Below, one piece after another: positions 1 to 53,807 of a DNA stretch of 53,807 bases. Below the pieces are notes generated by a model, which searched no databases, was not told the origin of the DNA, and saw only the letters and a list, made by a program, of their open reading frames with translations. A program made the translations under genes and the position numbers. Origin of the DNA: a virus (Duplodnaviria > Heunggongvirae > Uroviricota > Caudoviricetes); the IMG/VR virus record IMGVR_UViG_2718217709_000003; one strand, given 5' to 3'. Each line of letters opens with the position of its first letter. Positions within the stretch are counted from its first letter, which is position 1.

Positions 1-725
1 ATGACGGTCGCCCAGTGTCTCGACTACTGGTTCGACAACTACGTCTCTACAACTCTCAGAGAAAAGACCCAGGCACTTTACCGATCAACGGTTATGAAGC
101 GCATGCATGACGCCTTTCCTAATCGTCCGGCATCTTCTATCACGGTTAAGCAATGGGTTGACCTGCTTACCGAAGAAGAAAGAGATAATCCACGCCGAGC
201 AAGGCAGGTGCTAAGTCAACTAAGATCAGCAATAAGTTGGTGCATGCGGCGTCAGTTGATAGATAGTTGCGCAATTATGAGCATCCAACCAAGGGACTTC
301 GGCTCCCGCGCTGAGGTAGGGGATCGGGTACTGTCGTATCACGAACTGGCTAAGATTTGGCTTGCTATTGAAAGAAGCCGTGCGTCTACGTCAAATAAGC
401 TACTTCATCAGATGCTTATGCTGTGGGGGGCGAGGCTCTCAGAGCTTAGGCTGGCAACAAAGACAGAGTTTGACCTGCTGGACAACGTATGGACCGTACC
501 GAAAGAGCATAGCAAGATGGGTAATGTTATCCGCCGTCCAATCTTCGAACAAATTAAGCCTTTCCTCGAAAAGGCCATGACAACGTACAATGATGTTCTT
601 TTCCCTGGAGAAGACATAAACAAACCGATCAGCATCGCTGCAGCCAACCGATTCGTAAATAGAATAAGGGGAGGGATGGATATAGGTTACTGGCGAACAC
701 ATGATTTCAGAAGAACGCTTGTTAC
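1..725 (+). pseudogene. P4-type tyrosine integrase, 5' portion (runs off the window start; interrupted by IS100)
   Basis: Frame-1 translation ends in the integrase box ...WRTHDFRRTLVT before the reading frame enters IS sequence at 726; the 3' portion resumes after the IS. Confidence 0.7.
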
Positions 726-3028
<2,303 letters not shown>

Positions 3029-3227
3029 CTTAATTCTCCAGGCAAAAAGAAACCGCCATATAGCGGCTCTATCAGATATGTACAGGCCTCATCGAGTGTG
3101 AGGCTGTGTGATTTCTTTATTTCCACTCTTAATGTTTGTCAGTGAATGGTTTCTCTATCTCCATTAATGCCTTATTCATCTCATTTCGTAACTCTATAGC
3201 CATCCTGACGGCTTCAACCTGTGCAGG

Positions 3228-4286
3228 ATGTCGGTTATGGGCGATTTAGCCATGAGGGCTAACGTCGCTCTTTCTCAGGGACCGGAAGCCTACAGTAAAT
3301 TCATTACTGACAACAAGGACAGGTTAAATCGCGTTGGTGCTAATGCTGACTGGATGATTCAGACAGGTATCCAGAATCCAGAGCAGCTATCACACATGCT
3401 GACTACTATGTCTCTCGGTGCGCTTGGACCAGAAAAGGCGTTTGCTGTTCAGGATAAGATGGCTGGTCGTGAAATTGACCGAGGCAGGCTGGCAGAGACA
3501 ATCCGCAGCAATCAGGCTGGTGAAGCACTTCAGGCGAGAGGGCAAAACCTTTCCTATCAGTCAGCAATGACTGGGCACAATATCGCAGCACAACGCTTGG
3601 CTCTGGATCAGCAAGAGTTCGGGTTTAAGATGCAGCAAGCGCAGGAAAAGGCTCAGCAGTTGATTAGTGAAGCACCTAAGCTGTCAGTAAACATGGAAAA
3701 AGGCATCGAGACGGCTGTAAACAATGCCACAGCATCATCAAACTCAGCCAATTCTATGAGTGCGCTTGCTCAACAGTTCAGAGCAGAAAAACCAACGACA
3801 GGTTTGTTCGGTAACGCACAGAACATGTTCGCAAAACTTACCGGAAGCGATACGACATTGCGTGATTTGCGCATCCGCCAAAATGCCCTTGTTAACAGTC
3901 AGGTTCTTAAATTCCTACCTCCCGGCCCAGCAACGGATAAAGACGTTGAGATCGTTCGGCAGGGTGCGCCAACTGACATGGATAACCCTGAGACGGTCGC
4001 AAGATGGCTTGATGCAATGGCAAACCTTGAGCGACGAAACGCGCAGTTTAATGAGTTTAAAGCTGAGTGGATGAGCGCGAATGGCAATCCTGGACAATCG
4101 CGTAATGGCGGTCAGATATTGGGGTTGGATGTTAAAAAAGGTGAATCATTGGGGAGTGCCGTTAAGCGGTATATGTCATTGAATACTGACGCAGCGCCAG
4201 CACAAGATTCGACACCTTCAGGAGAACCACGGAATCAGGTTGGATCATATACCTCAAAATCAGGCATTCAATTTACGGTGGAATGA
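3228..4286 (+). CDS. Hypothetical protein (352 aa); possibly a P22 gp20-like ejection protein
   Basis: Long ORF rich in Ala/Gln/Asn, translationally coupled (ATGA overlap) to the next ORF; lies upstream of the immI region and tailspike where P22-like phages encode ejection proteins. Product is inferred from position only. Confidence 0.4.
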
Positions 4287-6124
4287 TGAAAGTAACTGCA
4301 AACGGTAAGACATTTACCTTCCCTGATGGTACGAGCACGGAAGATATTGGAGCCGCCATTGATGATTATTTTGCTGGTCAGGTTGTTCAGCAACAAACAG
4401 TTAATCAGGCCAATAATGCACCAGTACGTGAAGAACCATCATTGATGCAACAAGCTGGCGATTGGCTCACTGGTGGTCAAAGTGCAGGGCAAATTGCAGA
4501 ACAGGCTGGTCGTGGTCTGGTAAACATACCATTTGACGTATTGCAGGGTGGCGCAAGTCTGATTAATGCAATCAGTCAGGGGCTTGGTGGGCCAAAAGTT
4601 TTGGATGATGTTTATCGTCCAGTAGACAAACCGACAGACCCATACGCACAAGCCGGTGAAACAATTGGTGGGTATTTAGTTCCAGGAGTTGGAACGGCAG
4701 GAAGCATGGCTATTGGATCGCTGGCAGAGGCCGCAAATCAGAAAGGCGATTTCGCACAAAATGCAGCTAAAAATGCCGGAGTTAACCTTGCCGCTCAGGG
4801 TGTTCTTTCCGCAGCAGCAAAGGGAATAGGGCGTGGAATAACGGCTATAAAAGGTGATATTGCGCCAGAAGTGGCGAAGAAAATTGCCACATCAGAATCG
4901 ATGGGCGTGACACCAATGACATCTGATGTTATCCCGCCGAAAAATGCTTTCACTCGCGGCCTTACTCAGGATGCCGAGGGGGCTTTGCTCGGGACGGGCT
5001 CAAAGCGAGCAGAGCAATATGCAACGCGGAGTAAGCTGGTAAGCAATTATTTTGACCGTTTTGGTGAGTACAACCCTGATGATGTGGTGAAATCTCTGAC
5101 CACCACGTTAAGGGGGCGGAAGGATGCCGCTGGCGCTGTTATCAATGACGTCACCAATAAAATGGGTAATGCCGCAGTTGATACCACAAATACCATGAAT
5201 GCTCTGAATACAGCGATCGCAAGACAGGAACGGCTTGGGACGTCTGCCAATCAAAGCCTGCTTACATCCTTGCGTAACCTACGTGAAGAATTAGCAAACC
5301 CTGCAACTGATTTGGATGTTACGTTTGATCTCTTGCGTCAGCACAGAACAGCATTTAGATCTAATGTTCAGGGAGATGCTATGGTCTTCCCCAACCAGGC
5401 AAAAGCAGCTACCAATATGGTAGAGAATGCAATGTCAAAAGACCTTCGTAACGCAGTTGCTAAAAACCTCGGTGCATCAGACGCAGCAAAATACCTTAAA
5501 GCAAATTCCGATTATGCAAACGTTTATAATAAGGTGCTTAATAAAAACATTGCCAACAAGCTCAACAAGGCAAGCAGTGAAGCCAGTCCTGAACTTATAA
5601 ATACCGTTGTATTAAGCAGAAAACCATCTGACGTGAAACGAATCTGGAGCGCACTGGATGATAAGGGGAAAGATGCTATGCGTGCAGCTTACGTCAGCAA
5701 AATAGCGGAAAAGACCGGGGACTCTCCAGCCAAGTTCATCACTGAAGTTAATAAGCTGAAATCTCAGTCAGGCGGTGAAATTTACAACACTATTTTTTCT
5801 GGAAAGCACATGAAAGAGCTTGATGCTCTTCATGAAGTTCTACAGCAAACAGCAAGGTCAGACACCGCAAATGTAGTAACTCAGACGGGGCAATCGCAAG
5901 CCAACAGGATAAGGACGATTGGCGCAACTGCGACCCTTGGCGTATCAATGGGGCTTGAGGCTGGTTTTGGTGCAATGATGCGCTTGTATGAGTCCAAAGC
6001 AGCAAGGAATATGCTTCTTCGTTTGGCAAACACCAAAGCAGGAACACCAGCCTATGAAAGAGCGATAAATAACGCTGCGAATGCCATCAGACCGCTGTTT
6101 GCTACTGAGGCAACACAGCAGTAA
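4283..6124 (+). CDS. Hypothetical protein (613 aa); possibly a P22 gp16-like ejection protein
   Basis: Long Ala/Gly-rich ORF, about the size of P22 gp16, in the matching position before the immI region; assignment is positional. Confidence 0.4.
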
Positions 6125-6148
6125 CGTATGGGAAATTGGATTCAATCG

Positions 6149-6538
6149 CTAACATTTTCTTTTTACTTTTCCAACAAAAGCTTTGGTTGAATCCATATTT
6201 CCATAACCGGAAATGGTTTTTGACATTAAAACTGTTCCAGTAGGATGTATTACCCATGAGTCGATAACGCGTTGAGTTTCGCCATTCGCGCCGATTCCTA
6301 TGATGGAGTTTTTAGACAATGCTTTGTAAGCCATGCCGCCCGCATCTGTCCCAGAATATGTGATGCTGGCATCTTCACCGTTTGTCTTAATGATGAATGT
6401 TCCACTAAAACCATCTTCTTCCGGATGGAAATTATTTCGTTCTGAATAGCTTATTCCGCGCATATCTCCAACGACCCAGCACTCTGCTGTAGCCCCAAAA
6501 GATATGAATAAGAACATAGCAGTAAGAAATTGCTTCAC
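6149..6538 (-). CDS. Secreted protein of unknown function (129 aa, N-terminal signal peptide)
   Basis: N-terminus MKQFLTAMFLFISFGATA looks like a Sec signal peptide; sits where P22-like phages carry sieA. Confidence 0.5.
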   Translation of the reverse strand: MKQFLTAMFLFISFGATAECWVVGDMRGISYSERNNFHPEEDGFSGTFIIKTNGEDASITYSGTDAGGMAYKALSKNSIIGIGANGETQRVIDSWVIHPTGTVLMSKTISGYGNMDSTKAFVGKVKRKC

Positions 6539-6655
6539 GCCAACCTCCTTAGTTTTGAGCAGGATACCATGAAAAAAGTAAACATCTTTTGCCTACTTCA
6601 CATTTGAATGGTTTGTCATTAGGATGTTTCCGGTTTTTTAAATATGGAAATTGAT

Positions 6656-7075
6656 ATGAAGAGGATTATTGGCGTCGTTGCTGGCGCTATATTGTTATCT
6701 GGGTGCGCAACTATTGTTGGTGACGAAACGCAGCTTGTGCAAGTGAACAGCAATCCTTCCGGTGCGAGCTTTAAGGTAAAAGACGAATCAGGCGTGATTG
6801 TTGCGCAAGGTAAGACCCCGCAAGGAGTAACTCTTGCCAAGTCAGATGGTAGTTATTTTGGCAAAAAGAGCTACCAGATCACTATGGAAAAGGATGGGTA
6901 CGAACCAGTTACCCTGCCAATCAAAGCCAATGCTAATGGCTGGTATATTGGTGGAAACCTTGTGTTTGGTGGGTTAATTGGTTGGCTTGCTGTAGATCCT
7001 TTTAATGGTGGGATGTATACCTTGAAGCCAAAAGAGGCAAACGCATCTCTTATACCATCAACAAAGCAAGACTAA
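6656..7075 (+). CDS. Lipoprotein of unknown function (about 139 aa)
   Basis: Lipobox LLSGC after a hydrophobic N-terminus (MKRIIGVVAGAILLSGC); followed by a strong intrinsic terminator. Confidence 0.55.
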   Translation: MKRIIGVVAGAILLSGCATIVGDETQLVQVNSNPSGASFKVKDESGVIVAQGKTPQGVTLAKSDGSYFGKKSYQITMEKDGYEPVTLPIKANANGWYIGGNLVFGGLIGWLAVDPFNGGMYTLKPKEANASLIPSTKQD

Positions 7076-7083
7076 TAAATAGG

Positions 7084-7108
7084 ACCCACCTTCAGGTGGG
7101 TTTTTTGT
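7084..7108 (+). terminator. Rho-independent terminator after the lipoprotein gene
   Basis: GC stem cccacc-ttcag-gtgggt followed by a T run (ttttttg). Confidence 0.6.
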
Positions 7109-7343
7109 ACAAATCCTTCAGCGTATCAAATACCATCTTCTTAACAAGCTCTGACTGCTCATCAGCGAGTCGTTCTGCATCGTCGCGATATCCAGTCACA
7201 GGCGATGGTTTTGATAGAGCATCTTGGACGATTTGTAACAACTCGGAGTTCATTGATCTCCCATTCGCCTCCGCCCTGAATTTTAATTTCTCCCTTACTT
7301 CCATAGGCATACGGAAGTTAAAGTGCGGATCATCTCTAGCCAT
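7092..7343 (-). CDS. mnt: Mnt repressor (ribbon-helix-helix), P22 immI region
   Basis: 83-aa protein MARDDPHFNFRMPMEVREKLKFRAEANGRSMNSELLQIVQDAL... matches P22 Mnt as I recall it. Confidence 0.85.
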   Translation of the reverse strand: MARDDPHFNFRMPMEVREKLKFRAEANGRSMNSELLQIVQDALSKPSPVTGYRDDAERLADEQSELVKKMVFDTLKDLYKKPT

Positions 7344-7370
7344 GCCATCACTCCAAGTTAGTGTATTGAC

Positions 7371-7391
7371 ATGATAGAAGCACTCTACTAT
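7371..7391. promoter_or_regulatory. Arc operator overlapping the Pant promoter
   Basis: ATGATAGAAGCACTCTACTAT matches the P22 arc operator; a TTGACA -35 hexamer sits immediately upstream (7366-7371). Confidence 0.7.
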
Positions 7392-7400
7392 ATTCTCAAT

Positions 7401-7417
7401 AGGTCCACGGTGGACCT
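7401..7417. promoter_or_regulatory. Mnt operator (17-bp palindrome)
   Basis: AGGTCCACGGTGGACCT is a perfect palindrome matching the P22 Omnt sequence. Confidence 0.7.
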
Positions 7418-7433
7418 ATATTGTGAGGTGAAT

Positions 7434-7595
7434 ATGAAAGGAATGAGCAAGATGCCGCAGTTCAATTTGCGGTGGCCTAAAGAAGTATTGGATTTGGTCC
7501 GCAAGGTGGCGGAAGAGAATGGTCGGTCTGTTAACTCTGAGATTTATCAGAGAGTAATGGAAAGCTTTAAGAAGGAAGGGCGCATTGGCGCGTAA
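7434..7595 (+). CDS. arc: Arc repressor (53 aa)
   Basis: [53 protein letters not shown]; the ORF track extends it upstream, but the ATG at 7434 gives the canonical 53 aa. Confidence 0.85.
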
Positions 7596-7663
7596 AGTTG
7601 AAGCCCCAACTGCGGGAACAGTCAGGGCTTCGGTTGTCAGTAAATCCGTGGAGAAAAACCAAC

Positions 7664-8566
7664 ATGAATAGTATAGCAATTTTAGAAGCAGTGAACACCT
7701 CTTATGTACCATTCAACGGTCAGCAAATTATCACCGCCATGGCTGCCGGAGTTGCATATGTTGCGATGAAGCCAATCGTTGAAAACCTTGGAATGAGCTG
7801 GTCAACGCAGCAAACAAAACTCATGAAGCAGATTAGCAAATTCAACTGTGTTCATATGAACATGGTTGCCGCTGATGGGAAGCTTCGTAAGCTACTCTGC
7901 CTTCCTTTGAAGAAGTTAAATGGATGGCTGTTCAGCATCAACCCTGAGAAAGTTCGTGCTGACATCCGTGATAAACTGATTCAGTACCAGGAAGAATGCT
8001 TTACTGTACTGCATGACTACTGGACAAAGGGAAAGGCAGAAAATGCACGTAAGAAAACATCTGTTGATGACAGGACTCCGCTTCGTGATGCTGTAAATAT
8101 GCTAGTCAGCAAAAAGCATCTAATGTACCCAGAAGCTTATGCAATGATTCATCAGCGTTTCAATGTGGAAAGTATTGAAGAGCTTGATGCATCTCAGATA
8201 CCGCAAGCCGTAGAGTACATCCACAGGGTAGTGCTTGAAGGTGAATTTATCGGCAAACAAGAGAAGAAAACCAACGAGCTTTCTGCAAAAGAAGCAAACA
8301 GCCTTGTATGGTTATGGGATTATGCCAACCGCTCACAGGCATTATTCCGCGAACTGTATCTGGCGCTAAAACAAATTCAATCGAACTATTCCGGCAGATG
8401 CTACGACTACGGTCATGAATTCTCGTATGTTATCGGAATGGCGAGAGACGTTTTAATAAACCACACACGAGATGTTGATATTAATGAGCCAGACGGACCA
8501 ACGAATCTTTCCGCATGGATGAGACTTAAGAATAAAGAATTGCCTCCTTCAGTACATAACTACTGA
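7664..8566 (+). CDS. ant: Antirepressor Ant (300 aa)
   Basis: Directly downstream of arc as in P22 immI; start taken at MNSIAIL, which gives 300 aa. Confidence 0.7.
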
Positions 8567-8585
8567 CAGATAACCAACGCAACGA

Positions 8586-8609
8586 CCCAGCTTCGGCTGG
8601 GTTTTTTTA
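8586..8609 (+). terminator. Rho-independent terminator after ant
   Basis: Stem acccagc-ttcg-gctgggt followed by tttttttat. Confidence 0.6.
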
Positions 8610-8666
8610 TGCCCAAAATTCACCGTAGCTACGCTGCGGCGATTCCTTGTATCTGGAGCAAATTAA

Positions 8667-11168
8667 ATGACAGACATTACAGCCAATGTTGTAGTAAGCA
8701 TGCCTTCGCAACTCTTCACTATGGCGCGTTCTTTTAAAGCCGTAGCCAATGGCAAAATTTATATCGGTAAAATTGACACTGACCCGGTAAATCCTGAAAA
8801 CCAGATTCAGGTCTATGTGGAGAACGAAGACGGCTCTCACGTTCCTGTTGCACAGCCAATCGTCATCAATGCCGCAGGGTATCCAGTATATAACGGACAG
8901 ATTGCCAAATTCGTTACCGTGCAAGGCCATTCTATGGCTGTTTATGATGCGTATGGTGCTCAGCAGTTCTATTTTCCTAATGTGCTGAAGTATGATCCAG
9001 ATCAACTACGTGCACAACTTTTAAGCCCATTGGATGGACTTGGAGATAACCTTGTTAACGTAAAGCAACCAGGCATGTCGTCAGACAGAAGAACTGTTCA
9101 TGATAAAATGATTGAGTCAATCAGCATAGCTGATTACATTGTAAATGACAGCAGCATAACAAATGCAATTATAAATGCCTTAAGTTCAAACGTAGGAACT
9201 ATAATTATTCCTCCTGGTGAGTTTGTTGCAAACCCGTCAATAAAAGATGTTTCTGGATTATTTAAGTTGTTTTCAAGATGTGAGTTAAGGGGGCGGCTTA
9301 CAGTTAATATTCCTCCTGGCTATTCATATTTTACAGAAAAGACCATTGTTAGTTGTATAGGCGCCCATAATTTGACAATTAAGGGTGTCAAATATGAAAC
9401 ATCAATAACATCACTTGTATCAGTTGCTGGTTCGAAGAAAAATTATTCTGTAACGATATCGCTTTCTGATGCTTCAAATGTTTCTGTTGGTGATTATATC
9501 ATAATTAGACATGACGTTTCAGGAACCGGTGCATATCACATGCACTGTGGAGGATGGAAAGTACTGTCAGTTTCTGGAGCAAATGTTACAGTAAATAATA
9601 CTTGCCATCTTGATAACTTCCCTGAATCGACATTAACTGGAGGATCGGTATCTATAATTAAGTCGGTTCTCAAATATACTGGTTGTGATGGTTTTGCCGT
9701 GTCAGGTGGTGATTGTATTAATACAATTGATGGTGTAGCCATTGTTGGTGATTACTCGGTAGCAGAATCTATAGGCACAATTGGAGCGCATGGGTTCACT
9801 ATTGCCACGCCTGATATAACAATTGATGAACCAGATCCATCAAATAAAGTATTTGACATGTCTGGTAATTTAGCAATTGGTCCTGATATTGTTATATCAG
9901 GGTGGGGGGAGCAGGGATTTGTTGCTTCTGGTCGAGCAGGTGTTGTATGTAATTTTATAGCTTCATCATCTAATAGAAAGCGCGGTATTTACGCGGAAGG
10001 AGCTCATATCAGAGGAAAATTCATGGTTTGCTCTGGTAATGGTGAAGATGGGATTATATCTGATATCGGTGGTGCGATTCAGGCCAACGGATCTGTATGC
10101 TCAGGAAATGGGTTGAATGGGTTCTGGTCATTTAATAACAGTGAGTTAAGCGCGCCAAATGGTGTTGCGTGTGGTAACTCAACAAATGGTATTGAGGCCA
10201 GGGCGTTATCAAAAGTTAATTTCGAAAACGGTAGATCATATCTAAATGCCAGAAATGGAGTATCAGCGTCATATGGTGGAAACATAGCTTTCACTGGTGG
10301 AACATCTAGCGATAATGTAATAGATGGTATCTATTCTGTTTACAACGCAACAGTAGCAGCTAATAATGCAAGTTCGAAAAACAACAGAAGGTATGGTGTT
10401 AACTGCACAGATTCTATGATAGTTATGACTGGTAGCGGAGATGTGTCAGGAAATGTTGCTGCAAACTATATAGATAACGGTGGCGGGGTAATTATAGATA
10501 CGGAAGGAGAGGTGATTCCTGTTAATGCACATCCGCAGAGAAATCTCATGCTGAGGAATGCAACAACTCTTTCTGGTTGTGATATTTCACCTTCATCAAT
10601 TGGTGATATTACCATTTCGTTAAAAAGCTCTCCTTCTGCAGATTTAAGTGATCGTTATGTTTTTAAAGCCGATGGAACTCAGCATCCATCTGGTGATGCA
10701 ACCCAAAATTTGGGGCGCGCGAGCAACAGATATAATGTTGGATATTTTGCCGGAGGTACGCAATCAAGTTCTGATGCAAGACTCAAGACAGCAGTTAGAG
10801 GTATGACCGCTGATGAAATAAATGCCGCAATGAAGATTGCAGAAGTTCTAGGTTTTTGGTCTTGGATTGATGATGAATCTAAAAGACTGCATGCTGGAAC
10901 GACTGTTCAGAAAGTTATTGCAATACTTGAGGAGAATAATCTTGATTGGAAAAAATACGGATTTATTGGTTATGATGCTTGGGATGATGAATTTGAATAT
11001 GTTACTGAAATTGATGAATTTGGAAACTTAGTTAAGAATGGAGAGATGAAGTTGATTAGAGCGGCTGGTGATCTTTGGCAGTTTAGAGATCAGGAGCTTG
11101 ATAGATTTATAATGAGAGGTCTTTTCGAAAGAATTAGAAAGCTTGAAGAATCGTTATACCAAAGATAG
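8667..11168 (+). CDS. Tailspike (833 aa): P22-type head-binding N-terminus, beta-helix receptor domain, C-terminal intramolecular chaperone
   Basis: First ~110 aa ([59 protein letters not shown]...[15 protein letters not shown]) match the P22 gp9 N-terminus; central SGNG/GxNG repeats typical of a parallel beta-helix; C-terminus ...[11 protein letters not shown]...GFWSWIDDE... resembles the peptidase S74 autochaperone. Confidence 0.8.
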
Positions 11169-11282
11169 TAATATCAATGGGTATAATCATTTCTATATAA
11201 AAAACAGATAACCAGCAAATATCACACAAAGCTTTGCACTGGATTGCAAGGCTTTGTGCTCTTCGATAGTGGTTAAGGCGGA

Positions 11283-11351
11283 TCACTCCACCTTTTCATC
11301 AATCCAGTCCGCCCACCATTGCATCATTTCTCTGCGCTTATCGTGGCAGAT
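11283..11351 (-). pseudogene. 3'-terminal fragment of a P4-family integrase gene
   Basis: Last ~22 codons ...SICHDKRREMMQWWADWIDEKVE* resemble the conserved C-terminal tail of P4-type integrases; upstream codons are not integrase-like. Confidence 0.45.
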
Positions 11352-11931
11352 AGATGCCTCACTATCACACGGTGATGGTTCATTACTGGTTTGCATAATG
11401 GATAGAGAACTGCGGATAAAAGATATCCCAAAACCCCAAAATCTCATCTTTAGGGGTTGCAGAAAGGGAGGCGTGAACAAATACCTGCGCATGAAAACGG
11501 AACTAGTCCAGATGTGATGTTTGTGGTGATCACATACATCATTAACGATGCTCGTTATGGTGAGTTTGATGACTACCCGCTGAAGTAAAAATTGTGTTGT
11601 GTACCAAATTGCGTACCAAACTAAAATCACAAATCATGAAGCCCTTGTTCATGGCGGTTCTCAGTGGTGTTGCGCGTAATCGTGAAACAAAAAGGTAGAT
11701 TGTTGCTTACCGTCATTCATCATTAGGTTAAATCCGTTATTTCTGCTGTCTGCCAGAGTATCAAATATCACCGTGCTAATCAGCTTTAGCGCGACAATTT
11801 GGCAGCGAGTGACAACAGATCATGTCAGATAAAAATGAGATAGTAGTCACATTTTCTTGCACTTTATTCCAGCCAGTTCATAAGTATTTCCGTAAAAAGA
11901 ACAGCTATTTGAAACACCTGAGGGTTTGCTG

Positions 11932-11957
11932 TTGAAACGCCGTCTTATTATTGCTGC
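11932..11957 (+). pseudogene. dacD: dacD 5' fragment (first ~9 codons, TTG start), cut by IS2
   Basis: Encodes (M)KRRLIIAA, then IS2 begins; the rest of the signal peptide (SLFVFNLSSGFA) resumes at 13289. Confidence 0.7.
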
Positions 11958-11968
11958 TGGATTTGCCC

Positions 11969-12874
11969 CTATATTTCCAGACATCTGTTATCACTTAACC
12001 CATTACAAGCCCGCTGCCGCAGATATTCCCGTGGCGAGCGATAACCCAGCGCACTATGCGGATGCCATTCGTTATAATGCTCGAACGCCTCTGCAAGGTT
12101 CTTTGCTGCCGTTAACCCGTCTGGTTTGGGCATGATACTGATGTAGTCACGCTTTATCGTTTTCACGAAGCTCTCTGCTATTCCGTTACTCTCCGGACTC
12201 CGCACCGCCGTGTTCTTCGGTTCAAGTCCCAACATCCGGGCGAACTGGCGTGTTTCATTAGCCCGGTAGCATGAACCATTATCCGTCAGCCACTCCACTG
12301 GAGACGACGGAAGATCGTTGCCGAAGCGGCGTTCCACCGCTCCCAGCATGACGTCCTGTACTGTTTCACTGTTGAAGCCGCCGGTAGTGACCGCCCAGTG
12401 CAGTGCCTCACGATCACAGCAGTCCAGCGCGAACGTGACACGCAGTCTCTCTCCGTTATCACAGCAGAACTCGAACCCGTCAGAGCACCATCGCTGATTG
12501 CTTTCTTTCACGGCCACTCTGCCTGTATGTGCCCGTTTCGATGGCGGTACAGCAGGTTTTCGCTCAAGCAACAGCGCATTCTGGCGCATGATCCGGTAAA
12601 CACGTTTGGCATTGATCGCAGGCATACCATCAAGTTCTGCCTGTCTGCGAAGCAGCGCCCATACCCGACGATAACCATACGTGGGCAGCTCTCCGATAAC
12701 ATGGTGTATACGGAGAAGCACATCCGTATCATCAGTGTGACGACTGCGGCGGCCATCCATCCAGTCATCGGTTCGTCTGAGAATGACGTGCAACTGCGCA
12801 CGCGACACCCGGAGACAACGGCTGACTAAGCTTACTCCCCATCCCCGGGCAATAAGGGCGCGTGCGCTATCCAC
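11969..12874 (-). CDS. insD: IS2 transposase InsD (OrfB, 301 aa)
   Basis: IS3-family DDE transposase ORF within the IS2 boundaries. Confidence 0.85.
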
Positions 12875-13197
12875 TTTTTTGCCCGTCCATATTCAACGGC
12901 TTCTTTGAGGAGTTCATTTTCCATCGTTTTCTTGCCGAGCAGGCGCTGGAGTTCTTTAATCTGCTTCATGGCGGCAGCAAGTTCAGAGGCAGGAACAACC
13001 TGTTCTCCGGCGGCGACAGCAGTAAGACTTCCTTCCTGGTATTGCTTACACCAGAGAAATAACTGGCTGGCTGCTACACCATGTTGCCGGGCAACGAGGG
13101 AGACCGTCATCCCCGGTTCAAAGCTCTGCTGAACAATTGCGATCTTTTCCTGTGTGGTACGCCGTCTGCGTTTCTCCGGCCCTAAGACATCAATCAT
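12832..13197 (-). CDS. insC: IS2 InsC (OrfA, 121 aa)
   Basis: [40 protein letters not shown]... HTH protein; overlaps insD in the usual frameshift arrangement. Confidence 0.85.
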
Positions 13198-13288
13198 CTG
13201 TTCTCCAATGACTAGTCTAAAAACTAGTATTAAGACTATCACTTATTTAAGTGATACTGGTTGTCTGGAGATTCAGGGGGCCAGTCTA

Positions 13289-22338: not shown

Positions 22339-23434
22339 CAGACACTCCAGTCATGTTAAGAGTGATTGCCGTACAGTTTGCCCATTCGTTTTCTGCCACC
22401 ACCCGCAGTGCCGGTGTCACCAGTTCAACCTGGTACACCCCGGAAACGGACAATGCACTGATAATCTGGCTGGGGACAATATCGCGCCCCAGCGTGGCGG
22501 CACGTGATGCCACCCAGTTCTGTATGGCGCTGTTAGCGGCATCTTTTACAGACCTGGCATCCTGATCACGATAGATCGTAATCCTGGCTTCAATGGTGTA
22601 ATCCACCTTCACTGGTGTTTTAGCCCGCACTGTATCAGTGAGTGGCCTGACTTTCTCATCAGAGCAGAAACTCTCTACCAGCGTGAGAACACCGCCGTCC
22701 GGCAGACCGGTACTGAGCAGCGGATACAGATCTACGGTCCCGGGAACCGGGGAAAGCACAGCAACATCGACAATGTTGGGATGGGCCTGCATGGCATGAA
22801 AGCGGTATGCGCCACGGCTTCCGGCATTGGTGAATGACTCCGGGGCCAGCCTGATACGCTCCCGGAGCCTGTCATCGTCTTCCTGTTCTGAACCGCCGGA
22901 ACTGGCCGTCAGATTGCTCACCAGCAGGTCGACGTTATCAATCTCATCGAGTAACTGACTGACCTGCGCAGGTTGCCAGCCGTTACCAGCGGTACCGGGT
23001 TCGGTACAGGTGGACGTGACATTGACCAGCAGCAATCCGGCCTTCAGTACCACATCTGTATCGGTGGCAAAAATAACGCTGTCGGAAGCGCTGACGCGGG
23101 TGCCTGCCGGGATCAGCACATCAATGGCCAGTGCCTCATCTACGGAGAACTGGAGCGTGGTGGTGGCAGGCTGCGCGGCAAGACGGTATACACCAACCAG
23201 TTCACCGAGGTAATCAATCATCGGCTCACGGGCAAAGGCGACCAGATTCTGCTTTGCTGCCTCCTGTACCGCAACCCTGACCAGCATTTCGCGATAGGCC
23301 CACAGATCAATCAGCAGACGTTCTGCCTGTGCCGGGTACAGCGTTTTGCCGGTATCCGCTTCATACTTCGCAATCATTTCTGCCGTGATTTTGTCGGCAT
23401 CGCGTTCAATAAAATCGGGTTCTGTCAGCGCCAT
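22331..23434 (-). CDS. Baseplate protein J-like (367 aa)
   Basis: Size and position upstream of the gpI-like and fibre genes, as in P2 gpJ / Mu gp47. Confidence 0.7.
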   Translation of the reverse strand: MALTEPDFIERDADKITAEMIAKYEADTGKTLYPAQAERLLIDLWAYREMLVRVAVQEAAKQNLVAFAREPMIDYLGELVGVYRLAAQPATTTLQFSVDEALAIDVLIPAGTRVSASDSVIFATDTDVVLKAGLLLVNVTSTCTEPGTAGNGWQPAQVSQLLDEIDNVDLLVSNLTASSGGSEQEDDDRLRERIRLAPESFTNAGSRGAYRFHAMQAHPNIVDVAVLSPVPGTVDLYPLLSTGLPDGGVLTLVESFCSDEKVRPLTDTVRAKTPVKVDYTIEARITIYRDQDARSVKDAANSAIQNWVASRAATLGRDIVPSQIISALSVSGVYQVELVTPALRVVAENEWANCTAITLNMTGVSDD

Positions 23435-23772
23435 AGCAGCTCCTGAGTCCGGGTCTGTCCGTCTGAGCCTTTCCAGCTCACCCGGAGCGTAAGATGTTCG
23501 CCGTCGACGGCGGGTTTAACTGACATAAGCTGGCAGCGGGGCTCCCAGCGCCGGATGGCATCGACGGATTCGCGCACCACATGCGGAATGGCCCGGTCTA
23601 CAGGCCAGTCGATATAAAGATGCAGATTGCTGCCGAACTCCGGGCGATGCGGGTCGCTGCCGCGGGGAGTCCGCAGGATAATTTGAATCGCCTGCCGGAT
23701 ATCATCCAGCCCCCGGACAATTTCGCCGGGAGCCTGCAGGGCTGGTTGCCAGAATACTGAGGTCGTTTTCAT
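23425..23772 (-). CDS. Baseplate wedge protein, gpW/gp25-like (115 aa)
   Basis: Small protein between the V-like and J-like genes, matching the P2 V-W-J-I order. Confidence 0.65.
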   Translation of the reverse strand: MKTTSVFWQPALQAPGEIVRGLDDIRQAIQIILRTPRGSDPHRPEFGSNLHLYIDWPVDRAIPHVVRESVDAIRRWEPRCQLMSVKPAVDGEHLTLRVSWKGSDGQTRTQELLWR

Positions 23773-23826
23773 GGGGGCAGTATTGCCCCCGTGCGGGAAC
23801 GCTGATATTAAAGGCGTTTAAGAAGC

Positions 23827-24423
23827 TCAGTGGGAGTGGTGGCTGGAGTTTTCGCCATCAGACAGCATACTGCCCGTGGCATGGGCATTCCCTTTAATCT
23901 CGATATTGCCATGGATGGTCGCGGTAACACCTTTACCACCAGAACCCGCCATGCCTCCTTCGTAAATCAGCTTTCCCCTGACACGCAGATCTCCGGTAAG
24001 TTCGGTTTCCGGTGCGTCAATCGTGGCTTTCTGTGTTTTCAATACCACATCAGCACCACACTCAATGACAATATGCTCAATGCCGCCCCGGATGGTCAGA
24101 GTGTGCGTCTTCCGGTTGTAGCTGTACTCTGCACCATCAGCAAACCGGGTTCCCCGGATATTTTTGTCACTGAACGGTGGTTTATCGACGTCTGAATACA
24201 CCGCGCCCAGAATAACACCATCCTCGCCGTTGGCATCGAGCAGCACCTCAACCTGCTCCCCCACGTCAGGGAGCCAGTAATCTTTGTTATCCTGGGTATT
24301 GCGCTGCAGCACGTTAAGCCAGTTTGTGCGCAGGTTATCGCATTCAGGCAGACGAACGCGGGCCTGAACACTGTCGGCATCAACGGCACTGACCGTACCG
24401 ACCTGACGAGTGACACCAGTCAT
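23827..24423 (-). CDS. Baseplate spike / assembly protein V-like (198 aa)
   Basis: Gly-rich C-terminal tip and conserved position upstream of the W/J/I genes. Confidence 0.65.
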   Translation of the reverse strand: MTGVTRQVGTVSAVDADSVQARVRLPECDNLRTNWLNVLQRNTQDNKDYWLPDVGEQVEVLLDANGEDGVILGAVYSDVDKPPFSDKNIRGTRFADGAEYSYNRKTHTLTIRGGIEHIVIECGADVVLKTQKATIDAPETELTGDLRVRGKLIYEGGMAGSGGKGVTATIHGNIEIKGNAHATGSMLSDGENSSHHSH

Positions 24424-25574
24424 TTTTTCTTCTCCTTAATCACCGTCGATGTACTGCCATCCGGGTGATAAACCGTGAGTTTCTGAGTTTTTTGTTTTTT
24501 CCCTCTTGTGACTGGCCCCCGTGCCACTTCCAGCTCTGTGGTGTAGCCGCTGTTACGGTCAAACGCATGGCGGGCAGTGGTTATGAGCCATGGCCCGGAT
24601 AACTGCCCAAAACCCACCAGTTCAATTTTGTTGCCTGCTGTCAGTTGAGGTGTTCCCGTCAGCGTCAGGGAGCCGTTCTGCTGGTATTCGTTATGTCTGG
24701 CCAGTGCTGAATCCGCTTTAATCCGGGCACTGTCCGGGTCGCTGACGCGGCTGTTAACTTTAAGTGAGTCAGCGCTGGTAACCTTACCACCTTTGAGCTT
24801 TTTGTCGCTTTCACGGGTACCACCATCAGCTTCGTAGACGATCAGTTTTTTACTGCTGCTTTTCTGGTGTTTTACCTTTGCAGATTTATAGACCCGGTTG
24901 ATGGTGTCACGCAGGGAAAAGCGGGCCACATCCTGCGGTTTTAACTGCCTGACCGGCTCCTGACTGCGCAGTGTGGCCAGATGAGAAAAAATCAGCTGGT
25001 CACTGACCACTTTCACTGCATAACCATACTCGCTGGCCAGCCGGCGCAGAAAACCCACGTCGGTTTCAGCATACTGGGTCACCCGGTCGATTCTGATGGA
25101 CTCAATGCTGCCCACCAGTTTCAGTCGGTGCTTTCTGGCAATCCGCCCCGCAACAGCTGCCAGCGTGGTGTTCTCAAAACCACGACTGGTTTTAGTCCGC
25201 AGGGCACTGTTAACCGAGGTGGCCACCCCACGGATAGAAACAACGGAAGCGGGCGAACTCACTTCGATCTCGTCTATAGAGAACGTACCGCAGGACAGCA
25301 GCTTCTCGCCCTGATAGCCCATTTTCAGCGTCAGCGTGTCACCCTTGCCCGGATACCATTTATCCAGCCAGCGGCCATCGGTGTCGTCCAGCTCCACCTC
25401 AATGGTATCGGACTCATTTTTGATGTTATCGCTCCAGGTCACACGGGTGACATAAGGCGCGATATCAGAGGTGATGTTTTTCTGCAGATACCACAAAGTG
25501 AACACCGGTGTCAGCACATCGCTGACGCCGGTTAACGCTGATGTGACTTGCGCAGTGCTGTTTATCTCAGCCAT
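24420..25574 (-). CDS. Tail protein, P2 gpD-like / Mu gpP-like (384 aa)
   Basis: Size and position after the X-like and U-like genes, as in P2-type tails. Confidence 0.65.
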   Translation of the reverse strand: MAEINSTAQVTSALTGVSDVLTPVFTLWYLQKNITSDIAPYVTRVTWSDNIKNESDTIEVELDDTDGRWLDKWYPGKGDTLTLKMGYQGEKLLSCGTFSIDEIEVSSPASVVSIRGVATSVNSALRTKTSRGFENTTLAAVAGRIARKHRLKLVGSIESIRIDRVTQYAETDVGFLRRLASEYGYAVKVVSDQLIFSHLATLRSQEPVRQLKPQDVARFSLRDTINRVYKSAKVKHQKSSSKKLIVYEADGGTRESDKKLKGGKVTSADSLKVNSRVSDPDSARIKADSALARHNEYQQNGSLTLTGTPQLTAGNKIELVGFGQLSGPWLITTARHAFDRNSGYTTELEVARGPVTRGKKQKTQKLTVYHPDGSTSTVIKEKKK

Positions 25575-25777
25575 GGGGCAATATCCTCTTCTGTACGGGC
25601 TTCTTCAGCCTCAATCACCGGGATCAGTAACAACAGCCCGGAGGGCAGCACCGGCGTGATGGCCACGTGCGGATTGGCGGCAATAATCCGGGGATAGCCC
25701 AGCGGGTCACCGTAGTACTGCCATGCCAGCGAATCCCAGCGCTCTCCGTCACGGGTAACATGTTCAAGAAACATCAC
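25562..25777 (-). CDS. Tail protein X-like (71 aa)
   Basis: Small protein immediately before the gpD-like gene, as in P2. Confidence 0.55.
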   Translation of the reverse strand: MMFLEHVTRDGERWDSLAWQYYGDPLGYPRIIAANPHVAITPVLPSGLLLLIPVIEAEEARTEEDIAPWLR

Positions 25778-26658
25778 ACACTCCTCGTCAGTATTCTGGC
25801 GGCCATTGCACTTAATCCCGGAGACATGCGGTTGAATGCTGTGCCGGCGGCATTAAGCTGTCCGGAAACGGTATCCAGAGCACCTGCAATATTTCTTTTG
25901 TCCACACCACTCAGCGCAGACTGTGCCTGCTGTACATACGTGACTGCTTCGCTGGCTGTTCTGGCCAGACTGATGGCATCGGGCATGGATTCAGAGAGTG
26001 CGTTAAACGCCGGAACACTTTTCCCCAGAGCCCCGGAGATATTACCCAGTCCGCTCATCAGCCCCGGCACACGGGTCAGTGCGACAACGGGGTTATCCTT
26101 CATTTTCTGTGTCACCCGAACGGCGCTGATAGTGGTCTGGAGTACAGACTGCGCCTGTTTCGCATAGTTGACGCCGTTGCGGATGAACTGCGCCACCCCT
26201 GAAGGTGAAGGTATGGCACCGGAGACCGCCCCGACACCCGGTAGCTTCGTGCGTATTGCCGGTGGTTGCAGAGGATTTTTCGGGTCACCGGTGTATTCCC
26301 GGAGAGACACGGTGGCACTGACAGCCAGCACGTTGCCGGTACTGTCAGTCTGCTCGCTGGTTGCAGTCACATCGGTAATCACGAACCAGCCACGATAGTC
26401 ACCGTTGCCGAAGACCAGCGCCAGTGCCTGATGGGCTTTCATGGTTGTTCGCAGTCTCGCCAGCTCCACATCGGGTACACAATAATGCTGATGGAAGACC
26501 AGACTTATCTGGATTTCGTCCAGCCTGTCGCCGACGAACTGCAGGCCAGGCTTACCCCCGATGCGGGCATGCTCCGCATAATCGACGCCGAACGTGGCCT
26601 CGAAGCCGTCCCAGTAGGTAATCAGCTCAAACTCAATATCACCCAGTACGGCAAACAT
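25774..26658 (-). CDS. Tail assembly protein (P2 gpU-like / Mu DNA-circulation-protein-like), 294 aa
   Basis: Position directly downstream of the tape measure gene; family assignment is tentative. Confidence 0.5.
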   Translation of the reverse strand: MFAVLGDIEFELITYWDGFEATFGVDYAEHARIGGKPGLQFVGDRLDEIQISLVFHQHYCVPDVELARLRTTMKAHQALALVFGNGDYRGWFVITDVTATSEQTDSTGNVLAVSATVSLREYTGDPKNPLQPPAIRTKLPGVGAVSGAIPSPSGVAQFIRNGVNYAKQAQSVLQTTISAVRVTQKMKDNPVVALTRVPGLMSGLGNISGALGKSVPAFNALSESMPDAISLARTASEAVTYVQQAQSALSGVDKRNIAGALDTVSGQLNAAGTAFNRMSPGLSAMAARILTRSV

Positions 26659-29609
26659 CAGCGGTACTCCTTACGTTGTTTCTGAGCCAGCAGACGCTCC
26701 AGCATTTTTTCCAGCTCATGCAGGCTCATATTCAGGGCGCCAGTCAGTCCGGCAGGCGCTGTGGTTTCCCTGCCATTGAGGAAAAACTGAGGATTAAAGC
26801 TGACCTGGATACCACCAGACGTTCCACCGCCGGTTGCAGCTGCACCACGGCCTGAATATCCGGCAGCCATGATTTCAGGCGAGGGGATACGGGGAACATC
26901 CGGTGTCATCTCATTTGCCAGACGTTGCCCTGGTAAAATCGATGCCCGGGTGGAGAGCGGGATAGCGGGCATGGAAGACAAACTATTGATTACGGCTCCG
27001 ATCGCATTTTTAGCAGACGACATAAACCCGTTGATATCGGGCAACGGCATACTGAAGCGAACACCTGAAGTGTTATCCCGTATTTCTGGCCCCTGAATGC
27101 TCTCGGGCATTCTGGGGAGCAGTTCACTGGCCATTCGCTGCCCGGCCAGAGCTGCAAGCGGAGTGGTCCGCTGCAGGCCAATGGCGGCCCCCTGCGCGAT
27201 ATTGTCACCAAAGCCCATAAACACGCGGCTCGGCGAATGAATACCCAGCTTTTCACTGAACCAGCCACTGATGCTGTCACCCATTCCGGTTACACTGGAT
27301 TTGAGCGACTCCCATTTGTTTTTGATACCGTTAATCAGACCGTCGACAAGATGGCCACCGAAGTCGGTGAACTTTGCCGGCAGATCAACACCAAGATATT
27401 TCAGCGCAGCTGCAAAGGCTTTATAGAGCAGACCTGCCGGCGACCAGTTAATCAGCAGCTTACCAGTTCCCGCGATACCGCCGTTAAAGGCTTCCTGAAT
27501 GTCAGCCCAGCACTGTTTAAACCAGCTACTGATGCTGTCACCCATTCCGGTTACACTGGATTTGAGCGACCCCCATTTGTTTTTGATACCGTTAATCAGA
27601 CCGTCGATAAGATGGCCACCGAAGTCGGTGAACTTTGCCGGCAGAGCAACGCCGAAATATTTCAGCGCAGCCGCAAAGGCTTTATAGAGCAGGCCTGCCG
27701 GCGACCAGTTAATCAGCAACTTACCAATTCCCACAATGCCGCCGTTAAAGGCTTCCTGAATGTCTGCCCAGCGCTGTTTAAACCAGCCACTGACTGCCCC
27801 CCAGTTGCGGTAGATAAGGTAAGCTGCTGCCGCGACAGCGGTGATAACGAGACCGATGGGATTCATCATCAGCGCACGTCCAATCCAGAGAACAGCACGT
27901 CCGGCGAGCATAATTCCGCGAACCAGCCCCCCGGAGAGCACGCCACTCAGTGTTCTGGCTCCTCTGGCGACGGCGCTAAATCCGGTCACCAGCCAGCGGA
28001 GCTTACCGCCTTGCCCCAGTGCGAGCGACAGACGAAGCCAGTTGGCCCGAAGTAAAACAGCATTTTTCCAGACACTTACAAAGGGGGAAATAAGGAGATT
28101 CAGCCCCAGTTTGAGACCAACAGTCGCTATCTTAATCGCAAGGAGCGCACTGATGAGCTTAAAAGCCCCACTGACAAATTGCGGGTGAGTCGCTACCCAG
28201 TGTTTTGCCCCCTGAATGAGTGGAAGCAGTTCCTGAGTCAAAGAAATAAAAGATGGAGCTAATTGATCGCCCAGCGTAATTGCCAGATCGCGACTGCTGA
28301 CCATAAGTGTTTTAGTGGCTTCAAGGGGAGATTTCAGCCGCTGATCATAAGCACTGGCAAGCAAATCGTTATCCGCAGCCCTGAGAGCACCGGCACGGAT
28401 CTCTCGATATCTGTCCATGTTGGCCAGCATCGGGCGGATAAATGCCATGACCTGCATATCCGCGAACATATCGCCCAGACCAAAGTTTTTCGCCAGAGCC
28501 TGAAGTGCCTCATCTCTTGCCGTATCATTCTTTATTTTCATGGCTGATTTGAAGCCGGCCAGCGCTTCGGGGCTTTTGGCATTGAGGTAACGTTCTATAA
28601 CACTCAACATCCCTTCAATCGGAGAGATCCCCGCAGCTTTATAACTCGCAATAGATCCCTGCAAATCAATACCCAGATCAGCAAACTGTTTCTGAGTATC
28701 GCGGGCAAAAATTTTGGTAAGAAAGTTTTTAAAATTATTGGCTGCTTCGTCGGTGGAACCTGCACCGATTTTTGCTATCTGGAGACTGGCCCCGATTTCA
28801 GCAACAGCCTCTTTTCCACTGGCAATACCCGCCATCATTGGGGCCAGGGACTGCATCCACTTGACCTGATCCGGGATTTCAAATGACCCCTGATCACCGG
28901 CATAAGCCATAATATTCTGAACGGCACCAAAATCTCTGGCCGCACCTTTCAGGGAGTTTTGCCAGACTGCGGCCACTTTTGCCCAGTCCTGAGCAGACGT
29001 GCGTGTTGCCGTTGCCGCGCGGGCAATATCCGGCATCAGAAAACCGATATCTGACACATTATCAATATTGTCGCTGATGAGTGAACCCACCGCCTCCTGC
29101 AGCTCATCCTGATACTGATTGTATTTAAGCGCCCAGCCTTTTATCTGTCCGGCAAGTGCATCCCGCGTTTTATTGTCATATTTTGCGGTGATCGACATAT
29201 CAATCATTTTGTCCTGAAAAGACATGGACTGCTGAACGGCAGGGGAAACCGTATGATAAACAGTCTGTGCCATGCCATACGCTTCAATCCCCTGACCATA
29301 CAGCGCCATGCGGTTAGCTTTCAGCGCATCACTGGTAGCGGATGCCGCTGACAGACGGCGCTGCTGGCGCTCAATTTGCTCCATGGTGCGGCTTACCCGC
29401 AGCAGCTCGCTGTTGAGATGCTGCATCCGGGAAGAACCCAGTTGACCATAACGTTCTGTTGCACGGGTTAAAGCGTTCTGACGTTCCTGCAGGCGGCGTG
29501 AGGTATCGCTCAGGGAATCAAGCGCACGGCGGGTACCGCTCATTGCAGAACGGAATGTGCTGCCAATCATCCCGCCGATAACAACGCCGACTGAAAACTG
29601 TCCCGACAT
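26658..29609 (-). CDS. Tail tape measure protein (983 aa)
   Basis: Very long, Ala/Gly-rich protein with a hydrophobic central region, downstream of the frameshifted chaperone. Confidence 0.85.
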   Translation of the reverse strand: MSGQFSVGVVIGGMIGSTFRSAMSGTRRALDSLSDTSRRLQERQNALTRATERYGQLGSSRMQHLNSELLRVSRTMEQIERQQRRLSAASATSDALKANRMALYGQGIEAYGMAQTVYHTVSPAVQQSMSFQDKMIDMSITAKYDNKTRDALAGQIKGWALKYNQYQDELQEAVGSLISDNIDNVSDIGFLMPDIARAATATRTSAQDWAKVAAVWQNSLKGAARDFGAVQNIMAYAGDQGSFEIPDQVKWMQSLAPMMAGIASGKEAVAEIGASLQIAKIGAGSTDEAANNFKNFLTKIFARDTQKQFADLGIDLQGSIASYKAAGISPIEGMLSVIERYLNAKSPEALAGFKSAMKIKNDTARDEALQALAKNFGLGDMFADMQVMAFIRPMLANMDRYREIRAGALRAADNDLLASAYDQRLKSPLEATKTLMVSSRDLAITLGDQLAPSFISLTQELLPLIQGAKHWVATHPQFVSGAFKLISALLAIKIATVGLKLGLNLLISPFVSVWKNAVLLRANWLRLSLALGQGGKLRWLVTGFSAVARGARTLSGVLSGGLVRGIMLAGRAVLWIGRALMMNPIGLVITAVAAAAYLIYRNWGAVSGWFKQRWADIQEAFNGGIVGIGKLLINWSPAGLLYKAFAAALKYFGVALPAKFTDFGGHLIDGLINGIKNKWGSLKSSVTGMGDSISSWFKQCWADIQEAFNGGIAGTGKLLINWSPAGLLYKAFAAALKYLGVDLPAKFTDFGGHLVDGLINGIKNKWESLKSSVTGMGDSISGWFSEKLGIHSPSRVFMGFGDNIAQGAAIGLQRTTPLAALAGQRMASELLPRMPESIQGPEIRDNTSGVRFSMPLPDINGFMSSAKNAIGAVINSLSSMPAIPLSTRASILPGQRLANEMTPDVPRIPSPEIMAAGYSGRGAAATGGGTSGGIQVSFNPQFFLNGRETTAPAGLTGALNMSLHELEKMLERLLAQKQRKEYR
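27261..27758. repeat. Tandem duplication of a ~249-bp unit (83 codons) inside the tape measure gene
   Basis: Tape measure segment WFKQ(R/C)WADIQEAFNGGI...GMGDSIS occurs twice in tandem; the antisense ORF 27237-28055 shows the same 83-aa periodicity. Confidence 0.8.
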
Positions 29610-29684
29610 AGTGGTTAACCTCCGGGGAAGGTGAAAAGACGTGAGGGGATAACGCAGAACAGCCGCTACTGGCGGCTGTCTGTA

Positions 29685-30102
29685 CTATGATTTGTCGCCG
29701 TACTCGCTTTTTATTTGCTCTTCAGCCTGCTCCAGCCACATCTCCAGATCGTCAGTATCGAGGGCATCAATCTCCCCCGGCTGAAACCGGAACCATCTCG
29801 CCAGCAGCCCCTGCGCCTGCGTCAGCGCCTTTGTCGCTCTCACCCATCCCCGTGATGAGCTGAAATCGTTTCTGTAACTGCAGGTAATCAGCCAGGTCCA
29901 TATTGTCGAGATCTTCCGGGAGAAGACCAGTACTGCGGGCAATCAGCGGTTCGTCCCAGTCTGCCGGGTTTTTGCTGATTTTGCGCACCTGCTTCAGGTC
30001 TTTTACCGTCAGGCGTTTCAGTTCAACCTGCTCAATTCTGGTGCCTGCAGCAGTGGTGAAGGGATAAGACAATTTAAAAGTATCGGATGGGGTCTGTGAC
30101 AT
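29685..30102 (-). CDS. Tail assembly chaperone with programmed -1 frameshift extension (P2 E/E'-like)
   Basis: 0-frame ORF 29767-30102 (111 aa) ends ...AGEMVPVSAGGD*; the -1 frame continues ...PGEIDALDTDDLEMWLEQAEEQIKSEYGDKS; candidate slip site on the coding strand is CCGGGGGAG (complement of 29771-29779). Confidence 0.6.
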
Positions 30103-30199
30103 GATTGTGCTCCTGTGTAAGTTCAGGGCAGTATGTCGGGAGAAGCGCGTGACGGATATTAAAGGAGATTAAGAAGAAGGGGCCGGAGCCCCTGTGATG

Positions 30200-30481
30200 T
30201 CAGCAAGTGCGAAACCCCTTGCAGTTACGCAGGAAAGCGATGAGAAGCGTCTTTCCCTCAGATTTGCCGGTGCCGGAGAACCAGTGGTCGGGAGGCTCCC
30301 ATGCTTCAATCAAATCCGCCAGTCTGCGGGCCTTTGAACGTGTGCAGTCAATCGGGTCATTGGTTTTACGGGTATTAAAAAGGGTTTCCACCCCCGGAAT
30401 ATCAAGGAGGGTAAACCACGTACCATTTGACATGCCCAGTGCCGCACATCGTCCTCCTTTATCCGTCAGTTCAACACTCAC
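30200..30481 (-). CDS. Hypothetical protein (93 aa) between the tube and chaperone genes
   Basis: ORF in the late-operon orientation, 2 bp downstream of the tube gene stop. Confidence 0.4.
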   Translation of the reverse strand: MSVELTDKGGRCAALGMSNGTWFTLLDIPGVETLFNTRKTNDPIDCTRSKARRLADLIEAWEPPDHWFSGTGKSEGKTLLIAFLRNCKGFRTC

Positions 30482-30483
30482 CG

Positions 30484-31005
30484 TCAGCCCCCGATATTGA
30501 TACGGTAGTCAGTCAGTTGATCAACACCGCCGACCCGGAAGATGTTGGCCAGATAGTCCAGTTGCAGCAGCTCTTCACCATCCAGTACCTGTCTGATATA
30601 CGTGCATGTGAAGCTACTGGAGAACTCGGCGTTCTCGTGCTGTTTGAACGTCCCCAGCGGGTTCTTCTTGAACATAATCGTCAGGAAGGTGACCAGCGGG
30701 ATTTCGTCAATCAGCCCCTGCGAGCTGTAGCGCTGGACGCTGGAACGACACTTCAGTGCCAGCGACCTGTACGGGTTCGCGGCAGACAGCATCGCATCGC
30801 GGTAAAAGCTGTTCCATTTGATTTCGCCTTCCAGTTTGTCAAAACCAGCCGGGAGTTCCACCTTACCCACCATCCCCAGCGCCTTGTGTTCCTGCATAAT
30901 CATGGAGACATCGGGGAGTTTAACTTCCTCAGCCCGTCCCAGCAGGTTAGTACCATCCAGATAGATGTTGGCATTCGTGATGCGGTTTATCTCAATCTTT
31001 GACAT
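30484..31005 (-). CDS. Tail tube protein (173 aa)
   Basis: Immediately downstream of the sheath gene; size typical of contractile-tail tube proteins. Confidence 0.75.
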   Translation of the reverse strand: MSKIEINRITNANIYLDGTNLLGRAEEVKLPDVSMIMQEHKALGMVGKVELPAGFDKLEGEIKWNSFYRDAMLSAANPYRSLALKCRSSVQRYSSQGLIDEIPLVTFLTIMFKKNPLGTFKQHENAEFSSSFTCTYIRQVLDGEELLQLDYLANIFRVGGVDQLTDYRINIGG

Positions 31006-32432
31006 CAGTTGCCCCCTTTCAGGGTTAACAGGTATTCCGAGGTGATCTCAGTCTCAAACGTCAGTCGCTCCAGCGGCGGTGGTGGCGTATATTTGTAGCT
31101 CAGCAACAGGTGCCCGGCGGCCAGCTCCGTCTCCGGATTGCGGGCCGGATCAAACCAGCAACGGAAGCCCAGTACCGCACCATCACCAGTCATTTTGCGA
31201 CCGTAGGCGTTGACCGACTCCGTCAGTGCATCAATCAGCGCCTGAGTAATCGGCATGTCGATGTACTGCTGGCTGAAATAACGAATGGACTCGTTGATCA
31301 CATCACCGGTGCGGCGAACGTTCTCAAAGTTACGCATATGGGTGACCGTTGGCCATGCTGCCGTCCGGTTACCCCACAGACGAAGGCCGCTGCCGTAACT
31401 GCTGAATACCGTGGTGATCCCCTGTTCGTTAAGCAGGTTCACCTCACTCTGCGGGTCATCAATCATCGCGGACAGCTGGCGCTCCACGCCGGTGATCCCC
31501 AGAATCTCCTGATTGGAGGATGACCACCAGTAGCCCTTGTCCAGATCGACTCTGGCACGCAGACCTGCTGCACGCTGGCTGAGCGGCTCCAGACGCTCTG
31601 TGTTTGTCACCGGGTCATATACCTTCACATGCGGATAGCACAGACGGACGCGGTCGGAGCTGGTATTGAAGTTGATGGTGCCTTCCGGGCCACGACCTGC
31701 CAGAGCCTGTGCAAAGGTGGTACCGACAGGCGCATCAATGTAGGTTACCGCGCCCAGCTTCTCTGCCATGGCGATAAGCTCAACTGCGACACTCTTCTGG
31801 GTGCAGAACACCGGCGCAATCAGAATTTTGGCGAAATAGCCGTACAGGTTGAAGCTGTCGTTAAGCAGCTTCATGCCGGTTCGGTTTCCGGCGCTGTTCA
31901 CCCCGCCGATGATGTCCGCCGCAGTCACCTTCGACGGGTCCGCGTACTCATAGCTCACCTTCACGCTGCCACCGGCCTCAATAGCCTTGCCCAGGTTCGT
32001 GAGCACACCCGCCTGCGCATCAACACGGTAGTCCGTGTTCGCCGTGTGGGAGGTGCTGCCTTCACTGTTTTTCACCACCACATTAGCGACAACCGGATGC
32101 GCCAGTCTGGCCTGCCCTGTCGATTTGTCAAAGGTAACCACCTCATCCTCGATCGCCGTTTTATGTTTCGCCGGGTCGAGGACGTTAATGACCAGAACGG
32201 TACCTGCACCATGGTCATAAATCGCATCCAGCGCCTGCGGAATGGTAAAGCCGGTGAACTGGCTGCCAAATGCCGCTGCGTCTTTCTCAGACAGGCACTG
32301 TACCAGCGTATTGACATCCCCCATCGGGGCGGTACCAATCAGGCCAATAACGGCAGATTTCACCGTTTTAACCGGGCGGGCACCGTTTTCCACCTCAATG
32401 GTTTCGGGACCATGCAGATAGTTAGCTGCCAT
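31005..32432 (-). CDS. Tail sheath protein (475 aa)
   Basis: Size and position ahead of the tube gene. Confidence 0.8.
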   Translation of the reverse strand: MAANYLHGPETIEVENGARPVKTVKSAVIGLIGTAPMGDVNTLVQCLSEKDAAAFGSQFTGFTIPQALDAIYDHGAGTVLVINVLDPAKHKTAIEDEVVTFDKSTGQARLAHPVVANVVVKNSEGSTSHTANTDYRVDAQAGVLTNLGKAIEAGGSVKVSYEYADPSKVTAADIIGGVNSAGNRTGMKLLNDSFNLYGYFAKILIAPVFCTQKSVAVELIAMAEKLGAVTYIDAPVGTTFAQALAGRGPEGTINFNTSSDRVRLCYPHVKVYDPVTNTERLEPLSQRAAGLRARVDLDKGYWWSSSNQEILGITGVERQLSAMIDDPQSEVNLLNEQGITTVFSSYGSGLRLWGNRTAAWPTVTHMRNFENVRRTGDVINESIRYFSQQYIDMPITQALIDALTESVNAYGRKMTGDGAVLGFRCWFDPARNPETELAAGHLLLSYKYTPPPPLERLTFETEITSEYLLTLKGGN

Positions 32433-32676
32433 GGGTGTCCTCCGTTTTCACTTCGCTGTCACTGCTGCTCCTGCGCTTTGGTGACTGCACAGCCGGTGTG
32501 CCGGCGGGTTTAGTCTCTTCAGGTACCGGCGTCAGATGTTTCAGCGCCACCAGTACCTTCACGTAGTCATGCTCCTCCGGCAGGGAAACCGTCTTCCCCG
32601 GCCAGAGCAGGATTTCGGTTCCGTCCGACAGCGTGACGCCGCTGGCCGGGCCGGAATAGCGGTATTCTTTCATCAC
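32422..32676 (-). CDS. Small Mu-like virion protein (84 aa)
   Basis: Short ORF between the head-completion genes and the sheath gene. Confidence 0.45.
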   Translation of the reverse strand: MMKEYRYSGPASGVTLSDGTEILLWPGKTVSLPEEHDYVKVLVALKHLTPVPEETKPAGTPAVQSPKRRSSSDSEVKTEDTHGS

Positions 32677-33137
32677 TCGCTTTCCTCATAGTTCACTTCG
32701 GTTAACAGCGGGCCGGACGGTAAATCGCTGTCTTCGATAAAGACGCTTTCAGTCGCGAAGTCGAGGGCGTACTGCCACAGCCCCCTGACTTCACCGATAA
32801 ACACCTCGCGGGTCAGCCAGATACGGCGGCGGCAGCCGGGCGGGGTGTGGCCACCGAGAATGCGGCGGACAGCATCCAGGACATTAATCGCCCCTTTTTT
32901 ACCGTTGAGCTGGCGGAAGACCACCGTGACGCAGAGCTGGATAGTCTGAGACTGGATCACTGCACCGGTATCATCCGGCCTGTCAAAGCGCGAACCGGCA
33001 TAGCTCAACAGCAACGCGCCAACCGGATGGTTCAGGCGATATTCAGCCGGTTTCTCCGGGAAGTACTCCACCTGCAGTTGCGGCAGCTTCTCGCGTAACC
33101 GGGCCAGTACCGCATCAAGGACGGGCAGAACGTTCAT
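32673..33137 (-). CDS. Mu gp37-like virion morphogenesis protein (154 aa)
   Basis: Position in the head-to-tail joining region of a Mu-like late operon. Confidence 0.5.
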   Translation of the reverse strand: MNVLPVLDAVLARLREKLPQLQVEYFPEKPAEYRLNHPVGALLLSYAGSRFDRPDDTGAVIQSQTIQLCVTVVFRQLNGKKGAINVLDAVRRILGGHTPPGCRRRIWLTREVFIGEVRGLWQYALDFATESVFIEDSDLPSGPLLTEVNYEESE

Positions 33138-33583
33138 CAGTATTTCTCCAGTAAACCGTCACGACCGCCGAAAGTAGCCGGGCGACTGCGTACACGAAAC
33201 TCGCCAGGCTCAGGCACATCTTTCTGAGTGGACGGCAGCCCCAGCGTGAGCCTGTTATCACGTAACTCCCTGAGTTGCCGCAGCGCTTCTTTGTGGTCAT
33301 CCTTCACCGTATCCGGGAGGTCACCTTCCGGGCGGCGGGCGTAGAGCCGGTAACGGACCAGCGTGATGGCAATGTCCCGCAGAACAGTCGGTATCTCTGC
33401 CAGTGGCAGGATATAGCGTCCGCGCAGATGGGCATCAATCAGCTCGTCGGCATAGCGGATACAGCTGTCCACCACACGGGTATTCACTGTTGCAGGTGAG
33501 TCGAAGTCCATCTCTTCACTGGTGAGCTCGATAAGCGTCCGCTCCGGCACCTGCGCAAGCAAATCCTCCAGGGTGCAGTACAT
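33137..33583 (-). CDS. Mu gp36-like head-tail connector protein (about 148 aa)
   Basis: Start taken at MYCTLEDLLAQVPE...; the track's longer ORF would overlap the upstream gene. Confidence 0.5.
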   Translation of the reverse strand: MYCTLEDLLAQVPERTLIELTSEEMDFDSPATVNTRVVDSCIRYADELIDAHLRGRYILPLAEIPTVLRDIAITLVRYRLYARRPEGDLPDTVKDDHKEALRQLRELRDNRLTLGLPSTQKDVPEPGEFRVRSRPATFGGRDGLLEKY

Positions 33584-33584
33584 G

Positions 33585-33923
33585 TCACACCCCGCGCAGG
33601 ATACGAATGACGTCGCCTTCACCCCCGGCTTCATCAAGTGCAATACCACAGGATTTACCGTCGCCGGACTGCGGCACGGCTCTGGCCTGAGCATCTGACT
33701 GAACAGCCACACCACGGCTGACAGCGGCCCCGGCCTCGACAGCAATAATGCCCAGAACGCTCACCGGCGTGCTGTCGCCGGTAACAGCATCCACTTCGGC
33801 AACCCCGAGCGCTGCGGCACCGGCTTTACAGGGGGTATTATCTGCCCCGACAAAACGCTGCTGTGCCAGTGCTGTCCCTGCCGTTACGGTTGTGATCAGA
33901 ATGACCTGCTGAGTGGTTCCCAT
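33585..33923 (-). CDS. Hypothetical head protein (112 aa)
   Basis: Small Ala/Gly/Val-rich ORF immediately downstream of the major capsid gene. Confidence 0.4.
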   Translation of the reverse strand: MGTTQQVILITTVTAGTALAQQRFVGADNTPCKAGAAALGVAEVDAVTGDSTPVSVLGIIAVEAGAAVSRGVAVQSDAQARAVPQSGDGKSCGIALDEAGGEGDVIRILRGV

Positions 33924-33932
33924 AACGCCTCC

Positions 33933-34886
33933 TTATTTACTGATACCGGTAATGAGATACCCGGCATCGCCACCAACCACGGCGACTTTGTAGATATCGG
34001 TATAACGGCAGTACTTCACCTTGCCACCGGCTCCGTCGTATTTGTCGGCAACAGGCATCCCCTTACGACGCAGGGTGTAGCCGAAGGACGGCTCGTTCTC
34101 GTCCGCGCTGTCCGCCCCCGGCTGCGGTTTGCCGACATAGTGCAGCATCAGATTGTCTCCCCAGATATCCGCCGGCACGCTGTTCTTATCCATTGCCGCT
34201 TTCATGGACGGCAGGGAGACCGGGGCACCGATGACGATCTCTTCGATCTGAAAGAGGTCCTGCAGGATTTCTGTGGTGATGCGCTTGCGTTCGTTGGCTC
34301 CGATGGCGGCCTGAATCGCCGGGTGGAACTTCAGCAGCGCCATCACGCCGGCCCCCATGGTCATCAGGTTAGGACGCAGCCCCGTGGCCGTACGGACCGC
34401 TTCCATACCGGCTTCAATCACCCCGATGGGGTCCCCCTTACCACCGGCCCAGCGATCACTGGCTGTCAGTTTTTTGACGTGCCCGGTACGGTAGACCTTT
34501 TCATCCTGAGCCAGACGGGCAGCGATAAGTTCACGGCGCAGGTTCACGCCATTCGTGGCGCGACGGATGGCCTTGCTCTCTTCGTTAAACATGGACTCCG
34601 CCTGCTCGCGATAGTCCACCGGCGCAGCCAGATCGTGTTCACCCAGCACCAGGTCCAGCGTGCCTGTTTTTTCACGGACCAGAACATTGCTGTCCGCCCC
34701 GACGGCACGCTCGGTGTCATATTCCACAAAGGCGGTTTTCCCGAAGGTCGGTACACGCACGCCTTCCTTGTCCGTCAGCACGACGGGGAAAATACGTTCG
34801 CCGATGAATGCGGCATTTTTATAGCCACGGGCGATACTGGTCAGTACCGGATCAACGACACGTTTACCTTTTAAGTAATCAGACAT
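33933..34886 (-). CDS. Major capsid protein, Mu gpT-like (317 aa)
   Basis: Size and position after the protease/scaffold gene, as in Mu. Confidence 0.8.
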   Translation of the reverse strand: MSDYLKGKRVVDPVLTSIARGYKNAAFIGERIFPVVLTDKEGVRVPTFGKTAFVEYDTERAVGADSNVLVREKTGTLDLVLGEHDLAAPVDYREQAESMFNEESKAIRRATNGVNLRRELIAARLAQDEKVYRTGHVKKLTASDRWAGGKGDPIGVIEAGMEAVRTATGLRPNLMTMGAGVMALLKFHPAIQAAIGANERKRITTEILQDLFQIEEIVIGAPVSLPSMKAAMDKNSVPADIWGDNLMLHYVGKPQPGADSADENEPSFGYTLRRKGMPVADKYDGAGGKVKYCRYTDIYKVAVVGGDAGYLITGISK

Positions 34887-34900
34887 GCTCTCTCCTTAAA

Positions 34901-36016
34901 TTACAGGCAGCGTGCGACAGCAGCCTCATAGCTGATGCCTTCTTTTTTGGACAGGGCCACTGCTTTCTGATGCAGGGCCAGACGCTCAGGATCGGCTTCC
35001 GCAAACTCTGCCACATCCACCTTCACCGTGTCGCCGACACGCTCTTTTGTGGCCTGTTCGGCGAAATTCATCACCGGCTCCCCGTCGGAGAGCAATGAAC
35101 GAAAGGCGGTGGCCAGCGGTGTGCGGCTTTCCCCCTCAGCAAACTCCACCGGCTTGTCGCCACCGGCAACGGCATCCAGCAGGGCAACCACCACGGAGGA
35201 GGCGCGGGGAGCCAGACGGCCCTCTGCGACCAGTTTTTCTGCAAAGGCCACATTGTCCTTATGCAGTTGCTCCTGTCTGACCTGTGCATCACGCGCATCG
35301 CGATCAGCAGCCTGCTGCTTCAGGCGGCGGTTCTCCTCCTGAAGGGCTTCAATCTCTTCTTTTGTCATCGATGATTCCTCGTTACTTGCGGAAGACGGCC
35401 CCGGGCCTGTCTCACTGAATTGTGCACCTGCTGCATCCTGCGACAGTGTGTCGCGGTACGCCTCTTCGCGCAGACTGTTGAGCTGCCATTCCGGCAGGAC
35501 TTTTTCTGCCTCGTCCAGACTGAAGCGGGCGATCAGAAAATCGCGCAGCTTTCCCCACAGGGAGGCATTCGTGATGGCCTGCCAGTCGGCGAACTCCACC
35601 ACACCTTCTTCCTGCTCACTGAAGGACACCTGTTTCAGCCCCTTGACGGAAGGTGGCTGTGCCCCGAGAAAGCCCACATGGCGAAGGTAGAGCACGCCGG
35701 GCTTCGGATTGGACGGTGAATCCGGGAGGTAGAAAGAGGCGGACACTTTTTTGAATCGTCCGTCGGTGACCATCTCAGCAAACTGCGGGTCCAGCTGGGC
35801 AGGCTCTGCCATCAGATCGACGCCGCTGAGCGACAGGGCTTTCACCCAGCCCCACGCCGGGTCTTCCGTTCTGGGATGACCAATCACGAGTGGTGCTTCA
35901 TGGACGGACGGGTCATAGGCTTTCACGCAGGCGGCAAGATCGTCTGGCGTGAACGGCAGTTTTTTGCCGTGCATATCGGTATGAGTACCGGCTTTAAAAA
36001 TGTGAATGGCTGACAT
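34901..36016 (-). CDS. Head protease / scaffold protein, Mu gpI-like (371 aa)
   Basis: Acidic, Ala/Glu-rich coiled-coil C-terminal half typical of scaffold; precedes the capsid gene. Confidence 0.7.
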   Translation of the reverse strand: MSAIHIFKAGTHTDMHGKKLPFTPDDLAACVKAYDPSVHEAPLVIGHPRTEDPAWGWVKALSLSGVDLMAEPAQLDPQFAEMVTDGRFKKVSASFYLPDSPSNPKPGVLYLRHVGFLGAQPPSVKGLKQVSFSEQEEGVVEFADWQAITNASLWGKLRDFLIARFSLDEAEKVLPEWQLNSLREEAYRDTLSQDAAGAQFSETGPGPSSASNEESSMTKEEIEALQEENRRLKQQAADRDARDAQVRQEQLHKDNVAFAEKLVAEGRLAPRASSVVVALLDAVAGGDKPVEFAEGESRTPLATAFRSLLSDGEPVMNFAEQATKERVGDTVKVDVAEFAEADPERLALHQKAVALSKKEGISYEAAVARCL

Positions 36017-36152
36017 TTTGCTGTCCCGCGTTATGTTGTCGGAGACAGTTTGTGAGAAATGCAGGCCCGGCGATTTTAATCTGCTTTAGAAAACATCAGG
36101 GGAGAAGGACAGGGAAAGCAATGCGGTGAACCGGAGGCGGTTATAAAACAGA

Positions 36153-36184
36153 GGCTGTAAAGCCTTTATAAAGGTAATACAGCC
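36153..36184 (-). terminator. Nested palindrome in the G-I intergenic gap (possible terminator or regulatory site)
   Basis: ggctgtaaagcctttataaaggtaatacagcc has an outer inverted repeat (ggctgta/tacagcc) and a perfect inner palindrome (cctttataaagg); this is the only >200-bp gap in the late operon. Confidence 0.3.
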
Positions 36185-36230
36185 CCTCATTCGCTGGCAA
36201 TGATAAATCACCCGCCTGAAGAGAGAAAAC

Positions 36231-36689
36231 TCAGCGACGGGCCGCTGATTCAAGATGGCGGACAATGGTATCGAGGATGGGGATTACCACTTCAGGCTGT
36301 AGTTCTCCATCACCCGTCACCGGCAGGAACGGGCGGGCCGGAAGTTCAACAGACTCATTACGCCCCGTTTTACCCCCGAACTGGTGAATGGCACCGTAAA
36401 CAACGTTGGTCCCCACAACAGCCTGCCGGTCGTCATGGTCGGTTGATACTGACCCCATCAGACGCCCGGTATCCTGCAGTGTCTGCCCGTCACGTTCTTC
36501 CGCTGCCAGCGAGGGCATCCACCCCGGACGCCCCTCATCAAGAAAGTTAAACTGTGTTTCCGCCAGCAGGGTTCCGGCGATTTTGCGCATCGCGGGCTCC
36601 AGGTCTGTGGCAGCAAGATCCAGCGCACGGAGGCTCCGGCGCAGGGATTTATCGTTAATGGTGATACTGACCAGGTTATCGGAAGCCAT
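36231..36689 (-). CDS. Virion morphogenesis protein, Mu gpG-like (152 aa)
   Basis: Conserved position between the F-like and I-like genes. Confidence 0.6.
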   Translation of the reverse strand: MASDNLVSITINDKSLRRSLRALDLAATDLEPAMRKIAGTLLAETQFNFLDEGRPGWMPSLAAEERDGQTLQDTGRLMGSVSTDHDDRQAVVGTNVVYGAIHQFGGKTGRNESVELPARPFLPVTGDGELQPEVVIPILDTIVRHLESAARR

Positions 36690-36691
36690 TG

Positions 36692-37513
36692 TTATCCTCT
36701 CAGTTCCTGTTGTGCCAGTGGCTGAAGCGTACCCTGATAGCGGGCCAGGTCGGGACGGTATGCTGTCCCCGGTGCATAAGACCAGCCGACGTCGGTGGTC
36801 ACCTTCGTGGTGCTGGTATTAAAGGTGGCCACGTTCCGCATTTCGCCGGTTTTCTCTGAGACCAGTTTCAGTTCCTGGCCCATGGCAGAGCCGGAGCTGA
36901 TAACCTTCAGGCCACGGGCACGTACATCCGCCGCACTCAGGGCAATCACACTACAGCGGCAGCGCCAGCCGTTCGGCGGGTAAAATGCCTGCCAGAACGG
37001 GTCATCCCAGCGCAGCACCAGACCATGCAGCGCCAGATGGCTCCTGCGGGTATGGCTGTCGTTGATGCCGGTATACATCCAGTACGGCCTGTCGTCGACG
37101 TTTTCCATCTGTTCCGCCCAACGACCGGCGCTGTAGAGTACGGACATATTGGTGCGAAAGATGGTATCGAGCCGCCACGGACTGCCCTGCTGAATGGTGA
37201 CCGGCTCACCCGTTACCGGGTCAGTCGTGTCACGCGGTCCCCACCATCCCTTGCGCTTCAGCACCGGCTCCAGCTCCTGCCGGAACCAGCGATCGGTTTT
37301 TCCTTCATCGACAGCCTGCTGCAGTGCCCCACGAATATCTTCCAGGATATCCAGGCGGGTCACTTTAGCGACGGTAAAGGCGCGGGCATGGGCCTCCTGC
37401 CACATTTCTTCCCAGTCCCAGGTAATCTGATACCCTTTGGACTTCAGGTAGCTGATTGCCCGCTTCGGGGGAAGCGTCATGCAGTACGCCAGTTCAGCCG
37501 TTGTCACGCTCAT
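36692..37513 (-). CDS. Head morphogenesis protein, Mu gpF-like (about 273 aa)
   Basis: Directly downstream of the portal gene as in Mu; start taken at MSVTTAEL. Confidence 0.65.
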   Translation of the reverse strand: MSVTTAELAYCMTLPPKRAISYLKSKGYQITWDWEEMWQEAHARAFTVAKVTRLDILEDIRGALQQAVDEGKTDRWFRQELEPVLKRKGWWGPRDTTDPVTGEPVTIQQGSPWRLDTIFRTNMSVLYSAGRWAEQMENVDDRPYWMYTGINDSHTRRSHLALHGLVLRWDDPFWQAFYPPNGWRCRCSVIALSAADVRARGLKVISSGSAMGQELKLVSEKTGEMRNVATFNTSTTKVTTDVGWSYAPGTAYRPDLARYQGTLQPLAQQELRG

Positions 37514-38987
37514 GCAGACGCCCCCAGATATTTGCCACAAAGAGAATGCGGGCCAGCCGTTCCTGCAGATCGTCCGTGTTCATCTGAGGGTAGAGCTCCG
37601 CCAGTTCGCCCAGCAGCTCAGACGGGTTAACCCCATTTTCGACCCGCTTAAACAGAGGTGCCAGGACGGGTTCCAGCGTGCCATTTAACACACCTCCGTT
37701 CATCAGAATGTCCAGCGCGTCGTCAAGCTGCTGTTGTGCATCATGATCGGCGCTTATCGCCTCGGCAAATTCCGCAGGCACTGCCCCGTCCGCAACCGGT
37801 GCATCAGAGAGGTCAATATCCCCCTCCTGCAGCTGGTACTCCCGCATGAAGTACTGCGGGGTCAGGCGCAGTCCCGCGCGGGTGAGTTTTTCGTCGCGGG
37901 TGGCGCGGGTGTCATCAATGGTCTCCTGTTCCCACATGGCCCAGACCGGACACGGCACATCGCCGAAGTTCAGGGTGACCACCGTTCTGATAACCTGATT
38001 CACTGCTGCCTGAATGATGTCCGCATCCGCATCGCGGATATCAGCCGTTACCTCCAGCCCGGCCTGTGCAGAGGCCTTGTTACTGTTCGCTTCCGTGGTC
38101 TGATTCTGACCAAGTAATGCAATGGAGATCTCACTGCGTGACAGTGTGATCAGCTCGCGGAATACCTCGCTGCTGTCCGCCTTACCATCCGCGGCTTTGA
38201 GTTCGATGCTGCTGTCATCGGGGATGGCGGCCACCGCGTCCTCCACCATCTGCTCCATGGAGTCCAGCAGTTTTTCAATCTCTGCATCATTTGCACCCCT
38301 CGGGTGCTTACCGATCACCCACGGGGAGCCAAACTTTTCGGCAAAGCGGAGCCAGAATTTCATCCCGCCTTTCTTGAAGGCGACCGGCCAGAAGCACATG
38401 GACAGGTCCGGGAAACCGTAAGGATTGTCATACGAGGCATCCTGTGCCGGCACCACGAATTTTGACGGTGACAGCAGCTCACCCTCCACACCCGCATCAC
38501 GCGCCCGGAAGCGCAGGCAGTTGTCCGTATCAAACTGAAACCACTCAGGCGGTTTGCCGACAATATCCGTCACTGCCCACGCCCTGACCGAACGGCCCCA
38601 CATGATTTCACAGGGCTGATACCCGTAGAGCACGGCATCACTCATCTCACCGATGATGCGGGACAGATCCAGATCGTCGAGCATGTCGCGGATGAAACGG
38701 AAGACCCGGGCAGAAGCGTGACCGCGCTCCAGTCCACGCTCCAGTGATTTGAGCGCTGCTTTACGTCTGCGGATACAGCCCCCAACCAGCGGGTCGGTGC
38801 GCAGTTCGCGGTAGATACGGATATCCCGTCCCTGAGCCTTGAGAATGGGATCAGGATTGGGCAGATACATGCCCAGTCCGTAAAAGTCGATCGCGCGGCT
38901 GCGGGAGGCAATCTGCGCGGTCAGTGATTTCTGAGGCTCAGAAAAAGCAACAAATTCATCGGGTGAAACCCAGATACCCCTCGCCAT
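37494..38987 (-). CDS. Portal protein, Mu gpH/gp29-like (497 aa)
   Basis: Size and position immediately after the large terminase gene. Confidence 0.8.
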   Translation of the reverse strand: MARGIWVSPDEFVAFSEPQKSLTAQIASRSRAIDFYGLGMYLPNPDPILKAQGRDIRIYRELRTDPLVGGCIRRRKAALKSLERGLERGHASARVFRFIRDMLDDLDLSRIIGEMSDAVLYGYQPCEIMWGRSVRAWAVTDIVGKPPEWFQFDTDNCLRFRARDAGVEGELLSPSKFVVPAQDASYDNPYGFPDLSMCFWPVAFKKGGMKFWLRFAEKFGSPWVIGKHPRGANDAEIEKLLDSMEQMVEDAVAAIPDDSSIELKAADGKADSSEVFRELITLSRSEISIALLGQNQTTEANSNKASAQAGLEVTADIRDADADIIQAAVNQVIRTVVTLNFGDVPCPVWAMWEQETIDDTRATRDEKLTRAGLRLTPQYFMREYQLQEGDIDLSDAPVADGAVPAEFAEAISADHDAQQQLDDALDILMNGGVLNGTLEPVLAPLFKRVENGVNPSELLGELAELYPQMNTDDLQERLARILFVANIWGRLHERDNG

Positions 38988-40510
38988 CAGAATCCCTCCA
39001 GCATACGGGCCGCCTGACGACGACGGCGTGAGCTTGCCTTCACCGGCCCTTTGTTAATTTCACGGCTGGCGAAATACGCCAGCGCCAGTGCGATGGCTGA
39101 ATCCCCGTGGCGTTTACCACCGTCAGCCTTTGCTTTTGAGCGTTGCTCCGGTACGCGGGGGACACCGTTCACCACCTGAACGGCCCGCAGGTCATCCAGT
39201 GTGTCTTCATCCTTTGGTAAGTCCACCAGGTTACCGTCTTCCAGTGCAGCTTTGACCGGAGGCATATGCTCCCGGTACCAGCCTTCGGTTGGCATCACCT
39301 GCTGAACCCGGCCGGAGCCGTAGCGCTGCATGGCGTATTCAGCCAGATAGGCACCATTACCACGGGCATCAAACGCTGCACCCAGCAGACCGGGCAGGCC
39401 ATCCATCAGATACCAGGTGATTTGCTCCTGCTGTCTGAACGGCACGTTACGCAGCTCCAGTACGAATGGCACGCGTCGTACCAGGTTCTTCTCCTGCAGC
39501 AGGGGATAGTCCACCGACAAATCACCGCTACGGCCAAAGTCGCGCCCCAGGAAAGAGCGGGCATCAGTGGGGAGTGCCTCCAGCAAGGGTTTCAGATACT
39601 CATCAAGCCAGTCCTGCGTCTCGCGGAAGCGAACCTCATCAGACAGCAGTTCATAACCTTCCTTGCAGGTCAGACGCAATACCGGCGTATCAGCGGACAT
39701 GCGGGACTCTATCAGGGCACGGGACAGCCAGGCACCGCCACCGTTGGCCGGAATACAGTCAAGCTCTTCGGATGCGCCGGCACCGTAGAATTTGTACACC
39801 GATGCCATCCAGGCCTGCTCGGATGCCTCCGACCATTCCTTCCCGGTGCGCAGACAGACGCGCCGGAACAGCCCCTCAGATACGGCTTCCCGGAAAGTGA
39901 TGCGATGTATGCTGCCTCCCTGACGTCCGGCACGGATATCCCCGATAAGTGTATTGAACGGATTGTCGTCACCGTCATGGGTGGAGATAACGCGTACCTT
40001 TCCCCCCCAGATAAGCATCGCCAGCGCCGCTTTCAGCAGTTCGTCCAGTTGCTCATGGAACGCCGCTTCGTCGATAACAATAATACCCTGACGGCCACGC
40101 AGGTTAGACGGGCGGCTGGAGAGCGCAACAATACGAAAGCCGGAGTCAGGAAATTTGATGGTGTAAGTCCTGATGTGTTTGTCGTCGTCGTCCTCTTCCC
40201 AGAATCCTTCTTCAATTTCACTGGCCGCATAGTTGAATGCCCGTGCCCACATCGCACACGCCTGAATGTATTCGACGGTCATGTCCTGGTTATAAGCGAT
40301 GTAATACACATTCATCCCGCCTGCTGGCGCAGAAGAGGCGGCGGTCAGTACGTTATCGGATGCCTCAGCCCATGTAATACCGGTACGACGGCTCTTTTCT
40401 ATCACCTTAAGCGGAGAGGCATCTGCCACCCAGCGCTGCTGGTAGGGCAACAGAACGGGAGGGGCCTTATAACTCGCGGTGTCAGGAATGTGCGGCGGCA
40501 GCTCCGTCAT
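38987..40510 (-). CDS. Terminase large subunit (507 aa)
   Basis: Size and position between the small-terminase-like and portal genes; acidic nuclease-type stretches. Confidence 0.8.
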   Translation of the reverse strand: MTELPPHIPDTASYKAPPVLLPYQQRWVADASPLKVIEKSRRTGITWAEASDNVLTAASSAPAGGMNVYYIAYNQDMTVEYIQACAMWARAFNYAASEIEEGFWEEDDDDKHIRTYTIKFPDSGFRIVALSSRPSNLRGRQGIIVIDEAAFHEQLDELLKAALAMLIWGGKVRVISTHDGDDNPFNTLIGDIRAGRQGGSIHRITFREAVSEGLFRRVCLRTGKEWSEASEQAWMASVYKFYGAGASEELDCIPANGGGAWLSRALIESRMSADTPVLRLTCKEGYELLSDEVRFRETQDWLDEYLKPLLEALPTDARSFLGRDFGRSGDLSVDYPLLQEKNLVRRVPFVLELRNVPFRQQEQITWYLMDGLPGLLGAAFDARGNGAYLAEYAMQRYGSGRVQQVMPTEGWYREHMPPVKAALEDGNLVDLPKDEDTLDDLRAVQVVNGVPRVPEQRSKAKADGGKRHGDSAIALALAYFASREINKGPVKASSRRRRQAARMLEGF

Positions 40511-41055
40511 GATACCACCCCCAGAATTTCCCGGCGCAGTGCCTGTACGGCTTCCGCAGAGAGCCCGCCCTTACGGGCAATTTTCTCGGCGGCAGCGGCA
40601 GCACGTTCAACCCTCTCTCTGACTTCTGCCTGATAGCGCTTGAGGTTGACCGAGGCGCGGGTCAGTGTGGCGATATTTTTTGAAGCCGTTGCCAGCAGTT
40701 TTGCCCGGGCGAAGGGATCGTCGTTTTCCCGCGACTCCTGCAGGCGCATCAGGATATCCGTCATTTCGGTCTGGACGAGGGTTATCAGCCCGGCTGAACG
40801 GTCATCAGGATCGTCTCCGGCCTCCCGGGCAAGCAGACGCGCTGCCTCGGTTGCCGCCCGCACCCGGGCCAGTTGCTGCTCCATTTTGTAGCCAAACCGC
40901 TGCAGGGAAGAGCGGGTGATGCTGTACCCCTTTTCCTTCAACAGACTTTCAAGCTCTGCATAGCCGGTGAAATTATTCTCCGTCAGTGCCCGCTCAAGCC
41001 AGCGACGGACCTCCTTCGGCAGAGAATCAATGCTGCTGCGACGTCCCATAATCAC
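40507..41055 (-). CDS. Terminase small-subunit-like protein, Mu gp27-like (182 aa)
   Basis: Precedes and overlaps the large terminase start. Confidence 0.6.
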   Translation of the reverse strand: MIMGRRSSIDSLPKEVRRWLERALTENNFTGYAELESLLKEKGYSITRSSLQRFGYKMEQQLARVRAATEAARLLAREAGDDPDDRSAGLITLVQTEMTDILMRLQESRENDDPFARAKLLATASKNIATLTRASVNLKRYQAEVRERVERAAAAAEKIARKGGLSAEAVQALRREILGVVS

Positions 41056-41363
41056 TCACTCCAGTATTTTTCCGGGCGGGCAATACCGGGGCCGCATTCC
41101 ACGGTGTATTCCACAATATCCACACCAAGGCGACTCAGATCGGCAAACCAGTCACCGGAAGGCCTCTTCTCCAGTTCCACCATCTTGCGATCTGCCAGGT
41201 AATCAAGCTCACGGCGCAGCTCCAGTTGCGTGGTGTCCGGGTAGATGGCGCGGGACACTTCCAGCAGCAGCGTCTCGCTGGCGGTATAAGGGCGGGTTTT
41301 GTTCAGGGCAACCAGCAGACTCCAGCGCAGGGATTCGCGGCGTACCCGGGTAATATCGACCAT
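41052..41363 (-). CDS. Hypothetical protein (103 aa), Mu gp26 position
   Basis: ORF coupled to the neighbouring late genes. Confidence 0.4.
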   Translation of the reverse strand: MVDITRVRRESLRWSLLVALNKTRPYTASETLLLEVSRAIYPDTTQLELRRELDYLADRKMVELEKRPSGDWFADLSRLGVDIVEYTVECGPGIARPEKYWSE

Positions 41364-41689
41364 TATTGACCTCCGGTATTGCGGTACTGCTGTACCACTT
41401 CCAGTTTGTTGTAGAGCGCGTCCAGTTTGGCCTCGATGACTGTCTGGCCACGGATATAATCCTCGCGACGGACATAATTCAGCGGTAAATCCGCTTTAAA
41501 TCGCATAAATTCTTTTTCCAGTTCGCCCCAGTTGGAGGCGGACTGTTGCAGGGCCTGCTCAAGGGAGGCGAATCGTGCCGCCTGGCGTTCTTCTGTTTTA
41601 CTGAACAACCATTTGGCGAGCCCTCCCACAAACCCCATGAAGGTGAGCAAAAAACTCACCACCGTCCAGAATTCAACCTGCAGTGTCAT
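41363..41689 (-). CDS. Small membrane protein (108 aa), Mu gp25 position
   Basis: N-terminal transmembrane segment (FWTVVSFLLTFMGFVGGLAKWLF). Confidence 0.45.
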   Translation of the reverse strand: MTLQVEFWTVVSFLLTFMGFVGGLAKWLFSKTEERQAARFASLEQALQQSASNWGELEKEFMRFKADLPLNYVRREDYIRGQTVIEAKLDALYNKLEVVQQYRNTGGQ

Positions 41690-42297
41690 TTCTGTAATCC
41701 TTCCCGTTCATCCAGTAGCGCGTTTATCTGGTTTCGCCAGCGACGACATTGCCCTGCGTTGTCGATGATGTTGGCAAGGACGTCAAGCTGGGAGACACCC
41801 GAATTGCGTAACCGGGCGTCAGCGGTTTCAGGTTGCCCGGTCGCTGCGCCAGTGCCGGTGCCAGCGGCGGCAACTGAGTCTGAATGACCGGTGTCGACGG
41901 ATGCGTTGTCGTATCCGAGTGCGGCGTTGTACTGGCGCACGAAACCGCGAGTAAACACGCACTCAATGGGATGGCTCTTACCTTTTTCATCAATCCAGCG
42001 CTGTGTGACATCGTTAATTTGCCCCTGTAGTTGTTTGTTCTGGTCCTCCAGTTGAGCAATCTGCTCAAGATAACCAGCTTCAGCCCGTTGCCCGGCGGCT
42101 ACCTGCTCCTGATAACGCTCAGACCATGCGCGCAACGCCGCCACCTCACGCCGGGCCTGTTCTGCCCGGTATCCGTCAAAATCCGCCTGCAGGCGGCTGA
42201 GCGCCGCCTGACCGTCAGCGGAGGCCCGGTCGTGGCCTGTGCTGTATCCCAGCCACCAGATCGCCAGCAGGAAGGTGTTCAGGAGAATGGCCAGCAT
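41686..42297 (-). CDS. Rz-like inner-membrane spanin (about 204 aa; start uncertain)
   Basis: N-terminal TM helix (MLAILLNTFLLAIWWLGY) followed by a long coiled-coil region, downstream of the endolysin. Confidence 0.5.
   Translation of the reverse strand: MLAILLNTFLLAIWWLGYSTGHDRASADGQAALSRLQADFDGYRAEQARREVAALRAWSERYQEQVAAGQRAEAGYLEQIAQLEDQNKQLQGQINDVTQRWIDEKGKSHPIECVFTRGFVRQYNAALGYDNASVDTGHSDSVAAAGTGTGAATGQPETADARLRNSGVSQLDVLANIIDNAGQCRRWRNQINALLDEREGLQK
41724..41990 (-). CDS. Rz1-like outer-membrane lipoprotein spanin, embedded in the +1 frame of the Rz-like gene
   Basis: MKKVRAIPLSACLLAVSCASTTP...: signal peptide with lipobox LAVSC followed by a Pro-rich mature region. Confidence 0.55.
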   Translation of the reverse strand: MKKVRAIPLSACLLAVSCASTTPHSDTTTHPSTPVIQTQLPPLAPALAQRPGNLKPLTPGYAIRVSPSLTSLPTSSTTQGNVVAGETR

Positions 42298-42325
42298 AAT
42301 GACCCGCCACGGCAGCGACCGTAAC

Positions 42326-43063
42326 TTACGTACCCACACAGCTTGCCCCTCCCCATGAGAGATAACGCGGGGCCAGCGTGAACAGGATGCGCTGGGGATA
42401 ATGACGGTTCTCCCGCCAGCTGGCAGTGCTGCGTCCGGCATTCACCGTGGCGACATGACCAAACCAGCGGGTGCTGTCCAGCCCTTTTTGTGATGCAAGC
42501 CGCCTGTCCCGCTGTACCCAGCCCAGACCACCGTTATAGCCCGACAGTGTCATGGCCATACGCTCGCAGTCACTGGCGGCGCTGACGCGCTGCCACAGCC
42601 AGCGGTCATAGCTGACCAGCGCCCGGATGGCCCATGCCGGATTAAATGGCTCACGGCTGTTAAGCCCCGGCATCAACTGACTTATCCAGTCGGCGGTGGC
42701 GGGCATGAACTGCGCCAGTCCCTGAGCGCCAACCGGCGAGATCGCATCAGGTCGCCAGCCGCTTTCCTGATGCAGTTGCGCAGCGAAATCAGCCACCGGC
42801 GCAGACAGTCCCCATTCAAGCCGGGCATTACGGATCACATCATCGCGATACTGCAGCGCTGCCTGCGGAGGCTGCGCTGCGCGGGCCTGACTGAAGAAGC
42901 CGCCACACCAGAGCAACATTGCGACAAAGAATACCCGTGCCATATGAACCAGAAAGGTCCCGGCGCGGACTGACAGGCGTTCGGTTCTGATGAAGACCCT
43001 AAAGGCTTCGAAAGCCAGTTTCAGGGACATGCATACAATCCAGGTGATCTGCGGCCAGTTCAT
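42326..43063 (-). CDS. Endolysin, lytic transglycosylase (SLT domain) with N-terminal signal/anchor; start uncertain
   Basis: SLT catalytic region ...QLHQESGWRPDAISPVGAQGLAQFMPATADW...; hydrophobic N-terminus (MARVFFVAMLLWCGGFFSQARA). Confidence 0.7.
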   Translation of the reverse strand: MNWPQITWIVCMSLKLAFEAFRVFIRTERLSVRAGTFLVHMARVFFVAMLLWCGGFFSQARAAQPPQAALQYRDDVIRNARLEWGLSAPVADFAAQLHQESGWRPDAISPVGAQGLAQFMPATADWISQLMPGLNSREPFNPAWAIRALVSYDRWLWQRVSAASDCERMAMTLSGYNGGLGWVQRDRRLASQKGLDSTRWFGHVATVNAGRSTASWRENRHYPQRILFTLAPRYLSWGGASCVGT

Positions 43064-43065
43064 GA

Positions 43066-43416
43066 TTAAAGCCCCATCGCAACAGCCAGACAGACCGCTG
43101 CAACAATCAGTGCACGGCGGATTAACGCAGCAGAAAACACCAGGTGAAGGCCGGTCTGTACCGGGAAACGCCCATCAGCCATCAGCCTGTCGTCATGTTT
43201 CAGGTACTGACCGGGACGGGCTTTGGGGAAGAGCGAACGGTCAAGCCAGTAACCCAGCACTGCTGCCAGCGTGATGAGTGCCAGCTTGTAGATCACAACA
43301 GGCAACTGCTGTGGCGAGACCAGAGCGATGGTGCCCAGCAACAGCACTGAGGTCAGCAGCCAGCCGCTGAGGCGAGGTTTTTTAACAGGGGGAATGAATT
43401 TTTTCAGGTTTTTCAT
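43066..43416 (-). CDS. Putative holin / lysis membrane protein (about 116 aa)
   Basis: Predicted multi-TM small protein immediately upstream of the endolysin at the head of the late operon. Confidence 0.4.
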   Translation of the reverse strand: MKNLKKFIPPVKKPRLSGWLLTSVLLLGTIALVSPQQLPVVIYKLALITLAAVLGYWLDRSLFPKARPGQYLKHDDRLMADGRFPVQTGLHLVFSAALIRRALIVAAVCLAVAMGL

Positions 43417-43546
43417 GTGTGTCTCCTTGTCTGGTGGAGACAGCATCACAAATACAGGGCGCGAAGGATTTTAAAGCGCGTTAAGAGAGCCGGGGATACG
43501 GGATGTGCAGGATAAACGATGAATTATTCACAGAGGAGAATACGAT

Positions 43547-44290
43547 ATGACGCAGACACTGAATCCGGTCATCACTGTCACCGTGTCCGGTCCTGTGGGC
43601 AGCGGTAAAAGTTACATATTGGCGCGGATAGAGGAAGTGGTGAAACAGGAATTCGGGGGCAGCGTCATTGTCGATGCTGCAGACGTAGATGATGAGCGGC
43701 GTATGAGTGGCGATGATCTGACGACCTGGCAGAAGCCACGGGGTGGCACAGTGATCAGGCTGGAGGAATACACGGGACAGGGCCTGTTGTCATACGGCGA
43801 GGAGCGTATCTGTCGGACGAATGAGCTGCTGGATGTTATATGCCCCACGGGCCGGCAACCCTGGATACTGCCCGATGCACTGCATGCCACCATTGCGGCA
43901 CTGATGACAGTTTACGATCAGGAGCTGCTCATGAAGGAGCTACGTAAACTCACCGGTCAGCCAACAGAATGTTTTTCTGCCCCGAAGTACGGGAAACAGG
44001 AACACATCCCGGTGAACACGCTCCCCGTTAACCAGCCTCCCCGGTTCTTCGACGAATACATTCTGACACCGGAAAATAAAGCTGAGCACGAAGAGATCAA
44101 AGCGGCGTTGTTCCGGGAAATCAGGAAGATTGCTGAAATGCAACTGGGGGGCGGGCTGGACAGAGTGATGGCGAGAGGAGAATGGGAGTCGCTGTTTGAA
44201 AGAGTTTCCCCGGAATTACTTCCCCTCGCACTGGCTATCGGGATTATGCAGACAGCGGATAAACCTCACTTACGTTCATTAAACACGTAA
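43547..44290 (+). CDS. P-loop NTPase-like protein of unknown function (247 aa)
   Basis: Walker A motif GPVGSGKS at residues 15-22 and a Walker B-like hhhhD stretch (SVIVDAAD); strong SD (GAGGAG) upstream; diverges from the late operon. Confidence 0.55.
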   Translation: MTQTLNPVITVTVSGPVGSGKSYILARIEEVVKQEFGGSVIVDAADVDDERRMSGDDLTTWQKPRGGTVIRLEEYTGQGLLSYGEERICRTNELLDVICPTGRQPWILPDALHATIAALMTVYDQELLMKELRKLTGQPTECFSAPKYGKQEHIPVNTLPVNQPPRFFDEYILTPENKAEHEEIKAALFREIRKIAEMQLGGGLDRVMARGEWESLFERVSPELLPLALAIGIMQTADKPHLRSLNT

Positions 44291-44670
44291 CGCATAATCC
44301 GGGATACGCATTCAGCGATGACTGCATTTTCACCGGTTTTTACTGCATCCAGAAGTGACTCTTTAAATGGTACGGGCCGGGGCTGCAGAAAGGTCGGCAT
44401 GGCATTGAGCAGACAGAGCGTTTTTTCCGTGAGGACGACATCAGCCGCTCCCACAGCCAGCAACTGAGAGTAACGAATATAGCTGTTATCCCGAAGCCAT
44501 ATCAGCGTATCAATAAAACACCGGCACTTTTTCTGGTCGTGATCAACCTGGTCCGGGATATCGAAAAAACCAGAATAAATCAAAACCTGAGGTGCCGGAT
44601 GCGTGTTCAGTAATCGGCAGAATATTTTGCCGGTGAGTACATAAAAATCATCATTTAAGGAGTGCATCAT
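44266..44670 (-). CDS. Hypothetical Cys-rich protein (134 aa); real status uncertain
   Basis: ORF overlapping the 3' end of the P-loop gene convergently (25 nt) and the start of the next + strand ORF; weak RBS. Confidence 0.3.
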   Translation of the reverse strand: MMHSLNDDFYVLTGKIFCRLLNTHPAPQVLIYSGFFDIPDQVDHDQKKCRCFIDTLIWLRDNSYIRYSQLLAVGAADVVLTEKTLCLLNAMPTFLQPRPVPFKESLLDAVKTGENAVIAECVSRIMRYVFNERK

Positions 44671-44884
44671 GAATCCCCGATTAACGTTAACAGAACATCA
44701 GCGCCGTGCTGAAGCAGTGAACAATGTTCTGGAAGATATTATCCGGTTATACCGCGGAGAACTGAGTGTCTGTCGTGCCGCTTTTCATTTTCAGGGAATA
44801 CAAAAGCAGTTTGATACTTCTGTTTTTGCAGAAGGTATTACTTATGCCCTGGACCGGATAAGGTCAGAAAATCGCCCCGGATAA
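44669..44884 (+). CDS. Hypothetical small protein (71 aa)
   Basis: Strong SD (AAGGAG) 6 nt upstream of the ATG. Confidence 0.45.
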   Translation: MNPRLTLTEHQRRAEAVNNVLEDIIRLYRGELSVCRAAFHFQGIQKQFDTSVFAEGITYALDRIRSENRPG

Positions 44885-45074
44885 TCCCTAAACCACATTA
44901 ACAGAAATCCCGCCATCCCTGCCGCATCATGAAAGAACGACCAGCCCGGCACCCGAAAGCCGGGCTGGTCATCGCCCCACAGGAATGCGCTGTGAGCCGA
45001 CCAAGGTTCAGTCAGTCTCGCGAGACCTGACCAGACTGCCATATTTTTTAATAATTGTAAAAGGCTTACAGATT

Positions 45075-45839
45075 ATGAAAATGCAGACATTACCCATCGT
45101 GCCGTGGATTGGTGGCAAACGCCGCCTTGCAAAACACATTCTGCCGCTGTTTCCGGCGCATGAATGTTATGTGGAGCCGTTTTGTGGGGCAGCAGCGCTC
45201 TATTTTCTTAAGACACCCGGCAAGATCGAAGTCATCAATGATATCAACGGTGAACTGGTGAATCTGTACCGGGTGGTAAAGCATCACCTGGAAGAATTTG
45301 TCCGCCAGTTCAAATGGGCGCTGGTCAGCCGTCAGATCTACAAATGGCTGCAGATCACCCCGGAAGAAACACTGACGGATATCCAGCGTGCGGCACGGTT
45401 CTACTACCTTCAGAAGCAGGCGTTTGGCGGCAAGGTGGCAGAGCACAGCTTCGGTACCTCCACCACATCCCCGCCACGCTTCAACCTGCTACGTATTGAA
45501 GAAGAACTGTCAGCGGCACACCTGCGGCTTTCCAGAACAGTCATAGAACACATGGACTGGCAACAGTGCATTGAGCGTTATGATCGTCCGCACACGCTGT
45601 TCTACTGCGACCCACCGTACCTGGGTACGGAAGGCTATGGTGTGGATTTTCCTGAAGGGAACTACTCGCGGCTGGCAGAGCTGGCCCGGTGCATCAGAGG
45701 AAAAATGATAATTTCGGTGAACGACATCCCGCAGATGCGCGAGGTGTTCACTGGACTGAACATACAGACAGTGAATATCAACTACAGTCTGGCGGGTAAA
45801 CCCACGCCGCGCCGTGAACTGCTAATCTGCAACTTCTGA
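45075..45839 (+). CDS. DNA adenine methyltransferase, Dam-like (about 254 aa)
   Basis: Motif I (EPFCGAAALYF) and catalytic DPPY motif (FYCDPPYLGTEGYG); start taken at MKMQTLPIVPWIGGKRRL. Confidence 0.85.
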   Translation: MKMQTLPIVPWIGGKRRLAKHILPLFPAHECYVEPFCGAAALYFLKTPGKIEVINDINGELVNLYRVVKHHLEEFVRQFKWALVSRQIYKWLQITPEETLTDIQRAARFYYLQKQAFGGKVAEHSFGTSTTSPPRFNLLRIEEELSAAHLRLSRTVIEHMDWQQCIERYDRPHTLFYCDPPYLGTEGYGVDFPEGNYSRLAELARCIRGKMIISVNDIPQMREVFTGLNIQTVNINYSLAGKPTPRRELLICNF

Positions 45840-45846
45840 AACAAAA

Positions 45847-45869
45847 CCGGAAAGCACAATGCTTTCCGG
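45847..45869. terminator. Bidirectional hairpin terminator between the Dam gene and the repressor gene
   Basis: ccggaaagc-acaat-gctttccgg perfect stem between convergent genes. Confidence 0.55.
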
Positions 45870-45955
45870 TAAACCAAACAACTTCCACTATGTCACTGGC
45901 GATGTTTTCTGAAAGCATCCAGATCAACCACCTGTCCTTTGTGTCCGGGTCAGTA

Positions 45956-46312
45956 TCAGCCTGCGATTTTTCCTGGTTTTGGCTGAGTATAGAATCGCCC
46001 AATCTCAAGAAATGAGCGTTGTTGGTCTGGTGTCATGTCGTCAAAAGTATCTATTAGTTTTTGTTTTTCTGGGGAAATTTGATTCTGGTTTCTAGTCATA
46101 CCATCTGTGCTCATTCCAGTGAGCAACCAATTTACATCAACATTAAACTCTTGATGCATCTTTAACAGAAACTCCCCTCCAGGCATCGCCTTTCCATTTT
46201 CAATCTGACTGATACCACCATTAGAAATACCTAAGCGAGCTGCAAATTCTCTCTGGTTCAACCCTGCTTTCTTCCTCACAGAAATAACGCGCTCTCCTAT
46301 ATCTTTGCTCAT
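45956..46312 (-). CDS. Phage repressor, HTH XRE family (118 aa)
   Basis: HTH LNQREFAARLGISNGGISQIENGK; divergent from the Ner-like gene as in the Mu c/ner arrangement. Confidence 0.75.
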   Translation of the reverse strand: MSKDIGERVISVRKKAGLNQREFAARLGISNGGISQIENGKAMPGGEFLLKMHQEFNVDVNWLLTGMSTDGMTRNQNQISPEKQKLIDTFDDMTPDQQRSFLEIGRFYTQPKPGKIAG

Positions 46313-46405
46313 AAAAGTGAATCTCTATCTTGATATGCTCATAATTATGAGCAATAATCTAACACATATAAGGCAAACATCATTGCATCAACAAAGGAGA
46401 CAACG

Positions 46406-46594
46406 ATGACTGCAGAACAAGTCAAAGCTCTCTTCCGCCAGCGCGGGATCACTTTCACCCGCTGGGCAGAAGAAAACGGCTACAACCGCAATGAGGTATA
46501 CCGCGTTCTCAACGGGCAGACCAAAGCCCGTTACGGTAAATCCCATGAAATCGCCGTGAAGTTGGGACTGAAATCAACAGCTCAGGCGGCCTAA
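46406..46594 (+). CDS. Ner-like DNA-binding protein (62 aa)
   Basis: Small HTH protein resembling Mu Ner / Nlp (...NEVYRVLNGQTKARYGKSHEIAVKLGLK). Confidence 0.6.
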   Translation: MTAEQVKALFRQRGITFTRWAEENGYNRNEVYRVLNGQTKARYGKSHEIAVKLGLKSTAQAA

Positions 46595-46640
46595 ATATTT
46601 TGAGTCTTTGTAAAAGGTTATCACATATCGCAAAAGAGGT

Positions 46641-46955
46641 ATGCAGATGAGTAAGACGAATGTTTCAAGCTCCGGCAGTCGCATCCTCCGGGTACTCAAA
46701 GCGCTGCGCGGTCATGCCCTGAACGGTATTTCTAACGGTGAACTGGCGACAGCACTGCACGAGTCACCGGCAAACATCAACCGGGCACTCAACACCCTCA
46801 TTGAAGAAGGGCTGGCTCTGAAACTGGAGAACGGACGTTTTGCACCGGGCATCCAGTTACTGCAGATCGCCATGGCCCACAGTAACGAGATGGCACGTGC
46901 ACAGGATCGTATTAACGAAATTAACCAACGTGTCATTTCAGGTAGTCGTTTGTAA
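46641..46955 (+). CDS. Hypothetical early protein (104 aa), possible DNA-binding
   Basis: ORF in the early operon; no recognisable family. Confidence 0.45.
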   Translation: MQMSKTNVSSSGSRILRVLKALRGHALNGISNGELATALHESPANINRALNTLIEEGLALKLENGRFAPGIQLLQIAMAHSNEMARAQDRINEINQRVISGSRL

Positions 46956-46965
46956 GGAGTAATCA

Positions 46966-47886
46966 ATGGGACGTACCAAATCACCGATTAACACTGAACT
47001 GAACGCCGATGTACCGCTGTCGGATGATCTCAACGTCAGCCTGAATGCCATGACACAGCATCGCATGGAGATCATGCAGCAGTTTGGTGATGGACTGCCT
47101 TATGAACGTGAACGCATCGTTCACGAAGCACGTTTTTATATGGCGCAGAGTGCTGAATCTATGTTGGAAGCGGGTAAGCGGCTGATCATCTTAAAAGAAA
47201 ATGAACCGCATGGTGATTTCACAAATATTCTGGAAAACGACCTCGGATTAGCACCACAGGTAGCTCGTCGCATGATGCAGGCCAGCGTGAAATTTCTCGG
47301 CAATGGAGATGAACAGCCAAAACGCTCAGCGCTGAGCGTTTTGGGAAAAACCAAGTTATATGAACTGATGGTTCTGGATGACGAAGAACTCGACGCATTA
47401 GCTGATGGTGGAACCGTCGCCGGTGCAACGCTTGATGATATTGATCGCATGACCAGCCGCGAACTGAAGGCCGCCCTGCGTGAAGCGCGCGAAACCAACG
47501 CAGCTCAGCAACAGGTGCTTGCCGGAAAGGACGAAAAAATCAACGAACTGGCCACAAAACTGGAGAAGAAATCGCGCCTGCAACCTCCGCCGCCAGACGA
47601 AGAACTGAAAAAATTGCGGGCGGAAGTGACGGCATTAGCGGTTGAGGCCGAATCGGCTATCGCCGTCCGGCTGTCCAGTGTTTTTGAGACCCTGTGTGAA
47701 TACTGCACCAAAAACATGATCGATACCCCCAGAGATTTCATGGCCGGTCTGGTCTGCCAGATTGAACGCAGTGTTCATGCATTACGTGAGACGTTTGACC
47801 TTGAGGCCGCTCCATCGGGTAACGATGCCCCCGCCTGGCTGACCGAACCGGAACCTGAAATCAACCGACCGGAGGATATGCAGTAA
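46966..47886 (+). CDS. Hypothetical early protein (306 aa)
   Basis: Coiled-coil-rich ORF in the early operon with SD AAGGAG upstream; no transposase-like motifs. Confidence 0.5.
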   Translation: MGRTKSPINTELNADVPLSDDLNVSLNAMTQHRMEIMQQFGDGLPYERERIVHEARFYMAQSAESMLEAGKRLIILKENEPHGDFTNILENDLGLAPQVARRMMQASVKFLGNGDEQPKRSALSVLGKTKLYELMVLDDEELDALADGGTVAGATLDDIDRMTSRELKAALREARETNAAQQQVLAGKDEKINELATKLEKKSRLQPPPPDEELKKLRAEVTALAVEAESAIAVRLSSVFETLCEYCTKNMIDTPRDFMAGLVCQIERSVHALRETFDLEAAPSGNDAPAWLTEPEPEINRPEDMQ

Positions 47887-48278
47887 TGAATACGAATAAC
47901 ACACAAAATACCCTGATGGACAGCCCGGAGGCACTGGGGCACGCACTGTGTAATCTGCTGCCGGAGATGGTGCAGGGTTTCCGCGTGGTGACCCCTTCCG
48001 GTGAAATCTGCGTACCCGCACAGGAGACGCACCCGTTTGTACTGACGATGATTACGCTATCAGGTAACAGCCGGAAATTAAAAGCCTGCCGAATATCTGC
48101 CAGATACCTTTTTGCCCGCGCCTTTTTTAAGAACGTCAGGCCGGGGATCACAATTGGTGTTATTGCCGGACGCGAACAGGTTGAAAAATACATGTCAGGT
48201 GCATGGTGGAATAACGACCCTGTCATTGCTGCCCGTAATATTCATATCAGTTGGGGGGATATTCAGAATGACGGCTGA
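47886..48278 (+). CDS. Hypothetical early protein (130 aa)
   Basis: ORF coupled to the preceding gene. Confidence 0.4.
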   Translation: MNTNNTQNTLMDSPEALGHALCNLLPEMVQGFRVVTPSGEICVPAQETHPFVLTMITLSGNSRKLKACRISARYLFARAFFKNVRPGITIGVIAGREQVEKYMSGAWWNNDPVIAARNIHISWGDIQNDG

Positions 48279-48483
48279 ATCTGTTGTATGTGCCCTGTTC
48301 TGGTATTGTTTTGTCGGTTGGTGTACTGCTGAACTGCACCGCCGTTCAGGGTTTTATTCACGTTACAGTGGTGCCGGCTACTGGATTAGCTGGTCGGTGA
48401 TGTTCCTGTGCTGGCCTGTGGCGCTTCCTTTATATGTCGATTATATCGGTGGCGCAGGTAAAAGGAGCAACGATGATGACTAA
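48268..48483 (+). CDS. Small membrane protein (71 aa)
   Basis: Two predicted TM segments (VVCALFWYCFVGW; WISWSVMFLCWPVALPLYV); G-rich SD upstream. Confidence 0.4.
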   Translation: MTAESVVCALFWYCFVGWCTAELHRRSGFYSRYSGAGYWISWSVMFLCWPVALPLYVDYIGGAGKRSNDDD

Positions 48484-48925
48484 ACAACGTCTTATCCAGC
48501 TCATTCATATTGCCCGTAATGAACTGGGTATGGATGAAGACACCTACCGCCAGATGTTACAGGGGCTGACCGGTAAAGCCTCAACCAAAGGAATGGATAC
48601 CACACAACTAAACTGCGTGCTGGAATCCATGAAAAGGAAAGGCTTTCGCGTTAAGCCTGCCGGAAAAGCCAGCTCCGGTTTACCGCTGGATAACCATCCG
48701 CAGTCCAGGAAAATCCGTGCGCTATGGCTTGAAATGGCTGCTGCCGGCATTGTTCGTGACCGTTCAGAAAATGCATTAGCGCGGTGGATCAAGCGGGAAA
48801 CGGGCATCAGCGCCCTGCGCTGGCTCAGTACTGAACAGGCAAGCAGTGTTATTGAGAAACTGAAGAAGTGGCAGCGCAGAGCTGCGGGAGTCAAACATGA
48901 GCGACCTGAATCAGTTTCGAAGTAA
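48473..48925 (+). CDS. GemA-like protein (Mu gp16 family, about 150 aa)
   Basis: MMTKQRLIQLIHIARNELGMDEDTYRQMLQGLTGK... resembles Mu GemA; SD AAGGAG 5 nt upstream. Confidence 0.7.
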   Translation: MMTKQRLIQLIHIARNELGMDEDTYRQMLQGLTGKASTKGMDTTQLNCVLESMKRKGFRVKPAGKASSGLPLDNHPQSRKIRALWLEMAAAGIVRDRSENALARWIKRETGISALRWLSTEQASSVIEKLKKWQRRAAGVKHERPESVSK

Positions 48926-49295
48926 AGGGCCGGAACTCCTGGTGGAGCTGGCACAGCATACCTCTGAGACCGTTCGCGAGATTATTGATATTGAGCCCGC
49001 AATTGCCGACCAGATTGGTCAGGCCGTCGCGAACCGAATGATGCAGGTCTGGGGCGGGCAAAACGTTTATTTCCCGATGGGCATGGTATGGAAGGTCAGT
49101 CAGCGCGACCGGGAAATCTTCAGGGAGTTTAACGGACGCAACCACCACGAACTGGCCCGCAAGTTTGGTGTTTCGCTTCAGTGGGTCTACAGCGTGGTTA
49201 AGCGGGTCAGAAAAGAAGAACTGGATCGGATGCAGGGCAGGTTGTTTGATGAAGATCTGCCAGAGGAGACGAAAGACGTTAACAAATCCAGATAA
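48897..49295 (+). CDS. Mor/C-family middle/late transcription activator (132 aa)
   Basis: C-terminal HTH ...DREIFREFNGRNHHELARKFGVSLQWVYSVVKRVR typical of the Mor family. Confidence 0.75.
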   Translation: MSDLNQFRSKGPELLVELAQHTSETVREIIDIEPAIADQIGQAVANRMMQVWGGQNVYFPMGMVWKVSQRDREIFREFNGRNHHELARKFGVSLQWVYSVVKRVRKEELDRMQGRLFDEDLPEETKDVNKSR

Positions 49296-49340
49296 TTCCT
49301 GCTTGTTAAAGTCCTTTCAAAAATCTCCTTATTGTATAAA

Positions 49341-49371
49341 AGCACGGTAGACCCCTTACCGTGCTTTTTTT
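49341..49371 (+). terminator. Rho-independent terminator after the mor-like gene
   Basis: agcacggta-gacccct-taccgtgct stem followed by ttttttt. Confidence 0.65.
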
Positions 49372-49409
49372 ATGCTCTCTCTTTAGTATTCAGGATGCAG
49401 GGAGAAAAT

Positions 49410-50042
49410 ATGTTTGACGTTTCGTTGTTAAATCTGCCATGGGCAACACTGGTGACCCTGACCAGTGGCTATATTGGGTATTTTATTGCGAATGTGGGAC
49501 TGAAGGATCACCACAAGCCCATTGAGGTGACTTTTTCTTCGCTGATTTTTGGCCTGACAGCAATGATGGCTTACCAGGCTGTTATGTGGGCAGGTCTGAA
49601 TGCCTGGCTGGCAACACCACCAGCACTTCTGTGTGCCGTTACATGCGGTGCGTGGTGGCGCAGGTACGGTCGCAAATGGATGTACAGATTACTGTGGAAT
49701 AATGATATTTCATGGTCTGACGATACCAGCTCAGCATGGCAGGCAATGTTTGATCAAACAGGCTTCAGCGTTACCGAGGTCAGAGTGATTCTTCGCGATG
49801 GTTCCGGTATGATGTCACGGCTGCCAGGGAACTTTGAAGAGTGGCCTAACGGTCCGTTTACCCTGGGGAATAAAGGCGATATGGTTCTTTACGTCACGCA
49901 CAGCAGCCCTTCAGGCAGTAACGAATGGGAAGAGTATAAAGGCGTGGTTGATAAGTACTGGGGAGCTCTGGCAACCTATATTCCAGCAGATCAGATTGCC
50001 AGAGTGGAGATCAGGCGCGTTCGTGCAACGAACGATGAATGA
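49410..50042 (+). CDS. Membrane protein of unknown function (about 211 aa) at the prophage edge
   Basis: Three predicted N-terminal TM helices followed by a soluble Trp-rich domain; SD AGGGAG upstream; alternative start at 49395. Confidence 0.55.
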   Translation: MFDVSLLNLPWATLVTLTSGYIGYFIANVGLKDHHKPIEVTFSSLIFGLTAMMAYQAVMWAGLNAWLATPPALLCAVTCGAWWRRYGRKWMYRLLWNNDISWSDDTSSAWQAMFDQTGFSVTEVRVILRDGSGMMSRLPGNFEEWPNGPFTLGNKGDMVLYVTHSSPSGSNEWEEYKGVVDKYWGALATYIPADQIARVEIRRVRATNDE

Positions 50043-50553
50043 TGTTTATTTTTTCCCTGGGGCAGGGGCTGCCGGCATAGTGGTTTTATTGGCAGAGGAA
50101 GACGATTCTCCTTTTCTACCGGAATCGCGCTCGAACGTCACGATGTGCTTGCTTTTGGGCTTTTCTGAGTAATCCAGGCTATCATGCTTATTGTTTTGAG
50201 TAGTCATTGGAATCATCCTTTTTGTTGCGGGTCATGTTTCAGCAAACTCGATTCTAAGTTGCCAGGAAGGATGATTTCAATGCCCGACTTATCTATCGTA
50301 TAGCGGAAAAGAATTTCAGTTCTGTTCACCAGAACCCATGTTAACCCACTCCAATTCGTTATTTATCTCACGGATCCCCCTTCATTTATCTCATGTCTGA
50401 TCAGAAATGAAGCCTGTTGAGTGAGATTCACCGGTTCTGGTGCAGAAGCTGCAGATGGCGCAGGGTAAGGACATCTTCTCTTGCCTGCTTAATACAGGAC
50501 AACAGTGCTGTTTCTGTGGTTAATGGCACTATACCCTGCATCACTGCATTGTC

Positions 50554-50748
50554 TTACAGCAACTGGTGAGGGCTGGCATAAGTTGCCGGTGTTTCGGTAG
50601 AGTCACGGTCATCCACCACGCGGAGTGAATAACCTTTTTCAGCGGCCTTATTAATCAGTTCAGTGATATTAACACCATCAATGTCAACGACAATGTGCCC
50701 CATATCCAGCGCCTGTACGTTAACGCTGTCGGCTTCCAGTGTCATCAT
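50554..50748 (-). CDS. yeeW: YeeW-like protein (64 aa)
   Basis: Small ORF whose start overlaps the end of the cbtA reading frame, as in CP4-44. Confidence 0.55.
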   Translation of the reverse strand: MMTLEADSVNVQALDMGHIVVDIDGVNITELINKAAEKGYSLRVVDDRDSTETPATYASPHQLL

Positions 50749-51118
50749 TTCGCCTCCGGATACTTACCCAGGGTAATGTTATTTACCGTTCTGTAATTGT
50801 CGCGGGTCATCAGGCCGGTCGCCCTGCGAGCCCGGAGGATATCGATGCTGTTTATTAACTGAGAGCGGGTACAGGCGCTGAATCCCGGCTGGTCGGTAGC
50901 ACCAGCGCGTATTTTTCCACGAGAAAGTTCACCGCATCACACAGTGAAATGCCTGCCTCAATATGCTGCTCAATCACACGTTCATCGGCAAAAGGTGTGT
51001 CATTCAGTGTGAGGCCATAGTGCTGGTCCAGCAGTCGGGACAGCAGTATCTGCCAGATTTCAACAGGAGACGGGCGAGAACTGGTCGCCTGCCCGGGTAA
51101 TACAGGTAATGTTTTCAT
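50745..51118 (-). pseudogene. cbtA: cbtA (yeeV) toxin gene with an internal frameshift
   Basis: N-terminal 71 aa match CbtA; after ...VEKYALV the conserved C-terminus ([46 protein letters not shown]) is encoded in a different frame; shift near 50895-50902. Confidence 0.7.
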
Positions 51119-51206
51119 ACTGAAGATTTTCCTGATATGCAGATATAAAAATGGAAAAGTGGCGTGGTGAAAACACCAGGCCGTAGCAGAAGGCTATTCT
51201 GGAGAG

Positions 51207-51575
51207 TTAATTTTTCATTTCGGGCGTCGGATAAACAGCCAGATAAACGTAACCACAACTGCTGAGGGTATCGGCTTTGCAGGTCAGCCCTTTTGCATAC
51301 AGCGTGACGGTATGCTGATGGCGGGGATTCAGTTCACCGCTGGTGAGCATGAGTTCCAGTTGTTTCATCAGCAGCGGAAAGGCCTGGTCCAGGTGGTACG
51401 CATCTGCATCGCTGAACAGGCCTCTGATACCGGCGCGGTCGGCAAGGTAATGCAACCGGTTACCCTCCTGCACCAGACGTGCCCCGAAACAGGGCGTCAC
51501 GGTGCAGGGCAGCCCCCACCAGGGGCGGTCGTGATTGTCGTCGGGAAGTGTTGTCCCGGGGAGTGTGTCTGACAC
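51207..51575 (-). CDS. cbeA: CbeA (YeeU) antitoxin, 122 aa
   Basis: MSDTLPGTTLPDDNHDRPWWGLPCTVTPCFGARLVQEGNRLHYLADRAGI... matches CbeA from memory. Confidence 0.8.
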   Translation of the reverse strand: MSDTLPGTTLPDDNHDRPWWGLPCTVTPCFGARLVQEGNRLHYLADRAGIRGLFSDADAYHLDQAFPLLMKQLELMLTSGELNPRHQHTVTLYAKGLTCKADTLSSCGYVYLAVYPTPEMKN

Positions 51576-51648
51576 GATAAAATCCTTACAGAAAATCGGC
51601 TAAGAATGGTCCGGTAGTGGCGATAATTCTGCTCATCAGAATTCCCAC

Positions 51649-51870
51649 TCAGTTCAGGGTGACGCTCATCAGCCGGACATACGGACCAAAACTGTCCTTA
51701 CGACGTTCAGCAAACACGGCCAGCACACCGGGAATATCCTGCACTTCACGACCGGTATACGCTTCAGCACTGCCATGCCAGCGGTATTTACCGGTACAGA
51801 ACGGAAAAAGACGGGATGTCGGATGTTGTTGGTGAATACGCATGGCTTCACCACGGGTGATAATTTTCAT
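51649..51870 (-). CDS. yeeT: YeeT-like protein (73 aa)
   Basis: Small conserved ORF between yeeS and cbeA, as in CP4-type islands. Confidence 0.6.
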   Translation of the reverse strand: MKIITRGEAMRIHQQHPTSRLFPFCTGKYRWHGSAEAYTGREVQDIPGVLAVFAERRKDSFGPYVRLMSVTLN

Positions 51871-51932
51871 AATGGGATACCTCTGAAGACAGAAGATAAA
51901 AGTGAAAACAGGTGTGATGTGGTTGTGAAGGG

Positions 51933-52409
51933 TTAAAGCAGACCATGTTCGGCAAAGGAGAAAACCTGGTTGCCACCGACTATCAGATGGTCCGGCACCC
52001 GGATATCCACCAGGCCCAGTGCCTGTACCAGACGTTCCGTGATAAGGCGGTCTGCCTTACTGGGTGTGACTTCACCGGAGGGGTGATTGTGTGCCAGCAC
52101 CACGGCAGCGGCATTGTGGTACAGGGCGCGTTTAATCACTTCCCGGGGATGGACTTCCGTGCGGTTGATGGTGCCGGTAAAGAGGGTTTCACCGGCAATC
52201 AGTTGATTCTGGTTATTCAGATACAGCACCCGGAATTCTTCACGCTCCAGTCCCGCCATGTTCAGAATCAGCCATTCCCGTGCTGCACGGGTGGAGGTGA
52301 AGGCCACGCCGGGTTCATGAAGATGGCGGTCCAGGGTTTTCAGGGCCCGTTGAATGAGGCTGCGCTCGCCGGGCGTCATCTCTCCGGGCAGAAAGGAAAG
52401 TTGTTGCAT
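51933..52409 (-). CDS. yeeS: RadC-like JAB-domain protein YeeS (about 158 aa)
   Basis: JAMM motif HNHPSGEVTPSKAD; start taken at MQQLSFLPG. Confidence 0.75.
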   Translation of the reverse strand: MQQLSFLPGEMTPGERSLIQRALKTLDRHLHEPGVAFTSTRAAREWLILNMAGLEREEFRVLYLNNQNQLIAGETLFTGTINRTEVHPREVIKRALYHNAAAVVLAHNHPSGEVTPSKADRLITERLVQALGLVDIRVPDHLIVGGNQVFSFAEHGLL

Positions 52410-52424
52410 TGTGCTTCTCTCCAT

Positions 52425-52904
52425 TCAGTCGATGATGCGCATAATGGCGCTGCATTCCGGATGCTGCAGGGCGTAATCCCGCAACCGGTAATAATGGACC
52501 GTCATGGCATAATTCTCCGTACGACAGGCATGATGACTGTACGTCATCAGACAGGCGGCAATACCGGCGGCTTCCGGGCTCATTTCTGCGCGGTTACCGT
52601 TCATGGCATTGAACAGTACCCATGTTTCGTCATCATCGTCATCCGGTTCGGGTGCCATAAATGCCCCGCCGTTGTTCAGGGTGTACAGATTCCAGATACC
52701 ACCGCAGTAGTCTTCGCACAGACGGTCCATCCAGCCGAAGACACGGGGCTCCAGGGTCACCCACTGTGGAATGAGGCCAAAATGCTGCGGCCAGAAGCTG
52801 ATGCGCTGTTCATCAGGGACGAGGCTGGCAACCAACTGAGGCGGATTATTCTCTGGTGTTGTAGCTGAATAAATTGTGGGGGTATTCTGAGAAACGGTTT
52901 TCAT
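52425..52904 (-). CDS. Antirestriction protein, ArdB/KlcA-like (159 aa)
   Basis: Acidic stretch PEPDDDDDETW and the conserved island position upstream of the radC-like gene. Confidence 0.6.
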   Translation of the reverse strand: MKTVSQNTPTIYSATTPENNPPQLVASLVPDEQRISFWPQHFGLIPQWVTLEPRVFGWMDRLCEDYCGGIWNLYTLNNGGAFMAPEPDDDDDETWVLFNAMNGNRAEMSPEAAGIAACLMTYSHHACRTENYAMTVHYYRLRDYALQHPECSAIMRIID

Positions 52905-52985
52905 GAGATAACTCCTTAAATAACAAATAAATGTGTGTTTTTCAGGAACGAAAGCTGAATGATTCCCTCACTCAGGGAAACGGCA

Positions 52986-53807
52986 TCAGCGCAGGCTCTC
53001 CAGCATCGTTTCTGCCATCACCCACAATGCGCGATTGAGCTTAATGTCGGTATCAATGCTGTGAATGGCACGGGTATGGATACGTTTTCCTTTTGCACTG
53101 CGACCGGAAATCCCGCCTTTCAGCATATTCTCCTGGATGGTCTGATATGCGCTCCACAGGTCCTTACCGTAATCCTCCCGGCGTCGCGGCGTCAGAATGT
53201 CGGCGGTGGTGACGGGCTGATGTTCGTCACCATAACGGTAAGTCAGTGCCGCCTGTGCCAGCGCCTGGCGTGCCGGTGGCGGCAGGACCAGCGACTGCAT
53301 GGCATCACGCTTCTCCTCTATCCGGTCAAACACGCCCACCACCTCGTAAGCCCCTTCGATAACTTTCTCCACTACATTTCCCCGGTGTGGAACACGCACT
53401 TCCCCCAGAGACTGGCCACAGACGCACCCGTTCTGGCAGACGAACCTGAAGTAACCCGGCAGCATCTGGTAGCTGGAGGTACCGTCATGAGAGTTGAGCA
53501 GAATAATTTCAGGGACATGTTCTCCGTTTATCTCTCCGGCCCGCCGCAGACGCAGCATGTGTTTTGTGTATCCCCGGCGGCCCGGGTCGCGCACACGGGT
53601 CTGGCAGGCGAAGAACGGCTGAAAGCCTTCCCGCTGCAGATTTTCCAGGACGGTAATGGTGGGAATGTACGCATACCGTTCACTGCGGGAGGTGTGCCGG
53701 TCTTCCCCAAAAATACTGGGTACATGGCGTATCAGTTCTTCATGTGTCAGCGGACGGTCACGGCGTATCTGGTTTGCAGCATAACCAAAACGACTTGCTA
53801 ATCGCAT
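52986..53807 (-). CDS. DUF932-family protein (YfjQ/YafZ-like, 273 aa); start codon at the last base of the window
   Basis: MRLASRFGYAANQIRRDRPLTHEELIRHVPSIF... typical of CP4-type island DUF932 proteins. Confidence 0.6.
   Translation of the reverse strand: MRLASRFGYAANQIRRDRPLTHEELIRHVPSIFGEDRHTSRSERYAYIPTITVLENLQREGFQPFFACQTRVRDPGRRGYTKHMLRLRRAGEINGEHVPEIILLNSHDGTSSYQMLPGYFRFVCQNGCVCGQSLGEVRVPHRGNVVEKVIEGAYEVVGVFDRIEEKRDAMQSLVLPPPARQALAQAALTYRYGDEHQPVTTADILTPRRREDYGKDLWSAYQTIQENMLKGGISGRSAKGKRIHTRAIHSIDTDIKLNRALWVMAETMLESLR

Follow-up and report, generated by a model that had tools for sequence, protein, structure and literature searches.

A common one-base deletion in cbtA beside an intact cbeA points to toxin-first decay at the CP4-44 remnant of Escherichia coli

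CbtA and CbeA, also named YeeV and YeeU, are the type IV toxin and antitoxin encoded in the CP4-44 element of Escherichia coli K-12. According to Masuda et al. 2012, CbeA reportedly bundles and stabilises FtsZ and MreB polymers and does not bind the toxin. The toxin CbtA blocks division and elongation through independent contacts with FtsZ and MreB, of which the former is abolished by the substitution F65S and the latter by R15C (PMC5624674). [quoted passage not shown] Here we analysed a stretch of 53,807 nucleotides (IMG/VR record IMGVR_UViG_2718217709_000003; the window), in which an earlier note, made from the sequence letters, had recognized a frameshifted cbtA beside a cognate cbeA. Our results indicate that cbtA at this CP4-44 remnant has very probably been inactivated by a real, inherited 1-bp deletion in codon 74, a case of toxin-first decay with the antitoxin retained.

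The locus is the right-hand part of the cryptic prophage CP4-44, located between the cob genes and yeeX(tmaR)-yeeA-sbmC-dacD. The genes are arranged in the order yeeS-yeeT-cbeA-cbtA-yeeW, and the flanks are collinear with those of K-12 and other E. coli except for a prophage insertion. The coordinates are given in Table 1, where the last gene listed, encoding the DUF932 protein, extends past the end of the window. As in K-12, yeeW is truncated, its product consisting of 64 residues vs 163 in the paralogue from O157. Beyond yeeW we found a DUF957 fragment (50404-50520), followed by transposase fragments. Judged by its sequence, this CP4-44 remnant is a decaying island, and the deletion in cbtA adds to its lesions.

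Table 1. Features of the cbeA-cbtA locus and its neighbours in the window.
Feature	Position	Strand	Basis
cbeA (yeeU), intact antitoxin gene, 122 aa	51207..51575	-	Pfam, PDB 2H28
cbtA (yeeV) pseudogene; former 124-codon gene, now 374 nt	50745..51118	-	Frame translations, K-12 alignment; RefSeq 'frameshifted'
Residual ORF, 87 codons, then TAA	50855..51118	-	ORF listing, Pfam CbtA_toxin 1-73 of 112
1-nt deletion, G of codon 74 (CGT) gone	between 50898 and 50899	-	K-12 and 12-sequence alignments
C-terminal cbtA remnant, codons 75-124 and stop, -1 frame	50745..50897	-	100% identical to K-12, Pfam
yeeW, 64 aa, N-terminal DUF5983 domain only	50554..50748	-	Pfam DUF5983_N, E 8e-29
yeeT (DUF987), yeeS (RadC/JAB), antirestriction protein, DUF932 protein; all open	51649..53807	-	Pfam, annotation of identical DNA

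The antitoxin gene lies upstream of the toxin gene, with 88 nt between its end and the start of cbtA. Its product spans positions 1-100 of 101 of the Pfam family CbeA_antitoxin (PF06154, YeeU; E 4e-53), and residues 1-122 align with the solved structure of YeeU, 2H28 (E 5e-84). These end-to-end matches agree with the description of cbeA as full length in the earlier note. The protein bears the accession WP_001285585.1, the same as that of CbeA in strain CFS3292, in which cbtA is intact.

The primary structure of the cbtA product was then examined by translation of the minus-strand frames. The 87-residue product consists of 73 native CbtA residues (MKTLPV...LVEKYALV) followed by 14 out-of-frame residues, and the last 50 codons of the native C-terminus (TDQPGF...GKYPEAK*) are stop-free in the -1 frame. 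An N-terminus intact up to ...VEKYALV and a displaced C-terminus of 50 residues were both as the earlier note had read them. The note had placed the shift near 50895-50902 and proposed a comparison with intact cbtA alleles. When we aligned the cbtA-yeeW region with that of K-12 MG1655, only three differences were found in 593 columns: a G>A change in cbtA that leads to A12T, a single G missing in codon 74 (GTGCGTACC to GTGC-TACC), and one SNP in yeeW. The alignment thus confirmed the shift and narrowed it to one missing base. Codon 74 has changed from CGT to C-T, corresponding to the lack of one C on the plus strand, and the site reads GTGCTACC in the deleted allele and GTGCGTACC in the intact allele. 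The context of the deletion, GTGC(G)TACC, contains no homopolymer.

The deletion splits the conserved domain. The 87-residue product covers positions 1-73 of the 112 in the Pfam family CbtA_toxin (PF06755; E 3e-37), and the -1 frame remnant covers positions 75-112 (E 3e-13). Instead of a single uninterrupted ORF of about 124 codons over the whole domain, we found a stop after codon 87. Residues 74-124, that is, the last 51 of 124 and about a third (~35%) of the conserved CbtA_toxin domain, are lost, and 14 unrelated residues are gained. From its reading frames, cbtA here is a pseudogene of the CbtA_toxin family and not a functional member, and from the frameshift we infer the loss of toxin function. 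The 152 nt past the deletion are still identical to those of K-12; secondary decay is not visible in them, an absence that is weakly informative at such low divergence.

The earlier note had offered two readings, a decayed toxin and a sequencing error. Assemblies most often err by single-base indels, and the window represents one assembly, so that a base might simply have been dropped from a true genome with an intact cbtA. We examined this with a 40-mer centred on the deletion junction, using megablast with an exact 28-mer required, which matches the deleted allele only. As a result, the deletion-specific 40-mer was found in 1,507 of 5,426 complete E. coli genomes (~28%), and 1,504 of these matched its full length at an identity of 99% or higher. 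The corresponding 41-mer of the intact form gave 4,597 matches distributed over 3,305 genomes, a count that includes paralogous copies, and some genomes, such as that of O157:H7 PV15-279, hold the deleted and intact forms at different loci. At least 40 independent complete E. coli genomes were 100% identical to the window over the 1201 nt that contain the deletion (50500-51700). Carriers include O157:H7, O145:H28, O121, O111:H8, ETEC O6:H16 and O25, and APEC, and derive from humans, cattle, pigs, poultry, water and soil. In the protein collection, the exact 87-residue protein was present on at least 1000 contigs. Among the GTDB species representatives, the deleted allele was also found in a Shigella flexneri genome, and the intact form in E. 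ruysiae and two E. coli representatives.

We also prepared an alignment of 12 sequences, in which the window was set beside eight carriers from different serotypes and the intact alleles of K-12, CFT073 and CFS3292. Position 50539 of the window is G in all nine carrier sequences and A in all three intact alleles, and this linked SNP suggests a single origin of the deletion rather than recurrent mutation or recurrent error. Nine annotated carrier loci were opened, the eight of diverse serotypes and that of strain 254D-1, whose locus is identical to the window. In every one of them cbtA is labelled frameshifted by PGAP/RefSeq, cbeA, yeeT, yeeS and yeeW are intact, and the genes occupy the same place upstream of tmaR/yeeX. 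Because of the prevalence of the identical deletion, which has been recorded by many laboratories and on many platforms, the linked SNP, and the non-homopolymer context, a sequencing or assembly error can be excluded with near certainty. Of the two readings, decay of the toxin is the one supported by the same deletion in 1,507 genomes and by the annotation of every record opened.

We next consider whether the lesion could be bypassed in translation. If ribosomes slipped by -1 before reaching the deletion, for example at GAA AAA U (codons 68-69), some near-full-length toxin would be made at a low level. No stop interrupts the -1 frame between about codon 62 and the native stop codon, and an A_AAA tetranucleotide is present 14 nt upstream of the deletion. 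On the other hand, the rescued product would bear IRAGA in place of YALVR. Between the last stop in the -1 frame and the stop in the 0 frame, A_AAA was the only such element found and no slippery heptamer of the form X XXY YYZ was present; nor was a Shine-Dalgarno-like stimulator seen upstream of the deletion. The predicted minimum free energy of the RNA around the site (56-57 nt) in the deleted allele was -15.8 kcal/mol vs a mean of -14.7 for shuffled sequences (z -0.37), and the same site in the intact allele also folded no better than shuffles (z -0.21). A pairing of GCUGGU with ACCAGC at the deletion appeared only in the predicted fold of the intact allele, where it lies within ordinary coding sequence, and was absent from the minimum free energy fold of the deleted allele. 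The cbtA homologs of K-12, CFT073, CFS3292 and E. ruysiae, as well as the paralogues, are read in one frame, so the frameshift is not conserved and there is no conserved recoding site. With the heptamer absent and the local RNA no more stable than shuffles, we rejected programmed or adventitious -1 frameshifting, and consider rescue of this kind very unlikely.

The relation of the lesion to the downstream gene was also examined. The ATG of yeeW overlaps the former stop of cbtA (ATGA), and a GGAGG belonging to yeeW itself precedes this ATG by 4 nt. Expression of yeeW could therefore survive early termination in cbtA, and a complete polar loss of its translation is unlikely. The DUF5983/ANF00264 neighbours of cbtA may themselves involve a programmed frameshift, according to a 2026 paper (PMC13294457).

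A further alternative is that the truncated product of 87 residues is a working, attenuated toxin that binds FtsZ and/or MreB, and that the locus represents a modified toxin-antitoxin pair, which would explain the intact cbeA. Both Arg15 and Phe65, substitutions of which abolish binding to MreB and FtsZ, respectively, are retained within the 73 native residues. The start of the ORF and its upstream context are kept, the 12 aligned upstream nucleotides being identical to those of K-12, and the deleted allele is very common. In the abstract of Tan et al. 2011 (Mol Microbiol 79:109), C-terminal truncations of YeeV reportedly still elongated cells. We found no data on CbtA truncations in Heller 2017 or Wen 2017. 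Against an attenuated toxin stands the replacement of about a third of the conserved Pfam domain by unrelated residues. A sequence search for a solved CbtA structure found none, and gives no support for residues 1-73 folding alone. As for the high frequency of the allele, it is equally expected of a neutral, old pseudogene, and PGAP does call the gene a pseudogene. Among the variants of the 87-residue product, changes are seen in the native residues as well as in the out-of-frame ones, and the variants are too few to give power for detecting selection. On this balance, a residual toxin seems unlikely to us, and we retain inactivation of cbtA as the preferred reading.

How, then, could an antitoxin gene outlive its toxin gene? 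If cbtA has been inactivated, the deletion would be what is expected when a chromosomal toxin-antitoxin module decays toxin first; the deleted allele would have arisen once and then become common in E. coli and Shigella. Loss of the toxin would have come without cost to the cell, since CbeA cross-neutralises other toxins, deletions of the toxins or antitoxins are neutral, and CbeA is said not to bind its toxin. Taking into account this toxin-independent action together with the neutralisation of YkfI and YpjF, cbeA could therefore persist without its own toxin. It would do so by drift, or through protection against paralogous toxin copies elsewhere in the genome; these are the two causes of retention that we infer. 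Similar modules occur at a median of three places per E. coli genome. In the two genomes that share the prophage junction of the window (see below), three places match the module, two of them beyond the cbtA locus. A residual role of cbeA against paralogous toxins is thus possible.

A bolder proposal invokes selection and not drift. Either the 87-residue allele would be a weaker or single-target inhibitor of the cytoskeleton, or CbeA, as an orphan, would shield FtsZ and MreB in general from inhibitors that are paralogous or carried by phages. If true, selection would explain why precisely this arrangement, a frameshifted toxin gene with an intact antitoxin gene, persists in ~28% of sequenced E. 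coli. We regard this proposal as improbable, and toxin-first decay remains our interpretation of the locus.

The window contains several other elements. The prophage that interrupts the collinearity of the island is a transposable prophage resembling BcepMu (Bcepmuvirus, PhiKM-like) of 32.9 kb (17537-50403), inserted within the CP4-44 remnant ~150 bp downstream of yeeW. Its termini read TGAT...ATCA; a pair of GATAAATG motifs lies near each of them, at distances of ~13 and 36 nt, and a target duplication of 5-6 bp, GAAAT(G), borders the element. The junction between prophage and host was found in only 2 of 5,426 complete genomes, those of strains 254D-1 and 360D-1 (Nicaragua; diarrhoeal stool in the record of 254D-1). 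In other genomes, the same phage end adjoins many different genes, among them yejF, tdh, malE, sfaA, rstB and tnaB. Over the length of the prophage, 254D-1 and the window match at 100% identity apart from a copy of ISEc23 (IS66 family, ~2.5 kb) at 35992-35999, which is absent in the window; the source of the window is thus a very close relative of 254D-1, distinct from that assembly. Beside the island, just past the right end of the window, cobU is frameshifted in 203740 and 254D-1 and intact in CP53. A complete copy of IS2 (11958-13288, 1331 bp), 99.8% identical to IS2F of K-12, is present in the sbcB-dacD intergenic region.

When compared with phage PhiKM (PQ738613), the prophage is without ~5.7 kb (PhiKM 21980-27696), with the gap located at ~48047-48050 of the window. 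The missing stretch encodes a transposase of 589 residues, a MuB-like 'Eha' protein, gam and several small genes, and no DDE domain was detected by Pfam in the remaining early proteins of the prophage. The apparent oddity of a Mu-like prophage without a transposase is thus resolved as a 5.7-kb deletion relative to PhiKM, and the prophage is probably immobilised and locked in place. In its tail-fibre gene (19826-21763, minus strand), a tandem repeat of 300 bp occupies 20706-21529 (2.7 copies, 99% identity), accompanied by an older periodicity of 168 bp (20513-20941); PhiKM has fewer copies. At the end of the prophage, within 17615-18954, we found a serine recombinase of the Hin/Gin type (Resolvase and HTH_7, E 1e-50). 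Near it, similar segments of ~135-220 bp at 18251-18468 and 18736-18954 match the 3' region of the tail-fibre gene, and are flanked by tail-fibre-assembly genes. The recombinase and repeated segments look like an invertible host-range switch resembling the G segment.

With regard to annotation, our results imply that cbtA should be called a pseudogene here, that the locus does not qualify as a complete toxin-antitoxin system, and that the frameshift is no assembly error in need of 'correction'. One ancient 1-bp deletion in a toxin gene, accompanied by an intact antitoxin gene, is found in about a quarter of complete E. coli genomes and in several pathotypes. The locus would thus illustrate in nature how decay can begin with the toxin and leave a type IV antitoxin as an orphan, with relevance to the fate of chromosomal toxin-antitoxin modules. 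In our literature search, we found no paper describing the frameshift allele.

Among known systems, YkfI/YafW of CP4-6, YpjF/YfjZ of CP4-57 and other pairs of the CbtA/YeeU family belong to the same Pfam families and share the same island architecture with the pair described here, but they occupy different loci and their sequences have diverged; the paralogue from O157 that we examined encodes an intact toxin along with a full-length DUF5983 neighbour of 163 residues. The CbtA/CbeA pair of CP4-44 in K-12 is much closer. It occupies the same locus with the same gene order upstream of tmaR/yeeX, its cbeA is likewise full length, and the region of 1.2 kb is 99.6% identical to the window. What differs from K-12 is the cbtA product, of 87 and not 124 residues owing to the one missing G and with A12T in addition; the absence of the left part of the island (yeeP, flu and yeeR) in those carrier loci whose upstream flank was opened; and the BcepMu-like prophage downstream of yeeW. 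The closest counterpart is the allele annotated by RefSeq/PGAP as 'cbtA, frameshifted' in O157:H7 PV15-279, O145 RM9467, O121 201805972, O111:H8 02-3334 and ETEC, which carries the same deletion at the same locus and is 99.2-100% identical to the window over 1.2 kb. A12T is common to only some carriers of this allele, and nothing substantial differs between them and the window. The frameshifted cbtA is therefore already known, as a public pseudogene annotated in RefSeq, and is a case of ordinary gene decay.
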